From a virus, in the UHGV virus genome UHGV-0214148: a stretch of 64,000 nt of DNA. One strand, 5' to 3'. Made by a program: the position numbers and the translations under genes. Position 1 is the first letter of the stretch. Each line of letters opens with the position of its first letter. Positions 1 through 64,000 of the stretch are shown here, piece by piece. A model generated the notes under the pieces. The model searched no databases, was not told where the DNA came from, and saw only the letters and a list, made by a program, of their open reading frames with translations.

Positions 1-1
1 G

Positions 2-499
2 AACGGTGAGAAAGCGGCGTGGTTATTTCAGTTTGATAATGCAAATGGCACGTGGCAGTGTGTTGACCACAAAGGGAATAAGTATTACATTAACTCGGTG
101 GAAGATGATCTCGGGTTTGAGAATGCGATGCTCTCAAAAGTGAACATCAACAAAGAAGATGCGTTCATTTATTCAAAGCGTTCTATTAACCTGGAAACGA
201 AAACAATTAATGAAAAATGCGAAGTTCGCAATACGGAAGCAGCGAAATCCGTTACGTTTAAAACGCAAACCTGGTTAACGGAAGCAGGGAGTTCGACAAC
301 ATTTAAAACGCCGAACTTTAAACAAGAAGGGAATGAAGCGATGTTCACCGGTAATCTGGAAATCGCTAAGAACTTCAAATACGGCGGTACGGGTGAAGGC
401 GTGGGTGTCTTTACGGTTAAAGATGCCGTTATTTCTGGTATTACCTTTAGCGTTCACATTCACCAAGGTAAACATGGCCCGACATCACCTCCGCAATAA
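2..499 (+). CDS. hypothetical protein, C-terminal part (5' end lies outside the window)
   Basis: The frame is open from the window edge to the stop at 497-499; track ORF 98..499 is the internal-GTG version. No recognisable motif. Confidence 0.45.
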   Translation, partial: NGEKAAWLFQFDNANGTWQCVDHKGNKYYINSVEDDLGFENAMLSKVNINKEDAFIYSKRSINLETKTINEKCEVRNTEAAKSVTFKTQTWLTEAGSSTTFKTPNFKQEGNEAMFTGNLEIAKNFKYGGTGEGVGVFTVKDAVISGITFSVHIHQGKHGPTSPPQ

Positions 500-616
500 T
501 TCCCCTTTTTCTTACGTTGTTTTTATATATTGTGACCTGACGTTGGTAAAACTTTTTATCAACACTTTTCTTAAACCCATCGTTTAGTTAAGCAGGCCAC
601 TTTTTCGCGCACTCTA

Positions 617-636
617 CTCCTCCCTACGGGGAGGAG
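617..636 (+). terminator. GC-rich stem-loop (CTCCTCCC-TACG-GGGAGGAG), possible terminator or RNA structure
   Basis: Perfect 8-bp inverted repeat with a 4-nt loop; no clear U-tract follows. Confidence 0.3.
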
Positions 637-704
637 CTATCTTATGCTTCGGTTGTAACACACGTCGGTCTTAGACCACTAACCTTTTGAAATGGAGAGC
701 TGTT

Positions 705-914
705 ATGTCTATTAAAGAGTTCTCTTCTGCTGAGCATATTCCAGAAGAGTTTAAGAAAATCGGTAACGTCAGCGCTTTCGGCGATACCGTTGATCATGTA
801 ACTGGTAAACTGGCTGCTGAAGCCGAAAAAATTGGCGGCGACGCATTCAAAGTTATCGGTATTTCCGGCAACAACAAACTGCACGGTAACGCGATTGTCT
901 ACAAAAAAGACTAA
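705..914 (+). CDS. BhsA/YcfR-like (DUF1471-type) small protein without signal peptide
   Basis: 69 aa from ATG 705 with GGAGAG 5 nt upstream. The C-terminus ISGNNKLHGNAIVYKK resembles the conserved TGPNTLHGTAVIYK end of enterobacterial BhsA-family proteins (recalled from memory). Track ORF 687..914 starts at an upstream ATG lacking an SD. Confidence 0.55.
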   Translation: MSIKEFSSAEHIPEEFKKIGNVSAFGDTVDHVTGKLAAEAEKIGGDAFKVIGISGNNKLHGNAIVYKKD

Positions 915-934
915 GCGAAAAAAAAAACGTGCTA

Positions 935-975
935 CTCCTACCCTCTAAGAGGGTAGGAGGTTACTTTATTTTTTT
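935..975. terminator. bidirectional intrinsic terminator between convergent genes
   Basis: 11-bp perfect stem CTCCTACCCTC/GAGGGTAGGAG (935-945/949-959), A9 run upstream and T-rich run downstream. Confidence 0.7.
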
Positions 976-2228
976 CGTGCTTTAAAGCGATGCATTTCTA
1001 AATACACTTTTTCCCAGGGACCGAATGGACCAACGATTGCTTGAGCATCGTTAATCTTCTTCTGATTATACCACCGGGCTTCACGAAAGACGTAGTTTTG
1101 ACTGTCGAATTCGGTAGTGTTAAATACCCACTCACCTTCCTCCCACGTAGGCCAATAACCTACCGTCTTACCAAATCGATTATTTAAGTACCCTAATGGT
1201 TTTTCAGAATCAGGATCGTTGGGGTCCTTGAGGTAACAGCGTCCCCAAACGGCGTTATGCGAAACACCCACGACTTCTTCTTCTAAATACGGATTATCTA
1301 CCGTAAAGATAAAAGAGGATTCGTGGAGTAAAAGTGCCTTTAATGTTTCGGGGTTGCGAATACGTTGGACATTAGTAGGTGTTGATAAATCCCCCACACC
1401 GATGGCGTCCCAGTCGTAATAGCGACGGGTTTCCAGAACGGTCCGTGCAAGATCAAAATTCGGTAAAGAAATCATGATCGCACGGTCGGAGAAATAACCC
1501 CCCGGAGGCAACCAACGTAACAGTCCACCGATGACGAAACCCACCGTTTTTCCCGTGATAGATTCGGGCAGCGAAATCATTAACGTGGAGTAATAGTCAC
1601 GTGTAGTGTCGAGCTTGTTTAGGGTAAGGTTGGCAATGGGGTAAGTTTTAACATTCCCTAACTGACCAAAAACCATACAGCCGATATCTGGCGTACAGGC
1701 TCTCCGTACGATTTTACCGGCCCCGGGTAATCGGACACCTACGGTATCTGTCTGGTGCGGTACCCATTGACCGTTAATGTTGTACAGTACACTATTACGG
1801 TATTTGTCCTTCCACTTGTCCTCACAAACGATGACAACGTCATCAGCATCATCTAAGCTGAAATCTTGACTGTGGTGGTACCCAGGCGGACACAGGTACG
1901 TTTCAACGGGTACGTCGGCATTAATCGATTGGTAATGTGCCCAACCGAATTCGAGTTTCGGCAATCCGGCTTTTAGAGTGGGGATGACGTTTCCGGCTTT
2001 TTCATTTAACCAATCTTGTAAAGTGTCTGTTCGGTTTTGTAGTTCGGCAAGATGATATTGGCTGACTAACGTATAGTCTTTACCAAGTGCACTTAAACCG
2101 ATCTCAAAGGTGTGGTAGTCTGAACACAACGTAGTTAAGGGTTGCGTGACATCGATGGCTCCCCAGGTACGGGACTCTCGAGAGAAGCCAAAAGCGCTGT
2201 CGGGCCGCACTTGATAAGCAGTAGTCAC
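966..2228 (-). CDS. hypothetical protein (420 aa)
   Basis: Long ORF; GAGGA SD-like sequence about 8 nt upstream of ATG 2228; no motif recognised. Confidence 0.6.
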   Translation of the reverse strand: MTTAYQVRPDSAFGFSRESRTWGAIDVTQPLTTLCSDYHTFEIGLSALGKDYTLVSQYHLAELQNRTDTLQDWLNEKAGNVIPTLKAGLPKLEFGWAHYQSINADVPVETYLCPPGYHHSQDFSLDDADDVVIVCEDKWKDKYRNSVLYNINGQWVPHQTDTVGVRLPGAGKIVRRACTPDIGCMVFGQLGNVKTYPIANLTLNKLDTTRDYYSTLMISLPESITGKTVGFVIGGLLRWLPPGGYFSDRAIMISLPNFDLARTVLETRRYYDWDAIGVGDLSTPTNVQRIRNPETLKALLLHESSFIFTVDNPYLEEEVVGVSHNAVWGRCYLKDPNDPDSEKPLGYLNNRFGKTVGYWPTWEEGEWVFNTTEFDSQNYVFREARWYNQKKINDAQAIVGPFGPWEKVYLEMHRFKARKK

Positions 2229-2296
2229 AGCTCTTTTCCTCTATAGATTCAAGTCATAGTATGAACTTCGACGCCCACGGATTATAGGAGTAGAGA

Positions 2297-5200
2297 ATGG
2301 CTGTCGTCTTAGACCCACACTTCAAAAAACCGGGGAATAAAATAACCGGTGAAGCGGTCGCCGTCATTGGTACGAAATACCGAATGTTGGTACCTGCCCA
2401 CGCCCCTTTTTTCACCACATCCCTGGTGGTCAAGAGCGGCGGCAAAACACTGACCTTAGGCGACGATTACATTATTACACACCCGTACGAGACCGGTATG
2501 TTGCGCACAGCCTATCTCATTCACGGGATGATTTGGATTGTTAATGACAAATACAAATCGAATTTTACGGTAGATTACCACGCCGTTGGTTGTGGTCAGG
2601 CTACCCAACAACAGATTACCGCAGAACGCGAACTCAATAAAGATAAATACCCGACTACGTGTCAGTGGGACACCGTCATCGGGGACGTTTACTTTCCGCC
2701 GGTCGATATCCAGTTCGATTGGGAGAATTGGAAAGGTGAACTGGAATTAATGCAGGCTATTGCTGGATTAGGCGATTCGTTAGGGGAAGTCGTGAGTCGA
2801 CTTAACCCCATCGCACGCAATACCCTGGATTTAGAATACCGTGCTAACAGCAAGGTTATCACTTCCGAGCAGTATGCCGCATACGACAATAAAGGTGGGT
2901 TCACCTACAACACTACCCGTCATCGTTATAGCTTGAGTTATAAAACTGCAACCTTTAACAACTACGCCCTGTCAGTGAAACATAGAATTCCTGCTATTCT
3001 GCCAGACATGACGAAATTGAATCCAAACGAACAGATCGATTGGATGCTCTGTTATGCTAACGGCGGGGCAAGTATTCTACGGCTGCAGCTAAAACAGCGC
3101 AAAATCTCACTGGTCTTAACGGTCGCTATTGGTAGCGGTTCAACAAACTACGATTATACGTTAATCAACGGTTTAACTGACGATGAGTTAAAAAACGATA
3201 TCGATTTTAGTGTAACCCGTCAACCCGGAAACGGTGTTTACGTCATCGTAGTAAAAACAAATAAACAGACCATGGATTATACATTCAATGTCGATACGCC
3301 ACCTGATGAGTTCTCGGCAGGGTATTCGAAAACGGATGTTGCTAAATGGTTGAAGTCTAAAACGAACATTAACCTGAACTGGTATGCTGGACAAAAAGAT
3401 TATGTTCAAATTCGTTCTTTACCCGGTGCACCAGAACCTGACGTCGATAACGATGTTTACCAGTTAATAGTTAAATACCATCAATTAGTTGAGCAGCTGT
3501 ATCGTAACGCGCCTGCACACGAACACGTTACACGTAAGGACAACCCGCACACCGATACGTGGGGCCCGATCCGTGCGTTACAGCTGAATGGTATTGCGTC
3601 GGATGCCGCGTTAGCTTACGGGAAAACGAAACAACAGTTAACGGATTATGTTAATGCTAAGTACCCAACACAAGCAACGTTAACCGCACAGAAAAAACTG
3701 CTTCGTGAATCGGCGAACAAGAACGTTAACGGCACGATTACCACACTTCCGGGTTTTACTTCGTTCACGACGGAAGTTGATCCGGTTTCGATGTCGAAAT
3801 ACGTGAGTCCTCGTTTTAGCGAAAGCTACGTTAGTAATGGTCACAGGTATCACGGTGCGCTTCGTTACACAGGAACGAAGAGTGGATTCGCCACTTCTTT
3901 TAATGCGGTACCTGCCAACCTGCAAGATATTGACTTTATTGTTACCGGACGTAAAACAGCGTCTGGTAATGAAGCTGTCGGTACGGTTAGCCTACGTTTC
4001 TATCAGAAACCTGGTACTAACTCTGGAAAATTTATCCAGCTTACAGGTGAAATTTCTGCGGGTAAAGTCGGCGTTAAGTTGGAACTGAACGGTTTTTCGA
4101 ATACCACACCGGAAGTTCAGTATCTTTCCCAAGCCCCTAATCCAGCAATACCGGATGGGGATTTTACTCTGCGTTTTCAACTGAAACGCACAGGGAACGT
4201 GTTTGATGTCGTTATTACCATAAACGGCAAGACATACAGTGCACGTGTTAACTTCACTAACATGGACGCTGCACTAGAAGCATTGGAGAATAGCCACCAC
4301 TTTAAATCATTGATCAGTAATGTTGCTGACAACGTCACTATTAGCTCGGGGAATAAAGGTAACACGGTTACCATTAAGAAAGCGCCCGACGTCGTTGACG
4401 GGACCCGTTTAGGTGCCCAGTTTGTCGTTGACCCGAAATCCATTAAGTTTATTGGACAAGGTTCAACCGAGGTTAATGCGGGGAATAACCCTGTAACGTT
4501 TCAAGCAGGTACTAACCAACTTATATTGTATCCTGATGATCGTGGGTTACAGTGGCGTGGTAAGAAACTCTTAGACCCCACTACCGTGGCTCCGTATCTG
4601 CCAGGCAATACCGCGGGCGGTACGGGATTATTCTACGGTACATCTACAACCACGGTAGAGCTTACCGGTAGCGGGATAAAAGCATCGCCGTTCGTAGCGA
4701 CTTTTATTCTCCCTACCGCGACCGATACAACAGCCCTGGCAGCTTGGCAGTTGACCGATGAGTTTGGTACCGCTGAAAACCTTGCAGCAACGCCAGCACT
4801 GATTGAAAAACTCGATGCGGAGTTCACCGGTAAATTAGTTGCGGTTAAATCGTACATTAACGACATGCAACTTACCAGCTCGGTCACTATCGACAAAATT
4901 ACCTTTGGTTTAGGTAACGTTGCGAATACACCCGATGTCAATTTACCGATTTCTACAGCACAACGTGCGGAGTTAGATAAATACTCGCCTAAAGTTCACC
5001 AACACCCGTTTACCGCTTTTGGTACTGGGAACGCAACCACAGCGAAACGTGGTCTGATTAAATTTGGTCTGGATGTGGATGATGCGACTTTAGCACTCGA
5101 TGGGAGTGTGGTAATGGCGCAGACTACCCAGATTGAAAAATTGGAAAGTGCTGTCGGGGGTGTTGACTCGGAGGCACGTCTCGACATTATACGTTTTGGT

Positions 5201-6619
5201 AAGTCTGGTAACGACTTAATTGATGTTACGGTCAAAGACAAAATACTGGTTACACTTCCAGCATCAACGTATTTTATCGGTGGCGAAACATACACCGTGC
5301 CGTTGACGACGATTAACGTCAGTGAACGTTTTCCGAAGTTGAATACAGAAATCTACGCGGGGATTTTTGTTGATATTGTTGACAACAAAGCGAAGTACAT
5401 TATTCACGACAGCTACAGTCAAGCTGAAACGGATACCATGACGCGTGTGGGATTAATCGGCGTCAATGACCTTTCTGAAGTGTTCGTTACAGAGATGCGT
5501 AACGTCACACGGCTGGACGATTTCCGTGAACTGAAAGATCACGCTGCTGACGATAACGCGCATATTCACCGCTCCACGACACGTGCAGTGCTTGGGTTAG
5601 CTAACTTAACGGTAGGTGCGCCCTGCTGGGCTTCGGGACTCCAGGCAGTAGTACGTGGTGAAGCAGATTGGCGTTATGTCGTCGGTGGACAGTATAGAGC
5701 CTTAGACGGGGTGAAATACGACCAGCTCGCATCAAAGTGGGTTTTCGATGCGAAAGGGGTAAGTGATAACCTTCATGGTTTTATTCACAACTTATTCCCG
5801 ACTTTCAAAAACGCAGGAATGCGGGTAAGTTGGGAAACAGAAAGCAACGCAAAAACCGGAACAGTGTTAGAAACTGTTTTAGGTTGTTGGAAGAACACCG
5901 ACGGCGAGTTTATGCGGTTGTCATTACTCATCACTCGCGGTTATCGTTTAACTGACAGTAACGGTGAATATTGTTACGCAGGGTTCGGTTTGAACTTCGG
6001 TAGCGGGAAATCGGTAGTGGTAGGTTTCACACCAACGAAGCGTGTTACAGCTGCACCGTGGAGTTCATTACAACCTGACGTAACGTTTACCCACACCCGT
6101 GGTGCAAACAACGCAATAACGTTTAATGCATCGCTGACTTTAGCTGGCACTGTGTATACTATCGTGGTGTTTTTATCCGCGACAGATAAATACGTAAGCT
6201 GTACGGCAGCAGGGGGAACTACGCAGAAAATCCCATTAGCCGACCGTTTAACCGGGTTCAATATCGAACCTATCGTTAACGATCCGTATACCCCTATTTA
6301 CTACGGTTTAGGGGGACTTTATGAGGATGAGGTTCGTGCCAACATCCGCTCTACAGCAGACAGCGCAACTGCGAACAAAGTCTACGGTACGTTGTTGGAC
6401 TATGTTAGCAACTATTCCTCATTAAATCGAGTACGCGTCATGGAATTGGCCGGTGTCAGCTCAGACCCCGAAACGCTTAATGCGTTAGTGGCAACTGAAT
6501 TTAATAACAGCCTGGCGGATTACGCTGCGTTACCGATACCTCCTTATCTTAACAAGGAGCGCGTAATGTCGTTTATCGACACCAACAATAAAGTGCAGGC
6601 GGTAATCATTCGCGATTAA
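2297..6619 (+). CDS. tail fibre protein (1440 aa)
   Basis: GGAG SD; N-terminal PFF...G.DY anchor motif shared with the next three genes; contains the T4/lambda-type fibre motif FGLGNVANTPD..LPISTAQ....KVHQH. Confidence 0.7.
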   Translation: MAVVLDPHFKKPGNKITGEAVAVIGTKYRMLVPAHAPFFTTSLVVKSGGKTLTLGDDYIITHPYETGMLRTAYLIHGMIWIVNDKYKSNFTVDYHAVGCGQATQQQITAERELNKDKYPTTCQWDTVIGDVYFPPVDIQFDWENWKGELELMQAIAGLGDSLGEVVSRLNPIARNTLDLEYRANSKVITSEQYAAYDNKGGFTYNTTRHRYSLSYKTATFNNYALSVKHRIPAILPDMTKLNPNEQIDWMLCYANGGASILRLQLKQRKISLVLTVAIGSGSTNYDYTLINGLTDDELKNDIDFSVTRQPGNGVYVIVVKTNKQTMDYTFNVDTPPDEFSAGYSKTDVAKWLKSKTNINLNWYAGQKDYVQIRSLPGAPEPDVDNDVYQLIVKYHQLVEQLYRNAPAHEHVTRKDNPHTDTWGPIRALQLNGIASDAALAYGKTKQQLTDYVNAKYPTQATLTAQKKLLRESANKNVNGTITTLPGFTSFTTEVDPVSMSKYVSPRFSESYVSNGHRYHGALRYTGTKSGFATSFNAVPANLQDIDFIVTGRKTASGNEAVGTVSLRFYQKPGTNSGKFIQLTGEISAGKVGVKLELNGFSNTTPEVQYLSQAPNPAIPDGDFTLRFQLKRTGNVFDVVITINGKTYSARVNFTNMDAALEALENSHHFKSLISNVADNVTISSGNKGNTVTIKKAPDVVDGTRLGAQFVVDPKSIKFIGQGSTEVNAGNNPVTFQAGTNQLILYPDDRGLQWRGKKLLDPTTVAPYLPGNTAGGTGLFYGTSTTTVELTGSGIKASPFVATFILPTATDTTALAAWQLTDEFGTAENLAATPALIEKLDAEFTGKLVAVKSYINDMQLTSSVTIDKITFGLGNVANTPDVNLPISTAQRAELDKYSPKVHQHPFTAFGTGNATTAKRGLIKFGLDVDDATLALDGSVVMAQTTQIEKLESAVGGVDSEARLDIIRFGKSGNDLIDVTVKDKILVTLPASTYFIGGETYTVPLTTINVSERFPKLNTEIYAGIFVDIVDNKAKYIIHDSYSQAETDTMTRVGLIGVNDLSEVFVTEMRNVTRLDDFRELKDHAADDNAHIHRSTTRAVLGLANLTVGAPCWASGLQAVVRGEADWRYVVGGQYRALDGVKYDQLASKWVFDAKGVSDNLHGFIHNLFPTFKNAGMRVSWETESNAKTGTVLETVLGCWKNTDGEFMRLSLLITRGYRLTDSNGEYCYAGFGLNFGSGKSVVVGFTPTKRVTAAPWSSLQPDVTFTHTRGANNAITFNASLTLAGTVYTIVVFLSATDKYVSCTAAGGTTQKIPLADRLTGFNIEPIVNDPYTPIYYGLGGLYEDEVRANIRSTADSATANKVYGTLLDYVSNYSSLNRVRVMELAGVSSDPETLNALVATEFNNSLADYAALPIPPYLNKERVMSFIDTNNKVQAVIIRD

Positions 6620-6632
6620 GGAGAATTTTTTG

Positions 6633-9600
6633 ATGAAAGCGTATCCTTACGATCCTCGGGGGACGAAAACCGAGAATCACTTCTTAGAGGAGCGTATCAT
6701 CGGGTCAGAAAACAACAACGATCGGGTGGTGATTCTAGACCATCGCCCGTTTTTTGAAGATTTAGTCGTCAGACAACCAGGTTCAACCACCCCACTGAGT
6801 CGTGGGGTGGACTACGAACTGCAATATCAGCTGACGGAACTGGATGACTCGGTAGCAGCCAACGTGTATTGTGGGGTACACCTTATCAACCCTTCCATCA
6901 AAGGCATCGTAACCTTTGAAGGACAAATGCTCGGCGGTACGTTCTACGACCCGTTTGTTGATATTCTCGATGAACTGGTGAAATATTTGAATAACCCAGT
7001 CAGTGCTGACTGGTTGTTATTAGAAGGCAGACCGTCGTTATACCCGGCTACGCCTGCGGCAACGTCCTGGGCGGATTTGCTGAACAAAAAATATTTAGCG
7101 TCGGCAGTTCACGATATTGAATTGAAAACCGACGACGCTAACCAGTTAATTAAAGACAAATTAGCTGAAGTTAAAGCGTTAGTCGCCGCGCTGGGTAAAG
7201 AAATCGAGGCATTTAACTACCCGGCACACATCGCGGAAACCAACCCGCACCAAACTACTTCTGCACAGATTAGCGCACATCCTGTTAACTTGAAAACACC
7301 CGACACCTTTATGGCGTACGGGTTAAAGTTGAAAGCACTGACGGATGAACTGAAAGCGTTTCGTTTACCACAGTCAGTTATTGACACGTATATCTCCCAC
7401 TGGATTTCTTCAGAAGTACGGGGTGTGTTTAACTGTACGGTGTCAGGAAACCGTGCACAATTCCGCTCAAAAAACGGTGAGTCAGAAATCATTTTTGCGA
7501 ATGATGGCTTTACGTTAAAATCCAACGGTTCTGTGGTGTTGGCGGTAGGGCATCTGGAGGGAACGGGTGCAGGACGTTACATTAACTGGCGTGCTGGTAA
7601 AAACACCTTACGTATCGAGTCAACAGGCGATGCTTTAGGGATGAACAAACTCACCCTAAACGGTAACCCGTTACTGACTACCACGGCGTTGATGGAATAC
7701 CAACAAGATCCTGATGCTGGCGGGAGCGGCGGCGGTGACCCTGATGACTCGAAGGTGTACATCGAAGGCCGTAATGGGATTAGCTTCACCGGTAAAGGCT
7801 CTCGGACCGATCCTATCGTGGGTACTATCGACCCGACGAAAGCGACAACCGCTGAAAAAGGTGTTGTTAAGCTTAAAACTGGTAAAGGTACAGAAACGGT
7901 TGGGGTTGCAGCAACGCCAGCGTCATTAACACCTTATTCGACCGACCTATCAGGGTATGTGGCTAAAACGACCATGATTAACGGTAAGCCAATGAATGAC
8001 GGCTCCAGGACAATCACGAAAGCTGACCTGGGGTTAGGGCAAGCGGATAACACCGCAGACCTTGACAAACCGTTGTCAACCGAGTTAACTAAGGCGGTTA
8101 GCGGTCTAGCAGATGTAGGCCATCATCACGATTGGTCGGAGTTAGGCATTTATAAAGCTTCTCAATCTGTTTACGGTATTGGACGTTATGCAACTAACCA
8201 GAACGGTTTGGTTGAAAACCGTGCAGTGGTACCGAACATCTTAAAAGAGCTTTCGGCACGTTTAAGTGTGGTCGCTGCGGCAATTGCAAATGCGAAAGAA
8301 GGAACAGTAACGGATTTCGCTGCTGTAAAAGGCGCAGACTGGCGATTTAATAGCCAGGGTACGGCAATCTCCGTTCAGGATTTGAAATATTTCTATTTGC
8401 TGGACGGCACGAAAGGTGACAGTACCGTTACCGGTGCGATTGACCTGCAAACCACCCCGATGTTTAACTGGTTCTCACCGAATAACCAACTTGAGCTGAC
8501 TTGGGCTACGGGTAAGGTGAGTAACGGTACGGGAATCAACTGGACGGGTATTGAAGAACCGCCATTGATGGGGTTCCAGTCTGTCCCGGTAGGTAAAACC
8601 GCTACGCAGATGGGTGACCAGTCAGTTGTTACTGTATTGGCAAAAACGCGTGTAAAAGCATACCAACCGAAGCTCTGGGTTTATGCTGCTGGGGGTGGTC
8701 CGGTTACGGTTTACATTAACGGTATCCAGGCCGCTTCAGGCGAGTCCCCACTCGTTGCGGTGTACGAAACGTCGTCAGACGTTGAAAATTACACAGTGGC
8801 GGTTAAAGCCGAGTGCAGCGACACGACTAAATCCGCAGCGGTACAGTTCGAAGTTTACGATGGTGACTACCCCGTTTATTTCAGTGGTCCTGAAACGCGC
8901 GTAGAGCTTCTCCAGGAGTTTGTTACAACGCACGTAGGGGTTCGTCACTATTTGTACGTTAACATGCTCACAGGCTCTTTGTATTCGCGTGCTGAACCGA
9001 TTCAGAGTATTGCCGTTGACCCAGAGCGCGGTTATATCGGATATGTTGATATCGTTCCTGGTCAGTCTTACGCGAATAAAACTGTGGGGTTTGAAACCAC
9101 GTTTGATTTCGGGAAAAGTGCGGAAGTTAGCGAGCACATCAGCACTCGTAAGGCACACGGACTCAGCGCTGTTGACTGGGCGTTAACGGATAACCCACGG
9201 CTGCCGTTATTAAACCGTGCTATTGCTGAACCAAGAGCGTGTATCTTTAGGAAACCGTTAGCAACCGCTACAGGGGATGTTTTCCATCTTGTCAGTCGCG
9301 GCCTTTATACCTACGCACACAACCAAAACGTGAAGTCGAGTCTTCAATACGTTGTGATACCTGAAGGTGCTACGCCGTATTGTTGGTTTACACCATTTAA
9401 CCCGAAAGAAAACAACGCACCGACATTCGAAGGCTCGTTTGCGTTCGATGTTGACGATGTTGGTGGAACGCAAGCCCTTGCTGCTGCGCCGGATTTGGTT
9501 CTATGCACGTCAACGCAAGGTAGCAGCGTTAAACGTCGCTATCTGCGCATTGACCTAACTACCAAAACCTGTAAGTTGGGGATTGGTTCCCGTTCAGATT

Positions 9601-10814
9601 CTGCTGTTACGGATATTCCGTTAGTGATGGAGGAGTCTGGGGAAACGGCAGTGGCCGCAACGTTTAAGGATGTGTTGTTCAACGGTGAGGAAACCAACCC
9701 CGCGACGCTCGACTTGATAGGTTGGGGTGCCAGCCGAGATAAAATTTCTGCAAACCATGCACCTCGTGGCATGATTCGGTATCGTTACAACGTAAACACA
9801 CGGGTATTACGTTTAGCACTGACGTTCTCACAGTTCGGAACGACAACAGTTAAACATCGACAGCTGGAGATTCAATTCCCGTTCGATTTAGTGGATTATT
9901 TCACTGGCGACGGTGTGGGATTGTCGTTTAAAGAACTGTCTGCGAAATGTCGTGTAACGATTAGTCACGCGCTGATTGATCCGGCTACGAGTAACGTCGA
10001 CATTGATAAGTACCATTACTTACGTTCGTTGTTCGAATCGTATCTGGATTCTTCCGTTGGGTATTTGGCTGATACCAAAGACGTTGATTTTAGTCAGTCT
10101 GTGATTGACCCTGCGACTTACGAGGTTAGTCAAAAATACCGCGTTACAGAAAGCATCGCGCTGCCAACCGGCCAGGGAAGTGTTGCTGTTTCCCATGACG
10201 GCCAGTTGCCTGCGCAGTTCTTTGACCGTAAGCTGTCTCGTGGTGCCTTGATGGCCAAGAAAGGTGAACTCAACGCTTCCTGGAATAATGAGTGGAGCAC
10301 GACTAAAGCTGCTGCGAGTCGTTATCGCCATAAACTCATTCTACGCTTTGCACAAGGTGCTGATAAACAGCAGTATCGCGTTGCAAAAGTGGCCGGGACG
10401 GTGAAGTCTAACTGGCCGGGTAAAGTGATTATTGGTGATGCCGGGAAGGACCCGTATGTATCGGCTATTGATAGCGTATCTTTTGCGCTTTCGACCGCCT
10501 CTGATACAGGTAAAGCGATTACTCTTACGCCAAAGGACTTACGTGTAGGTCAGGACATTTATATTGTCTTAGAACCACCCGGCAATAATCCAGAAGGTTA
10601 TGAACTTAACTTCACTTGTTCGTTAGATGTCACTGACGAGAAAAGTGTCCGTCAAGATCAACTCAATGCACAGAGTTTCGAACTCCGTAGCGGCGAAAGT
10701 CAGTTCTTAATGGAGAAACGCAACCCGTACCACATCACGAGTAAAGCGTGGAAGTGGATTTTGGCTGTACTGAAACGTGAACTTAACGGGAAGCAGTTAG
10801 GGGATCGTACTTAG
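6633..10814 (+). CDS. tail fibre protein (1393 aa)
   Basis: AAGGAG SD 9 nt upstream of ATG 6633 (track start 6630 is TTG); N-terminal PFF...GVDY motif; fibre motif ADLGLGQADNTADLDKPLSTELTKAV..GHHH; Gly-rich linker. Confidence 0.7.
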   Translation: MKAYPYDPRGTKTENHFLEERIIGSENNNDRVVILDHRPFFEDLVVRQPGSTTPLSRGVDYELQYQLTELDDSVAANVYCGVHLINPSIKGIVTFEGQMLGGTFYDPFVDILDELVKYLNNPVSADWLLLEGRPSLYPATPAATSWADLLNKKYLASAVHDIELKTDDANQLIKDKLAEVKALVAALGKEIEAFNYPAHIAETNPHQTTSAQISAHPVNLKTPDTFMAYGLKLKALTDELKAFRLPQSVIDTYISHWISSEVRGVFNCTVSGNRAQFRSKNGESEIIFANDGFTLKSNGSVVLAVGHLEGTGAGRYINWRAGKNTLRIESTGDALGMNKLTLNGNPLLTTTALMEYQQDPDAGGSGGGDPDDSKVYIEGRNGISFTGKGSRTDPIVGTIDPTKATTAEKGVVKLKTGKGTETVGVAATPASLTPYSTDLSGYVAKTTMINGKPMNDGSRTITKADLGLGQADNTADLDKPLSTELTKAVSGLADVGHHHDWSELGIYKASQSVYGIGRYATNQNGLVENRAVVPNILKELSARLSVVAAAIANAKEGTVTDFAAVKGADWRFNSQGTAISVQDLKYFYLLDGTKGDSTVTGAIDLQTTPMFNWFSPNNQLELTWATGKVSNGTGINWTGIEEPPLMGFQSVPVGKTATQMGDQSVVTVLAKTRVKAYQPKLWVYAAGGGPVTVYINGIQAASGESPLVAVYETSSDVENYTVAVKAECSDTTKSAAVQFEVYDGDYPVYFSGPETRVELLQEFVTTHVGVRHYLYVNMLTGSLYSRAEPIQSIAVDPERGYIGYVDIVPGQSYANKTVGFETTFDFGKSAEVSEHISTRKAHGLSAVDWALTDNPRLPLLNRAIAEPRACIFRKPLATATGDVFHLVSRGLYTYAHNQNVKSSLQYVVIPEGATPYCWFTPFNPKENNAPTFEGSFAFDVDDVGGTQALAAAPDLVLCTSTQGSSVKRRYLRIDLTTKTCKLGIGSRSDSAVTDIPLVMEESGETAVAATFKDVLFNGEETNPATLDLIGWGASRDKISANHAPRGMIRYRYNVNTRVLRLALTFSQFGTTTVKHRQLEIQFPFDLVDYFTGDGVGLSFKELSAKCRVTISHALIDPATSNVDIDKYHYLRSLFESYLDSSVGYLADTKDVDFSQSVIDPATYEVSQKYRVTESIALPTGQGSVAVSHDGQLPAQFFDRKLSRGALMAKKGELNASWNNEWSTTKAAASRYRHKLILRFAQGADKQQYRVAKVAGTVKSNWPGKVIIGDAGKDPYVSAIDSVSFALSTASDTGKAITLTPKDLRVGQDIYIVLEPPGNNPEGYELNFTCSLDVTDEKSVRQDQLNAQSFELRSGESQFLMEKRNPYHITSKAWKWILAVLKRELNGKQLGDRT

Positions 10815-10852
10815 GACAGACTGCCTGCGGGCAGTTGTGTGTCCGTAGGTAA

Positions 10853-10889
10853 CCCCTCCCTGTAATGGGGAGGGGTATCCATTTTATTT
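10853..10889 (+). terminator. intrinsic terminator
   Basis: Stem CCCCTCCC/GGGAGGGG (10853-10860/10868-10875) followed by a T-rich tract; a second short hairpin sits at 10820-10835. Confidence 0.6.
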
Positions 10890-10908
10890 AAAAGTAGGAG
10901 TCTTTACG

Positions 10909-13900
10909 ATGCCGAGAGAAGACGCGGCGCAGTTTAACGGTACGCTAAGCACAGCGACGTACCCTAACCGATTTAACGTGGTCATTCCGCCTGAAGGACC
11001 TTTTTATCGTATCGGATTAAAACTCACAGTAGCCGACGATACCGCGCCTAACGGACGTCGTACTCTGATTGAGGGGCTGGACTACTATTTAGGCTATTAC
11101 TTTAAAGAACTCGCCGAAGCTGAACAAGATCAGATTTATGGCGGGTTTATGTTGCTTACTGCAACAGAAATCGAATATGAGATTTTAGGGGTAGCACGGC
11201 AGTATCGTGTACCGCAATCTGAAATCGGGAAGTTCTTAGTTCGTACTGACCTGAAAGACCCACGTAACGTGGACTGGTCGGAGTTAATGGCGTACGCGCC
11301 GGTTATTCAACCAATCGACCCCCCTGCTAACTTAGAAGAAGCTATTCTGAGGGACGAGGTCGTTAAAGCGTTGAACGATATCCGCAAGAAAATCATTCAG
11401 CGTTCAACAGAGTTAGATGCGGCCTTCACCGAAGTCACTAACCTTATTTACGAGAACGGTAAAAAGATTTTCGATGAAGAACTATACCAACACCACCTTA
11501 ATCCTAACGCTCACCAGTATACGACCAATGACGTTGGGGCCCTTCCGGTTTTAGGACGTGCTGTTGACGCTACAAAAGCGTTTGGGTTGACAATTGACCA
11601 ACTGGCTACGCTGATGGGTTCGGCGGGCATTGAGCAATCAGACGTTGAACAGCTAATGGGTGAAGCCCTCGGTACCGTTTACGGTCGTTGGGGCACCACG
11701 AACGGTAACGAACTAACGTTTAAAACACCGGGTGGACACATCATCAGCATCCGTGGTGATAAGTGGTTAATTACCTCCCCGCAACCGTTAGTGATTAAAG
11801 CAGACCAAGACAACAACGAATCCGGTTTGGCGGTTGAGTTTAGTGCGGGACTGAATACGCTTTGGGTACACTCTGGGTCAGAACAGGATGTATTAGCACC
11901 GGTCTATAACTCTGTGTATCTCGTTACACCAGAAATGGTGAACATGTACCTGACGTCTGTAACGTTACTTGAAGCGAATGCCTATTTCAAACCGTCAGAC
12001 ACCGTAAAACCGTACGGTACAGCGAAGCAGTCTAACCCACTAACGTTGAACGCGAATATTCCCACAGCAACCGAGTCGGTTTATGGGGTGTTTTCGATTA
12101 CGAATATCGCAACCTCTGTAGCGCTAGGCACTGCTATTTCCCAAAAGGCTGTGACCGAGTTAAAAAACCGGTTGGACTTGTACGTTGACGACGACTACAC
12201 GGTTAACGGTAGAGGGTTTGTTAAGACAGGCGACAACATGGTGTTAACCTTAACGAAGGCCGATTTCGGTATCGATAAGATGAATAACACCACACCCATC
12301 GCTAAACCGGTAACAAAAGCATTAGCGAACGTGCTGAAAAATAAAAGTTTGAAGGTACACACGCACACTACCGCTGATTTGGATAATGTCCCGATTGGTA
12401 GCGCAACAGTGGACGGTATCTTACAGCTGTGGGATGCGATTGATACCACGAATGATAAAGCCGTCACATCACGCCAAGGGTGGCTGTTCGCAAAAGAGAT
12501 TAAGAAGGTCTCTGATAAACTGAATACCCTCTTGCCCGCATGGACAACGGCCGGGAGCAAATATACCAACAATTCGATATTGCCGATCTTGTCGATGGGT
12601 AATTACGAAGGTTATGGTAAAAACATGGATGCGCTCCAGATGGTTATAGGGGTACAACAAGGTAAGCTTTATGCTTTAATTAGCTCTAAATCCGCCCTTC
12701 CGGGAACCGAGGGTATTTATTACGCCGTTGCCGGGTTAAAAAACGACAAAAGTCTTGGTGAAATTTACAAAACAACGTTCCGTTATAAGCCGAAAGGGTT
12801 AGAGACGAATTATCCTGGGGTGGAACTAAAAGAAATTACCGTTACGGGTACCGAAGCATTTATAGCGAAAGGCAGCGACGATAATTACTATTTAGTTAAA
12901 CTGAACGGTTCAATGGATTACACCAAACATACCGATGTCAGGTTGGTAACTTTCTCAGAATTTGTTTCAGAAACAACATGGGAATTTGTGCCGAATATGT
13001 TCATGGATCGTGTGGTCATAGCCGATAACGGCGTCTATGTTTTGCGTACGATGCTAATGGCCGATCTGAAAAACAATAGTCTGGTGGACTACATTAAGGA
13101 TACTCCGCAACCTATGTTCCGTGTTGGGTTATTGCGACTTAATAAAACCGATCGGTTTGAACAGGTTGATTTAAGCTCTACACGAAAAATCGGTAAGTGT
13201 GCCGATTTGGTTGAACCTGGCGCGTTCGATGTAGATAATCCGAATACGAAGCGTCTTGCCTACTTCACTGCGGAAGGCAAAGCGTTGTGGACAGTGAATT
13301 TACAATTAACTAGAGGGGTGTCAAGATGGATAACGCCCGTTGTTAAGGACGGTAATCTGTTAACCGTCGGCGTGTCTGGCGTTTGTCTTGGTTTTTCTTC
13401 AACGAAAGGTACCACATTCGGGCCATGGAATGGTGCTTATCGTCTCGACCTATTAACCGGGGAGGTTGGGTTAGAGACAACTAACATCTTCCCAATCAAA
13501 ATCGATACTACAGGTTGCTACTTAAAAGACGGAACAAAAATAGAGCTGAAATGGAAATGGGCTACTCGAAGTTCTGGCTATATGGCCGACAATAGAATCT
13601 GTGTCGGTGATATGGTTTATTCTTGCTGCTGTTCGACAGAAAAACAACTTGCACCGTCTCTCCATTACCAGAAACTCCCAGAAGGAGTTAGTTATCTGGA
13701 CTATGTTAAGTTGAGTGCGGGGTATGAGGGGCAATCTACGTTTGAAAATCGGATAAACCCTGTGGTGGGTTCGGTGTGGAAACCGTCTATGACTCTACCA
13801 TTGTTCTTCCCAGGAACAAACAAAGTATGGCTTAAACATCAAAAAACGGCTTATTTCATTGAAGCCGAATATGATAAAGATACGACTTATGGTTATCCTG

Positions 13901-16095
13901 GATACGGCGGGTTTGGACCAACATCCCGCCGTGTTGAAAAAAAAGCGAACGAATACGGCGTATTGACAAATATACCGCTGGTTGTTACGCCAGACATACC
14001 GAAAGGTCTACTAGATGGGGCTTACTTTATCGGTGCTGAAAGTAAACCATGTAAAGTTGTTTACGGTACCACTACGGTGGCTAGTGATCGGTTGTCTATC
14101 GATGCGGCAGAATGGGCGAAGTTGACTAATATTGTTCAGTCCAGCCAGTTCTCTGGGGCTTCTAACGGCAACGCCTATGAGCGGATTAGCGTAGCTAAGA
14201 CCAAAAAGAACAACTACAGTTTGTCCTTTTGGGTGCTTGGTCAAACGATGTCTGGTGGTCCGCTTTGTATCGCGATAGTGAGTCTTATCTATAAAGACAC
14301 TGACGGGGTAAATAAGTTTGCTTTTTACTTCTTTCAGGTAAAACCGACTATAACCAACGGGGTCATAAGGTTCGTTAGTTCGGAAGCGAGAATGATGACG
14401 TTCAGGGAAAAAATGGCCAGTAACGCCATTAATCTCTCACCCACAGCTTTTAATGGTGAACTTAAACAACGCTCCGGTCAAGTTTTCCTTTATTCGCAAG
14501 ACGGACAAAAGTTCAGATTCTCAATACATAACCTGGTTGGCGGGAATCTTGTAGGATCAGAGATTTCTTTTGCTTTTGGGATAAACTTGACTAAAAAAGG
14601 AGAATGGTTTACCGGCGAAATTCATCGGGCGTGGGGCTATACGTATACGCTGAATAATACATCTGAAGTCTATATACCCGATCTCTCGGGCATCGCGCTA
14701 TTGACTTGTAACTCGGAAGATTTAAACGAGTTGTATCTCGGTGGCGAACAGTATAGAATCTCTGATTTGTTTAACAAAAAATATACTGTTATCGATAAGA
14801 TTATTATTGGCGGCGTACAAACACAGAGCGGTTGGAATTTCTATCTGACGGAGGAAACCGAGTTAAGTTTTGGAAATAAAAGATATACCGTTCCAAGATG
14901 GTCCGTTGATTTAAGCGATGAATTCCCGACTAATCACGCTAACCAGACATTCTACGTTTATGCTGAAGTGGTCGGTTCTACTGCCCAATACCGCATCGGT
15001 TTAGAGCAGTTAGCTGATACCTCGTCGAGACTGTTTGTTGGGACAGTAACCACTGATTCGAACCGTATTACGGATATCAGTATCGATAAAGTAAAACGGT
15101 TAGGTCGTGTAAAAGAGCTGGAAAATCATGCCTCGGTTGTTGATCAGCACGATGTGGCGCAGGCGTTCGACAGGAAAACTGGTCCACTATTAACAGTGGT
15201 TAATAAACCCGTTAAAGCCATTACAGCATCTGCGAGCAAGGGTGCTGGGTATGTCGATGGCCAGAAATGGAATACGTTGTCCGGGATTGCAACGCGGCCC
15301 AGGTTGCCGGTACAGGAAACCTATTCAGGTTATAAAAGTATCAGCAGGGTGGCGTATGAGAACTGCGCTGACCAGTTCTGGCAGAAAGCGGTTGCTGCGA
15401 ACGTTGCAGCGGCTACTGCTTCTGAGAACAAACAAGCAGCAACCGCGAACATGAAGTGGCTGGGCGCGTATACGAGACCGACTACCGGTGCGAGTGTGTG
15501 TCTGGTACTAAGTCTACGTGTTAAAGTACCTGGTAATCCCGGCACCGCTAATCGTAGACTGAAAATCAGGCTTGCGGCTCCGACAGGTATAACTGAAGTT
15601 CGTTACGGGTTAAATCAGTCTGGCGGTACGATGGCTGAACAGACAGTAACGTTGACTGCCAACAGTTATCTGGAAAAAGAGCACGCCGGATTTAAGCCAG
15701 CCGAAGAAGTTCGTGTTCATGCTACCTTTGTCATTCCAAAAAATGAATACGAGAGTTACCGTACGAAGTTCGGTGCGGTTCAGTTGATTGACGTTGAATC
15801 GAACACTGTCATTAAACAGACAGATATCGACACACCGTTTTTCGTGTACACCGCCACGGAGCAAGCGGCACAATCTGGTTTGGTGTATAAAGCGGTTAAG
15901 AGTCAGTTTCGTCAACTCCCGGCTCAACCTGTCGTCATTGTAACTGATGGACAGACAGGGACTACGCCACCGGTGAAAACCTCGTTTGCTGACGGGACAT
16001 TAACGGTCTACGTGGCAACCACGTACGACGCGGTTAACCCAGCACAAACACGCGATATCGACAAGCTCCAGTTCAATCTTATGTTTACATCTTAA
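10909..16095 (+). CDS. tail fibre protein (1728 aa)
   Basis: AGGAG SD; N-terminal PPEGPFY...GLDY motif; fibre motif GIDKMNNTTPIAKPVTKAL...KVHTH. Confidence 0.7.
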   Translation: MPREDAAQFNGTLSTATYPNRFNVVIPPEGPFYRIGLKLTVADDTAPNGRRTLIEGLDYYLGYYFKELAEAEQDQIYGGFMLLTATEIEYEILGVARQYRVPQSEIGKFLVRTDLKDPRNVDWSELMAYAPVIQPIDPPANLEEAILRDEVVKALNDIRKKIIQRSTELDAAFTEVTNLIYENGKKIFDEELYQHHLNPNAHQYTTNDVGALPVLGRAVDATKAFGLTIDQLATLMGSAGIEQSDVEQLMGEALGTVYGRWGTTNGNELTFKTPGGHIISIRGDKWLITSPQPLVIKADQDNNESGLAVEFSAGLNTLWVHSGSEQDVLAPVYNSVYLVTPEMVNMYLTSVTLLEANAYFKPSDTVKPYGTAKQSNPLTLNANIPTATESVYGVFSITNIATSVALGTAISQKAVTELKNRLDLYVDDDYTVNGRGFVKTGDNMVLTLTKADFGIDKMNNTTPIAKPVTKALANVLKNKSLKVHTHTTADLDNVPIGSATVDGILQLWDAIDTTNDKAVTSRQGWLFAKEIKKVSDKLNTLLPAWTTAGSKYTNNSILPILSMGNYEGYGKNMDALQMVIGVQQGKLYALISSKSALPGTEGIYYAVAGLKNDKSLGEIYKTTFRYKPKGLETNYPGVELKEITVTGTEAFIAKGSDDNYYLVKLNGSMDYTKHTDVRLVTFSEFVSETTWEFVPNMFMDRVVIADNGVYVLRTMLMADLKNNSLVDYIKDTPQPMFRVGLLRLNKTDRFEQVDLSSTRKIGKCADLVEPGAFDVDNPNTKRLAYFTAEGKALWTVNLQLTRGVSRWITPVVKDGNLLTVGVSGVCLGFSSTKGTTFGPWNGAYRLDLLTGEVGLETTNIFPIKIDTTGCYLKDGTKIELKWKWATRSSGYMADNRICVGDMVYSCCCSTEKQLAPSLHYQKLPEGVSYLDYVKLSAGYEGQSTFENRINPVVGSVWKPSMTLPLFFPGTNKVWLKHQKTAYFIEAEYDKDTTYGYPGYGGFGPTSRRVEKKANEYGVLTNIPLVVTPDIPKGLLDGAYFIGAESKPCKVVYGTTTVASDRLSIDAAEWAKLTNIVQSSQFSGASNGNAYERISVAKTKKNNYSLSFWVLGQTMSGGPLCIAIVSLIYKDTDGVNKFAFYFFQVKPTITNGVIRFVSSEARMMTFREKMASNAINLSPTAFNGELKQRSGQVFLYSQDGQKFRFSIHNLVGGNLVGSEISFAFGINLTKKGEWFTGEIHRAWGYTYTLNNTSEVYIPDLSGIALLTCNSEDLNELYLGGEQYRISDLFNKKYTVIDKIIIGGVQTQSGWNFYLTEETELSFGNKRYTVPRWSVDLSDEFPTNHANQTFYVYAEVVGSTAQYRIGLEQLADTSSRLFVGTVTTDSNRITDISIDKVKRLGRVKELENHASVVDQHDVAQAFDRKTGPLLTVVNKPVKAITASASKGAGYVDGQKWNTLSGIATRPRLPVQETYSGYKSISRVAYENCADQFWQKAVAANVAAATASENKQAATANMKWLGAYTRPTTGASVCLVLSLRVKVPGNPGTANRRLKIRLAAPTGITEVRYGLNQSGGTMAEQTVTLTANSYLEKEHAGFKPAEEVRVHATFVIPKNEYESYRTKFGAVQLIDVESNTVIKQTDIDTPFFVYTATEQAAQSGLVYKAVKSQFRQLPAQPVVIVTDGQTGTTPPVKTSFADGTLTVYVATTYDAVNPAQTRDIDKLQFNLMFTS

Positions 16096-16135
16096 CGCCA
16101 CGGGACAAGGACGTCTCGGATTAAGGAGAGTGGCC

Positions 16136-17335
16136 ATGGCCTCCATTGTATACCAATACCCTTTAGATTTAACGGGAAGCCTAACCTCTAACGCCGTGGA
16201 GCGTCAGGTTACGTTAGGTACAGGTAAAGTTAACCGTGCGTTTGCTTTTCCTGATGGACCGTTTTATGCTGATACGTTCCGCTTGCGGGTTGCTAACCGA
16301 CCCGATGCGACGTATGAGCGCGGAACGGACTATGAGTTGATTTTTGCACACCCGGCTTACGAGAAATTGACGAAGAACCGGGAAGTGGTAATGGCGGTTG
16401 TTGTAACGAACACCGCGATTCCGACCGATATCACGGTATCGGCGCAAGTAGTCGGGGGCCCGCAGTCGGCAAACGTGACTGCGATAGAACAGGCGATTGC
16501 TGAGTTGAATCTCGATAATCGAACTGTTGGCTTTAAAGACTTGCGAAATGTTCCTGATACATTTCCGTCGGCACCGACGTATAAAGACGTCGGCGATATT
16601 TACGGCTTCGAATATATCATTACAGTGCTCGCTGGCATTAAAGATGCGATAACGGCGGGCGATGCTGTACAGCTTGAGAACATCAAAGCGATTCTCGAAA
16701 GCCTGAAAAACGATTTCCTGGACGCACTGAACGCGCACATTAACGCCACGGGTAACGTCCACCATCTGGACATTCATCAGGTTAACGGGTTAACGGAAAC
16801 GGAGATCCGTGCACTGATTCGTGACGTACAGTCTGCCATCGATGCAACGATTGCCGATATCAATGCATTGAAGAAAGCGGACGAAGCGTTAGGAAAACGT
16901 ATTGATGCTGTTGTCAAATCTTTGGAAGCGTGGAACGACCAACTTAACGTCGTTGCACAAAACTACCAGAAAATGGCACTGGCAATGGCGAACCTAAACT
17001 CGTTAGTGTTACAGTTACAGAAAAATATCAACGATCTGAGCACCAAACTCAACCAAGCGATTCAACGTATTGCTGCGTTAGAACAGCGGGGTAATGAGTC
17101 CGATCAGAAAATTGATAAACTGCAACAAAACCTGGATGCGCTTAAACAGCAGGTTAATAATAACACGAACGCAATCAGTCAGGCGAACCAGAACCTGCAA
17201 AACCATATTGCGGCAGATAACCCACACACAGGCTATCTCCACAAGAAATACGGTGGTGTGGTTCAGGCTCCAGTACACGTTAACGCTAACTTGACGTCCC
17301 GTGATGACGTTCAGGCAGAAGCGGGTACGAAATAA
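16136..17335 (+). CDS. short coiled-coil tail-fibre-like protein (399 aa)
   Basis: AAGGAG 7 nt upstream of ATG 16136 (track GTG 16130 is too close to the SD); N-terminal FPDGPFY...GTDY motif; long heptad-like Q/L/N-rich segment. Confidence 0.6.
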   Translation: MASIVYQYPLDLTGSLTSNAVERQVTLGTGKVNRAFAFPDGPFYADTFRLRVANRPDATYERGTDYELIFAHPAYEKLTKNREVVMAVVVTNTAIPTDITVSAQVVGGPQSANVTAIEQAIAELNLDNRTVGFKDLRNVPDTFPSAPTYKDVGDIYGFEYIITVLAGIKDAITAGDAVQLENIKAILESLKNDFLDALNAHINATGNVHHLDIHQVNGLTETEIRALIRDVQSAIDATIADINALKKADEALGKRIDAVVKSLEAWNDQLNVVAQNYQKMALAMANLNSLVLQLQKNINDLSTKLNQAIQRIAALEQRGNESDQKIDKLQQNLDALKQQVNNNTNAISQANQNLQNHIAADNPHTGYLHKKYGGVVQAPVHVNANLTSRDDVQAEAGTK

Positions 17336-17345
17336 CTTTATTACA

Positions 17346-17390
17346 GGAGGAACTATGCTTATGGGCGTAGTCCTCCATTCTTTTTTATTT
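17346..17390 (+). terminator. weak hairpin plus T-tract, possible attenuator
   Basis: GGAGGA...TCCTCC inverted repeat with a large loop followed by CTTTTTTATTTT. Confidence 0.3.
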
Positions 17391-17402
17391 TAAGGATACG
17401 TG

Positions 17403-17798
17403 ATGGCGATCAGTGTTAAAAATGTACGTGACCGAATCACCAACGTAGAGAACCAAATGGCAACTGGCCCACGTGTTGATCCGCAAGTTGCGTCGAAAGC
17501 ACATAATGCCGCCGACACTTTTTCGGGTTGGACGCCAAGTCGGTTAGACTGCGGGGGAAGTTGCAGCTGGACGTGCTCAAACGGCTGTACGCACGGCTGT
17601 ACGAGTTGTTCGGGCACCTGTACGTCAGTATGTGTAGGTAGCTGCTCCTCTGCGTGCGGTAACCAGTGTACTGGATGTAGTTCAACATGTTCCGGCGGCT
17701 GTTCAGGTTGCAGTGGGACCTGTGGGGGTGCTTGCTCGGGCCGTTGTTCTACGGGTTGTTCTGGTGCTTGCTCTGGTGGCTGTTCTGGCCCAACCTAA
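17403..17798 (+). CDS. Cys/Gly/Ser-rich precursor-like protein 1 (131 aa; about 50-aa leader plus 21-Cys core)
   Basis: AGGA 6 nt upstream of ATG 17403; leader ISVKNVRDRI...; core starts DCGGSCSWTCS and continues with Cys every 3-4 residues. Confidence 0.6.
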   Translation: MAISVKNVRDRITNVENQMATGPRVDPQVASKAHNAADTFSGWTPSRLDCGGSCSWTCSNGCTHGCTSCSGTCTSVCVGSCSSACGNQCTGCSSTCSGGCSGCSGTCGGACSGRCSTGCSGACSGGCSGPT

Positions 17799-17808
17799 GA
17801 GGTGAAAA

Positions 17809-18207
17809 ATGGCAATTGGATTACCTGCGCTACAAGCGCGGCTAAATAACATTGACAACACTGCATTGAAGAATACGGGTGCAGTGCAAAACTATATTCG
17901 TGGGAAAGCGACGAACAACGCAGACTTATTCGGTGGACAAGCTCGCAACCATTACGACTGTGGTGGGAGCTGTAGCTGGACCTGTTCGAGCTGTTCTGGT
18001 GGTTGTACAGGGAACGCATCAGGCGGCTGTGGTTCTTCGTGTTCTGCAAACTGTGTATCAGGTTGCAGCGCAGGCTGTAGCGGATGTTCGAATACATGTT
18101 CTGGTGGCTGCTCAGGAAGCTGTACGGGGAGTTGTTCTAACTCGTGTGTGGGAAACTGTTCTTCAGGCTGTTCGGGCAGTTGTTCTGGTGGGTGTTCTGG
18201 GAGGTAA
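17809..18207 (+). CDS. Cys/Gly/Ser-rich precursor-like protein 2 (132 aa; 20-Cys core)
   Basis: GAGGTG SD; same core start HYDCGGSCSWTCS; paralogue of the previous gene. Confidence 0.6.
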   Translation: MAIGLPALQARLNNIDNTALKNTGAVQNYIRGKATNNADLFGGQARNHYDCGGSCSWTCSSCSGGCTGNASGGCGSSCSANCVSGCSAGCSGCSNTCSGGCSGSCTGSCSNSCVGNCSSGCSGSCSGGCSGR

Positions 18208-18209
18208 TT

Positions 18210-18416
18210 GTGATTAGCCTTAAGAACCTTCGTGATCGATTAGTAACAGCGGAAGGGTATATTACGACCGCTAACGCAAACAACTATATTGCAAACCAGG
18301 GCACCGTGTCTTCAACCAATAACCTTGCCGGTTTACCTTTAAGCCATTATAACTGTAACGGCGGATGTAGCTGGTCGTGTAGCGGTAGCTGTAGTAAAGG
18401 TGCGGGGGGAAGGTAA
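18210..18416 (+). CDS. Cys-rich precursor-like protein 3 (68 aa, short core with 5 Cys)
   Basis: GTG 18210 with GGGAGG 5 nt upstream, directly after the previous stop; leader ISLKNLRDRL resembles the leader of peptide 1; core HYNCNGGCSWSCSGSCS. Confidence 0.5.
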   Translation: MISLKNLRDRLVTAEGYITTANANNYIANQGTVSSTNNLAGLPLSHYNCNGGCSWSCSGSCSKGAGGR

Positions 18417-18565
18417 CTAAGCCCTCCAGTGGTAGTATGTCTATTACGCAATAACCGAGTTAATCGTACGGGTTTACTGCTGAGTTTCAAGTTACCGGTA
18501 GGCAATGGCGCGGTGGGTTCTATACCCTGAATGTCCGTTTGACCGTGAAATAATTGGAGCAATCA

Positions 18566-19453
18566 ATGAAGAATGATTTACATTTAGCGTACAAAACAAT
18601 TTTCAATCATCCACTTCACATTTCTTCCCCTGATTCCGTACGTGCACACTTAGCAGATGAAGTTCGTCTGCTGACTCAGTTGCCGGGCGAATGGCCTAAA
18701 GTGCGCGGACGTTTCTTTACCGATCGTAAAAACTATCGTGTAGAAAATACGTTTAAGATTCGTGATCTGACGGCAGAAAGTGTGGTGGTCTTTACCGGTG
18801 ACTCCGAGTTGCGTGGTAAACTGGTTGCGGGTAAATATTTCTTTAGTGACGGGATTTTGAATAACTCCGTAGATATGGAATTGTTCTTTACCCCATTTGA
18901 AGAAATGGGCGCAAAACCGGTTGCCCGTCGTTGGTGGTCACCGGATTACTTAGGCTCGTTCCCGTATTTCTTTACCCTGGTAACACCAGAAACGAAGAAC
19001 TATTTCGATACGGAATCGTATATCGAAATTGAAGGGTACGAAGCGTTAGGGATTAATTGCTTAGCGGATTTAATGGCGTATAGCTATAAGTTCGTGTGGG
19101 ATCGTGAACGTTCCGTGTGGGTTGCCCTGACAGATGAACACGAAATCACAAAACGCATCCGTAAGCCTTGGATGCAGCATTTGATTCAAACACGTGTTGG
19201 CGAGCATCCGTCAACAGAAGCGGATCTGGCAAAACTCGTTAGTTTCTTAATGACGAAAGTCACGTTAACTAACGAAGAGAAAGCAGCAGTGTCGGCGGTG
19301 TTGGACCGTAACGTAACGTTGGCGGATTTAGAACGTTTAAATGTCCGTTATAAAGACCTTAACCGTATTTTGGAAGCGTATAACTCTCCATTCTTGTTAA
19401 CCCCTGGTGCTAACGTAGACGACGATCCTTTGTTCGCCATTGATTATATTTAA
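18566..19453 (+). CDS. hypothetical protein (295 aa) in the radical-SAM cassette
   Basis: GGAG SD upstream of ATG 18566; no recognisable motif; sits between the precursor-like genes and the radical-SAM genes. Confidence 0.55.
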   Translation: MKNDLHLAYKTIFNHPLHISSPDSVRAHLADEVRLLTQLPGEWPKVRGRFFTDRKNYRVENTFKIRDLTAESVVVFTGDSELRGKLVAGKYFFSDGILNNSVDMELFFTPFEEMGAKPVARRWWSPDYLGSFPYFFTLVTPETKNYFDTESYIEIEGYEALGINCLADLMAYSYKFVWDRERSVWVALTDEHEITKRIRKPWMQHLIQTRVGEHPSTEADLAKLVSFLMTKVTLTNEEKAAVSAVLDRNVTLADLERLNVRYKDLNRILEAYNSPFLLTPGANVDDDPLFAIDYI

Positions 19454-19474
19454 AAACGACCGGAGTCACCTGCA

Positions 19475-20398
19475 ATGACAACCAATGCAGAACCAAGGTT
19501 ATCGAATCGTTTATACGATAAACCCACCGTATTGTCCGTAGTCGCTACGTCCAAGTGCAACCTGGATTGTAGCTTCTGCGGTGGAGCCTATTACATGAAT
19601 CGTGAAGATTCTCCGCGAGAGTTTCAACGTGAGCGAATTTTGGAAGCGCTGGAAGCTAATCCAACCATTACCGAAATTCAGTGGACGGGTGGTGAGCCAT
19701 TACTGGCAACCCGTAAAATTGAGGCGTTTGTTGACGAATTAAAAGTGATTCGTCCAGAACTCAAACACCAGTTGTATACCAATGGCTTAAAGATGCGTAA
19801 ATCGCATCTCCCGTTGCTAAAACAGTTTGACAATGTCTACGTTAGCATCGATGGGTTTAAGTCGTCTGAGCGCCCGTTTATGCGCTTTATTGACGAAGGC
19901 TGTTACGAAGCACTGGAAACGATCTACGAGCTGGATAATGTCCAGACTTGGGGTGTCCTGACACGGGACCGTTTAGGGGACAAACGCTGGCACGAAGATA
20001 TTATTCAGCTGCACAGCGCGATTTACCATTACGGTTTCCGTGCAATGACGTTACTCTTAGATGCGAAAATGCCAAAACCTTTATCGCCCGACCACGTCAT
20101 GAACTTTATTTACGGCTACTATCAGGTTCAGGATAACATTGAACGACTGAATGTAGTAAATAGTCGTGAATGCGGCTTTACGGTAAGTAAAGTGTTTGAA
20201 GAAGGGTGTAACGTTTGCAGCGAAAGTCTTTGGATTAATGCAGACGGTGGTGAGCACCAACTCCAGAATGCACCTAACGTTCTGGAATCGGGATGTAACC
20301 AACTGGCCTTCTCTATCGGTGTAGAGGCGTACGAATATATTCGTCGCGTAGTGATGGCAGGGCGTAATAGAGGGGCGGCAAATGAGTCAAGTAAATGA
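19475..20398 (+). CDS. radical SAM enzyme (307 aa)
   Basis: N-terminal CNLDCSFC (CxxxCxxC) cluster and TGGEPLL SAM-binding motif; extra C-terminal cysteines (CNVC...C). Confidence 0.8.
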   Translation: MTTNAEPRLSNRLYDKPTVLSVVATSKCNLDCSFCGGAYYMNREDSPREFQRERILEALEANPTITEIQWTGGEPLLATRKIEAFVDELKVIRPELKHQLYTNGLKMRKSHLPLLKQFDNVYVSIDGFKSSERPFMRFIDEGCYEALETIYELDNVQTWGVLTRDRLGDKRWHEDIIQLHSAIYHYGFRAMTLLLDAKMPKPLSPDHVMNFIYGYYQVQDNIERLNVVNSRECGFTVSKVFEEGCNVCSESLWINADGGEHQLQNAPNVLESGCNQLAFSIGVEAYEYIRRVVMAGRNRGAANESSK

Positions 20399-21704
20399 AT
20401 TCCCTAAGCAGTTAACGTATCAGATCGTAACCAACCTTTCGTGTAACCTGGACTGCGAATATTGTTACGAACGTAAGTACCCGCGTAACAACAAAGCGGC
20501 GGATATTGTTGATTTCTTACACGCCTGTTTTGAACGTGATAAAAACGAACCGAATGTTGAAGTTATTATCGACATTATCGGTGGTGAGCCGTTCATGCAG
20601 CCTAAACTGCTGCTGGCTGCGTTTGAAACCGCTGAGCAGTTGTGTAAAGAACACAACCGACCGTTTATGTTTAGTATCTCCACGAACGGAACGCTGTTAG
20701 ATCGTCCGTTGAACCGTGAGATTGTAGAACGTTGGAAAGACAAACTTTCGGTTGGGGTTTCGATTGACGGCTTACCTGAGTCCCATGACCGTTATCGTAT
20801 CTTCACAACAACACGCCAGGGTTCTTACGAAGCCGCAGTACGTGGCTATAACTACTTAAAAGAGGTTGGCATTGCAGAGCTCGGCGTAAAAGCAACCTTT
20901 ACGTTAGAAACGCTGCCGTTCTATGCTGCGGGGATGAAGTCATTAATTGACATTACTGGCGGTGGGACAATTTCTGGAAACGTAACTTTCGAAGACGTTA
21001 TGCCACGTAGCATGGCGACGTCAATCGCTTTACAGATGATGGATGTGATAGATTACTGGGTTGAGAAAGGATTACACACCAACCCACGTAATATCTTATC
21101 GCACATCATTCCAGAAGGGTTGGATTTCGATACGATTTGGGAACCGAACTGGCGTGACCAGTTACTGTATAATGACACCGTACGGTTGAACCCAGAACGT
21201 TTACGTCCGTTCTGTGGGACGTTAACGCACATGACGTGCTTAGGGTTTGACCGTAAGATCTTTGGCTGTAACCGCTTTATGTCAACGGTAACGTCGCGTT
21301 CTGCGGTGTTTGAGTTGGTAGGTCGGGAATTCGTCAGTCTGGACAACGGTAAATTGTTAGAAGAGATTCAAACGCAATATACCAACTACCCAGAGACCTG
21401 TTTAGGTTGTCCGATGAAACACGCTTGTGGTAGCTGCGCGGCTGCTTCTTACGAGAACGGGGAAGGAACGTTAGAAGACCGTAAAGCGTATCACGCTGAA
21501 CGACGTCAGTGCGGCTGGACGACAGCGAAACTGATGGTGGCGGAATACTGGAAACAGAAGATGGGTACGACGTCAGCAAAAGCGTTCCATGACACGAGCA
21601 TGTGTTATTGCCCACGCTGTGTTCGTGAACGTGCCCAAAAGGAAAAATTATTAAGAGAAGCCAAAGATGAAACCAATTCTGATCAACAATATTACGAAGC
21701 GTAG
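20382..21704 (+). CDS. radical SAM enzyme with SPASM-type C-terminal domain (440 aa)
   Basis: N-terminal CNLDCEYC and GGEPF motifs; C-terminal CLGCPMKHACGSC plus further Cys pairs; start overlaps the upstream gene by 17 nt. Confidence 0.8.
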   Translation: MSQVNEFPKQLTYQIVTNLSCNLDCEYCYERKYPRNNKAADIVDFLHACFERDKNEPNVEVIIDIIGGEPFMQPKLLLAAFETAEQLCKEHNRPFMFSISTNGTLLDRPLNREIVERWKDKLSVGVSIDGLPESHDRYRIFTTTRQGSYEAAVRGYNYLKEVGIAELGVKATFTLETLPFYAAGMKSLIDITGGGTISGNVTFEDVMPRSMATSIALQMMDVIDYWVEKGLHTNPRNILSHIIPEGLDFDTIWEPNWRDQLLYNDTVRLNPERLRPFCGTLTHMTCLGFDRKIFGCNRFMSTVTSRSAVFELVGREFVSLDNGKLLEEIQTQYTNYPETCLGCPMKHACGSCAAASYENGEGTLEDRKAYHAERRQCGWTTAKLMVAEYWKQKMGTTSAKAFHDTSMCYCPRCVRERAQKEKLLREAKDETNSDQQYYEA

Positions 21705-22239
21705 AATTCGACTTCTGGATAAGTTTCTGGAAAACAGTAAGCTATTCGGTTGTTATGTGGTGATTAACGGTGAAGATTTTACCGATGACGTAAAACGCTT
21801 ACTGATTCGTCACGGCGTGACTGTAATCATCCCAATGTACTGCACCGAACTTACTGACCTGTCGGTCGCGGAAATTGAAAAACGTAACCCAGGGTTTGAA
21901 GAACGGGTATTGGATTTCCCACGTCACAAAATTGCGTTTCTACGCCGCTCTTTAAGCGAACCCAGCGCAGAATCTATCACTGTGTTGGCATTGTCCTTCC
22001 CCGGCATTACTATCTTCGCAACACGTAACCCGAACTCACCGATTGATGGGTTTTACGATGAGCGGGAGAAATTTAATAGCGTGATTTTTCCTGAGCTAAC
22101 GCCAGAAGAATGCCAGGGTATCCGTATCGATTGGGAATCTGACTTCGACACAAGATTCCGTCATATCGATTTTGAACTGTTAATCGAATTAGGGTTGATT
22201 AAAGGAGACGATGAATGTCTGCTACTGGTGAAGGCTTAA
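21667..22239 (+). CDS. hypothetical protein (190 aa), translationally coupled to the radical-SAM genes
   Basis: ORF overlaps the upstream gene by 38 nt; no motif recognised. Confidence 0.5.
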   Translation: MKPILINNITKRRIRLLDKFLENSKLFGCYVVINGEDFTDDVKRLLIRHGVTVIIPMYCTELTDLSVAEIEKRNPGFEERVLDFPRHKIAFLRRSLSEPSAESITVLALSFPGITIFATRNPNSPIDGFYDEREKFNSVIFPELTPEECQGIRIDWESDFDTRFRHIDFELLIELGLIKGDDECLLLVKA

Positions 22240-22886
22240 CGAAAGAAGAAATCCGTCGCCGTTATTTTGCGCACGATTTACCGATCGACCGTCATGGTAA
22301 CTACATGGAGAAAATCGGTAGCGAAGATCACGGCCGTACAGGGTTTTGTGCGTTACTGCACTATAAGCTGATTGATGGGATGTCTGATCGCGAAGCATTG
22401 GAACAAATGCGTAACTACGACATGTCTGAAATCGAAGCACGGTTTACGCTACAGAAAGCGAAAGACTTTGTTAACGACACGTTGGGGATTGACCTGGAAG
22501 AAATTCGTGCAGGTTTACGTTCCACGGTGCGGTACATCTTTACCGATGTTCAGAAAATTCTAAGCGCTTTGGAATTCCGTTATCAGGATGCACGCTATGC
22601 TGAGATTCAGGTAGGTGATTTCACTTTCCAGGCAGATGAGAAGTCACAGGTAGCACTGAGTCGTTATATCCAGTCAGAAACTGCGCCAGCGTATTGGTTA
22701 ACGGCTAACAACACCCGTATCGAACCGTTTACGTTAGAACAGTGCAAGACGTTGCTGGCAGCAATCGTTGAGCGTGATCAAAGACTACACCACGCAATGT
22801 CTGAGCAGAAAAGAGAAGTCAGGGCTTGGGCTGAAGCACGTGATTACGATTCGATAAAAGCGTTTGCGTTAGAGCAAGGGCTGTAA
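22215..22886 (+). CDS. hypothetical protein (223 aa)
   Basis: AAAGGAG 7 nt upstream of ATG 22215; overlaps the previous gene by 25 nt; last gene before the bidirectional terminator. Confidence 0.55.
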   Translation: MSATGEGLTKEEIRRRYFAHDLPIDRHGNYMEKIGSEDHGRTGFCALLHYKLIDGMSDREALEQMRNYDMSEIEARFTLQKAKDFVNDTLGIDLEEIRAGLRSTVRYIFTDVQKILSALEFRYQDARYAEIQVGDFTFQADEKSQVALSRYIQSETAPAYWLTANNTRIEPFTLEQCKTLLAAIVERDQRLHHAMSEQKREVRAWAEARDYDSIKAFALEQGL

Positions 22887-22911
22887 TCGACAGCGAAAAA
22901 AAAAAACAGTA

Positions 22912-22951
22912 TACCTACCTCCCGTAATAGGAGGTAGGTATTTTTATTTTT
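22912..22951. terminator. bidirectional intrinsic terminator at the strand switch
   Basis: 11-bp stem TACCTACCTCC/GGAGGTAGGTA, A11 run upstream, T-rich run downstream. Confidence 0.7.
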
Positions 22952-22953
22952 TC

Positions 22954-23484
22954 TTAGGACGTAAAACCGTCCAGCTCACCGTTGGTGGTGGCCAGGTCAA
23001 TACGATTATCAACAACCTTCGGCGTAATTACGAAAGTTGCCATTACACCTGGCTTATAACGGAGGTTCTTTTCAGTAACGGTACACGTTACCGTACGCAG
23101 AGTGACGCTATCGTGTTCGTCTTTCTGGTCTTCGGTGGTGTACTCAACGTCACCAGGTGCGATAGAGTCGTCAGGTTTTACTTTATTGATGTAAAACTGT
23201 AATCGGTCGCGTAGTTCGTTTTCTCCAGTCCAGAGAGCCAAATCGTCCGTTACCTCAATGCGTCCGACAACGCCAGGTTCCAGACGATCGTAATGCAGTT
23301 CGATTGCGCCTTTAAAATTTTCAGACTCTGTACGTGCGGTCATGGTAACTTTGGTATTTTTATCGCCCTTTTCAAGAGCGACAGGTTGACCAAAAGTTAC
23401 CTCTTTATCAGTGACCTGATGCGGTAGCTCTGTGTTAGCAGCATTATAAAGCGCAACTAACATCATCTGGTTAGTAGCTGCCAT
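22954..23484 (-). CDS. hypothetical protein, paralogue family A (176 aa)
   Basis: Shares NFKG..E.HY.RL and TNGELDGFT blocks with 23552..24082. Confidence 0.6.
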   Translation of the reverse strand: MAATNQMMLVALYNAANTELPHQVTDKEVTFGQPVALEKGDKNTKVTMTARTESENFKGAIELHYDRLEPGVVGRIEVTDDLALWTGENELRDRLQFYINKVKPDDSIAPGDVEYTTEDQKDEHDSVTLRTVTCTVTEKNLRYKPGVMATFVITPKVVDNRIDLATTNGELDGFTS

Positions 23485-23535
23485 TATCTTAAATCCTTAA
23501 AATGAAAGTTAAAGAAATATCGGGGGAGGTTACCA

Positions 23536-23544
23536 CCCCCCCCC
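23536..23544. repeat. C9/G9 homopolymeric tract inside a GC hairpin
   Basis: Nine consecutive C on the plus strand in the intergenic region about 50 nt upstream of the 23484 start. Confidence 0.6.
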
Positions 23545-23551
23545 GAATCAA

Positions 23552-24082
23552 TTACTCTTTAGGCGCTGGTGCGGTGAAGCCATCCAGTTCACCTTCCAAA
23601 CCGTTCAGTGCTACTTTCTCAATAGCTGGAGGGGTAACTTTATACGTCGCAACAGTACCTGGCAGGAACTTCAAGTGGCCAGCCACAACCGTTACCACGT
23701 AAATGGTTTTGCCTTCTTCTTCACGAGAGATAGTTTGCAGGTCGTTTTCACCGAACTCGTCATCGGTGTACCCTTTCTCAGCCATGGCTGCGTTAACTTT
23801 CGCCAGGATTTTCGTCGGTGAATCGAAATCGGTAGTAGGTGCAGTTACTTCAACTTCACCAACGATGTCGCAGGAAAGACGAGTATAGTGGAATTCTTTC
23901 TCGCCTTTGAAGTTCTGGCTTTCTGCCTTGGCGGTCAGAGTAATTTTAGTGTTGCGGCCAGCTTCTCCGGTGAACTCAGCGACAGCACTAAAATTAACAT
24001 CATTTACAGTCAGCTTAGAAGCAGTTTGGTTGTTTTTAGCAATTACAATCTCGATAAGCTGCTGTTGAAAAGTTTTAGCCAT
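23552..24082 (-). CDS. hypothetical protein, paralogue family A (176 aa)
   Basis: Start moved to ATG 24082 (MAKTF...), which has a GAGGT SD and gives the same length as its paralogue; the track start is 24118. Confidence 0.55.
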   Translation of the reverse strand: MAKTFQQQLIEIVIAKNNQTASKLTVNDVNFSAVAEFTGEAGRNTKITLTAKAESQNFKGEKEFHYTRLSCDIVGEVEVTAPTTDFDSPTKILAKVNAAMAEKGYTDDEFGENDLQTISREEEGKTIYVVTVVAGHLKFLPGTVATYKVTPPAIEKVALNGLEGELDGFTAPAPKE

Positions 24083-24222
24083 TGTTTTTACCTCGTAAGT
24101 AGTATGGGTGGTTTGCATAGTATTGTTCGGATTATAGAAGTGTTGTTAATAGTTATGACAGACAGCAGTAAGGGTTGTCTGTAAAATTATTATTTTTTAA
24201 CTTTTTATAGAAGGGTGAAAAC

Positions 24223-24705
24223 ATGCTAAAACGTTTTCTATTTGTTGTAACTGCAGCACTTTCGTTGGCAAGCTGTGCCCTACAACCCACCGCTAACGGT
24301 CAATTCTCGACTGTACCCGTAGAGCCACACGACATGGTTATTTACACCTGTATGGGTGTAGAGCAAGATTTTGTAAATTATAAACCTGTCGTCAATTCGA
24401 CTAACCTAATGTTAGGCTCAGTAACTGTAATCGATACTGGTGCTAACTGGGTAGCCACCTGGCCAAATGGTAAGATTGAGTCACCCCAACTTTATAAAGA
24501 TCTATTAGGTAAAGTTAATGGAAATATCGATCCTATCACGGGACAACGTTACTACCGTGTAAATGGGTTACTTTCAAAAACACCAACATTTGCGTATTCT
24601 ACTTTAGAATATAAAACGGGTGATGGTAAAGGCATTACTTTCTTCCACTGTAAAGAAGGTGTAGCGTCTGACACTGGAACAATGCTCCATCCTGCGGAAC
24701 AATAA
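24223..24705 (+). CDS. lipoprotein (160 aa)
   Basis: Signal peptide ending in lipobox LASC; lone plus-strand gene with its own terminator among minus-strand genes. Confidence 0.65.
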   Translation: MLKRFLFVVTAALSLASCALQPTANGQFSTVPVEPHDMVIYTCMGVEQDFVNYKPVVNSTNLMLGSVTVIDTGANWVATWPNGKIESPQLYKDLLGKVNGNIDPITGQRYYRVNGLLSKTPTFAYSTLEYKTGDGKGITFFHCKEGVASDTGTMLHPAEQ

Positions 24706-24711
24706 AAACTA

Positions 24712-24735
24712 CCCTACTCCTTAACGGGAGTAGGG
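24712..24735 (+). terminator. intrinsic terminator
   Basis: 9-bp stem CCCTACTCC/GGAGTAGGG with a 6-nt loop. Confidence 0.6.
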
Positions 24736-24820
24736 TATAGTCATTTTAACCGCCAAATCGTGCGTAGAACGCATTCTAAGCGCCTTTATACAAAATAAGG
24801 TATAAACGCCTTAGAAATAA

Positions 24821-25336
24821 TTAAATCTCGACTAAGGCGCTCCAATCGATTGGTTTTTGCTTAACAACCTTCACAGTACCTCGATTTGGTGACCAGAAAG
24901 TAATGTTAGGCTGGTTACGAACGTCGATGTGTAACCAACTGATGTCACATTCAATAAAGTGAATGAACGGAAACTCGTCAGGGTTAGCAGCGATATAGTC
25001 GTGGACCTGTTTTACGGTGCTATCCAGCAACGTTGCATCAATGGCGTTACCGAATTTGTGTTGACTTCCTGAATCGGCGTAAAGCTGCAACGCACGTTGT
25101 TTATAACTACCGCCCTTAGGCTTTTCTTGATTAATAAAGAAGTCTAAGGTTCTTAGTCCGCGTTGTTGTGCAGCGGTTGAGTTAATGACCATTCTACCGA
25201 AACGATTACGAATCTGCTGTAGCGAAATCATTAACAACGGATTCATAAACCGAATTGCAGAATCGCCGTATTTGGCAATATAAGACTGTGGTACTAACTC
25301 TTTGAGTTTAAAGTTACTCGGATTTGGATGAAACAT
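24821..25336 (-). CDS. L-alanyl-D-glutamate peptidase-type endolysin (peptidase M15/LAS family)
   Basis: SQHKFGNAIDA (H-x6-D) and WLHID zinc-ligand motifs, as in T5-type endolysins. Confidence 0.6.
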   Translation of the reverse strand: MFHPNPSNFKLKELVPQSYIAKYGDSAIRFMNPLLMISLQQIRNRFGRMVINSTAAQQRGLRTLDFFINQEKPKGGSYKQRALQLYADSGSQHKFGNAIDATLLDSTVKQVHDYIAANPDEFPFIHFIECDISWLHIDVRNQPNITFWSPNRGTVKVVKQKPIDWSALVEI

Positions 25337-25988
25337 CTTCCCTCCCAGACAGAAAAGCCCGTTTGATGTTCAGGTATTTGACATTAACGGGACATTCTGT
25401 GGTGATATCAATACGTTCGTGGTCAGGGATTGCAGGTTCCTTAAACTCGCGAACGAATAAATAGTTTCGATTGTAATCTAACGTACGAAACGCGTTAGTG
25501 CTGTAGGATGGCTTTGCATTAGGATCTGCGTAGGCATCCCAGCCGAATTCAACAACGGCCTTATAAAATGTTTGGCAGATATAAGGCGAGATTTCCAACG
25601 ACTGCATAATACGCAGGAAAGTTAAGTCAGAGAACTCTTTATCGATGAAACGCGAAACGTTACCACCCGGTGTCATGGGATAGCTACGCTCCGTGTTGCA
25701 TTTTTGATAGAGTAAGTCGTGAATACAGGCCGCAGGTGCCCACGGTCCGTCAGGATGGAAAATTCCCTGGAGGTGTTCAGGAATTGACGCTAAATCAGTA
25801 ACGAACCCTTTCGGTGCTGTTAACCACAGTTGTGTGTCAGGCAATACACCCGTTAAATAAACCGCACGGTCTAAGTGTACGTGGTCGTGATATATCTCAC
25901 GTAACGTAAACGGATAATGGTAATCCTCCGTTAATACAAACCACTTATTGTCTAAACGTTTATATTGAAGCTTCTCCATTACCCACAC
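25314..25988 (-). CDS. DUF1353-like protein
   Basis: FVTDLASIP...HD..Y block resembles the DUF1353 signature (recalled from memory). Confidence 0.45.
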   Translation of the reverse strand: MWVMEKLQYKRLDNKWFVLTEDYHYPFTLREIYHDHVHLDRAVYLTGVLPDTQLWLTAPKGFVTDLASIPEHLQGIFHPDGPWAPAACIHDLLYQKCNTERSYPMTPGGNVSRFIDKEFSDLTFLRIMQSLEISPYICQTFYKAVVEFGWDAYADPNAKPSYSTNAFRTLDYNRNYLFVREFKEPAIPDHERIDITTECPVNVKYLNIKRAFLSGREDVSSKSE

Positions 25989-25994
25989 CTTCCC

Positions 25995-26099
25995 TTATAG
26001 AAACCAGAAAAATTCGTATCCACGCTTTTCGTCTTTACGTTTCCGCCCAGACGTTAACGCTTTCCACAATAGTGCTAAGAGTTTAGCAAACCAGTTCAT
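25995..26099 (-). CDS. possible 34-aa membrane peptide (MNWFAKLLALLWKALTSGRKRKDEKRGYEFFWFL)
   Basis: ATG overlaps the stop of the muramidase gene (ATGA); hydrophobic N-terminus then a basic tail; too short for the ORF track. Confidence 0.3.
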   Translation of the reverse strand: MNWFAKLLALLWKALTSGRKRKDEKRGYEFFWFL

Positions 26100-26686
26100 T
26101 TTACTAACCCCGCCTTCACTACATAATCCGGCATTTCCCTGAACACACGTGCATACCAACCGTAAGCGAATTTTTCATTCTTCTTACGCTTTTCGGAGAT
26201 TTCTGTGTAGTAAGTTACCTGGTGTGAGATTAACGCAAAGATTAAAATGCCTAATCCCTCGCCTTTACGGTAATTCAGATAAGCATTCAGAGCACCTAGC
26301 GTTTTAGGCCCCATACCGCCGTCGGTGTCAATATCTGCGTAAAGTTTCCCTTCGTTATTTAAAACGTTGAGAATACGTTGTAACGATTTCACACAATTAA
26401 CGCGGCCAGAGTTAATAGCAAAATCAAACATCCGGTCGGCGAGTATCGGCGAGATAGCGAAAATCTCATCGAGTTTAAGTTTCTTCCACCAACCACGATC
26501 GTAAATGTCAAACGCTTGCGCACGGGTCAGATCTTTCATTCTTCCTTTGTACCCGTATTCGCGTGCAGTTGTCAGTGTTACCCCGTGACAGGTTTCCCCA
26601 CCTTTATCGTCAGGGTCGTTCACGTACCCGCCTTCTAAATCTGTTTTCGAAGCAATAATACCTTCTTTAGTCCAACGTTCGGCCAT
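26096..26686 (-). CDS. GH108-family muramidase with C-terminal peptidoglycan-binding domain
   Basis: N-terminal EGGYVNDPDDKGGETCHGVT signature of GH108 lysozymes. Confidence 0.7.
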   Translation of the reverse strand: MAERWTKEGIIASKTDLEGGYVNDPDDKGGETCHGVTLTTAREYGYKGRMKDLTRAQAFDIYDRGWWKKLKLDEIFAISPILADRMFDFAINSGRVNCVKSLQRILNVLNNEGKLYADIDTDGGMGPKTLGALNAYLNYRKGEGLGILIFALISHQVTYYTEISEKRKKNEKFAYGWYARVFREMPDYVVKAGLVK

Positions 26687-26722
26687 TTTGTTTAACTCCT
26701 CTTTTACACAAAAAAAGAAAAG

Positions 26723-26743
26723 AGGGTGGGATTACCCCACCCT
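26723..26743 (-). terminator. intrinsic terminator
   Basis: Stem AGGGTGGG/CCCACCCT; U-run on the minus-strand transcript. Confidence 0.55.
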
Positions 26744-26757
26744 GTAGTTATTTCTTC

Positions 26758-27222
26758 TTAGCGAGATGGCTTGGCTGGCGCTGCGGCGACAGCCGGTTTA
26801 CGCGCAACGCGTACTGTAAAACCACCGACCCAGGTTAGGCACTCAGGACGGAAGAAAATACCGTGCTCGATTGCACTGCCGTCTAGCGGTAACGCACCAA
26901 CCTGCTCTACCCATACATCGTCTTCTGTAAGGGTTAAGCCATACTGCTCGTTAATTACAGGCAGCAAGTCCGCAGTCGTGGTTGCTGCCTCAACTAACAG
27001 TTTCGGCAATACGTTGAGGAAATACAAACCTGCATCAATGCGGTTATACTGGAACGTTTGCTTATTAACATAACCGAGATTCTTAACCGGCACAACCGTA
27101 ATTTCGGTGTTGTACGTACCGGTACTTACGACGGGCTCACCCAATGTGACTTTGGCGGTGTCGAGCTCGGCGTCTGGGTTAGCCTTTTTAATAAGGTCGA
27201 AGATAGTTTCTTGACTGGTCAT
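26758..27222 (-). CDS. hypothetical protein, distant A-type paralogue (154 aa)
   Basis: ORF length; N-terminal pattern resembles family A. Confidence 0.5.
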   Translation of the reverse strand: MTSQETIFDLIKKANPDAELDTAKVTLGEPVVSTGTYNTEITVVPVKNLGYVNKQTFQYNRIDAGLYFLNVLPKLLVEAATTTADLLPVINEQYGLTLTEDDVWVEQVGALPLDGSAIEHGIFFRPECLTWVGGFTVRVARKPAVAAAPAKPSR

Positions 27223-27235
27223 TACTGTAATCCTC

Positions 27236-28084
27236 TTAATCTAAGAATCCCGGTAAGACCGAATTAGTCTTGGCTAATTCAATCTTCGACTTCGGACGAT
27301 CGGTTCCGTTAAAGTGAATTAACAGTTTACCGGTCAGGTTAGAACACATACCGCTTAGGGCGAGTACCAGCACACGCGTGTACTTCGCATTTGCGCCTTC
27401 GAAACCTGCGGTAGGGCCATCGTAGATAACCTTAGCACCGAACAAGTTATTAGCAGCGTTCTTAGGTACGCTTACCCATTTCTCATCAACAACGTTAGTC
27501 AGTTTAGTAGCTAACTCTACTAAGTCTACGGTGCCGTTGATGGTAATTGGATCAAGGTAATCTTTTTCTGCGGTGAAGTCAATTGGGTAAGAATAAACCG
27601 CAGCGTTACCTTTCTTAGTGGACGGATACTCTACCAGGTTTTCTAATTGAGTAACAGGTAACAGTTTAGCCAGATCAATAGGGTCGCGTAGCGTGAGTGT
27701 CACCTCGCCACACCACTCGTAGGATTTCTCGTTAGCGGTAAGCTGATGGGTTTCACCTTCAACTTTCGCATCAACGATATCCGACGGTAGAATATTTAAA
27801 TCGTATTTTGCGTTGATTGCATTAAGCAAATCTGCAGCGGTTACAACACCGTCGTTACCGAATACCAACTCACCTGTTAGGTATTCGGGCAAATTACGAC
27901 GATGGTAAGTCACGGTTAAAGTAGTAGACTCATCGCCTTTGAGTTTAGAAGTCAGAACCACCTGGGTATCAACCCCAGTACCAGTAGGTTCGCCGATATC
28001 AACATCACTGAAAGTCAATGGCGGAACAATATTGTTTTCAGTGTTGATGAGTTTTAGCAGTTTCTGTTTTGACGTAAGAGACAT
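27236..28084 (-). CDS. hypothetical protein, distant A-type paralogue (282 aa)
   Basis: ORF length; N-terminal pattern resembles family A. Confidence 0.55.
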   Translation of the reverse strand: MSLTSKQKLLKLINTENNIVPPLTFSDVDIGEPTGTGVDTQVVLTSKLKGDESTTLTVTYHRRNLPEYLTGELVFGNDGVVTAADLLNAINAKYDLNILPSDIVDAKVEGETHQLTANEKSYEWCGEVTLTLRDPIDLAKLLPVTQLENLVEYPSTKKGNAAVYSYPIDFTAEKDYLDPITINGTVDLVELATKLTNVVDEKWVSVPKNAANNLFGAKVIYDGPTAGFEGANAKYTRVLVLALSGMCSNLTGKLLIHFNGTDRPKSKIELAKTNSVLPGFLD

Positions 28085-28216
28085 CGCGTTAACTCACAAT
28101 AAGTAAAAAGGTTTAAGAGGTCGTTTTACATCCCTCAGCCAGCATAGGAATAGTCGAGTAGAGGGTAAGCAAAGTAGTGTCAAAATAACAAAAAAAGAAA
28201 AGGGAAAGAAAATTAA

Positions 28217-28244
28217 TTCCGCTATAGACCGAAGCCTATAGCGG
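28217..28244 (-). terminator. intrinsic terminator
   Basis: 10-bp stem TCCGCTATAG/CTATAGCGGA with an A-rich flank (U-run on the minus transcript). Confidence 0.5.
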
Positions 28245-28251
28245 AGTGAGA

Positions 28252-28683
28252 TTAACGAACGTTGTGTGCTAAGTACATCAGGGTACGGGTGTCGATATCA
28301 CGAGAAGTTTGTGACATCTGACTCAGTAGAGCGCTGGCAGTAGGGTCATTGTAAACGCGACTTAACCACTCGTCAACCATTTCTGGTACAGTGTCGACCA
28401 GAAGCGGATAGTTAAGATTTTCCAGCGTGTATTCAACGAATTCGTGCATCAGATTCTGGTCACGATGCATAGTGTCACCTAACTCACCTACAGGGTACTC
28501 TTCGCGAGGACGTTTGCCCCAGCTACAGATGTGCATGTAGTTAGTATTCACAATTTCCTGATATTCTTCTAACTTAACTAAATCGAAATCAGTATTTGGA
28601 CGACAGAAACCTGCTAAAACGCCCAGAGCAATAGGGTTGTTACGAATGTAGTTACGGATATCATCTTTTAATACGAAAAACAT
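28252..28683 (-). CDS. hypothetical protein (143 aa), paralogue of 29550..29978
   Basis: Shared D.R.YIR..P N-terminus and overall pattern. Confidence 0.55.
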   Translation of the reverse strand: MFFVLKDDIRNYIRNNPIALGVLAGFCRPNTDFDLVKLEEYQEIVNTNYMHICSWGKRPREEYPVGELGDTMHRDQNLMHEFVEYTLENLNYPLLVDTVPEMVDEWLSRVYNDPTASALLSQMSQTSRDIDTRTLMYLAHNVR

Positions 28684-28715
28684 TTTAATACTCCTTTAGG
28701 TAAATACAATAATAG

Positions 28716-28735
28716 AGGGGTGGTTTACCACCCCT
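28716..28735 (-). terminator. intrinsic terminator
   Basis: Stem AGGGGTGG/CCACCCCT. Confidence 0.45.
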
Positions 28736-28759
28736 TAGATGAATCTAGAACGTCGTTAA

Positions 28760-29527
28760 TTAACGACGTTTTTGACAATTAGGACAATCGCAATCTTTGT
28801 TGTAAATATCAAAAATCTTTTCGAGAACCATGGCACGTGCTTTTTCGATATAAGAATCCGTTGAAACTATTCGCATAAAGTTCGTTAATGATTTGAAAAC
28901 CTCAACATCGTTGTCGATCAAAACGGTGAGCGTTTCACCTTTGTAAACGGATTGATGAATTTTCTCCTTGTGTTCGTGAACAGCCACACGCATGAGTTCA
29001 TCAGCGGTATCTTTTCCGATACCATGAATCGAAATAAGTCGAACAGCGTCGTTATCGATCAGCTTAACGATAGAACGAATATCTTCCATGAGGTTACGAT
29101 CGTCTTTCTTCAATCGAACGAGGAGCTTGCTGTTATCCCAGTAAATGCCTAAATCGTCGTGATAGAGGGTCTCTAACGCTTCTTTAATTTCCTTAATCTT
29201 CTTACCTTCGTACCAGAGGACGTGCGGTTCGTCTTTCTGCTGTTTTTCGGCCTCGGCTTTCGGTTGTTCAGTCTCGGTCGTTTCTACCCAGGCGTTCGTG
29301 GTACCTTCTGCTGGGTTGAGTAACTCACCGATTTCTTTCGCAATAGTGTCACAAAGATAATCGTTGCTGTGAGTCCAGTAGAACACGATGCTTTCATCAT
29401 TGAGTTGTTCTACACGGAAATGCACACCTTTATCCAGGAATATGCGATAAAGTTGATCGAGTAACTGTGCTTCAGGAACCGGACGGATTTCAGTTTTAAC
29501 GAGCGGGGTAATTTCGATACTAAACAT
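28760..29527 (-). CDS. hypothetical protein (255 aa)
   Basis: ORF length; first gene of the second copy of a duplicated two-gene module. Confidence 0.55.
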   Translation of the reverse strand: MFSIEITPLVKTEIRPVPEAQLLDQLYRIFLDKGVHFRVEQLNDESIVFYWTHSNDYLCDTIAKEIGELLNPAEGTTNAWVETTETEQPKAEAEKQQKDEPHVLWYEGKKIKEIKEALETLYHDDLGIYWDNSKLLVRLKKDDRNLMEDIRSIVKLIDNDAVRLISIHGIGKDTADELMRVAVHEHKEKIHQSVYKGETLTVLIDNDVEVFKSLTNFMRIVSTDSYIEKARAMVLEKIFDIYNKDCDCPNCQKRR

Positions 29528-29549
29528 GTCATTTTTTCCTTTTGGTAAA

Positions 29550-29978
29550 TTAACTGTAATTGTGCTTAAAGAACTCTAAAGCACGCTGGTCGTTTGTAAT
29601 CGCCGTTGTGGACATTCGTTTTAACGCCTGGCGACAGTAAGGGTCATTAAGAATACGTTGCTGCCAAGCATTGACTATTTCCGTCACTGTTTCCCCTTCT
29701 ACAGCAGTGTTAAGTTTATCGAGGCAGTGTCGGCCTAACAGAAACGCAACCGCATAATCTGTAAACATCTCTGTGCCGAAAGGACCATCAGGATAATCGC
29801 AACGTTTACGTACTGAGGTTGCGGTAATGGAGTTATATGCGGTTTTTATTATCTCGTGAAATTGTTCCACAGTTAAGACGTTAACGTCAGTACCTGAAAG
29901 CGTAAGTGATGCCAGTACAGGAATACTGGCTGGGTACTTACGGATATAATCACGCAAATCTGAATTGAGCGTCTTCAT
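29550..29978 (-). CDS. hypothetical protein (142 aa), paralogue of 28252..28683
   Basis: Paralogy; overlaps the upstream gene by 29 nt. Confidence 0.55.
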   Translation of the reverse strand: MKTLNSDLRDYIRKYPASIPVLASLTLSGTDVNVLTVEQFHEIIKTAYNSITATSVRKRCDYPDGPFGTEMFTDYAVAFLLGRHCLDKLNTAVEGETVTEIVNAWQQRILNDPYCRQALKRMSTTAITNDQRALEFFKHNYS

Positions 29979-30726
29979 TCTTGAACCCCTTTGTTTTTAT
30001 CCAATATAAGCAATTTGTACCAACCTGAACTGGTTCGATCCTATCGAGTTCTTCCATCAAAGCCAGATAAGTCTGCCAAACGATTTGACGTTCGAGGAAA
30101 AATGATGTTGTGCCATTAGACCTAACACAAGCACGTACCAGGTGCTCGGTTTGTGAAAACTGTATATTAACGTTGTTCAGGACACGTTGAATAGTATCAG
30201 AATCGTAATGCGCGAAACGATCTTTGTGTACCAGAACCAACTCTATAGGCGTGGAATCGTCATTGACTGAAAAAGGTTCGTCAATACGAATAAGGTTATT
30301 CCGGTGAGGTACCCCATCATAACCGAGCGTATAAACATCCATACCTTCCCCTGGGTTACAGTCGAAATACTCCAGAAGTTTATCAGCGTTTTTCTCCGCC
30401 GAACGTTTAAAGTAAACAATATAAACGCCATGACTAACCTTCTCAACTTCGTATACTTTTTCGGAGAGTGCCCTGAAGATTGCCATGACGTTTAATCTTC
30501 CTTTGTCTTTAGCAACGTAACTTGCAACTAAACACGTTGCTTCACCACGAAGAACATCGTCAATGAACTCTTTTGCTCGTTTTAATTCATCCTCGTTAAA
30601 ACCACCGATAGTGAGCTCATTCCCACAAATCTGATAAGCAAGATGTGGAGTAACGTTTTTCAGGAAACTCGTAATGATGTGCGTGTATGCCCAAAGACTA
30701 CTATTCTTAAACTCGATAGTTTTCAT
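29950..30726 (-). CDS. hypothetical protein (258 aa)
   Basis: ORF length. Confidence 0.55.
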   Translation of the reverse strand: MKTIEFKNSSLWAYTHIITSFLKNVTPHLAYQICGNELTIGGFNEDELKRAKEFIDDVLRGEATCLVASYVAKDKGRLNVMAIFRALSEKVYEVEKVSHGVYIVYFKRSAEKNADKLLEYFDCNPGEGMDVYTLGYDGVPHRNNLIRIDEPFSVNDDSTPIELVLVHKDRFAHYDSDTIQRVLNNVNIQFSQTEHLVRACVRSNGTTSFFLERQIVWQTYLALMEELDRIEPVQVGTNCLYWIKTKGFKNEDAQFRFA

Positions 30727-30759
30727 TTTATTTTCCTTTTGGTTTTACAAGTCGAAATA

Positions 30760-30786
30760 ATAGGGTAAGGGAATCCCTTACCCTAT
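30760..30786 (-). terminator. intrinsic terminator
   Basis: 12-bp stem ATAGGGTAAGGG/CCCTTACCCTAT. Confidence 0.6.
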
Positions 30787-30793
30787 AGCGTAA

Positions 30794-31300
30794 TTAAACG
30801 TTGAAGTTAAAACGTACGTCTAAGATATTGGATATAAGATTGAAAAGTTCAACTTTGGTAGCTAAACCGGCTCTTAAGTAAACGTCAAAGCTATCCTTAC
30901 GGAAACTAAATTTAACCGAACTACCTAGCTCCTTTCTGAATTCGTCATAAAGTTCGTACTTATCGACATCCGTTAAGTCTTTATCGAATTCTACCGTGAA
31001 GCGATATTTTTCTTTGGCTTCCATTCCTTTAGTGTAAACCGCACATTTAGCGGTGGTGGTACCGACGATTTCGCACACCATATTGAACATTTCCTCATCG
31101 GTACGTACTGCGGCGGTGTAACCAATATCGATGGAGTCTTTACGGAAACCCATAAAGAACAACGCACCGAAGTGTTTGCGGAAAGCTTTATACAGCGCAT
31201 CTTTTTCATCTTCGGTTAATACGTAGTCCAGTTCAACAGTAAACTTGTAATCTTCTTTAGAAACGAATTCTTTAGCATAATCAACTTTAGTGAAGTTCAT
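30794..31300 (-). CDS. hypothetical protein with internal tandem duplication (168 aa)
   Basis: Two roughly 80-aa halves share K..Y.FTVE.D..LT...K..LY..FRK..G.....FRKDS.D. Confidence 0.55.
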   Translation of the reverse strand: MNFTKVDYAKEFVSKEDYKFTVELDYVLTEDEKDALYKAFRKHFGALFFMGFRKDSIDIGYTAAVRTDEEMFNMVCEIVGTTTAKCAVYTKGMEAKEKYRFTVEFDKDLTDVDKYELYDEFRKELGSSVKFSFRKDSFDVYLRAGLATKVELFNLISNILDVRFNFNV

Positions 31301-31346
31301 GGTATATTCTCCTAAAATGGTTTTTCGTTAAGTGAGAGCTTTTGTA

Positions 31347-31372
31347 CCCTCACCTAAGTAATATATATCTGA
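31347..31372 (-). promoter_or_regulatory. conserved 26-bp promoter-like element, copy A
   Basis: CCTCACCTAAGTAATATATATCTGA, nearly identical to copies at 35726 and 55204, each 47-76 nt upstream of a minus-strand start codon. Confidence 0.45.
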
Positions 31373-31383
31373 AATTATTTTTA

Positions 31384-31686
31384 TTAAAACCCCGCAATAA
31401 AACTACCTAGCGAGACACGCTGTAGGTATTTTGGTTTGCGTGCCAGGTAACAGTTCTTAGGATTACCTATTGCCATCTGCGCAACTGCACGTTCTAAACG
31501 CGGTGCTTCTAAGATGGCGCGATAGTTCCCTTCGTAATGCATTAACCACGCACACTCTTCAACGAAACGTTTTGCTTCGCGATAATCTAACGTACGAATT
31601 AACTTCTTGCCCCGGTATTGTTTTACATCACCGTTTTGACAAAATACAATAGTTTCACGATTCATTGATAATCTCCCAGAATTCAC
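31384..31686 (-). CDS. hypothetical protein (100 aa)
   Basis: ORF length. Confidence 0.5.
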   Translation of the reverse strand: MNSGRLSMNRETIVFCQNGDVKQYRGKKLIRTLDYREAKRFVEECAWLMHYEGNYRAILEAPRLERAVAQMAIGNPKNCYLARKPKYLQRVSLGSFIAGF

Positions 31687-31792
31687 GTACTAAATTACTT
31701 TTATATCCTTCAACCTCGGCACGACAACCTTTTGAGATTTTCTCAAGCACTGTCAGCCCACCCTCTTTAGATAGCTTACCTTCGCAGATCAA

Positions 31793-31951
31793 TTAAGATA
31801 TTGCACAGAGCTTGTAATAAAGTTCCCATTGTTCGGTGATTGATTTCGACTGTACCTTGATCAGTTCATCTTGCGTAGCAATAAGTTTTTCGCTGATCTC
31901 ACAGACATCGCATTTCTTACGTTTAAAGAATTCGATTAGTTTAAAAACCAC
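31793..31951 (-). CDS. small CxxC protein (52 aa)
   Basis: GTG 31951 with AGAGGAGGT SD 5-6 nt upstream; overlaps the upstream stop by 11 nt; the track gives a longer ATG version 31793..31984. Confidence 0.4.
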   Translation of the reverse strand: MVFKLIEFFKRKKCDVCEISEKLIATQDELIKVQSKSITEQWELYYKLCAIS

Positions 31952-32252
31952 TGTTACCTCCTCTGGCAATCCAGGTCGCCACACGCATATGGGCGTCTTG
32001 AAAAGATGAGATCAGTAAGATCACACCGCCTAACGTACGAGGTACGCGTAAGGCTTCGAAACGTCGGCAGTAAGAGCGTACACAATACTCGGAACCTAAG
32101 ATAACGATTTCGCAGTATTCTGAACGAATCGGTAGTAATTGAGAAACGAGTTTATCGCACGTTTCTTTGTTGTCTTCTAATAACCCGCCACTGAGAATAT
32201 AATTGACAATGTTCTCAGGTGCCGATGTGTTCGCGATTTTATTTTCCATCAT
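31941..32252 (-). CDS. hypothetical protein (103 aa)
   Basis: ORF length. Confidence 0.5.
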   Translation of the reverse strand: MMENKIANTSAPENIVNYILSGGLLEDNKETCDKLVSQLLPIRSEYCEIVILGSEYCVRSYCRRFEALRVPRTLGGVILLISSFQDAHMRVATWIARGGNSGF

Positions 32253-32650
32253 TAAACTCCTATTGTGATCTCCGTAATGTGCATTCTTCGCATCTCACGG
32301 GTCATTCTCTCCATTGCTCGTTGACACTCGAATAAATTGTCGTAGTATTTCTGGGCGGTAACATTGAATAAAACTCGACCATCTTTCAATTGTTTAGCAG
32401 CGACTCTTATAGTTTCCGATTCAAACAACCGACCGCCTCCCCTGCCAACCTTAACCATAACGTCACGAATAGTAACGTTTATAAGTTCACCGTTAGGGGA
32501 AGTCACAACCTCCGTATACCAGTCACCTTCTTTAACGACATATTGTACTCTTTTACCACACAGCCAGTTTTTAACTTTCCCGTTAACAAACAGTTGGGCT
32601 TTTAATGACAAACGCCTTTTTAAGTAAAATAAACGCATCATGTAAATCAC
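32252..32650 (-). CDS. hypothetical protein (132 aa)
   Basis: ORF length. Confidence 0.5.
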   Translation of the reverse strand: MIYMMRLFYLKRRLSLKAQLFVNGKVKNWLCGKRVQYVVKEGDWYTEVVTSPNGELINVTIRDVMVKVGRGGGRLFESETIRVAAKQLKDGRVLFNVTAQKYYDNLFECQRAMERMTREMRRMHITEITIGV

Positions 32651-32654
32651 CTTA

Positions 32655-32679
32655 TCTCCCTCGGCGTTCCCGAGGGAGA
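32655..32679 (-). terminator. intrinsic terminator
   Basis: Stem TCTCCCTCGG/CCGAGGGAGA. Confidence 0.5.
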
Positions 32680-32684
32680 GCTAA

Positions 32685-32966
32685 TCACAGTTTCTCTTCT
32701 ATTGTATCTAATCGAACTAACGCATCGTGACTGACTTTACGTGCATGTCCAATCGTACTGCCTAAAGCTTTTGTTGTTGGGTCTAAGGTATTCAGACGGT
32801 GATACTGATAATCGATATCCCGTATACAACGCGCCTGTTGTTTTACCATCCGAATTAATTGTCGTTTGGTTTGACGATTGTTACTAAGTTCCTGCCGTAA
32901 CCGTGCGTTTTCTTTATAAAGCTCCTGTTGACGTGAGTTAATTAATCCCAACAACCAATCTAACAT
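32685..32966 (-). CDS. hypothetical coiled-coil protein (93 aa)
   Basis: ORF length; charged helical pattern. Confidence 0.5.
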   Translation of the reverse strand: MLDWLLGLINSRQQELYKENARLRQELSNNRQTKRQLIRMVKQQARCIRDIDYQYHRLNTLDPTTKALGSTIGHARKVSHDALVRLDTIEEKL

Positions 32967-32968
32967 TT

Positions 32969-33484
32969 TTACCCCCGGTGCAAGAAAATACGGTTAGTGT
33001 TTTCGAATTTCGGTTCCGTCCACTCTAGTTCCCAGTAAGCCTGGTTAATATCGCGAGACGTAAGTTTCAAATTCGAAACGCCGGGGATATCGATCTGTTG
33101 CAGTAAATTAATAATCGTCATCAGCTCTTTACGAGGACGGTTCCAGATAACTTCAAGATATTCCTTTAGGCGTTCTGGGTAAGCGACAGGACGAATATAA
33201 ACTAACCCAGAAGGATACTCAATTGCTGAGGGCGTTCTTGGCACTAACCAAACCCAGTCTTTTAATAGCGGTCCTGGGTGATAGTTGGAGAGTTGGGTAA
33301 GCGCGTTTGCGACCGAACAGCAACGGAAGTAGGTGATATCCCAATCGCGTTCATGACAATTTCGCGCAACGATAACTTTTAAACGGTCAATAGGTTTACC
33401 GTCGATGGTCGTAACACCAGGTTGATTCGCCAGAATCTGACGTTCACGTTTAGTGTAAAGATTCATGTTAATATTTACTGACAT
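32969..33484 (-). CDS. hypothetical protein (171 aa)
   Basis: ORF length; AAAGGAG SD. Confidence 0.5.
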   Translation of the reverse strand: MSVNINMNLYTKRERQILANQPGVTTIDGKPIDRLKVIVARNCHERDWDITYFRCCSVANALTQLSNYHPGPLLKDWVWLVPRTPSAIEYPSGLVYIRPVAYPERLKEYLEVIWNRPRKELMTIINLLQQIDIPGVSNLKLTSRDINQAYWELEWTEPKFENTNRIFLHRG

Positions 33485-33510
33485 TTAATGCTCCTTTAGG
33501 TAAATGGTGT

Positions 33511-33519
33511 GGGGGGGGG
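33511..33519. repeat. G9/C9 homopolymeric tract, intergenic
   Basis: Nine consecutive G on the plus strand between the stop at 33534 and the start at 33484. Confidence 0.6.
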
Positions 33520-33533
33520 TAGTTAATGCTTCG

Positions 33534-34376
33534 TTATTTAAGATTCTGAATTTCTCTCATCTCGTTACAAAACTTATCAAACAACTGGGCGTATTTGTCA
33601 ATGTGATTTTCGAACTCCCCAAAAAGGTGGCGTGAAAGGCGTTCGCTGACTTCCTTTTCGTATTTCTCGAGAAGTTGTTTAAAATATTCACTGTCTCTCT
33701 TAATTTTCTTCACATGGGATTCCAAAACTTTAAGAATCCATGATTCGTTTCTGATCAAGAGATTCAAATTACCTTCAAGATATTTGCTTTGATAAATCAT
33801 AAATTCGCGGCCTTCGAGTTCATCTTTCACGCGTCGGATAAACTCGCCAGCATTGGCTTCGCTAATATCTTCAACTGTAAATACCAGAACATTTTCTCCC
33901 TCTATGTCTTCCAATAGTTGATTTAAAAGAACACGATAGCTAGTATATTCATAGTTCACCCTAAGTACGTTGTTTTCAACCAGATAAGTGAATTTGTCGC
34001 TGTAAAAAAGGTATAATATCGATCCAATTTTACCTGCTTGTTTGGGGGTAAGCGGAATCTCGTCTGTGAAGTAAGCGACGTCTTTTGCGGTGGGCTTGTC
34101 TTTTAGCCTACAAGTCATTTGATCGGGTATTTCTTGCCCTTTAGGCATCTCAACAGGCCGTACCAAAATATCCATAACTGCACTAATGAGCTTGTTAGAG
34201 AAATCGACCTCGCCTTCTACCCAGAAAATATTAAATGTTTCCGATTTAACTTTATAGTAAAAGGTGTACGTTTTTTGTAACTCAGCGATTTCCTTAATTT
34301 GTTCTTCTGTGGGGATAGGGGAGATCTTAAACCTGCTGATGACTTTTTCTTCTTCGGTGAGTTCGAACTGTAACAT
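33534..34376 (-). CDS. hypothetical protein (280 aa)
   Basis: ORF length. Confidence 0.55.
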   Translation of the reverse strand: MLQFELTEEEKVISRFKISPIPTEEQIKEIAELQKTYTFYYKVKSETFNIFWVEGEVDFSNKLISAVMDILVRPVEMPKGQEIPDQMTCRLKDKPTAKDVAYFTDEIPLTPKQAGKIGSILYLFYSDKFTYLVENNVLRVNYEYTSYRVLLNQLLEDIEGENVLVFTVEDISEANAGEFIRRVKDELEGREFMIYQSKYLEGNLNLLIRNESWILKVLESHVKKIKRDSEYFKQLLEKYEKEVSERLSRHLFGEFENHIDKYAQLFDKFCNEMREIQNLK

Positions 34377-34387
34377 GTTATAGTTCC

Positions 34388-34831
34388 TTAAATCATACCT
34401 GGGAATTCGAAATCGATTTTATCTAAAAGTTTGTAGTCGTCTTTTAGTTGAAGCATTAGTGTATTCTTAAACAGTTCAAGTGAACCGATAAAGTAAGCCG
34501 TATAGCAGCTACCACGAACAGAAGAGGAAAGACCCAAGTCTCTTAAACACTGTTTCAAGATTTCATGTTCTTCAGCGGTACCGAAAAGTTGGAAATTGAT
34601 AACGGTAATCTGTTTATTAATGATTGCCGATAACCATTCTTTAATTCTTCTCGTGGTTATACGTTCTTTGAAATCACTAGCTTCTGGCAACCAGGTAATG
34701 TGAACGAACGGTGCATCGTAATCCACGAGAACTTTTTGCTGCCAACGTACTTGCATCAAACCACGAATACGGTTTGCTAACGTTTCAGAATCACAAAGTA
34801 ACATAATGCCGTTAGTAGTATTTGGTTTCAT
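34388..34831 (-). CDS. hypothetical protein (147 aa)
   Basis: ORF length. Confidence 0.5.
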   Translation of the reverse strand: MKPNTTNGIMLLCDSETLANRIRGLMQVRWQQKVLVDYDAPFVHITWLPEASDFKERITTRRIKEWLSAIINKQITVINFQLFGTAEEHEILKQCLRDLGLSSSVRGSCYTAYFIGSLELFKNTLMLQLKDDYKLLDKIDFEFPGMI

Positions 34832-35679
34832 AATTGCCCTTCCTTCTTAATGTAATCTTCAACCAACTTATCAAACACGATTTTTATTTTCTCGCGTTCA
34901 TCTTCATTCAATTCACCAGAACAGGTTAGCCCATTTATCTTTCCGTACCGTAATTCCAACACATATTTCAACCGATGACGTAAGGCTTGTTCAAAATGCG
35001 TCGGGATATAGATCGGTTCGAAGTTGTGTAATAAAGTAAAATTGTCTTCGGTGTGTTTAGGGGGTTCGAATTTTACTTTATCTAAGATAGTAAGCCAACG
35101 GTGTCTGTCGACTAACCGATCGTCCCAATAAACCGGTTTTGTCTTAGAGGGAGTAAGTGTGTTGTAGTTACTGGAATCAGAGACACGGAAATTTGCCGTG
35201 ACATAAGTCTTCGAGAGTAACGAGAGAAGACAAATCGTACCTTCTTCAGAGAAACTTAAACCCTCGTCGAGTACGTCTTTAGCTTTCTTGAAGTAGTCCT
35301 CAATATAGTCTTCAGCAATTGGTTGAATTTCTACCTCCATACAGCTAATTTGGGGCCCGTCTATCCGTAAAGGAATTTTTAGTTCAGCAATATATTGCCT
35401 ATCCGATGTATAAGCTCGCGTAATAATAGGGTACGTAACAGGCTTAGCTAAATGACGATATTCGCCATCGCTAATGACTGAGAGACGTCCAAAGCCATCT
35501 TTATTCGATTTTGAAAAACTGTAAAGGTCTTTTAGATACTCCAGATACTGGTCATCCGTCATTTCATCGGTATCAAATTCACGAATGTAAAGTTGATTAA
35601 AAGATCCCTTTGTTTGTTCGTAGTAATAACCAGGGTCCCTATTTGCTAGAATGTGCGGGAGATAATACGGGTGATACAT
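34828..35679 (-). CDS. hypothetical protein (283 aa)
   Basis: ORF length; sits downstream of promoter-like element B. Confidence 0.55.
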   Translation of the reverse strand: MYHPYYLPHILANRDPGYYYEQTKGSFNQLYIREFDTDEMTDDQYLEYLKDLYSFSKSNKDGFGRLSVISDGEYRHLAKPVTYPIITRAYTSDRQYIAELKIPLRIDGPQISCMEVEIQPIAEDYIEDYFKKAKDVLDEGLSFSEEGTICLLSLLSKTYVTANFRVSDSSNYNTLTPSKTKPVYWDDRLVDRHRWLTILDKVKFEPPKHTEDNFTLLHNFEPIYIPTHFEQALRHRLKYVLELRYGKINGLTCSGELNEDEREKIKIVFDKLVEDYIKKEGQL

Positions 35680-35725
35680 CTAATCCTCCTTTAGGCTATA
35701 ACTAATGGAGTGAACGTAAATTTCA

Positions 35726-35752
35726 CTCTCTCCTAGGTAATATATATCTGAG
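35726..35752 (-). promoter_or_regulatory. conserved 26-bp promoter-like element, copy B
   Basis: CTCTCTCCTAGGTAATATATATCTGAG, 47-73 nt upstream of the 35679 start and just downstream of terminator 35766-35796. Confidence 0.45.
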
Positions 35753-35765
35753 AAAAAATATAAAA

Positions 35766-35796
35766 ACCGTAGGATGGACTAAGTCCATCCTACGGT
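35766..35796 (-). terminator. intrinsic terminator
   Basis: 14-bp perfect stem ACCGTAGGATGGAC/GTCCATCCTACGGT with a 3-nt loop. Confidence 0.65.
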
Positions 35797-35801
35797 TTAA
35801 A

Positions 35802-37922
35802 TTAAATAACTACCCAGCTTTTGCCATCGGAACCAATCTGCATTAGCGTAATACTTTCATTGGTCTCAATGGGTTTGGCAAGACCTTCCGTCCCACTCTT
35901 TGGAGTGATGAGAACGTTTGAGTTTTCCGGTTTAACGATGATCTTACCAGCCTTATTTGCCACGATCTGTATATTTCTACCCACACTATATTCTAGATCA
36001 GGAATAGTAAGTTGGCCGCCACGGTTGGTGGCTGGGAAATACACATAAGACGACACATCTTCCTCAGATAACACTATACCACCAGAATCACGATTGACCG
36101 AGATCTCAAACTTAGAAATATCGATATCGTAGGCAGTAACTTTCGTAATATCTGTCAGAACCAATTCGTTCAAATCGGTATTAGCTGGACTGTTCGCCAG
36201 ATCAAACGGAGTGCCATTCTTGCCGTCAAGCACAGGTGTGACTTTGATTTTATTGTCACCCGGATAAATGATTTCAAGCGTATGCCAGTTATTATCGTAT
36301 GCACCAAAAGTTCCTAATTGCGCATTCTGCTTTTTATGATGCATCAGATAAAGATTCGTAGCGTCGGTCTGTAAGAAAAAAGACATTAGGTACGGGTTCG
36401 TCTTAGCCACACCAGCGTCAGCAAGTGTAGTACCAGAAGGTAGGTCGGACGCGGAAATACGCCAATAAAGTCCTAATCCGAAACGATCTGCTGCTAAATC
36501 ACCTTTTAGTCTAAAAGTAACGGTCAGACGTCCACCGTAACGTATCATGTCCGCAGCAGTCGCCATTGACTTAGTTACATTCCAAGGTTTCATCGTTACA
36601 GCCTTTCTTAATTCGACGAAATGCCCGTTTCCATCCTCAGTTTTTTGCACGGTTACGTTACAATCAACGATATTGTTCCAACCTTGCCCTTTCAGGGAAC
36701 CATCTCCACGACGACCGTTATAACCAACAGACTCTACTAATGGGGTATAGCTTCTTACCACATTCATATTGTCTTTGGAGCTCTTAGTGTCGTTCTTCGT
36801 CAGGAACATTGCACCAATCGCTGTTCTTGATAATATCTCGGCAGCTATTCTCTCTGAGATAATACCGCGTCGTGCCCAAGAACTGAAATGACTATTCCTT
36901 TCTGCAGACGTCCAGTTATCAGAACTACGGGAGGCAGCACCGTAATAGGCAGCACCAGTGATATTAGGATCGTCAGTGGGATCATTAGTCGGAACATGTT
37001 GGCCATTATCGTCGTACATGAATGGAACAAAAAAGATATTTTTTTGTTCGTTGTTACGATAATTACCGTATATGGTTTCATATTGAGCAGGATATTTTTC
37101 CTTCCAATAATAGGTAGTGTCCCCACAGATCCATGGTACTTCGGCGGTGGCGTACTCGGGCATCTGAGAGAGATGGTCAGAGAGATCAGTTCGGAAACGC
37201 TCTACCATTGCGTTAAATAACGCTGGTTGTTGTGCGTATTGTACTTTAGTCAGATCATACTCTCCCTGCATCCACACTACAGCCAAGAGTTTATTTTTAG
37301 GATTAACTTCCAGGGCTTTTTTGGTCCGGCTAACTAAATCTTTATAAAGCGGTTTGTCCACCCCCCATACCGATGACGCCGCAGAGGCTCCTGTGGCTTC
37401 ATCGAAGGTACCTTCTGCACCACCCGTGAAAGCAGAACCGCCGCGTGCGCAGGGTACTAGTAAGATACCGGCGTTCTTAGGAATATACGGGAGAAGACGC
37501 TTCGCGATATGAAGACCTTGACCCACACATCCGTATTCACCTTTGTCTAAATTGGCATTGGGATGCGAGTATTTGGACATATCTTGCACGTCGTGCAGAC
37601 AGTGATCCGCTGGAATGACGTCGTTATATTTACAATCAGCCCCATTAGGCGTTACCTTCGCACGGCGCGCCATCTGTTTAATTCGCGGATCGGGAGCGTC
37701 CAACGTCGCCGGTAGAGGCAACCCTTCACCATAACTCATCGCATTAGATTGCCCGGCTATAGGAATCACGAAGTAATACTCCGGCTCCGTCGTGCCCTGA
37801 AGTTTTGCAATATCAATTTTATATTCTTTTTCTTCCTTAGAAAGAAGAACTAACGCACCTTTGAGATCGCCAGAGAAATTGTCGAGTTCATGGATACGTT
37901 TCTTTCCAATTGGCTGACTCAT
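35802..37922 (-). CDS. tailspike-like protein with sialate-O-acetylesterase (SASA/SGNH) domain (706 aa)
   Basis: GQSNAMSYG and WMQGEYD blocks typical of the SASA esterase family; N-terminal roughly 35 aa resemble the N-terminus of the 1479-aa fibre. Confidence 0.7.
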   Translation of the reverse strand: MSQPIGKKRIHELDNFSGDLKGALVLLSKEEKEYKIDIAKLQGTTEPEYYFVIPIAGQSNAMSYGEGLPLPATLDAPDPRIKQMARRAKVTPNGADCKYNDVIPADHCLHDVQDMSKYSHPNANLDKGEYGCVGQGLHIAKRLLPYIPKNAGILLVPCARGGSAFTGGAEGTFDEATGASAASSVWGVDKPLYKDLVSRTKKALEVNPKNKLLAVVWMQGEYDLTKVQYAQQPALFNAMVERFRTDLSDHLSQMPEYATAEVPWICGDTTYYWKEKYPAQYETIYGNYRNNEQKNIFFVPFMYDDNGQHVPTNDPTDDPNITGAAYYGAASRSSDNWTSAERNSHFSSWARRGIISERIAAEILSRTAIGAMFLTKNDTKSSKDNMNVVRSYTPLVESVGYNGRRGDGSLKGQGWNNIVDCNVTVQKTEDGNGHFVELRKAVTMKPWNVTKSMATAADMIRYGGRLTVTFRLKGDLAADRFGLGLYWRISASDLPSGTTLADAGVAKTNPYLMSFFLQTDATNLYLMHHKKQNAQLGTFGAYDNNWHTLEIIYPGDNKIKVTPVLDGKNGTPFDLANSPANTDLNELVLTDITKVTAYDIDISKFEISVNRDSGGIVLSEEDVSSYVYFPATNRGGQLTIPDLEYSVGRNIQIVANKAGKIIVKPENSNVLITPKSGTEGLAKPIETNESITLMQIGSDGKSWVVI

Positions 37923-37925
37923 CTA

Positions 37926-38438
37926 CTACTCTCCAAAAGTTAAGATTTTATTGTCAAACGTCAACACGACAGAATCATCACCGATGCCACACGGTGTTTC
38001 ATCTGGGCCGAAAACCACCACGGAGAACTGTCCTTTATAAGCGATGGAATTTGGAGCGATGCTAAGCGTTACCGCGTCTTTACCTACCGTGAACGACTGG
38101 TCGGTTAAATCGTCGGTTTGTAAGTTAGCACCACAAACGGCATTGACGGATTCGATAAGATCGTGTGCATTAAACCCTTCACCTATTACTTTTACCAGAA
38201 TAGGTTGTTGGTTTAACCACCGCTCTGCGGTTAAACGGTTGTAGTAGATTTGCAACGTTCTGTTTCCAGGACGTTTAATCTTTACAATGGCAGTGGAGTC
38301 ACGATCCATTTCATCACTGGTTTTTACGTCACTGACTTCAACCTCGTTCTCTTGCAAGTCAAGTTGGAGGTCATGGTTAACCAGTGAAATAACCATGTTA
38401 AGTGAAGTTAGTGATAAATCTGGTGTGAATTTTTCCAC
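37926..38438 (-). CDS. hypothetical protein, paralogue family B (170 aa)
   Basis: GTG start with TAGGAGGT SD; shares PDLSL...NHD...YY.RL...CG.NLQ..DL and C-terminal CGIGDD.VLTF blocks with 44527..45087. Confidence 0.55.
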   Translation of the reverse strand: MEKFTPDLSLTSLNMVISLVNHDLQLDLQENEVEVSDVKTSDEMDRDSTAIVKIKRPGNRTLQIYYNRLTAERWLNQQPILVKVIGEGFNAHDLIESVNAVCGANLQTDDLTDQSFTVGKDAVTLSIAPNSIAYKGQFSVVVFGPDETPCGIGDDSVVLTFDNKILTFGE

Positions 38439-38492
38439 GTATGTTTACCTCCTAAGGTTGGGGGTCATAAAATATTGACTAAAAAACATTCA

Positions 38493-38501
38493 CCCCCCCC
38501 C
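38493..38501. repeat. C9/G9 homopolymeric tract, intergenic
   Basis: Nine consecutive C on the plus strand about 55 nt upstream of the family-B gene start at 38438. Confidence 0.6.
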
Positions 38502-38535
38502 ACGATTATTTTCAACCGCTTTCAGTTGAAAATAA

Positions 38536-38979
38536 TTAGCTAATTCTCAAATCACGCAGTGCGCCTGTCGATTTCATCGCGTTTTGGAACGCGCCACTGA
38601 TGTTATTAGTCCAGTAATAATGCTGTCCGTTAATAACCTGCTGATAGGTCAGTGCGCAGGTGTTACCACCTAAATTTACGGTAATGTTAGAGGCTCTGCC
38701 TCCTTGTAAGTAAACCGCTAAAGTAGGCTTTGCGTTGGCAACTATCGTCGTTAACTGTAACTCAATACCTACTAAAGTTCCCACCCCGCAGTTACCCGCG
38801 TTTTGAATGGTTCCCTGATTTTTCTGGTTTAACGGCCAGCTTGGTCCTACCGCGCCCCATTTCTTACCTAAAGAATCGCTATATGCAGCGGTTGCAATTT
38901 TACAGCCCATAGATCTTCCCACCATTTGACTCATCATAAAAGGTCTACCCAATCCTAATTTACTACCAGCAGCGCTCAT
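38536..38979 (-). CDS. adhesin-like Gly-rich protein, paralogue family C (147 aa as an intact ORF)
   Basis: Paralogue of 39298..39843; the conserved N-terminal extension and its SD/ATG lie upstream in another frame (see 38980..39044). Confidence 0.55.
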   Translation of the reverse strand: MSAAGSKLGLGRPFMMSQMVGRSMGCKIATAAYSDSLGKKWGAVGPSWPLNQKNQGTIQNAGNCGVGTLVGIELQLTTIVANAKPTLAVYLQGGRASNITVNLGGNTCALTYQQVINGQHYYWTNNISGAFQNAMKSTGALRDLRIS

Positions 38980-39044
38980 CCATTGTTCGCCCGTTTCGTT
39001 CTTAGCCGAAGAACCGACCCACGAACCGGTTACCCCCCCCCCAT
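38980..39044 (-). other. out-of-frame N-terminal extension of the family-C gene with its own SD and ATG, interrupted at a G-tract
   Basis: AGGAG 7 nt upstream of ATG 39044..39042. As sequenced the frame reads M-G-G-G-stop; one extra G, or two fewer, gives MGGGVTGSWVGSSAKNETGEQWMSAAG, which matches the paralogue's MGVASGWVGSSAKAVTGQEWMSVAG. Confidence 0.55.
39033..39042. repeat. C10/G10 homopolymeric tract at the start codon of the family-C gene
   Basis: Ten consecutive C on the plus strand; the last C is part of the minus-strand ATG. Confidence 0.7.
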
Positions 39045-39056
39045 CGCGATCTCCTG

Positions 39057-39287
39057 TTAAGATTTTCTACATGTTATTGAATCGAAAGCACCACGCCCAA
39101 CCCAACGCCAATTATAATGATGATCAGCTTTATAAAGTGTGTATCTGCCCTGCTTTTTTACGTCGAAAATATTGATCGTAGTCTCTTCATTACCCAGCTT
39201 AGCTGTGCCGTAACATACAGGTTCGGGTAGTTGTTGACATCCACTTACTGTAAGCAATGCGAAACCCAGTAAAACTTTTCTTAACAT
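39057..39287 (-). CDS. small lipoprotein (76 aa)
   Basis: Signal peptide with lipobox TVSGC; mature part about 58 aa; lies between the two family-C genes. Confidence 0.6.
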   Translation of the reverse strand: MLRKVLLGFALLTVSGCQQLPEPVCYGTAKLGNEETTINIFDVKKQGRYTLYKADHHYNWRWVGRGAFDSITCRKS

Positions 39288-39297
39288 CTTTCTGTCC

Positions 39298-39843
39298 TTA
39301 GACTACACTTATTGAAATTGTTGCACCGTTCTGATTAAATAACCAGTTGGTTGCCGTCTTAGCCTCATAGCGCCGGACGCCGTTACTGTAAGAGTACGGT
39401 AGAAAAGTAATCTTCGTTCCGTTAAACGAAAGCGTAATATTCTGATTTGGTCCATTAGTTAGGGCCATGTAGATAATACCAGTATTTTGTACTTGGCTAA
39501 GATGTGTGACGCTACAACCCAAGATCGAACCTGACACCGAACCGGCCGCATTTTGTGTTTGCACACGATTCGATACTGTAGAACCAGCACCCGTTGTTGT
39601 AGAGTTGTTCGAATACCCCCCATACGTATTTGTAATAGGAACCCACTGCGTGTTCGTAGCCTGCACCAAAACAACATAGGTTGATCGGCCTACAACGAGT
39701 TTAAGATCCTCTACGCTACGCCCGACCATCTGCGACATGTTAAATGGTGTGCTCAGTTTAAGCTTATTACCTGCCACACTCATCCACTCCTGACCGGTTA
39801 CTGCCTTTGCTGAGCTTCCAACCCAGCCGGATGCTACCCCCAT
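39298..39843 (-). CDS. adhesin-like Gly/Ser/Thr-rich protein, paralogue family C (181 aa)
   Basis: ORF length; paralogy with 38536..38979 including the N-terminal extension. Confidence 0.6.
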   Translation of the reverse strand: MGVASGWVGSSAKAVTGQEWMSVAGNKLKLSTPFNMSQMVGRSVEDLKLVVGRSTYVVLVQATNTQWVPITNTYGGYSNNSTTTGAGSTVSNRVQTQNAAGSVSGSILGCSVTHLSQVQNTGIIYMALTNGPNQNITLSFNGTKITFLPYSYSNGVRRYEAKTATNWLFNQNGATISISVV

Positions 39844-39861
39844 AAATCCTCCAAACTAAAA

Positions 39862-39881
39862 TAGGGGGATTACTCCCCCTA
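39862..39881 (-). terminator. intrinsic terminator
   Basis: Stem TAGGGGGA/TCCCCCTA. Confidence 0.5.
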
Positions 39882-39884
39882 TCT

Positions 39885-42800
39885 TTAATTCCCCTTGAGT
39901 TCTTTAAGCTCTTGGCGAAGAGTTTTCATGCCTTCTACTAACAACGCAATAACACCATTGTAATTTAGACGTAAACGTTTTTCGCCTGAAATGGCATCAT
40001 CATCCTCAGACACAAGCTCAGGTAACGCTTCTAGAGCGTCCTGAGCAATTAGACCTACAGAAGTCTGCCAGCCGTCGTCAGGATGCTGAATTTCGTACAA
40101 ATAACCGGTTAGTAACTCTAACCGATCCAAAGCCTTATCCAGCTTCACCAGATTACGTTTGTTACGACGGTCAGAACGAATCTGTACGTCGTTAAACGAA
40201 CCGTTACCGTTGCCAGTAACGTTATGTCCAAAGTTTACTTGGCCGTTAGAATTATTAAAAGACAACGGGCGTAATCCGTTCCAGGAACCCGCTGCGGCTT
40301 GTCCGGCGTCGGTTACTAAGAAATAGGTATTGGCACCGTCGTTACGTAAAATAAAACCGTAGGTACCGTAAGCGATTCGAAAATCAGGGTATTTAGTGGC
40401 CAATTTACCATTAACGGTTAAATCACCGCCTACAGTACCGCCCCCTGACGGTAACGCGCCCACTTCCGCAGCAGTTGGCTTGTTTCTCGTATTGTAAGCA
40501 CGACGCCAGCCTGGTGAGTATCCATCGCCGTTAAATACGTAGATAAACTCCGCATTAGTGAGTGCTCCGCCGACGCTCGTCGTTGTGGCGGTCGTTATAC
40601 GGATCGTGTAGTTGTTTGTGCTGTTGCCGTTACTAATGACTTCTATAACGGCCCCAGCTAACGGAATGACACCACAACCCGTCTCGCTGTGAGGTATGGA
40701 CGCACTGGCGGCATAAGCCCACGCACAGCGAGCAACCCACGATCTTGTGGTAAATGCGCCGTTATTTTTCAATAACGTCACTAGCTGTGCTGTAGTTATT
40801 GCACCGCCATTAGCGCCAGTTTCTAACCAACCACTAGGTGATGCCGGACAACCTATTTCGGCTGGCCCTAACGATATATTTCTAGTGCCATCAAACGCAA
40901 TACCATTGATGGTTCTTGCGGTTTGCAACTTTGTTGCCGTGGCTGCGTTTCCGGTGGTCGACTGATTCCCTGTTTGGTTTACTCCAGGTAAGTTGATGTC
41001 TTTAGTACCATCAAAAGCTACGCCACCTATATTTCGCGCAGTCTGGAGCTTAGTCGCAGTCGCAGCATTCCCCGTCGTCGATTGGTTACCGGTTTGGTTC
41101 ACACCGGGCAGACTAATGTCTTGCGAACCATCAAAGTTAATACCACCGATCTTACGTGGCGTTTGTAACTTAGTAGCGGTCGCTGCATTACCTGTCGTAT
41201 TCTGGTTACCTTGCTGGTTAACCCCCGGTAAATTGATATCCCCAGTACCGTCAAAGGTAACGCCCCCGATTCTGCGAGCAGTTTTCAGTTTCGTCGCGGT
41301 AGCAGCGTTACCAGTAGTATCTTGATTACCGGTGGTATTTACACCAGGAATACTATCACGGGCAGTATAAACTTGTGCCCAATCTGACCACGGCGCATCC
41401 GCTGTATCGCGTCGACTACGAATATAAACGGGTGCGTGCGCACCACTCGTGCCCGACCAACCGATTAACAGTTCACCTTCACCTAGCGCAGTAGAACCGC
41501 CCAAATGCAGCAAGTTACCATAAGCGGTCGGATAACCGTTATTGTAAACTTCGTACATCTGAATACCGGGTGTACCTTTGTTTGAACCGGTTAGTGCAGT
41601 AACCCGACCACGACCTACCAGGGTGTTGATATTGATGTCAGCAGAACCATCGAATCTCACACCGTTAATATTTCTGGCAGTTTGAAGTTTAGTGGCTGTC
41701 CCGGCATTACCCGTGGTGTTTTGATTACCCTGTTGGTTAACACCTGGGAGGTTAATATCAGCACTACCGTCGAAAGCGACTCCACCAATTCTACGTGCCG
41801 TCTTTAATTTCGTTGCGGTTGAAGCATTGCCTGTTAACTCGCCTGCTAACCCTTTTGCAAAGGTCTGTTTTTCTGCCCAGGTGTGTGCTGCATTCAATAC
41901 AGGCATCTGTCGTGGTGTAATCGTACGACTACCTTTCTCACCAGCGATACGTACTGCAAAGAATCGATAGTTGGCAGTAGACACCGTACTACGCCAAACC
42001 AACATACTCCGGCCTGATGTAGCGCCATCTGATGGACCAACCAGAATGCTAACTAAGTTACCGTCAATAACACCCCAATCCATTCCCGTAGGAATGTTTT
42101 TCATGGTGTTAAGCGGCGTACAGATTAACTCACCCGGTTTAAAGTCATAGGTTTGCCAGTCTAAAGGATCAACATTCGCACGTTCACCGCCGATACCTAA
42201 TACCAGCGGAAGCGAATACGATGTGAAAACCTCACGCCAATCGCTCCAAGCGTTACCCGTACGGATACGTTGGAATTTACGACCTTTAGTTTCTGTACCC
42301 GTACCGTATGTAGTATAATTCTGTTCGACCCCTGTACCGTCTAAGCGTAAGGTAACTTCACAAACGCCTAATATGGTTTCACCAGAAGAACCGGTAAGTG
42401 GACCGTTAGTTGCTTCACCAGTGACACTGAAACGTCCCGGTTTAACGAGATCGTTAAAATTGGCTTTAAAGAAAGCACCGTCAGTCTGATAACCAACCTG
42501 AATCCAATCTTCCCATTGCGGGTTTGATGAATCCCACGTTGCGGTCAAACCACGAACATACATCGTACCACGACGTGTGGTGTATCGCTGCAACCGTCCG
42601 AAAAGACCACCTTCCATTACTTCTAGTACGCCTTGCGCACCGCCACCTTCTTCAGGGTAATGTCTGCTAAAAACAGCCAGCGAACTGCTTGAGTTTCGCC
42701 AGTTACCCATATGCTCAGCGCCACCCAAACTGTTCAAGTCTATAGCGGTAGATAATGGACGTACACCAGTAGTTACCATTCTCCACGGCGACCAGGGTCC

Positions 42801-44324
42801 ATTGGCACCATTCCACTCGCCACTCAGCATACGGTTGTACACGTTACCATTACGACAGGTAAAACGCTGTGCACCACTGTAATTACCGGCTTTATACACT
42901 TCCAGATAACCGACTGCACCGTCTTCTGGGAAATGTTTTGCCATCGACGCATTGGTTGACGTCGACTTAGCCCACGTTCCTGTGTAATTGGCATCAGGAG
43001 CAAATGTGTTAATATCAGCATCTACAGGCATTTCGCCACGGAAACGTAGATAGGTGTCAGGAGACAGACCGATATTGCGAGCAAACGTTTCTTTATCTGG
43101 GATATCAGCGCCGTTAGAGTTTTTCTGTAACGCGCCATTCGCTTTATCTACAGTGGCTTTTAATCCCAAGAAATTGATGATATCCGCAGTTGACCCTTTC
43201 GCTAACAAGGATCTGGCCGTTTCTGTAAAATCCGTTAATCCGACTTTATTACTGCCAGTGAAATACATGAGTTTATTTGCCGCTGTGGTGACTGCGGCAA
43301 TGGCGGTGAGCAACGGACTGAGAGGTTGTTTCTGCGCAAGTTCCCCAGTAATCGTTGTTGCGAAGTTAGGGTCATTACCTAACGCCTCAGCTAATTCCGC
43401 TAAGGTATTTAACGTCTCGGGTGAAGAACCAACCAGTTCCGCAATCGCGTCACGCACCCAGGCCGTTGTGGAGATGCTCGTGTCGTTCGAGTCCTTCGGG
43501 GGTGTTGGGGATGACGGTTTACCCGTAAAATTCGGCGAATGTTTATTGGCTTTTAACTGTAATTCGTCATTCAGCTGTTTAACCGTGGACGGTGTGGCGG
43601 CCTCAGTCACGGATTCGCTAGTCAGTGTATCGTTAAGTTTAACGATACCTTTACCGGTCGTACTAGCGTCGATTAAGCCCTGCGCAGCGATTTTCTCCGC
43701 ACGTAAGGCAGCTGACTCCGAGCGTGTTGCTGCGCCTTCTGAACTTTCTTTATCTTTCGCGACCTGTGCAGCAATCTTCTCCACTGCGCCCTTACTGGCC
43801 TCAACTGAAGCCGCAGTATTCTCGACACCGGTAGCCGTCTGTTGGACTTGTCCGGCCTGTTGCGTAACCGTTTCTGCTTTCTTAGTTACATCAGCCGCTG
43901 CAGCCGTCACCGATTGTTCGCTTGTAGCGACAGCTTGAGCTTTCTCATTTACCGACTGTAATACAGTATCTACGGCAGTTTTCGCGGCTAAAACTTCAGC
44001 GTGTTTTTTGTTAACCTCAGCAGTTTTAGTGGCAACGGTTCCCGCTTGCTCGCTAACGGTGGAAGCTAACGTGTCAGTTTGTTGCTTCGCGGTTTCTGCT
44101 AAGTCTTTTGCTTGTGTGGCTTCTGTTGCAGACTGTTGTGATTTGGCCGCAGCCGTTTGTGCGTCAGCAACCGCGTTTCTGACGGTGTCAATATCCGCAA
44201 CAATCTCGCGGACAGGTAACTGATAATCCCTTTCGTCTTTCGAAAAAAGTAAAACGCCTTCACCGATATCCCCGGTGTATGGACGTAAATCGTGTAAACG
44301 AATTTTCTTTACCGCTTTAGCCAT
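39885..44324 (-). CDS. long tail fibre with coiled-coil shaft, tandem fibre repeats and C-terminal intramolecular chaperone domain (1479 aa)
   Basis: Ala/Gln/Thr-rich coiled coil; about six copies of a roughly 40-aa repeat (NTTGNAATATKLQTAR.IGGV.FDG..DINLPGVNQ.GNQ); C-terminal SDRRNKRNL...LTGYLYE resembles peptidase-S74 chaperone domains. Confidence 0.85.
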   Translation of the reverse strand: MAKAVKKIRLHDLRPYTGDIGEGVLLFSKDERDYQLPVREIVADIDTVRNAVADAQTAAAKSQQSATEATQAKDLAETAKQQTDTLASTVSEQAGTVATKTAEVNKKHAEVLAAKTAVDTVLQSVNEKAQAVATSEQSVTAAAADVTKKAETVTQQAGQVQQTATGVENTAASVEASKGAVEKIAAQVAKDKESSEGAATRSESAALRAEKIAAQGLIDASTTGKGIVKLNDTLTSESVTEAATPSTVKQLNDELQLKANKHSPNFTGKPSSPTPPKDSNDTSISTTAWVRDAIAELVGSSPETLNTLAELAEALGNDPNFATTITGELAQKQPLSPLLTAIAAVTTAANKLMYFTGSNKVGLTDFTETARSLLAKGSTADIINFLGLKATVDKANGALQKNSNGADIPDKETFARNIGLSPDTYLRFRGEMPVDADINTFAPDANYTGTWAKSTSTNASMAKHFPEDGAVGYLEVYKAGNYSGAQRFTCRNGNVYNRMLSGEWNGANGPWSPWRMVTTGVRPLSTAIDLNSLGGAEHMGNWRNSSSSLAVFSRHYPEEGGGAQGVLEVMEGGLFGRLQRYTTRRGTMYVRGLTATWDSSNPQWEDWIQVGYQTDGAFFKANFNDLVKPGRFSVTGEATNGPLTGSSGETILGVCEVTLRLDGTGVEQNYTTYGTGTETKGRKFQRIRTGNAWSDWREVFTSYSLPLVLGIGGERANVDPLDWQTYDFKPGELICTPLNTMKNIPTGMDWGVIDGNLVSILVGPSDGATSGRSMLVWRSTVSTANYRFFAVRIAGEKGSRTITPRQMPVLNAAHTWAEKQTFAKGLAGELTGNASTATKLKTARRIGGVAFDGSADINLPGVNQQGNQNTTGNAGTATKLQTARNINGVRFDGSADININTLVGRGRVTALTGSNKGTPGIQMYEVYNNGYPTAYGNLLHLGGSTALGEGELLIGWSGTSGAHAPVYIRSRRDTADAPWSDWAQVYTARDSIPGVNTTGNQDTTGNAATATKLKTARRIGGVTFDGTGDINLPGVNQQGNQNTTGNAATATKLQTPRKIGGINFDGSQDISLPGVNQTGNQSTTGNAATATKLQTARNIGGVAFDGTKDINLPGVNQTGNQSTTGNAATATKLQTARTINGIAFDGTRNISLGPAEIGCPASPSGWLETGANGGAITTAQLVTLLKNNGAFTTRSWVARCAWAYAASASIPHSETGCGVIPLAGAVIEVISNGNSTNNYTIRITTATTTSVGGALTNAEFIYVFNGDGYSPGWRRAYNTRNKPTAAEVGALPSGGGTVGGDLTVNGKLATKYPDFRIAYGTYGFILRNDGANTYFLVTDAGQAAAGSWNGLRPLSFNNSNGQVNFGHNVTGNGNGSFNDVQIRSDRRNKRNLVKLDKALDRLELLTGYLYEIQHPDDGWQTSVGLIAQDALEALPELVSEDDDAISGEKRLRLNYNGVIALLVEGMKTLRQELKELKGN
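40850..41340 (-). repeat. tandem roughly 120-nt coding repeats (fibre repeat units)
   Basis: Near-identical DNA units seen directly; further copies lie around 41640-41830. Confidence 0.6.
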
Positions 44325-44526
44325 GATATTTAATTCTCTATCGGGAGCTAAAAGATCTGAGGAAGTGTTTTACCCCTCAACATTTTTATAAGCGGATTAT
44401 TATACTGGTTTTAATCCATCATCTTCTAACGTGAAAGTGATGCCCAACTCCGCGCTTCATGATTTGGGATTGTTAAGTTTTGATAAAAGTTTGCTTTGAC
44501 CTCCATTACCGGTAAAACGGTCAAGT

Positions 44527-45087
44527 TCATGTAGCCGGGTTTTCTTCAGCTGTGTCGTCATCTGGAACCTCAAAGGTAAGAACGGCATCATCACCAATAC
44601 AGAAGATCGCATCATCTTCGTTTGCTAATGCTCGTTCGGTTGTATCGAATAACGTTACCATAAACGCATTCATCCACGCAGGAGAATCGTCAGCAACGTT
44701 AACAGCAATGGGTTCGTTACCTAAGGTGATATCTGCAGCACGTAAATCTTCGGGTTGTAAGTTCGTTCCGCAGAATTCATTTACAACACCTAAAATGTCA
44801 CGAAGGTTGTCTTCAGTACCGTCTAACGAAATCAAAATAGGTTCAGACGCTAACACTTCGTCCGCATCCAAACGGTCGTAATAAACAACCACAGAAGCAC
44901 CATCAGGTTTCCTGATTTTTGTAATCTCTGTCAGTGTGTTACGACGCGAAGTGGTCGGGGACGGGTTTGCCATAGTGTTGCTAATACGGATTTCGTTTAG
45001 AGACAACCGTGAACCGTTATCGTGGTTGATTAAAGCGACCACTAATTCGGCTGAGGCCAGACTTAAATCAGGTACGTAAGTAGTCAC
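44527..45087 (-). CDS. hypothetical protein, paralogue family B (186 aa)
   Basis: Start reassigned to GTG 45087 (GGGAGG 5 nt upstream); the track ATG 45153 lies upstream of terminator 45121-45144, and homology to 37926..38438 begins right after the GTG. Confidence 0.55.
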   Translation of the reverse strand: MTTYVPDLSLASAELVVALINHDNGSRLSLNEIRISNTMANPSPTTSRRNTLTEITKIRKPDGASVVVYYDRLDADEVLASEPILISLDGTEDNLRDILGVVNEFCGTNLQPEDLRAADITLGNEPIAVNVADDSPAWMNAFMVTLFDTTERALANEDDAIFCIGDDAVLTFEVPDDDTAEENPAT

Positions 45088-45120
45088 TAAAACCTCCCAG
45101 ATCAAAAAAATAAAAACACC

Positions 45121-45144
45121 TACCGCCCATAGAATCGGGCGGTA
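45121..45144 (-). terminator. intrinsic terminator
   Basis: Stem TACCGCCC/GGGCGGTA followed on the minus transcript by a U-rich run. Confidence 0.55.
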
Positions 45145-45173
45145 GACAGTCATTTTACAGCTAAAAAATCAAA

Positions 45174-45548
45174 TCAGTCCGTTAATTCTCCACACAACTC
45201 GACGTCAATACCGAACATCAATCCCACCTCTTGAAGCTTGTTCGCCAATAAGTGGCGATGACAAAACTTACCTGGCGGACAATAACACATCAAAACCAAA
45301 TCTTCGTGTCTAAGTAATGACACTAAAGTTTCGGCGTCGGTATCTAACAGTCGTTCGAGTTTGTACAAATACTTTATCGTGTACTCGCGTTCAGCAGCTG
45401 CATCCTTTGCAGAGTTTTTATACGCCATTAAGAAATCCCAGTCGGGGGCGAGTTCCTTTCGCCCCGACTTCACAGTGATATCCACTACGTGAAACCCTTT
45501 CTGCTTAGCTAACCGCCACTTAGCGAGTTGTAACGTCCAGATACGCAT
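45174..45548 (-). CDS. DUF488-like protein (124 aa)
   Basis: LMCYCPPGKFCHRHLLANKL resembles the DUF488 C.C...CHR signature (recalled from memory). Confidence 0.45.
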   Translation of the reverse strand: MRIWTLQLAKWRLAKQKGFHVVDITVKSGRKELAPDWDFLMAYKNSAKDAAAEREYTIKYLYKLERLLDTDAETLVSLLRHEDLVLMCYCPPGKFCHRHLLANKLQEVGLMFGIDVELCGELTD

Positions 45549-45745
45549 TAGGAACGAGTCTGCGATTCAGCCATCAACGCACAACTTTTCACAGCCTGTG
45601 CATGAAGCTCTGTACCAGGTGTGTAATCCTTTATACAATCCTGATACAATTCGCTTTTCTTTTCTAAAACACGATTGTCGCACTCGGCACTTGCTAGTGC
45701 CCCAGCGATAAGGATAAAAGCTACAATCGGTAACCAAATCTTCAT
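45548..45745 (-). CDS. small secreted protein (65 aa)
   Basis: Cleavable signal peptide (ALASA/E); two conserved Cys shared with the next gene. Confidence 0.45.
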   Translation of the reverse strand: MKIWLPIVAFILIAGALASAECDNRVLEKKSELYQDCIKDYTPGTELHAQAVKSCALMAESQTRS

Positions 45746-45969
45746 CGGCCATCTCCCATTAGTTTAGCATGTTCTGTGCACGCCTTTACCAATTCGCTGT
45801 AACGCGGATCGTCTACGGTCTTTCCTGACATACACTCACGATAAAGGCTTTCTTTGCGCGAGTCATCTGACACACGGACATAAAACATCAGCATCGTCAC
45901 AACCAGCACGGTTGAAACAATCGCTGAGATGATGTATCCATTAGCTCTTTTCATCGTATAAAACACCAT
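45742..45969 (-). CDS. small single-pass membrane protein (75 aa)
   Basis: N-terminal hydrophobic helix; the C-terminal ELY.EC...VKAC pattern is paralogous to 45548..45745. Confidence 0.45.
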   Translation of the reverse strand: MVFYTMKRANGYIISAIVSTVLVVTMLMFYVRVSDDSRKESLYRECMSGKTVDDPRYSELVKACTEHAKLMGDGR

Positions 45970-46472
45970 GGTTCTGGATAAAACCCTGTAAGTAAATCAA
46001 CGTAAAAACTATGTAAATTTGTTAGTGTTATAACGCACCCTAACAAATCATGCTCAGTATGGTGATAAATCACTACAGATGTTTCTGATACTCGTTTAAC
46101 ATGTATATGGCCCACGTCTTTAATGCTCTGATACAATCGTCCGAAATCGACCGTACCGACAGCATCAGATGAATCCGTAACCGAGTACCGTATACGTGGA
46201 GTCTCATTATTTACTAACGAAAGAAATTTCTCCACACTTTCAGCATGGATTTGTTCCATAAAGGATAAGTGTGGGAACACTTCTTTACGTAACGCGCTGC
46301 TTGAAATCTTAGCAAAAACCTGACGTTCCGTTAAGCGCATTAACTCGCCTAATCTTTTCAAGTCTTTGTTATAGTTCAGAAAAGCAACCACCTTTTCATC
46401 GTGCGTAATAGGCGGCCATTCGACCGCCTTTGCCCGACGTTGCTTAAACCAACTCGCGAGTCGCGCTATCAC
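45951..46472 (-). CDS. hypothetical protein (173 aa)
   Basis: ORF length. Confidence 0.5.
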   Translation of the reverse strand: MIARLASWFKQRRAKAVEWPPITHDEKVVAFLNYNKDLKRLGELMRLTERQVFAKISSSALRKEVFPHLSFMEQIHAESVEKFLSLVNNETPRIRYSVTDSSDAVGTVDFGRLYQSIKDVGHIHVKRVSETSVVIYHHTEHDLLGCVITLTNLHSFYVDLLTGFYPEPWCFIR

Positions 46473-46474
46473 GC

Positions 46475-47167
46475 TTAGTAATCCTCTTCCTGATTCACTA
46501 CCGATTGGATACGGGATGCGACTTCGTTAGTGTCCAGGTCAGTTTCGTCTACCTTATCCACAAGTTTCTGTACTTTACGTACATGTGATTCGGTAATATC
46601 AAAACGACCACGATCGGCTAACAACAACGTTACCATGTCCTTACGTGTAACCATCAGTTCTTCTTCAGGTAAGTGTAAGGATTTGTCTAACAGACCCGAA
46701 TGCATGAAGTTTTCCAGTAAGCGTTCTTCCCCCTGGTCGAAATCATAACGTTCGTTAGGTGCAGCAACGAAAGCATAACCGAAGTAGTTTTCTTCCGTCT
46801 CACGTAGCGACTTGATGATTTTGTCACCGTGTTGACAGAAATCACTTAACGTGTAGTCGTCAAGCGTTGCCACGACGGTTTCTGCTTGCACACCATTATC
46901 TGTTTCGTACAGATGCGCAACCCACAGTTTCCAGTTACGTGGCTCGTCAAACAAACCACCGATTAACATATCGGTAGCCGCCATGCGCATACGCGGTGAC
47001 GTTGTAAACTGGAAACCACGACCTGCGTACGGACCGATAGGACGAATAGAGCTACCGACGAAAGTAATGCGGTTTAGCGCATTTTCAGCAATGGTGTGCG
47101 CAGTACGGTTAGCAGCGGCTTTCGGATTATACTTTTTGTTACGCGGTTTCTTTTGTTTGGTAGCCAT
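46475..47167 (-). CDS. hypothetical protein with basic N-terminus (230 aa)
   Basis: ORF length. Confidence 0.55.
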   Translation of the reverse strand: MATKQKKPRNKKYNPKAAANRTAHTIAENALNRITFVGSSIRPIGPYAGRGFQFTTSPRMRMAATDMLIGGLFDEPRNWKLWVAHLYETDNGVQAETVVATLDDYTLSDFCQHGDKIIKSLRETEENYFGYAFVAAPNERYDFDQGEERLLENFMHSGLLDKSLHLPEEELMVTRKDMVTLLLADRGRFDITESHVRKVQKLVDKVDETDLDTNEVASRIQSVVNQEEDY

Positions 47168-47649
47168 TATTTATTCTCAACTAATACTGTGTGAAATGCT
47201 TTGTAAAGAGCTTGACGTGTCTCAATTAACGCGGGACGATTAATCAAGCACATGTATCCAATTTTCCAAGACCAGTAAGAAGTGTCGTCGGTATTTAACC
47301 CGTAATCAGGTTCAAGATATACCAAATCCGTGTATGCATCTGGTATATAAAGACGACACAAACTAAGATTCCAGAAATTCGGTAAATCCGATTTTGCAAG
47401 TTCAGTCATAACCTGCATTGGAATCTGACTTCCAATAGCGTCTGTTGCAAAAACGATATGCAGATTTCCAGGTGACTTAGAATACATACCGTGACCTTCA
47501 CAACTCCACATTGTCGCCAAGTGTGGATGGTCGTTGATTAGCTTGCAGGTGTCACGAACACCTTTTTCAATATAGCCGTTTTTAACTGCAAACTGACTAC
47601 GCTCTTTAAATGATGCTAGTCTTTCTGCATCAACAGAAAATTGATTCAT
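47167..47649 (-). CDS. hypothetical protein (160 aa)
   Basis: ORF length. Confidence 0.5.
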   Translation of the reverse strand: MNQFSVDAERLASFKERSQFAVKNGYIEKGVRDTCKLINDHPHLATMWSCEGHGMYSKSPGNLHIVFATDAIGSQIPMQVMTELAKSDLPNFWNLSLCRLYIPDAYTDLVYLEPDYGLNTDDTSYWSWKIGYMCLINRPALIETRQALYKAFHTVLVENK

Positions 47650-48152
47650 GTTGGGTTCTTCCCTAAAATTATCTCACGCATTTCCAGGTAGGTGTCAAAC
47701 GGCACCACGGTGTCTTTATAACGTAGCGTTACGTAGGTTACAAAATGTTGGGGTGCCAGGAAAGGACGTTTTGGTGACCCGTCGTGATTGTAATACTGCT
47801 TCGGACGATATTTGTTGAAAATGTCTTCCCGTGGGAATAATGATTTCTGAATAACCACTTCCCAACGGTGCGGCGTTTCCAAGAGCCCAATACGGATCAG
47901 CATACCATCTACCCACCGGCTCATGTTTTCGGTTAATACGAAACTGACGTGGTGATGTTGTACCTCTGCTAACGCGACTTCGGGTTCTTTATCCAGTCGC
48001 ATTAATACCGCAAACAGTGGGCGATAATCAGAATCGTACAAGTCACGGAAAGCAGTTTTCTCACGCTGTTTAAACAACTCAACAATTTCTTTAGATTCGA
48101 AGTAATTCATTTTGAAATCCCCAATTCGTAAGTAACTAAATCGAACAAACAC
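47646..48152 (-). CDS. hypothetical protein (168 aa)
   Basis: ORF length. Confidence 0.5.
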   Translation of the reverse strand: MFVRFSYLRIGDFKMNYFESKEIVELFKQREKTAFRDLYDSDYRPLFAVLMRLDKEPEVALAEVQHHHVSFVLTENMSRWVDGMLIRIGLLETPHRWEVVIQKSLFPREDIFNKYRPKQYYNHDGSPKRPFLAPQHFVTYVTLRYKDTVVPFDTYLEMREIILGKNPT

Positions 48153-48502
48153 ATTTCCAGCATCGCTTGATACAATGTGTGTTCCCCATTACCCACAAAA
48201 CCATTGTTCAACATTTTATACGTATCTACCCCAAACATCGTCTTTACGTCTATAGGACGTTTTTCGAGAATACGTAATAGCGATATTTCCATTACAATCC
48301 AATAAGCAGGCTCAACCTTAATTCTGAATAACGGATTGATTTTACTTATTGTTTTATCCCAAATATTAAACCAGCGAACCCATTCTGTGCTATTCTGGGG
48401 TTTACGCAATCTAAGACGCGTATACGGTGAGTTGTTATATTGGTCGATAAATGTCTTAATGACATCAGCTTTTCTTGACATTATACCTATTATTGCGGTC
48501 AT
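48107..48502 (-). CDS. hypothetical protein (131 aa)
   Basis: ORF length; overlaps the downstream gene. Confidence 0.45.
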   Translation of the reverse strand: MTAIIGIMSRKADVIKTFIDQYNNSPYTRLRLRKPQNSTEWVRWFNIWDKTISKINPLFRIKVEPAYWIVMEISLLRILEKRPIDVKTMFGVDTYKMLNNGFVGNGEHTLYQAMLEMCLFDLVTYELGISK

Positions 48503-48548
48503 CTCTATATTCTCCTAATCATTAAAATAGCCGCAGTTGTAAAAAAGA

Positions 48549-49070
48549 CTACGGGTTAAAAGGTAGCGGCTTGCAATCCCGCTTTTTCATCTCCTCTACT
48601 AACTCAGGTAATGTACACCAGCGTTTAAATTGGTTGTTAGCTTTAAAGTGGCTGAGAATCTCCTCAATGCGCTCAATAGACCACTTCCCTTTCCCTACGT
48701 TGTCTAGATCCTTACGTACCGATAGCGTCTCAATGGTAAACGCTAACTCTGAACTATCCGAGTGGTCGTACAACAATCTTACTGGTGTTGGTTGGTGTAG
48801 CGTAACACGCCACCCTGCCTCTTTAGCCCAATAGACGTCTTTAATTCGACCGCTGACGTCAATTACGGAACTGATATAAGTCCAATCGCTATCCAATTTG
48901 TTCTTTTCGGCGGTTAATGCATCTTCTAATCGTAAGGAGTTAGGGGACGGAATCCACCAACCGTACTTACCGTAATAATCGTCTATTACAGTAATACCTT
49001 CGTAATACAAATATTGTGTTTTTGTATTAACGAATATTTCATCGCCAATTAAAACCACGTTTATCTTCAT
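48549..49070 (-). CDS. hypothetical protein (173 aa)
   Basis: ORF length. Confidence 0.5.
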   Translation of the reverse strand: MKINVVLIGDEIFVNTKTQYLYYEGITVIDDYYGKYGWWIPSPNSLRLEDALTAEKNKLDSDWTYISSVIDVSGRIKDVYWAKEAGWRVTLHQPTPVRLLYDHSDSSELAFTIETLSVRKDLDNVGKGKWSIERIEEILSHFKANNQFKRWCTLPELVEEMKKRDCKPLPFNP

Positions 49071-49558
49071 CGTAAGTGCTTCCTGTAAAACAAGTCATAG
49101 GTGGTCGAGCTAGATGGATCAATAGAACCTACCAATGGCATAATTTTCTTTTCTGATATTCCAGTTGCCCAAGCAGCTCGCGCAAAACCTCCGCCAGAAC
49201 CCGTTGTCCAAACCGCATTTTTATTTATTACAAACGTTTTAAACTTATCTGCTACTAATGTCAGCCAATGTGTTTCTTTAGCCGTAAAAATGACGATTTG
49301 ATCGTATATTCGCTCTTTTTCGATAAGATCCGCAAGCAAGGGCTCAACCTTCTTACGTTTATCCTCGTCTAAATATTCTTCTATAGCAGCGGTAATCGAC
49401 ATTTTCCAAAACTCGGTGTCCAGTACACGTTCGCCCGTGTAGAAAACAAACTTGTTTTTGTGTTTATGCAGTTTGGGCAATTCTTTAACCGTACCAGCAT
49501 AATCCACAAGTCGGTCAGCTAAAATGTAATCCTTTGTTACCAATACCGTTGTCATCAC
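49067..49558 (-). CDS. hypothetical protein (163 aa)
   Basis: ORF length. Confidence 0.5.
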   Translation of the reverse strand: MMTTVLVTKDYILADRLVDYAGTVKELPKLHKHKNKFVFYTGERVLDTEFWKMSITAAIEEYLDEDKRKKVEPLLADLIEKERIYDQIVIFTAKETHWLTLVADKFKTFVINKNAVWTTGSGGGFARAAWATGISEKKIMPLVGSIDPSSSTTYDLFYRKHLR

Positions 49559-49582
49559 ACACCTCGAAGAAAAATAAAAGTA

Positions 49583-49606
49583 CCCTCTCTCCTAACGGAG
49601 AGAGGG
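49583..49606 (-). terminator. intrinsic terminator
   Basis: 10-bp stem CCCTCTCTCC/GGAGAGAGGG with loop TAAC. Confidence 0.6.
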
Positions 49607-49613
49607 GCACTGC

Positions 49614-49883
49614 TTAAATCTTACGGCTGCTACCGTAGCAGCCACGACCGGCTGTCGTTTTCGCAGCACTGACAGGCGCTAACGCAACCATCGTACCATC
49701 GTCCTTAACAATCTGTAAGTTACCTGCGCGAACCAGACCTTTAAAGGTAATCTTCACGCCCTTACGTAAACTCTTCACATTGAAACCGTCGAGTTTGAGT
49801 GTTTTGATTTTCTCAGGTTTACCTTCTTCGTAATAAGAAAGTACATTACCTGCACGTTTTTCAACAATATAGATCTTAGCCAT
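49614..49883 (-). CDS. hypothetical protein (89 aa)
   Basis: ORF length. Confidence 0.5.
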   Translation of the reverse strand: MAKIYIVEKRAGNVLSYYEEGKPEKIKTLKLDGFNVKSLRKGVKITFKGLVRAGNLQIVKDDGTMVALAPVSAAKTTAGRGCYGSSRKI

Positions 49884-49956
49884 TTTAGATTACTCCATTT
49901 AGTTAAGTGAGAATTCTCACATAGATGAAATATATCTTAAATTTTTTAGACAGCCA

Positions 49957-50265
49957 TTAACATAGCGCAATATTAACCGACTTACCAGGCAGCGGGAAAT
50001 GCTGAAGTTCTATCGATAGAAGTTTCCTGTCAATAGTCAGTATTTCATCAACGTTGGGTGTAAGGCGGAACACAGTGCGCGGTAACGTGAAAGGCACGTT
50101 CGTTGAACAGTTTTTTAACAGTAACTGATCCTGAGGATAGTCAATTTCTACCACCCTCCCAATTACCCAACGTTCGTGAACCTCACCACCTAGCGGTGCA
50201 GTTAGTGCCCGTTGCAAGCGCTGTAAATTCGTTTCGTCGGTATTAGTGTGGTTTTGGTTCGACAT
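49957..50265 (-). CDS. hypothetical protein (about 102 aa)
   Basis: Start moved to ATG 50265 (GGGGAA SD), cutting the 134-nt overlap with the upstream gene to 23 nt; the track start is 50376. Confidence 0.4.
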   Translation of the reverse strand: MSNQNHTNTDETNLQRLQRALTAPLGGEVHERWVIGRVVEIDYPQDQLLLKNCSTNVPFTLPRTVFRLTPNVDEILTIDRKLLSIELQHFPLPGKSVNIALC

Positions 50266-50560
50266 AGATTTCCCCAAACACGTATGCGGTTCCGGCTTCA
50301 TTTGTCGGTTTAGCAACGCACCACTTCCATTCTTTAGTTTCAGGGTTTTGCCAGGACAACAAAAGAGAACCCTCACAGATTTCAGAGGTATCGACCTCAG
50401 GGTGGAACAGCATGAATTCGTTTTCGTTGTCGTCCACTACGACGAATTGACCTTCTTCTACCCTTTCGAACTTAGCAACACCTACTACAGTTGCTGGCTC
50501 GCCAACAGTAAATACCATTTCTTGTTTTGGTAAATCACGGTGAATCGCACTTAACCACAT
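50243..50560 (-). CDS. hypothetical protein (105 aa)
   Basis: ORF length. Confidence 0.5.
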   Translation of the reverse strand: MWLSAIHRDLPKQEMVFTVGEPATVVGVAKFERVEEGQFVVVDDNENEFMLFHPEVDTSEICEGSLLLSWQNPETKEWKWCVAKPTNEAGTAYVFGEIYVEPKPH

Positions 50561-50628
50561 TTAGCTGTTCCTCAATTAATTTTGTTTACGTGTGCATAAT
50601 TAGACACGAAACCGTAAAAATAAATACT

Positions 50629-50652
50629 CCCTCTCTCCAAACGGAGAGAGGG
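50629..50652 (-). terminator. intrinsic terminator
   Basis: 10-bp stem CCCTCTCTCC/GGAGAGAGGG with loop AAAC; same stem sequence as terminator 49583. Confidence 0.6.
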
Positions 50653-50657
50653 TAAGT

Positions 50658-51164
50658 TTACAGTACGTTTTCTTCGCGATCGTCTACTAAAATCGAAGTA
50701 ATCACATAACGCGCTAAGCGACTGCGTGCTTCTTCCGTTTCTTCTTCAGAAGGTAACTGTTCGCCCGCAGGTGCACACAACGTTAGCCCAGATTCACGAA
50801 GCTGCTCGGTATAGTCTTCCACAGCGCTGTCGAACGTACCACGAATACCTGCTACCGCATCCATAATTTCGTCGTTCGGAATAATGGATTCTTTTAGCAC
50901 GGCGTGAGCATCCGTAGGCTCCACCATTTGCAGGTTCTGTTCTACCAGCAACGCCTGTTTCGCTAAGCTGTCGGTGATAAAGCAAGATAGAATCTTTTCG
51001 AAATCGTCTAACGAGAATTCGGAGTCTTCAGATGCCCCGGTAATCAATTGCCCGTAGCGATTAAAGAATTCTTTACAACGCGTTTCGTAGTCAGCTTCTA
51101 AGTCGCGAACACCGAGATCAAAATCGTGCTGCTCAAGCTGATTAAAATCCAGAGTCTCTTTCAT
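50658..51164 (-). CDS. hypothetical acidic protein (168 aa)
   Basis: ORF length. Confidence 0.5.
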   Translation of the reverse strand: MKETLDFNQLEQHDFDLGVRDLEADYETRCKEFFNRYGQLITGASEDSEFSLDDFEKILSCFITDSLAKQALLVEQNLQMVEPTDAHAVLKESIIPNDEIMDAVAGIRGTFDSAVEDYTEQLRESGLTLCAPAGEQLPSEEETEEARSRLARYVITSILVDDREENVL

Positions 51165-51202
51165 CTCTAAGTCTCCAGTTAAGAGGTCATATTACCTGCT
51201 GG

Positions 51203-51430
51203 TTAGAGTGCCAACGTTAACCCGGTATGGGTTTCTACTGAACCAACACCGTCACGCGCTTTTGCTTTGGCGATGAGTTTGTCAATTACACGTTGATGAC
51301 TGCGAGTAATATCTTTACCTGGATAACCGATAATCAGCACGTTCTCAGCATTAATAACCGCCGAGAACTCGTTATCACCTGCAACATAAGCAATCTTTTT
51401 GTCTTTGGTTACAATACGTTTGATTTCCAT
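51203..51430 (-). CDS. hypothetical protein (75 aa)
   Basis: ORF length. Confidence 0.45.
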   Translation of the reverse strand: MEIKRIVTKDKKIAYVAGDNEFSAVINAENVLIIGYPGKDITRSHQRVIDKLIAKAKARDGVGSVETHTGLTLAL

Positions 51431-51439
51431 TCAATGTCC

Positions 51440-52213
51440 TTAAAAGATAAAATGACCAGTTAATGCTTCTGCTTCAACACCAGGCATCGATGGAGGTGCT
51501 GAATATGGAAAAGTAAGACGCACGGTTGCGCCCTTTAAATACGCAATACGGTAGTACGTGGTCAAGAGCGCATTCCCGTAAGTACAATCGTTATAGAAGA
51601 AACCTTCGGTGGCAAACGTCTTTTCGTTGATTTTCGAATAGACTAAGATACCTTCAACTTTACCATCTTTACGGCAGCACAAACCTTCTGCTGCACCAAT
51701 CGCTAACAATTCCAGGCAGCGCGTATCCAAATTGACATTAACCACCTTAGTGATCGTAATCGTTTCTTCTAACGTTAGAGATTCAATATCATCTACATCA
51801 GGCAAATCGGTGCGAACTTCAGGTTTTTCAGTAAACGTCAGCTCATAATCGATGAACGACGGCTGCATACGCAAGAACGCCATTAACTGATCGCGACGTT
51901 TTAGGTCATTGGCAGGGTATGTGACATCAAACACCTCTACATTTAACAAACGTTTGAGTTGTGCGAAATTAATTTTCTTCTTCGCAAACACAACGATTGC
52001 CGACATGTAGAAAATCTTACCATCGGCGCGACCGGAGAAGACACATTGCAGCTGATTCGTGTTCGAAAGAATGATAAAGGTCGGATCTTCAGATTCGCGA
52101 ATGATGTCTTTTTCTATCAACCCTTTTCGTAGACGGGTTAGCGAAACTATTCTACCGCCCACACCAATTGCTAAATGGTCATTACGATAATCGTCAATAT
52201 CCACTATACGCAT
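51440..52213 (-). CDS. hypothetical protein (257 aa)
   Basis: ORF length. Confidence 0.55.
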   Translation of the reverse strand: MRIVDIDDYRNDHLAIGVGGRIVSLTRLRKGLIEKDIIRESEDPTFIILSNTNQLQCVFSGRADGKIFYMSAIVVFAKKKINFAQLKRLLNVEVFDVTYPANDLKRRDQLMAFLRMQPSFIDYELTFTEKPEVRTDLPDVDDIESLTLEETITITKVVNVNLDTRCLELLAIGAAEGLCCRKDGKVEGILVYSKINEKTFATEGFFYNDCTYGNALLTTYYRIAYLKGATVRLTFPYSAPPSMPGVEAEALTGHFIF

Positions 52214-53028
52214 TAGAGCACTCCCAGTAATTCAGTCACTGTTTTCCGAGCGGCACCAGACGCACCCATATAGCGACCGACCTCAATACTGCGCCACTCA
52301 AAACCGTAATAAATTTCTCGGGTGAGTAGGGTGTCTGCATTTGACAGCACGACGCTGTTGCCACGTCCCACCTGCTGCTGTAGTAACTTGGCTAATTCAC
52401 GATGATCCGTTTGTGAGAATTCTTTACGGTGGTATTGCGCGTGTTTCGCGGTATCCGATAACGGAATATAAGGAGGATCAGCATAAATCACGGCATCTTC
52501 AGGTGTCCGTGCTAATACAGAACGAAAGTCCTCACAAACAATTTCTAGATACTCAACTTCTGCGCAACGTTTAGCCCAATCCCGAATTTCTTCTAATGGA
52601 TAATAAACGCCATTCGGGTAACGTCCAAACGGAACATTGAACCCACCACTACTGTTATAGCGACACATCCCGTTATAACCGTGACGCATTAAGTATAAAA
52701 ACATTGCAGCACGTTCAACTTCGGTCATCGTTTTACCGCTATTAAACAGTTCACGACGTTCCATATACTTTACAGTGGTATTGCCGTCTAAGAACAACGG
52801 TTGCGATGCAGCGATCAGTTCTTCAGGCTGTTCACGCGCAACACAAAGTAAGCGTATCAAATCGGGGTTAGAATCCGATAGAATATACCGGCTGTAATTC
52901 GTATTTAGGAAAACAGACCCTGCGCCCACAAACGGTTCTACAAAGGTTGAACGTTTAGGTAAGACCTTTTGTAATTCACCCAAAACGCGTGTTTTCCCAC
53001 CCATCCATTTAATTATCGGTTTCCGCAT
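52213..53028 (-). CDS. dam: DNA adenine (GATC-type) methyltransferase, Dam family
   Basis: VEPFVGAGSVFLNTNYSRYILSD, LYLMRHGYNGMCRYN..GGFNVPFGRY and DPPY motifs closely parallel E. coli Dam (recalled from memory). Confidence 0.9.
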   Translation of the reverse strand: MRKPIIKWMGGKTRVLGELQKVLPKRSTFVEPFVGAGSVFLNTNYSRYILSDSNPDLIRLLCVAREQPEELIAASQPLFLDGNTTVKYMERRELFNSGKTMTEVERAAMFLYLMRHGYNGMCRYNSSGGFNVPFGRYPNGVYYPLEEIRDWAKRCAEVEYLEIVCEDFRSVLARTPEDAVIYADPPYIPLSDTAKHAQYHRKEFSQTDHRELAKLLQQQVGRGNSVVLSNADTLLTREIYYGFEWRSIEVGRYMGASGAARKTVTELLGVL

Positions 53029-54007
53029 TATATCCGCCTTGTAACGATGACACTTCGTCGACTAACACCAATTTGACATGATTTTTCTGACGCTCCCAAC
53101 TGACGACGTTTTCGTCACGCACTAAAACAAATTCGTATTCGTAGGGGCGAAATTTAAATAATTCGACGGCCAGGTGCCTGAATGCAGGGTTGTTATTGAA
53201 ACACCCTATTTCTAATGGTGCCGCTGTTGTCGATGCAATTTGTAGAGCACGATACAATAAAGTCCGTCCGATACCACGACCCCGATGTGTCTCACTTACC
53301 GCAATGGCTTTTAATTCACACTCGTTAAGATTACGCAATTTAACTTGCACCGCGCCCACAATATCGTTGCCGTCCATCCAAACGTAGGTGTGGTGGTTGA
53401 CGTGGCGTACTAACTCCACCAACGTTTCGACTTGTGGCATGATTTGACGTGAGCGACTCACAGGGTCAGCGTTGATGTTTTCAACGACACTCGTACCCAA
53501 AAGCAACATAAGCTGTTCACGTTGTGCGGCAGTTAACTCTTTATAAAAATCGCCGGAAATGTTCTTCACGTTTGTTGGTAGAGCGATATCCAACAACGAG
53601 CGTGTACCTAAGCGATACGTAGTGTGGGTGTGTCTAAATCCTAAGTCATTAAGCTCAGCGATTTCTTCTACACCACTGGCGATTCGATTAAGGTACGTAA
53701 AACCGGTATAGTCGAGTACCAGTAGCAGGTTCAGTTTGTTCAAACAACCCGGTACAATTTCATGCATATACAAGCAGTGTAACGTTGGGTCGCCGTAAAT
53801 GTGTTTTGTGATGATAAACCCTTGGATTGTTTTTCCTTTTTGTAAAGAGAACGTATTCAGTTCACTATTGCACAACGCCTCACGAATCACAGCACCGTTA
53901 GGGCCCGATAAACATGCCTGAAGTTGAGGGTTGCGAATATCTCTACGTGCTAACCGACCTACTGTTAAATCCGTGGCGGTATGTTTTATAATCTTCATAA
54001 AAGCCAT
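53009..54007 (-). CDS. protein with C-terminal GNAT acetyltransferase domain (332 aa)
   Basis: ETHRGRGIGRTLL acetyl-CoA-binding motif in the C-terminal part. Confidence 0.55.
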   Translation of the reverse strand: MAFMKIIKHTATDLTVGRLARRDIRNPQLQACLSGPNGAVIREALCNSELNTFSLQKGKTIQGFIITKHIYGDPTLHCLYMHEIVPGCLNKLNLLLVLDYTGFTYLNRIASGVEEIAELNDLGFRHTHTTYRLGTRSLLDIALPTNVKNISGDFYKELTAAQREQLMLLLGTSVVENINADPVSRSRQIMPQVETLVELVRHVNHHTYVWMDGNDIVGAVQVKLRNLNECELKAIAVSETHRGRGIGRTLLYRALQIASTTAAPLEIGCFNNNPAFRHLAVELFKFRPYEYEFVLVRDENVVSWERQKNHVKLVLVDEVSSLQGGYNAETDN

Positions 54008-54071
54008 GTTAATTACTCCTTAAAAGGTCGTCTCAAAACAATACGCTAAAGTTGTAAAAACAAAAAAGAAA

Positions 54072-54089
54072 GGGGAACCGAAGTTCCCC
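54072..54089 (-). terminator. intrinsic terminator
   Basis: Stem GGGGAAC/GTTCCCC with loop CGAA; A-rich flank. Confidence 0.5.
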
Positions 54090-54101
54090 AATTATTAAAC
54101 A

Positions 54102-54773
54102 TCATGCAGAAGGGGCAGAGTTTGTAAAAGCAAGATTGGGTGTCAAGCCAGCTTTCCCTAATTTTTCATACAGGTAATTGAAAAATCTGAGATGGGCGTC
54201 GTAGTGGCCAGCCGCTACTCGCTGGCCGTAAACTTCTACCAAGTCAGGCGAAAACTTAATATGGCAGTTTTGTCTAGAGAACAAAGGTTGTTGCACCCCA
54301 CCCTTAATTAAGATGCGATACTTTTTACCGTCGTCTGTTACGGCGTGAAGAATATTTGTACTGAAATGGAAATAGATAGAAGGGTTAAAACACAACCAGG
54401 TGGCGGCATTGATTAGTAAGTCAGCTAACTTAACAGCGATTTTGTCAAGTTCAGGCCCTTCAAACTTATGCATTAACCGCAGAAGAATTTCAGTAATAAC
54501 CGTGCCTGTAAGTAATTTGTCTCTATTAAGACCAGGTGCAACCGCCAAAACATCACCATTATAAGTGCAGACAAGTGTGAATAAGTTGAAAGGCTGGTCT
54601 TGATAAAGTTCGAAAACCAGGTCAGTATACGGGCTAAAAGTTAAGAATTTCACCCCGAGTATTTCATTAACGCAGGGTAAAAGCTCAACTTTCACAGGCG
54701 GTTGAGCTTCGTTAACTTTAGTCTCGTTCTTTACAGCTTCTTCAATTACGGTTTTACCAATTTTCGGTGGCAT
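54102..54773 (-). CDS. hypothetical protein (223 aa)
   Basis: ORF length. Confidence 0.5.
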   Translation of the reverse strand: MPPKIGKTVIEEAVKNETKVNEAQPPVKVELLPCVNEILGVKFLTFSPYTDLVFELYQDQPFNLFTLVCTYNGDVLAVAPGLNRDKLLTGTVITEILLRLMHKFEGPELDKIAVKLADLLINAATWLCFNPSIYFHFSTNILHAVTDDGKKYRILIKGGVQQPLFSRQNCHIKFSPDLVEVYGQRVAAGHYDAHLRFFNYLYEKLGKAGLTPNLAFTNSAPSA

Positions 54774-54794
54774 GATAATACTCCTTCAGGTTGA

Positions 54795-55154
54795 TTAGTG
54801 TGTTGCGGCGTTAGTGATAAAACGCACATTCTTCGTGGTGCGTTTAATGGACGTGTTTGCAACGTAGTCCAACGCGGACTCTACGTGAACGGTTACTGAG
54901 CAACGACCCTTAACGGAATTAAAACTAATCTGGTATTTCAGACGAATCGCATCAGCAACTTTCATCATAATCGGCAAACTTAAACGTTCTGAGTGATCGT
55001 TCTTAATAGACGAGATAACGGGTTGTGAAACTTTCGCAAGCTGGGCAAGTTCACGCTGAGTAATGTCTTTTGTGGTCAAATGACGAATTACGTAAGACAA
55101 GTGAAGACCGAATTTACGCTTTGCCAGAATGATGGAATTGTGATTGTAAGCCAT
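54795..55154 (-). CDS. helix-turn-helix transcriptional regulator (XRE-like)
   Basis: ITQRELAQLAKVSQPVISSIKN helix-turn-helix signature; sits downstream of promoter-like element C. Confidence 0.6.
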   Translation of the reverse strand: MAYNHNSIILAKRKFGLHLSYVIRHLTTKDITQRELAQLAKVSQPVISSIKNDHSERLSLPIMMKVADAIRLKYQISFNSVKGRCSVTVHVESALDYVANTSIKRTTKNVRFITNAATH

Positions 55155-55203
55155 TGTAAATACTCCTTTAGGTTAACAAGTCGGTGTAAAGAGTTAATCA
55201 TAA

Positions 55204-55230
55204 CTCTCACCTAGGTAATATATATCTGAG
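55204..55230 (-). promoter_or_regulatory. conserved 26-bp promoter-like element, copy C
   Basis: CTCTCACCTAGGTAATATATATCTGAG, 50-76 nt upstream of the 55154 start; terminator 55246-55267 lies immediately upstream. Confidence 0.45.
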
Positions 55231-55245
55231 AAAAAATAAAATATA

Positions 55246-55267
55246 GGTACCACCGTTGGGTGGTACC
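55246..55267 (-). terminator. intrinsic terminator
   Basis: 9-bp stem GGTACCACC/GGTGGTACC with loop GTTG. Confidence 0.6.
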
Positions 55268-55274
55268 TAAGCGG

Positions 55275-55898
55275 TTAGTTTGCTAAAATGTGCGTAACAA
55301 TCTCAGCGGCTTTCAAACGGTAATCGTCATTCTGCGTTACTGGTAATAATGCGTGAAGACAACCACCTTCTGTTAAGATGTGATGCGCGAAACGATAATG
55401 GTCGCGTAAGCCATCCCAAGATTGGTTGTCCTTTAGGTACTTAACCGTAAGTACCTCATCGTCCCAATTCTTACCTTGTTCTTCTACACGTTTCTTAAAT
55501 CGCGCTAACGCTGTTGGGTAATCAACATCTGTCCAAATATAAAGGTCTGGCGTGTGGAAATGACGAGTTAGCTTACGTTGGAAAACTACGTCCTTGCCAT
55601 CTGTCCCCTGATAAACAATCGTTGAAGGGCAAAAACGATCGAAAATAACGACATCGTACTCGTCAACAACATGGTCTAACGTGTGAAGGAAGTCATCACA
55701 CATTGCTTCAGCAATTTTTGTTTTCGAAGCAGACTGTACAACCAAGCTACGTGCACGAATACCCGCCTCGGTTTCAGACGTCGGATGGTTCCGAATACAC
55801 ACTTTTAATCCTGCGGACTCCAACATCGCTTTTACCATTTTACACAATGTTGATTTCCCAGAAAAATCAGGACCATCAATAGACACTGTCTTAAGCAT
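55275..55898 (-). CDS. thymidylate-kinase-like (d)NMP kinase
   Basis: P-loop IDGPDFSGKST and DRF.PS.IVYQG block resembling the TMPK DR..S..YQG motif. Confidence 0.7.
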   Translation of the reverse strand: MLKTVSIDGPDFSGKSTLCKMVKAMLESAGLKVCIRNHPTSETEAGIRARSLVVQSASKTKIAEAMCDDFLHTLDHVVDEYDVVIFDRFCPSTIVYQGTDGKDVVFQRKLTRHFHTPDLYIWTDVDYPTALARFKKRVEEQGKNWDDEVLTVKYLKDNQSWDGLRDHYRFAHHILTEGGCLHALLPVTQNDDYRLKAAEIVTHILAN

Positions 55899-55986
55899 TA
55901 TTGTTTTACCTTTTTACGCACGTTAAGTGAAACCTCTCACAATGAGAGTAACAGTTGTAATAATTTACAATAAAAAAAGAAACCCG

Positions 55987-56006
55987 CCCCTACCGTTAAG
56001 TAGGGG
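55987..56006 (-). terminator. intrinsic terminator
   Basis: Stem CCCCTAC/GTAGGGG; A-rich flank. Confidence 0.5.
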
Positions 56007-56013
56007 TAAGGTT

Positions 56014-56619
56014 TTATTGGTGATCAACAATCGGATCACTCCACACTTCTGACGTTTGTGGTGCGGTGAGGTTAGCAGCCTGTGCAGATGTTACGCACAG
56101 CAAGACTAACCCTTGTTTAGCAAGATAATGTTGCATTCTTGCAGCCTGCACAGCGGTGTCCACAATAACGAGCTCAGCGCCACGTAGAAGCGTTAGAGCC
56201 GCTTGACCCTCTTGCGGTGTGGTTAAGGCATCACTGTCGTCCAGAATGCGTTTAAGGCGGTTATACGCCAGCCCAGTTACATTACTTCGACCTGCACGAA
56301 GATCGACAACCATATCGTTGTATTCCCCCACCACTTGTTGCGTCGAATTGGGATAAAATCGAAACGCGGCACGGCGGCGTTTACGACGCACCTCAGAAAT
56401 CGCGCGTTGTAAAACCAGTAAAACGTATTTCGGTGCCGCTTCGCTATTCGGACGACGCATCTTAGCTAAACGTGCAGCTAAATCCAAAATTTTCGTTAAG
56501 GGATAGCGGTGTTTAAACCCGTCACGTTCGATAGTAACGCCACGCTTAGGCAACTTGCCCGTTTTGTTGATATACGATACTGTAATCAATAGTAATGAAT
56601 CGAGAATCATCTCTGACAT
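56014..56619 (-). CDS. hypothetical protein (201 aa)
   Basis: ORF length. Confidence 0.5.
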   Translation of the reverse strand: MSEMILDSLLLITVSYINKTGKLPKRGVTIERDGFKHRYPLTKILDLAARLAKMRRPNSEAAPKYVLLVLQRAISEVRRKRRRAAFRFYPNSTQQVVGEYNDMVVDLRAGRSNVTGLAYNRLKRILDDSDALTTPQEGQAALTLLRGAELVIVDTAVQAARMQHYLAKQGLVLLCVTSAQAANLTAPQTSEVWSDPIVDHQ

Positions 56620-56633
56620 TACAAGGCCCTCTC

Positions 56634-57005
56634 TTAGAACCCCTCAAGAACAGCTTTCACAAATTCATAAACCGTGCGTCGGTGTTCTTCAAGCGGATAA
56701 ACAAACTTAGAATAATCGTTGTTCCAGACAACCGGATAGAGGTCGCCGTCACAACTTAAATAGCTCTTACGAACCATGTAATAATCTAAACCTACACGGA
56801 AGTTTAACGACAGGCTCCCGTGTTTACTACAAACGTGTAGCTGGAGCGATTTCACACCGTCATGGGTCGGCGATTCAATCGTTTCCGCATACAATACATC
56901 CGAACACTGTTCTATAGTGCTAACGACATCTCTGAGGTTGTTGTCCGCATCGATGGTCGCTTTTCGGAGAGCGTCGGTGTATTGCTGAAGTTCTCGATAG
57001 AACAT
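56634..57005 (-). CDS. hypothetical protein (123 aa)
   Basis: ORF length; overlaps the 3' end of the upstream ORF by 94 nt. Confidence 0.45.
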   Translation of the reverse strand: MFYRELQQYTDALRKATIDADNNLRDVVSTIEQCSDVLYAETIESPTHDGVKSLQLHVCSKHGSLSLNFRVGLDYYMVRKSYLSCDGDLYPVVWNNDYSKFVYPLEEHRRTVYEFVKAVLEGF

Positions 57006-57544
57006 CCTGCTAATCTCCTGTCTCTACCGTATGGCAGAGGAAATGCTTTGTGTTCAAATTCTGCAACGACATACGCAGGATAGAACAAAAGGTATTTATA
57101 GAACGTAGCTAACGTAACGTCTTTCGGGGTGGCTAAGAAGTAATTAAGATCGGGGTTGTCTGGAAAAGCAAAATGCAACCCTGTGTATACCTGACCTTTG
57201 TACTCCCCATTAAAGGGCGTCACTGCACATCGTGGACGTGTTGGTTCGACGTGTAACCAACGACTCCCTACGTGATAAACACCACGTACCGCCGCGTTTC
57301 GTGTTTTACCCAAATAACGGCAACGGATATTCTTTTCCCACGCAGCACGTTGGGTGGGTGAACCCAGAGAAACAAACCGCGTTAAAGCTTCAGGTGTAAA
57401 GTAATCAAAAATGCCCGTCGGTAAATACCAGCACGCCTTATCGATTCGTACCACTCTCCAACCAGGACGAAAACCCACAGCGTAACGCTCTACACCAAAA
57501 GTATATCTAGACCCGTCGTGAAACGGTACGAATCTTGCAGCCAT
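56912..57544 (-). CDS. hypothetical protein (210 aa)
   Basis: ORF length; low-complexity C-terminal tail within the overlap. Confidence 0.45.
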   Translation of the reverse strand: MAARFVPFHDGSRYTFGVERYAVGFRPGWRVVRIDKACWYLPTGIFDYFTPEALTRFVSLGSPTQRAAWEKNIRCRYLGKTRNAAVRGVYHVGSRWLHVEPTRPRCAVTPFNGEYKGQVYTGLHFAFPDNPDLNYFLATPKDVTLATFYKYLLFYPAYVVAEFEHKAFPLPYGRDRRLAGCSIENFSNTPTLSEKRPSMRTTTSEMSLAL

Positions 57545-57545
57545 T

Positions 57546-58013
57546 TTAGATTTCCTTTATCATTTCCCTGCATTCAGTACGGAATCCCATTTTCTCATAC
57601 AAGGAGATAGCTTTAACGTTGTTGTCTAACACATCCAAACTCATCCAACCACAACCTTTGGACTTTCCATATTCACGGACTTTGTCCATAAGTGCACGAC
57701 CCACCCCTTGAGAACGCGCTTCGGGAATCACGTAGTAGTTCCCAATATAAACAAATGTGTCCTTCGAGCAAGAACCCATTGAAAAGGTCATAATTCCCAG
57801 AAGTTGTTCGTTGTCATCCACGGCACACGCACAGAGATAATCTTGGGGCCAGATCTCTTCTAAGTGTTCAATTGGGTTGAACGTGTCGCGTCCGGTTAAC
57901 TGACTAATACGCACTTTCTCTTCTGCGAACAACATGTTGTGCAGTTTGAGTACCTGGTCGCCGTATAACTTTCCGTATTTACTGTCGGGTTTGAGAATAA
58001 TAGTGATACGCAT
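57546..58013 (-). CDS. GNAT-family N-acetyltransferase (155 aa)
   Basis: ARSQGVGRALM acetyl-CoA-binding motif. Confidence 0.7.
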   Translation of the reverse strand: MRITIILKPDSKYGKLYGDQVLKLHNMLFAEEKVRISQLTGRDTFNPIEHLEEIWPQDYLCACAVDDNEQLLGIMTFSMGSCSKDTFVYIGNYYVIPEARSQGVGRALMDKVREYGKSKGCGWMSLDVLDNNVKAISLYEKMGFRTECREMIKEI

Positions 58014-59146
58014 TATTTAACCTCAATCAGTGACAACCTGCACCACTCCAGTAACCCTTCCGCAACGCGCACTAACGAGGTAGTAAACGCATCTTCTAAA
58101 CGCAGTGCGTTTTTATAACGTACGGTAGCGTCGCGTAACTCCCGCCCTTCAAGCGACTTAAGTTCCTTACGCATACGCTGAATCTCATCATAAATTCCTG
58201 TATACCCAACACTACGTCGTTTCGCACCACGCTGACGTAACGCTCGGATAATGTTTCTAACGGCGTCGAGTGCTGAACCGATTTCGTGCAAGTTTAGAGA
58301 TTTGATTGTGTGGCCAAAATCACCATCGCGAGCAATCGCCCATTCAATCTTACCGCTGTCGTGTTCAACGACCACCACGTTACCTGGCCACGGATATGCC
58401 TTCACCGTTTTAAACGGATCGATAATACCGAACAGCCCTGCGCTTCGTTTAATCGCCCAGTTCGTTGACCGGCCCACTTTCTCCAAACCGCTCTCGGTAA
58501 CTTTCTTGCTCTTACCGATTAACGTACGTGTTTTAACGGTATACTCGTTGACCATCGCATCCATTGCACTCAGGTTCTTACTGAACTCAATACATGCTTT
58601 TACGTTAGGCTTGTCTTCTAAACAAACTTTGGTTGTCCAACTTCCCGTGTCACAGTCAACCGGTTCTAAAGTGTCCTTGATACCGAGTAAACTTAAACGT
58701 GCTTCTAACTTCTGTAGCTTGCGCTCTAACGACGATGCTTTGGACGTCGCTTCTTTCAGTTCATTAATAACTTCTTTACCGGCGGCTTCCGCGAAGTCGA
58801 TGAAACGTAAGGCCAGCTGCTTAGAATGTTTACCTGCGAATTTTCCAGACGCTTTGGCTCCTGCCACTGCTGCTTTTCCAGCAACGCGTCCAACTCCCTT
58901 AACCGCTCTGCCGGTCGCACGCGCGACCGCTTTACCTACCCCTGCGTAAGGCTCGGTGTCCGCAACAAATTGCGCGCGTTCCATCATCGCTGCGGACTCC
59001 AACGCAACGTGGACATCATCTAAAGCCCACCGTTTTCGGATAGCGACAACCGCTGGATAATTGTCTTTAACATTAAGCGATTCTAACGCGACCAATCGAT
59101 CGTAGTCATCGCAAAGGACTTCTAAATCGGAATCTAATGTTGACAT
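58013..59146 (-). CDS. hypothetical protein (377 aa)
   Basis: ORF length. Confidence 0.55.
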   Translation of the reverse strand: MSTLDSDLEVLCDDYDRLVALESLNVKDNYPAVVAIRKRWALDDVHVALESAAMMERAQFVADTEPYAGVGKAVARATGRAVKGVGRVAGKAAVAGAKASGKFAGKHSKQLALRFIDFAEAAGKEVINELKEATSKASSLERKLQKLEARLSLLGIKDTLEPVDCDTGSWTTKVCLEDKPNVKACIEFSKNLSAMDAMVNEYTVKTRTLIGKSKKVTESGLEKVGRSTNWAIKRSAGLFGIIDPFKTVKAYPWPGNVVVVEHDSGKIEWAIARDGDFGHTIKSLNLHEIGSALDAVRNIIRALRQRGAKRRSVGYTGIYDEIQRMRKELKSLEGRELRDATVRYKNALRLEDAFTTSLVRVAEGLLEWCRLSLIEVK

Positions 59147-59196
59147 CCTTTACCCCATTTTAAGCTAAAGCGGGGAGAAGCCCGCCCTGACTAACT

Positions 59197-59745
59197 TCAT
59201 AATAAGCGTAGGTCTTCTAACCACTTAGATGCATCCGTAACATGATAATAACAAGGGATGTTCAGTGACTGTGCGTAGCGAACACCCATCGCCGTACCCC
59301 CTTTTGGATTTCCCTTTTTATCATGCTCGGCGTAATAATAGACGGCGTCTACATGATCGTCCAAAGAATCACCGGATACAATATTTAAGTTTCGTCCATG
59401 CAACGCCCAAGCTATTTCCGATAGCTTATCAGGATTAGGGTGAAGCGATGCCACAATCCCACGATAACGGACGTCTTGTGGAATAACGCGAAAATCCACA
59501 TTCGGATGTAACTTACGTAACCACAACTTACGTTCGTCAGGCAAATAACAAATATGTGGACCTGGTTCAGTACGTGCTAACATAAACTGTAATTGGTCTG
59601 GTCCTTTGTAACAACCGCCTGACCGCGTTTCGATACTGTGCTGTTTATTACGAAGAATTTTGAACCCACGTTGCAACACATCCAACATTTCTTGCATCGT
59701 GTCTTCGGGCGTTTCTCGAGAACCAATAATAGCAATTTTATACAT
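59197..59745 (-). CDS. SLOG-type (DprA/Smf-like) Rossmann-fold protein
   Basis: N-terminal IAIIGSR, then SGG and a C-terminal GGTAMG block, as in DprA/LOG-like families (recalled from memory). Confidence 0.4.
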   Translation of the reverse strand: MYKIAIIGSRETPEDTMQEMLDVLQRGFKILRNKQHSIETRSGGCYKGPDQLQFMLARTEPGPHICYLPDERKLWLRKLHPNVDFRVIPQDVRYRGIVASLHPNPDKLSEIAWALHGRNLNIVSGDSLDDHVDAVYYYAEHDKKGNPKGGTAMGVRYAQSLNIPCYYHVTDASKWLEDLRLL

Positions 59746-59790
59746 TTGTCACCTCCATACTGAAGTTGTGAAGTGAAAAAAAAAGAAAGC

Positions 59791-59819
59791 AGGAGAGAAC
59801 CCTGAAAAGGTTCTCTCCT
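59791..59819 (-). terminator. intrinsic terminator
   Basis: 11-bp stem AGGAGAGAACC/GGTTCTCTCCT; A-run flank. Confidence 0.6.
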
Positions 59820-59832
59820 ATCGGTGATGTTA

Positions 59833-60495
59833 TCACGCTTCTAAACCACTTAAAACGACGGTCTCGAGTAACGCTTTGCCCATCCAGACGTCCAACTCAC
59901 CATCTAAGCCCCCTAAAGGACGTTTATTCAGTTCGTTGTTGTAATTAAGTCCGTCAAGGGTTTTATTCGTAATAATTTGCCCAATATGAAGCGGTAGAAT
60001 AAATCGATTTCGTGCGCTATAAATAAACGAATCACATTCGTAAATTACCACATAGCGTTCGAGATCCTCATCATACTCAACGTGACACTGCGAGCCCGTG
60101 TCCCATGCACGTGACAAAACCATACCACGGTCTTGACACATCTTCTCCACCGACACTTTCGCGGACTCTGCCCATTTATCGTAATTTTTAGGTTGGCCGT
60201 TTTCGAAATCGAACCAATCCAGATACTTACCGGGAATATCAAGAAAGTCGTTCAATTGAAGTTTCGTGTAAGATATCATCACCGCGTCGTTAATATCATT
60301 GCGGTTAGTTAACTTTACTCGATACCGACCTTCCGGTGTGGGTGCGCCTATTAAAGAAACATCCACTTTCTCAGCCGAAAGCTTTTTACGTACACTGCCG
60401 CTATTACAGTAACTAACGAGGTTGAGTAAGTTCTGTCTATGACCAACTTCAAAATCAATTACAAAAGACATACAAACTCCGCGGGGGTTAATCAC
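59833..60495 (-). CDS. hypothetical protein (220 aa)
   Basis: ORF length. Confidence 0.5.
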   Translation of the reverse strand: MINPRGVCMSFVIDFEVGHRQNLLNLVSYCNSGSVRKKLSAEKVDVSLIGAPTPEGRYRVKLTNRNDINDAVMISYTKLQLNDFLDIPGKYLDWFDFENGQPKNYDKWAESAKVSVEKMCQDRGMVLSRAWDTGSQCHVEYDEDLERYVVIYECDSFIYSARNRFILPLHIGQIITNKTLDGLNYNNELNKRPLGGLDGELDVWMGKALLETVVLSGLEA

Positions 60496-60887
60496 TAATA
60501 CCCGTATAATGGGTACCGTGCGGTGATCTCATCACCAACATAGAAAGTTAAACGTTGAACATTAATACTTTTATTTGCGTAGGGTACAGTTTCTAACGTT
60601 ACCTTTACACTGGCAGAACAACTACCCGGATCAACAAACTGATATGTACGCCGTTTGATGTTTACCAAATAGTAGCCGCCTGCCGGGCACAATTCGGTTT
60701 TACCGTAATTTACCGTGGCGAACTCATCGTTTTGAACTGCAACAACTGGCTGGTCGGTAGATTTAAAAACGACGGGTTTATCGCCCGGCACTGTAGGTTC
60801 AAAACGACTAATATCGTGCGGTTTAAATTCCGCGAACGCGGAAAATGAAAGTAACGTTAGAAATAGGGTAATGACAGTTCGTTTCAT
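60495..60887 (-). CDS. secreted or periplasmic protein (130 aa)
   Basis: Typical signal peptide with an AFA/EF cleavage site. Confidence 0.55.
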   Translation of the reverse strand: MKRTVITLFLTLLSFSAFAEFKPHDISRFEPTVPGDKPVVFKSTDQPVVAVQNDEFATVNYGKTELCPAGGYYLVNIKRRTYQFVDPGSCSASVKVTLETVPYANKSINVQRLTFYVGDEITARYPLYGY

Positions 60888-61363
60888 CGGTCTACCTCAT
60901 CAAGATGATCGCGTAGCCATGGCATCGACTCTAAGCGCGGAATCATATTCCGTGTGTTCGGCGAAAACCATAGCGCTTCACGATATTTCTTTTTGAAACG
61001 TTCCCAGTGATACGAGAAAGGTTTGGGTGTAAAACCGCGCTCTTTTAGCACCTCCTCCCAAACCAAGTCTTTAATAAAATCGTCCACTAAAATTAATACC
61101 AACACTTTCCATTTACTGCGTCGGTAGTGCCGTGTAAAAGATTTGCGGAGATCAGAAAAGTCCTCTCGACGACGAGAACGTACTGCTGGAGTTGCCTTCT
61201 CTTTAAATTGCGAACAAGGATTATGTTGTAGTATCGTTACAGGAACTCCCCGAACACGGCCTGTACGTAAATCAACCTCGTGTGCGGGGATAACTTCAAC
61301 GCAACGTAACACTTTTGCTTTATTGCCTTCCAAGCACCGCGTCTCATATTCGACACGAATCAT
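60884..61363 (-). CDS. hypothetical protein (159 aa)
   Basis: ORF length. Confidence 0.5.
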   Translation of the reverse strand: MIRVEYETRCLEGNKAKVLRCVEVIPAHEVDLRTGRVRGVPVTILQHNPCSQFKEKATPAVRSRRREDFSDLRKSFTRHYRRSKWKVLVLILVDDFIKDLVWEEVLKERGFTPKPFSYHWERFKKKYREALWFSPNTRNMIPRLESMPWLRDHLDEVDR

Positions 61364-61382
61364 TTTGGGCTCTCAACTGTTT

Positions 61383-61859
61383 CTAATAAATCTTATCCGC
61401 AACAGAGAGAAAGATGGGGGTGTTTTCAATAAAATCCACCAAATATCCTTCTTCCGGCGGGGCGTATGACGAATCAACGTTACTGTTCGTCATACGAAAA
61501 TACCGACGGGAGTCACTGGCAATAAACCATCGGTCTATTTGGAAGCCTTTTTTGGAAAAGAAACACAACCCGTCTATGTTTGAGGGATGGACACGACACA
61601 TCACCATTTGACGATCTGAATTAAGTTGAACGTATTTCAGTAAAAAGGAACCTACGCCGCTACGACGAGAACCTTCGGCCACTACCAGATAGATAAGATT
61701 CCCCGGTTCCCAGATTGCAACCCCATGTGTAATATCGTCTTCAACAGCCAACGTGATTCTAACTGGCGTTTCCCGAATCGAATTTAAGTCGTTGACGTAT
61801 TCACGTAATTCAGGAAATTTAGCGGAAATTTTGTCTTCGGTAATATCTAACTGCTGCAT
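61383..61859 (-). CDS. GNAT-family N-acetyltransferase (158 aa)
   Basis: EGSRRSGVGSFLL acetyl-CoA-binding motif. Confidence 0.6.
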   Translation of the reverse strand: MQQLDITEDKISAKFPELREYVNDLNSIRETPVRITLAVEDDITHGVAIWEPGNLIYLVVAEGSRRSGVGSFLLKYVQLNSDRQMVMCRVHPSNIDGLCFFSKKGFQIDRWFIASDSRRYFRMTNSNVDSSYAPPEEGYLVDFIENTPIFLSVADKIY

Positions 61860-62539
61860 TATTGTTCCCCTATCGATAAAACGTTTTTAACAAATTCATC
61901 CCACGTGGTGTTCCCACCAGAAGTAAATAAACTGCTAAGTGGAACGTTTCGATGCTGTGGAATAATCGCATCGAGTTTCGTTACTGGAACTTCGGCCCAT
62001 AAAGCCCAACCGTACAACCCCTCCACTGTTTTTCTCTCACCACGTAGGGATGGCACCCACCAGGTAAACTGTATGAATCTTTTACCGCGACAGATTTTAA
62101 GGCTGGTAGTAAAACCGTGGTCTAACATCCGAACGTCGTCAAACTTACAATTAATCGAGAAAAGACCATAACGGGCAAGTAATCTCCTTATCTGTAACAT
62201 TAGGTCGTTTTGGTATTTGTTCAGTGTGGCAATGTCTACAAAAACCTGTCCCTTCCCAACCCCAAACCCTTTCTTTTCTAAATGCTCCGCTATTAACGCA
62301 GACGTACTCCCCTCTACACCCGGACAATCTAGACTGCCGGATAAAGGTACTGCACGATAATAGCGATGGAGCGTCTCTTGAAAAGCCGCCGTAAGAATTT
62401 TTTCCTCTTTAACGAAATCAACAATTTCCCCATTAGAGGTGACCAGCGGTCCAACCTTCAGGTCCTGAATAGGTATCAGTAACGTTCTGGTCATTAAGCG
62501 TAATGGTTCCACAATAGCACTCCTTCTTTTAAGTCTCAC
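61859..62539 (-). CDS. hypothetical protein (226 aa)
   Basis: ORF length. Confidence 0.5.
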   Translation of the reverse strand: MRLKRRSAIVEPLRLMTRTLLIPIQDLKVGPLVTSNGEIVDFVKEEKILTAAFQETLHRYYRAVPLSGSLDCPGVEGSTSALIAEHLEKKGFGVGKGQVFVDIATLNKYQNDLMLQIRRLLARYGLFSINCKFDDVRMLDHGFTTSLKICRGKRFIQFTWWVPSLRGERKTVEGLYGWALWAEVPVTKLDAIIPQHRNVPLSSLFTSGGNTTWDEFVKNVLSIGEQ

Positions 62540-62573
62540 AGTATGTTTAAAAATTGTAAAAATAAAAAGAAGT

Positions 62574-62597
62574 AACCTCTACCCGAAGGTAGAGGTT
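62574..62597 (-). terminator. intrinsic terminator
   Basis: 10-bp stem AACCTCTACC/GGTAGAGGTT with loop CGAA. Confidence 0.6.
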
Positions 62598-62601
62598 AAT
62601 G

Positions 62602-63180
62602 TTATTTCGTTGTTGGGCTTTCCGTCTTCGACTTAAGCTGGCCTGATTTCTCAAGCTTCTTCTCAACAACTTTTGTGGCTATCTCAAGAGACTTATAAGC
62701 CAACGTTTTAATCGGCCAAGTCGCAAAAACAACCAACGCAAAGAACGGTACCAACGTCACAATCAGAACATCTAAACTGTCTTCTGGAAAATGTTGATGC
62801 GTGTCATAACCCAGGAAACCGGTTACAACAACCGTCGCTAACGTCAGGAGGGCAATAATGAACTTCTGGGGAGCGGATAATTTCGGCCATAAGGTTAGCA
62901 TGGTTTCTTTGCTAATCTCATCCCCTAGAGATTCCACAGCGTCAGTTGCCTGCTGATGGAATTGTTCTGACAGTTTGCCTAAGTTATCGATTAGCGTCGG
63001 GCGTAAGTCGGAAAGAATCTTTGTTCCAGAACGGGTGACGTCAACGTCGACGTCATCCCCATACGCCGCTTTCAAGAGTTTCGTTAACTGTTCAGACTGT
63101 TCTTTACTTAACTTTCTGTTTCCAGCTTGGATCAATAAGTCAAGTATTTCAGTGGGTAGTGCTTGTGTGCTCGGTTCCAT
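62602..63180 (-). CDS. membrane protein with two predicted transmembrane helices (192 aa)
   Basis: Two hydrophobic stretches (IIALLTLATVVVTGFLGY and VLIVTLVPFFALVVFATWPI). Confidence 0.5.
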   Translation of the reverse strand: MEPSTQALPTEILDLLIQAGNRKLSKEQSEQLTKLLKAAYGDDVDVDVTRSGTKILSDLRPTLIDNLGKLSEQFHQQATDAVESLGDEISKETMLTLWPKLSAPQKFIIALLTLATVVVTGFLGYDTHQHFPEDSLDVLIVTLVPFFALVVFATWPIKTLAYKSLEIATKVVEKKLEKSGQLKSKTESPTTK

Positions 63181-63824
63181 TATCGTTTTCTCCGACGCCT
63201 TCTCCGCCTGGAGGTCTTAGTCGACTTTTGTTTAGGCGGTAGCAGGCTGTTTAAGTTTAACAGATTTACCCTGACGAAAATATTTCCCACCGCCACAGCA
63301 TCAATACTGTGCTCATCTAACGTTGTAATATCAAACAAAGCATGTTCGCGGTAGAGCTTGGTCACGGCCCGAAACATATCGGTTTTATCCGTCCCCTTCG
63401 CTTCCACCCCAACGAATGATTTTACAATGATAGGATTGAAGCCGTGTAAAATTTTCTCCGGGTAAACGTCCCACAAAGTACGTCGCAACATTAATTGTAG
63501 TTCGACACCAGATTCATAAGCGGAGAGTTTTGCTCTCCGCATAAACGGTGTCTCTGTTGCAACGAAAGTTGGGCAGGCAATCCGAAGAAATTCACGGTAA
63601 CAAGCTTCGAGCTTAACTAAACGATCGTCACGCTTACCGACACACTCTGCAAACGCATTTGGATGCGTTGGGTCTAATACATGCATGGTATCAGCCCAAA
63701 CCACTTCGGCTTGATCGCTGCCGTATTCCCAATCCAATACTGCCATACCAAGATGGCTCGTACCGGGGTCTATTGCCGCGATTCTTACCATCTTATCTGG
63801 AAGTCTCGGCTCGGGTATCAACAT
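63180..63824 (-). CDS. RuvC-like Holliday junction resolvase with basic C-terminal tail
   Basis: IAAIDPGTSHLGMAV start block, ATETPFM and DEHSIDAVAVG acidic motifs as in RuvC-family nucleases; the true start may be the internal ATG at 63791. Confidence 0.6.
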   Translation of the reverse strand: MLIPEPRLPDKMVRIAAIDPGTSHLGMAVLDWEYGSDQAEVVWADTMHVLDPTHPNAFAECVGKRDDRLVKLEACYREFLRIACPTFVATETPFMRRAKLSAYESGVELQLMLRRTLWDVYPEKILHGFNPIIVKSFVGVEAKGTDKTDMFRAVTKLYREHALFDITTLDEHSIDAVAVGNIFVRVNLLNLNSLLPPKQKSTKTSRRRRRRRKR

Positions 63825-64000
63825 CAGTTAGCTGTCCCCAGGAAGAACGGTGCAGGTTGTCCGATACGAATGGTCAAAGACAATTTGTCATTCGTCTGTG
63901 CCAGGTTGGTAAACATCGAAATATAGTACAGCGCTTGAACACCGATCGCCTCGTTATAGCTGAATTTAGACCCAGTTGCAGAGTCCCCGGACGCGACCTG

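Follow-up and report, generated by a model that had tools for sequence, protein, structure and literature searches.

Three GNAT acetyltransferase genes (G1, G2 and G3) lie within 9 kb of the 64,000-nt stretch of viral DNA analysed here (UHGV virus genome UHGV-0214148; hereafter the window), which raises the question of whether they form a functional group. An earlier note placed them in an early region and proposed host takeover or anti-defence, by acetylation of host proteins, aminoacyl-tRNAs or antibiotics. The reading preferred here, with a probability of about 0.7, is that three evolutionarily independent GNATs reside in a vertically inherited block of an SPN3US-like nucleus-forming jumbo phage, that G2 would be a packaged polyamine acetyltransferase, and that the three do not work together as an early cluster. 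This analysis supplies the folds, motifs, synteny, gene junctions, the promoter motif and the hairpin positions; the head location and spermidine acetylation come from the literature on orthologues.

All three genes are real ORFs on the minus strand, with the boundaries given in the note, and the Dam, kinase (a thymidylate kinase, Tmk) and SLOG-like neighbours named there were recovered as well (Table 1). Each protein contains exactly one acetyl-CoA motif of the type Q/R-x-x-G-x-G/A. Profile, structure and motif evidence supports the GNAT folds, and in none of the three did profile searches speak against them. The block from 50.6 to 63.8 kb is collinear, gene for gene and one to one, with gp85–gp106 of Salmonella phage SPN3US, and is also collinear with the Erwinia jumbo phages Asesino, phiEaH2 and Caitlin. 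Because SPN3US and Caitlin hold G1, G2 and G3 in unchanged order, the arrangement is inherited and not a chance co-occurrence. Asesino and phiEaH2 carry G3 and G2 without G1, which is also missing from Erskinevirus; the G1 gene is dispensable in some genera. Pairwise BLASTP comparisons of G1, G2 and G3 reveal no similarity (E>0.4), and the genes are therefore unrelated rather than a duplicated cluster. The source of the window is most likely the recently described ‘Bapsvirus’ lineage.

Table 1. Features of the GNAT-containing block, in window coordinates
Feature	Coordinates	Strand	Remarks
gp106-like protein	51440..52213	-	257 aa; directly downstream of Dam
Dam-type N6-adenine DNA methyltransferase	52213..53028	-	PF02086 1.3e-56; 68% identity to SPN3US gp105
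G1	53009..54007	-	332 aa; predicted tandem GNAT; orthologue of SPN3US gp104
G1 C-terminal catalytic-type GNAT domain	53120..53569	-	aa ~147-296; Pfam, model, motif
G1 motif RGRGIG	53267-53284	-	aa 242-247
G1 N-terminal GNAT-like domain	53609..53968	-	aa ~14-133; secondary-structure order of model
Terminator-like hairpin and T-run	54072..54089	-	between ORF 54102-54773 and G1
HTH (XRE-type) DNA-binding protein	54795..55154	-	PF13744 2.5e-07; phrog_7126 4.4e-31; first gene past early promoter motif
phiKZ-type early (virion RNA polymerase) promoter-like motif AGATATATATTACCTAGGTGA	55207..55227	-	upstream of HTH gene
Terminator-like hairpin	55244..55269	-	11 pairs; after Tmk, immediately before early motif
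Thymidylate kinase (Tmk)	55275..55898	-	PF02223 1.3e-19; 64% identity to SPN3US gp100
Terminator-like hairpin	55987..56006	-	closes putative G2-containing unit
SPN3US gp97 orthologue	56634..57005	-	44% identity; within putative G2-containing unit
G2	57546..58013	-	155 aa; single-domain GNAT; orthologous to gp95 of SPN3US and to the enzymes of phiEaH2 and Caitlin
G2 motif RSQGVG	57699-57716	-	aa 100-105
Internal head protein	58013..59146	-	PF12699 / phiKZ_IP; orthologue of SPN3US head protein gp94
DprA/SLOG-like protein	59197..59745	-	phrog_768 1.3e-43; no Pfam match; 59% identity to SPN3US gp92
Terminator-like hairpin	59790..59820	-	14 pairs; closes putative G3-containing unit
SPN3US gp91 orthologue	59833..60495	-	44% identity; last gene of putative G3-containing unit
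G3	61383..61859	-	158 aa; divergent mini-GNAT; orthologue of SPN3US gp88 (PDB 7DQG)
G3 motif RRSGVG	61650-61667	-	aa 65-70
gp87-like protein	61859..62539	-	226 aa; phrog_8034 1.1e-11; no Pfam match; 24% identity to SPN3US gp87
Terminator-like hairpin	62573..62598	-	upstream of gp87-like/G3 unit

G1 is predicted to be a tandem GNAT of MshD/VipF-like fold, with a degenerate N-terminal and a catalytic-type C-terminal domain. The Pfam match falls in the C-terminal half, as the note had it (Acetyltransf_1 at residues 198–280; E=1.6e-12; 48.1 bits, cut-off 20.7). The structure model, built on an 11-sequence alignment, points to the second, N-terminal domain, in which a motif scan found no Q/RxxGxG/A motif. 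Invariant family positions in this half include G72, D73, T75, L76 and C78 as well as L96, L98, D99, T101 and G102, and the domain is probably non-catalytic or substrate-binding. With the MshD equivalog HMM, G1 scores 20.3 bits, where 163 are required. In SPN3US, the orthologue gp104 is a non-virion protein seen only as a trace in proteomics (PMC10052503).

The sequence matches of G3 identify it as a mini-GNAT of divergent type, predicted to bind acetyl-CoA. It scores under the Pfam gathering threshold (Acetyltransf_7, 22.9 bits against 27), matches PHROG 7861 ‘acetyltransferase’ (phrog_7861, 1.7e-70) and, by phmmer against the PDB, retrieves the ‘putative acetyltransferase’ 7DQG (6.5e-61). 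The aligned residues 22–174 of 7DQG are identical over that stretch to translated SPN3US gp88, of which this is reportedly the crystal structure described by Ki et al. in J Microbiol in 2022 (pmid 35781628); G3 itself is 60% identical to gp88 over 156 residues. The family is tiny and phage-restricted: a search of 1.84 billion proteins yields only 20 cluster representatives at E<=1e-3. The stop codon of the gp87-like gene and the start codon of G3 share one base (TAATG), and SPN3US gp87 and gp88 likewise have base 86286 in common. SPN3US gp88 is non-virion and was never detected in proteomics (PMC10052503).

Orthology and conserved residues suggest that G2 is an acetyl-CoA-dependent polyamine (spermidine) N-acetyltransferase. 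The protein matches Acetyltransf_1 (E=1.3e-18, 67.8 bits) and phrog_3810 (3e-43), and is 49% identical to phiEaH2 YP_007237670, 45% to Caitlin YP_009292176 and 47% to SPN3US YP_009153389, all confirmed as orthologues by position. The phiEaH2 and Caitlin proteins yielded N-acetylspermidine in E. coli BL21 delta-speG, in over-expression assays that record product accumulation in vivo, without kinetics, whereas the SPN3US protein did not produce it in the same assay; the authors speculated that spermidine acetylation could weaken CRISPR or restriction systems that rely on spermidine (PMC9992855). G2 retains all invariant family positions (53/53). Like the two active enzymes, it has D130 in a VLDNN stretch, which reads VLGNN in SPN3US alone. 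Since one of the three tested orthologues is inactive, the natural substrate may be a compound other than spermidine. Among PDB sequences, SSAT2 (2bei, 6.9e-10) matches G2 best, with the Dpa polyamine acetyltransferase lower down (8a9o, 5.3e-06).

The location of G2 is suggested by its SPN3US orthologue. There, proteomics assigns gp95 to the head, with about 41 PSMs counted for virions and 32 for tailless heads (PMC10052503 Table S2/S6), and shows an intact N-terminus, left unprocessed by the prohead protease (PMC10052503). The gene preceding G2 encodes an internal head protein (PF12699 1.4e-07; 31.5 bits, cut-off 27; phrog_2497 2.9e-74; 59% identity to gp94), and phiKZ and Goslar inject their PF12699 proteins (bioRxiv 10.64898/2026.04.21.720040). 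G2 would be made together with this neighbour, given the single base that their genes share (TAATG), an overlap also annotated in SPN3US and E. coli 98232. By orthology, the window's own G2 may be packed into the capsid, unprocessed and in low copy, and its action may fall late in the cell that produces the phage, in the next cell once it has been ejected along with the DNA, or in both. PSM counts of the orthologue, calibrated on portal and capsid protein, give a rough estimate of about 5–35 copies per head. Given E. coli polyamine pools, such numbers are too low to deplete cellular spermidine fast, and delivery by ejection may thus be incidental.

The designation ‘early region’ did not hold. 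Orthologues of SPN3US virion proteins are interleaved with the GNAT genes, namely gp91, classed as Tail (PMC10052503 Table S2), and, besides gp95, the head proteins gp94 and gp97 (PMC10052503). The sole early promoter motif of the block, AGATATATATTACCTAGGTGA, lies between Tmk and the HTH gene, a position that it also occupies in SPN3US, Asesino and phiEaH2. Within it lies the phiKZ motif TATATTAC, and the whole is similar to the motif of 201phi2-1 (PMC7058600 Table 2); three copies with <=1 mismatch occur window-wide against 0 expected. It is transcriptionally downstream of G2 and G3, and a terminator-like hairpin stands between it and G1. Such hairpins, from a scan whose overall yield did not exceed chance (17, with 14.8 +/- 4.1 expected), would delimit the transcription units with G2 and with G3. 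As the middle and late promoters of such phages are not predictable (PMC7598289), the temporal classes of G1, G2 and G3 derive from the virion status of their orthologues only.

Early takeover or anti-defence enzymes acting on host proteins, aminoacyl-tRNAs or antibiotics are thus an unlikely description of the three GNATs. Enzymes with such substrates do exist: phiKMV Rac acetylates the RNA polymerase alpha subunit, TacT/AtaT toxins acetylate aminoacyl-tRNAs and AAC enzymes antibiotics. VipF, a Legionella GNAT among the fold matches of G1, is a secreted effector. Also in favour, the early motif is inside the block with G1 ~1.2 kb downstream, and G1 and G3 must act inside the infected cell because their orthologues are non-virion; comparative-genomics reviews expect the GNATs of jumbo phages to have Rac-like or RimI-like roles (PMC7824862; PMC13282480), and RimI is the top NCBIfam match, below threshold, for G1 and G2. 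However, the head location of the G2 orthologue, the position of G2 and G3 relative to the early motif and the virion-protein orthologues in their putative units argue against this view, and family-level support for the proposed substrates was not found. For every NCBIfam family listed, among them RimI (47.3 bits against 86.4), AAC(6') (38.7 against 140) and streptothricin acetyltransferases, all three proteins stay far below the curated cut-off; PaiA is a sub-threshold match for G2 only, and SpeG is not among the families shown. PADLOC gave no hits, the PDB sequences matched by G1, G2 and G3 include no GNAT of the toxin type, and the genes upstream of them encode proteins of 226–377 aa, not small antitoxins. 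Moreover, nucleus-forming phages use their own polymerases and so have less need to hijack that of the host. What survives of the takeover proposal is a general manipulation of host physiology, to which spermidine acetylation by two G2 orthologues lends support, and not a dedicated early module.

It is rather improbable that G2 acetylates proteins of the virion itself (N-termini or lysines of the internal head protein or of other inner-body proteins, as the head assembles), with spermidine as a side reaction. The overlap with the PF12699 gene and the presence of both orthologues in heads would fit, and the SPN3US orthologue, devoid of spermidine activity, is yet kept and packaged; the best NCBIfam match, RimI, is a ribosomal-protein N-terminal acetyltransferase. 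Conversely, two orthologues acetylate spermidine in vivo, and a diamine acetyltransferase is the best PDB sequence match. The consulted text of the SPN3US proteomics papers does not mention head-protein acetylation, but this modification was outside the variable ones searched, so that the silence is no negative result. For G1, a joint action with Dam on DNA, by Mom-like acyl modification of adenine or modification-dependent protection, is very improbable. The Dam start sits 20 nt within the 3' end of G1, the genes also adjoin in SPN3US and Caitlin, and they may be co-transcribed; some jumbo phages do encode GNATs of the Mom family (PMC7824862), and the gp106-like protein after Dam is, with moderate confidence, a candidate cryptic tandem GNAT-like fold without the acetyl-CoA motif. 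Yet no Pfam Mom-family match appears at E<=1, the matches of G1 being the canonical Acetyltransf_1/7/10, and Asesino and phiEaH2 have Dam without G1, so that G1 and Dam are separable.

With three independent GNATs in an inherited block as the preferred reading, the observation is mostly known biology. The loose end is the idea of a capsid-delivered polyamine acetyltransferase, a candidate arising from G2. The closest counterparts of G2 are two spermidine N-acetyltransferases, one from phiEaH2 and one from Caitlin (Li et al., PNAS 2023, PMC9992855), enzymes of 154–155 aa that are also encoded directly downstream of an internal head protein gene and share all 53 invariant residues, VLDNN and the LY..GF tyrosine included, but belong to other genera with <50% identity. 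SPN3US gp95 has the same junction with gp94 but G instead of D130. In human SSAT2 / thialysine (diamine) acetyltransferase (2bei) and bacterial Dpa (8a9o), the beta4-alpha3 motif, VLD(W/N)N and LY..G align with G2, but over the C-terminal ~70 residues only and with no curated family threshold reached. G1 resembles the tandem GNATs MshD mycothiol synthase (1ozp), MAB_4324 (7q3a) and VipF (6wqb) in fold only, at 8–13% identity and without a common pathway context, and G3 has its motif and its neighbour gp87 in common with SPN3US gp88.

The assignment of G1, G2 and G3 as GNAT acetyltransferase genes, put forward in the earlier note, is borne out by profile and structure matches. The domain of G1 is C-terminal, as claimed (Pfam Acetyltransf_1, residues 198–280, E = 1.6e-12, 48.1 bits against a cut-off of 20.7), and the same model recognizes G2 with 67.8 bits (E = 1.3e-18, cut-off 20.7). 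G3 falls under the Pfam gathering scores in a test of Acetyltransf_1/7/10 (22.9 against 27 bits and 12.9 against 20.7), and is placed in the GNAT superfamily because it matches PDB 7DQG (6.5e-61) and PHROG 7861 ‘acetyltransferase’ (1.7e-70). Each protein carries a single Q/R-x-x-G-x-G/A acetyl-CoA pyrophosphate-binding motif (β4–α3), and the mixed β-sheet with β4/β5 splay that characterizes the GNAT fold is found. This motif was not found in the N-terminal domain of G1 or in the gp106-like protein. The neighbours named earlier are likewise confirmed, namely Dam (PF02086, 1.3e-56), thymidylate kinase (Tmk; PF02223, 1.3e-19) and a DprA/SLOG-like protein (phrog_768, 1.3e-43). The three GNATs lack pairwise similarity (E > 0.4) and belong to separate PHROGs; thus, they are not recent duplicates. 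Word-indexed homologue searches for the structure-prediction alignments yielded few sequences (4, 12 and 27).

Features of the acetyltransferase gene block and of the promoter-like motif (window positions unless stated otherwise)
Feature	Position	Strand	Remarks
Early-promoter-like motif AGATATATATTACCTAGGTGA, 21 nt, phiKZ type	31350–31370	−	
Early-promoter-like motif, second copy	35729–35749	−	
gp106-like protein	51440–52213	−	downstream of Dam
Dam	52213–53028		
G1	53009–54007	−	332 aa; acetyl-CoA motif RGRGIG, aa 242–247; SPN3US gp104
ORF between HTH gene and G1	54102–54773	−	223 aa
HTH gene	54795–55154	−	
Early-promoter-like motif, third copy	55207–55227	−	Tmk/HTH intergenic space
Thymidylate kinase (Tmk)	55275–55898	−	
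gp97 orthologue	56634–57005	−	
gp96 orthologue	56912–57544	−	
G2	57546–58013	−	155 aa; acetyl-CoA motif RSQGVG, aa 100–105; SPN3US gp95
SPN3US gp95 gene, compared with G2	SPN3US segment L005, 6496–6960		
Internal head protein (PF12699)	58013–59146		SPN3US gp94-like
G3	61383–61859	−	158 aa; acetyl-CoA motif RRSGVG, aa 65–70; SPN3US gp88
gp87-like gene	61859–62539		
Perfect 11-pair hairpin	62573–62598		terminator-scoring on both strands
ORF beyond the hairpin	62602–63180		

PADLOC and NCBIfam gave no family assignment. The setting of GNAT toxins of the TacT/AtaT/ItaT type, namely an adjacent small DUF1778/RHH antitoxin gene together with similarity to toxin GNATs, was not found, and the models for aminoglycoside and streptothricin acetyltransferases (AAC(6′), AAC(3), STAT/Sat) were not reached at the NCBIfam resistance cut-offs. 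Among the matches listed, the top resistance-model scores of G2 are those of AAC(6′) group E (38.7 against 140 bits) and STAT (33.1 against 420); its RimI score is also under the cut-off (47.3 against 86.4).

The region from 50 to 64 kb is a run of minus-strand genes. A megablast of 8.85 kb of it against phage records returned a single match of ∼43 nt, and no alignable DNA shared with the region was found in any phage record. As this match is merely the repeated early-promoter motif and not orthologous DNA, relatives were sought at the protein level. By BLASTP, 18 of the 19 window ORFs map one-to-one and collinearly onto gp85–gp106 of the Salmonella phage SPN3US (Seoulvirus), with identities of 60% for G3/gp88, 47% for G2/gp95 and 30% for G1/gp104. 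The same order of the three genes is found in Erwinia phages such as Caitlin, while the Erskineviruses Asesino and phiEaH2 have G3 and G2 and lack G1. The tblastn matches of G1 and G3 are limited to Salmonella, Erwinia, Escherichia, Proteus, Enterobacteria and Cronobacter phage records; weaker matches of G2 include two Pseudomonas phage records. The 223-aa ORF that separates the HTH gene from G1 is without a match in Pfam, PHROG or PADLOC and is the one that lacks an SPN3US counterpart. It occupies the place of gp102 and gp103, directly downstream of the early-promoter motif, and is thus seen as a lineage-specific replacement. A conserved pair of genes, orthologous to those of the SPN3US head protein gp97 and of gp96, shares 94 nt that are read in different frames; an overlap of the two is also annotated in SPN3US, Asesino and Caitlin. 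Exact copies of the window's proteins are encoded on contigs of ∼223–226 kb in many assemblies of isolates from Salmonella, E. coli and Shigella. Relatives with 83% DNA identity are deposited as non-mobilizable 222-kb ‘plasmids’ (NZ_CP173450.1 of E. coli 98232, circular, 221 873 bp; NZ_CP134650.1 of Enterobacter ludwigii, 222 441 bp).

Promoter signals bear on the ‘early region’ to which the genes had been assigned. In the Tmk/HTH intergenic space, a hairpin of 11 pairs with a T-run precedes AGATATATATTACCTAGGTGA. Within the latter stands the early-promoter motif of phiKZ, TATATTAC, and it is also similar to the motif of 201phi2-1 (motifs from PMC7058600 Table 2). Such motifs are virion RNA polymerase promoters in these phages (PMC7598289). 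Three copies occur in 64 kb against none expected, and the intergenic position is kept in SPN3US, Asesino and phiEaH2 despite unalignable surrounding DNA. A scan for sigma-70 promoters stayed at chance (21 found, 23.1 expected). A second motif, TTTTTACAAC, seen after several hairpins, was dropped as a middle or late promoter candidate (13 found, 12.9 expected). Middle and late promoters of these phages cannot be predicted (PMC7598289), so that timing remains a matter of inference. The intergenic copy lies transcriptionally downstream of G3 and G2, and the HTH gene, the 223-aa ORF and a terminator-like hairpin sit between it and G1; moreover, gp91, gp94, gp95 and gp97 are virion proteins in SPN3US. 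The designation as an early region is therefore abandoned in favour of a mosaic of virion and non-virion genes, of which the virion genes are presumably late.

Polyamines are the substrates to which two relatives of G2 point. Li et al. used E. coli ΔspeG to express phage proteins that were candidate spermidine acetyltransferases; N-acetylspermidine was made by phiEaH2 YP_007237670 and Caitlin YP_009292176 and not by SPN3US YP_009153389 (PMC9992855). All three proteins are positional orthologues of G2, and in phiEaH2 and Caitlin the gene directly follows that of the internal head protein. All 53 invariant positions of a five-way alignment are kept in G2. A segment VLDNN has its aspartate in G2 (D130), phiEaH2, Asesino and Caitlin, with glycine in SPN3US (VLGNN); the aspartate also recurs in the E. 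coli 98232 element and in all 15 members read from the window's 90% cluster. Human SSAT2 is the best G2 match among solved structures (6.9e-10), its VLDWN aligning with VLDNN, and a bacterial polyamine acetyltransferase is also among these matches. In SSAT, the tyrosine of the ‘LY..G’ segment in helix α4 is the general acid. The corresponding Y139 of G2 is invariant in the five orthologues and aligned with LY of SSAT2, so that tyrosine and acidic residue are both present. Collectively, D130, the invariant positions, the orthologue activities and the SSAT2 match lead us to infer that G2 is of the active type. Replacement of D130 by glycine might, purely as a hypothesis, explain the negative assay of gp95. 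Among the matches listed, no curated equivalog model of spermidine/spermine N-acetyltransferases (SpeG, PaiA, SSAT, BltD) is reached by G2 (PaiA NF053587, 25.3 against 250 bits), and SpeG does not appear in that listing (25 of 34 matched NCBIfam families). G2 is therefore not to be filed as SpeG or PaiA, and any polyamine activity that it has would belong to a GNAT lineage of its own.

An independent result comes from the SPN3US virion. The G2 orthologue in that phage, YP_009153389, is gp95, which is assigned to the head without a listed function (PMC10052503 Tables S2 and S6). Mean counts of its peptide-spectrum matches (PSMs) are 41 for doubly purified wild-type virions and, for tailless heads, 32, with a ratio of 1.1 after normalisation (PMC10052503 Table S2); its N-terminus is intact and the prohead protease does not cut it (PMC10052503 Tables S2/S6). 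Just upstream of G2 lies the gene of an internal head protein (PF12699/phiKZ_IP, 31.5 bits with a cut-off of 27; phrog_2497, 2.9e-74), whose SPN3US orthologue gp94 is likewise a head protein (PMC10052503). Both genes overlap by one base (TAATG), an arrangement also annotated in SPN3US and the E. coli 98232 element, and their linkage is kept in SPN3US, Asesino, phiEaH2, Caitlin and E. coli 98232. PF12699 proteins are injected in phiKZ and Goslar (bioRxiv 10.64898/2026.04.21.720040). The text and supplements of the Goslar virion proteome name no acetyltransferase and say nothing on packaging of the Goslar SAT homologue. In a 37-slice head run, 54 PSMs of gp95 compare with 480 PSMs for the portal (12 copies) and 10 319 PSMs for the major capsid protein (1615 copies), a calibration that gives, very roughly, 5–35 copies of gp95 per head. 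Given E. coli polyamine pools, 5–35 copies are too few to draw down the spermidine of a cell rapidly and in bulk. G2 may equally well act locally, or late in the cell that produces the phage, as serve as an injected effector.

G3 is the most conserved of the three GNATs across genera (60–68%). Over its aligned residues 22–174, the 7DQG chain agrees in full with the translation of SPN3US_0088 (gp88). The structure paper (Ki et al. 2022) reportedly describes an acetyl-CoA complex and a dimer swapping C-terminal helices, with no substrate identified. G3 is short at its N-terminus, with motif A at residue 65, and extended at its C-terminus. When 1.84 billion cluster representatives were searched exhaustively with phmmer, only 20 relatives came up at E ≤ 1e-3, each ∼160 aa long or a shorter fragment. 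SPN3US virions have never yielded the G3 orthologue gp88 (PMC10052503). The start codon of G3 and the stop codon of the gp87-like gene have one base in common, and the orthologue of the tail protein gp91 is the last gene ahead of the next strong hairpin. Between the gp87-like gene and ORF 62602–63180 lies a perfect 11-pair hairpin that scores as a terminator on both strands. As to G1, its orthologue gp104 is present in traces (3 PSMs in one run) and classed as non-virion (PMC10052503). The predicted model of G1 has two GNAT domains in one chain, an arrangement that may resemble the MshD type, in which the C-terminal domain is the catalytic one; membership of the MshD family itself is not supported (HMM score 20.3 against 163 bits).

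The best-supported reading is that of three independent enzymes, where G2 would be a head-packaged acetyltransferase able to act on polyamines, and G3 and G1 intracellular acetyl-CoA-dependent enzymes with no substrate assigned. For G2 we tentatively propose, with a probability of about 0.3, a virion-borne polyamine acetyltransferase that would be packed in the head, be injected alongside the DNA and the PF12699 proteins, and acetylate spermidine ahead of all phage gene expression. Packing may proceed via the internal head protein encoded by the overlapping gene. Once injected, the enzyme could help the virion RNA polymerase by decondensing incoming DNA compacted by polyamines; alternatively, it could weaken spermidine-dependent host nucleases or CRISPR adaptation.

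The interpretation of the earlier note, in which G1, G2 and G3 are early enzymes of host takeover or anti-defence, is in part supported, as the three GNAT genes stand and the early region does not; with the promoter motif downstream of two of them and gp95 in the head, it appears doubtful. The head location of gp95 would also suit an acetylase of virion proteins; set beside the spermidine acetylation by two orthologues, this reading of G2 is unlikely. Less probable still is a Mom-like role in DNA modification for G1. The 3′ end of this gene overlaps the start of Dam by 20 nt, and no Mom-type DNA acyltransferase family of Pfam is among the G1 matches at E ≤ 1.

For the virion-borne polyamine acetyltransferase, two papers combined suggest a polyamine-modifying enzyme inside the capsid of nucleus-forming jumbo phages, which, if true, would make it an injected effector of a new class. 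The head proteomics of gp95 and the spermidine acetylation by its orthologues were not found connected in the open-access literature, and the putative link between them is the one partly novel idea here. G1 and G3 are conserved acetyl-CoA-fold proteins without assigned substrate, as the gp106-like protein may be, and the phage group in which they occur is now recognized as frequent among clinical isolates of Salmonella and E. coli. The window and its occurrences in assemblies fit the already published phenomenon of bacterial-assembly-associated phages and the proposed genus ‘Bapsvirus’ (Chimalliviridae), described from bacterial assemblies with a size of roughly 220–249 kb for the phages, which are syntenic with Seoulvirus, and with ∼226 kb given in the lineage figure (PMC12768965). 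In GenBank, all three genes already bear an acetyltransferase annotation in SPN3US and phages related to it, a crystal structure exists for one orthologue and orthologues of another gene have been assayed; thus, no new system is described, and the genes are new members of known annotated families, adding a genus-level member from a recently described phage genus.
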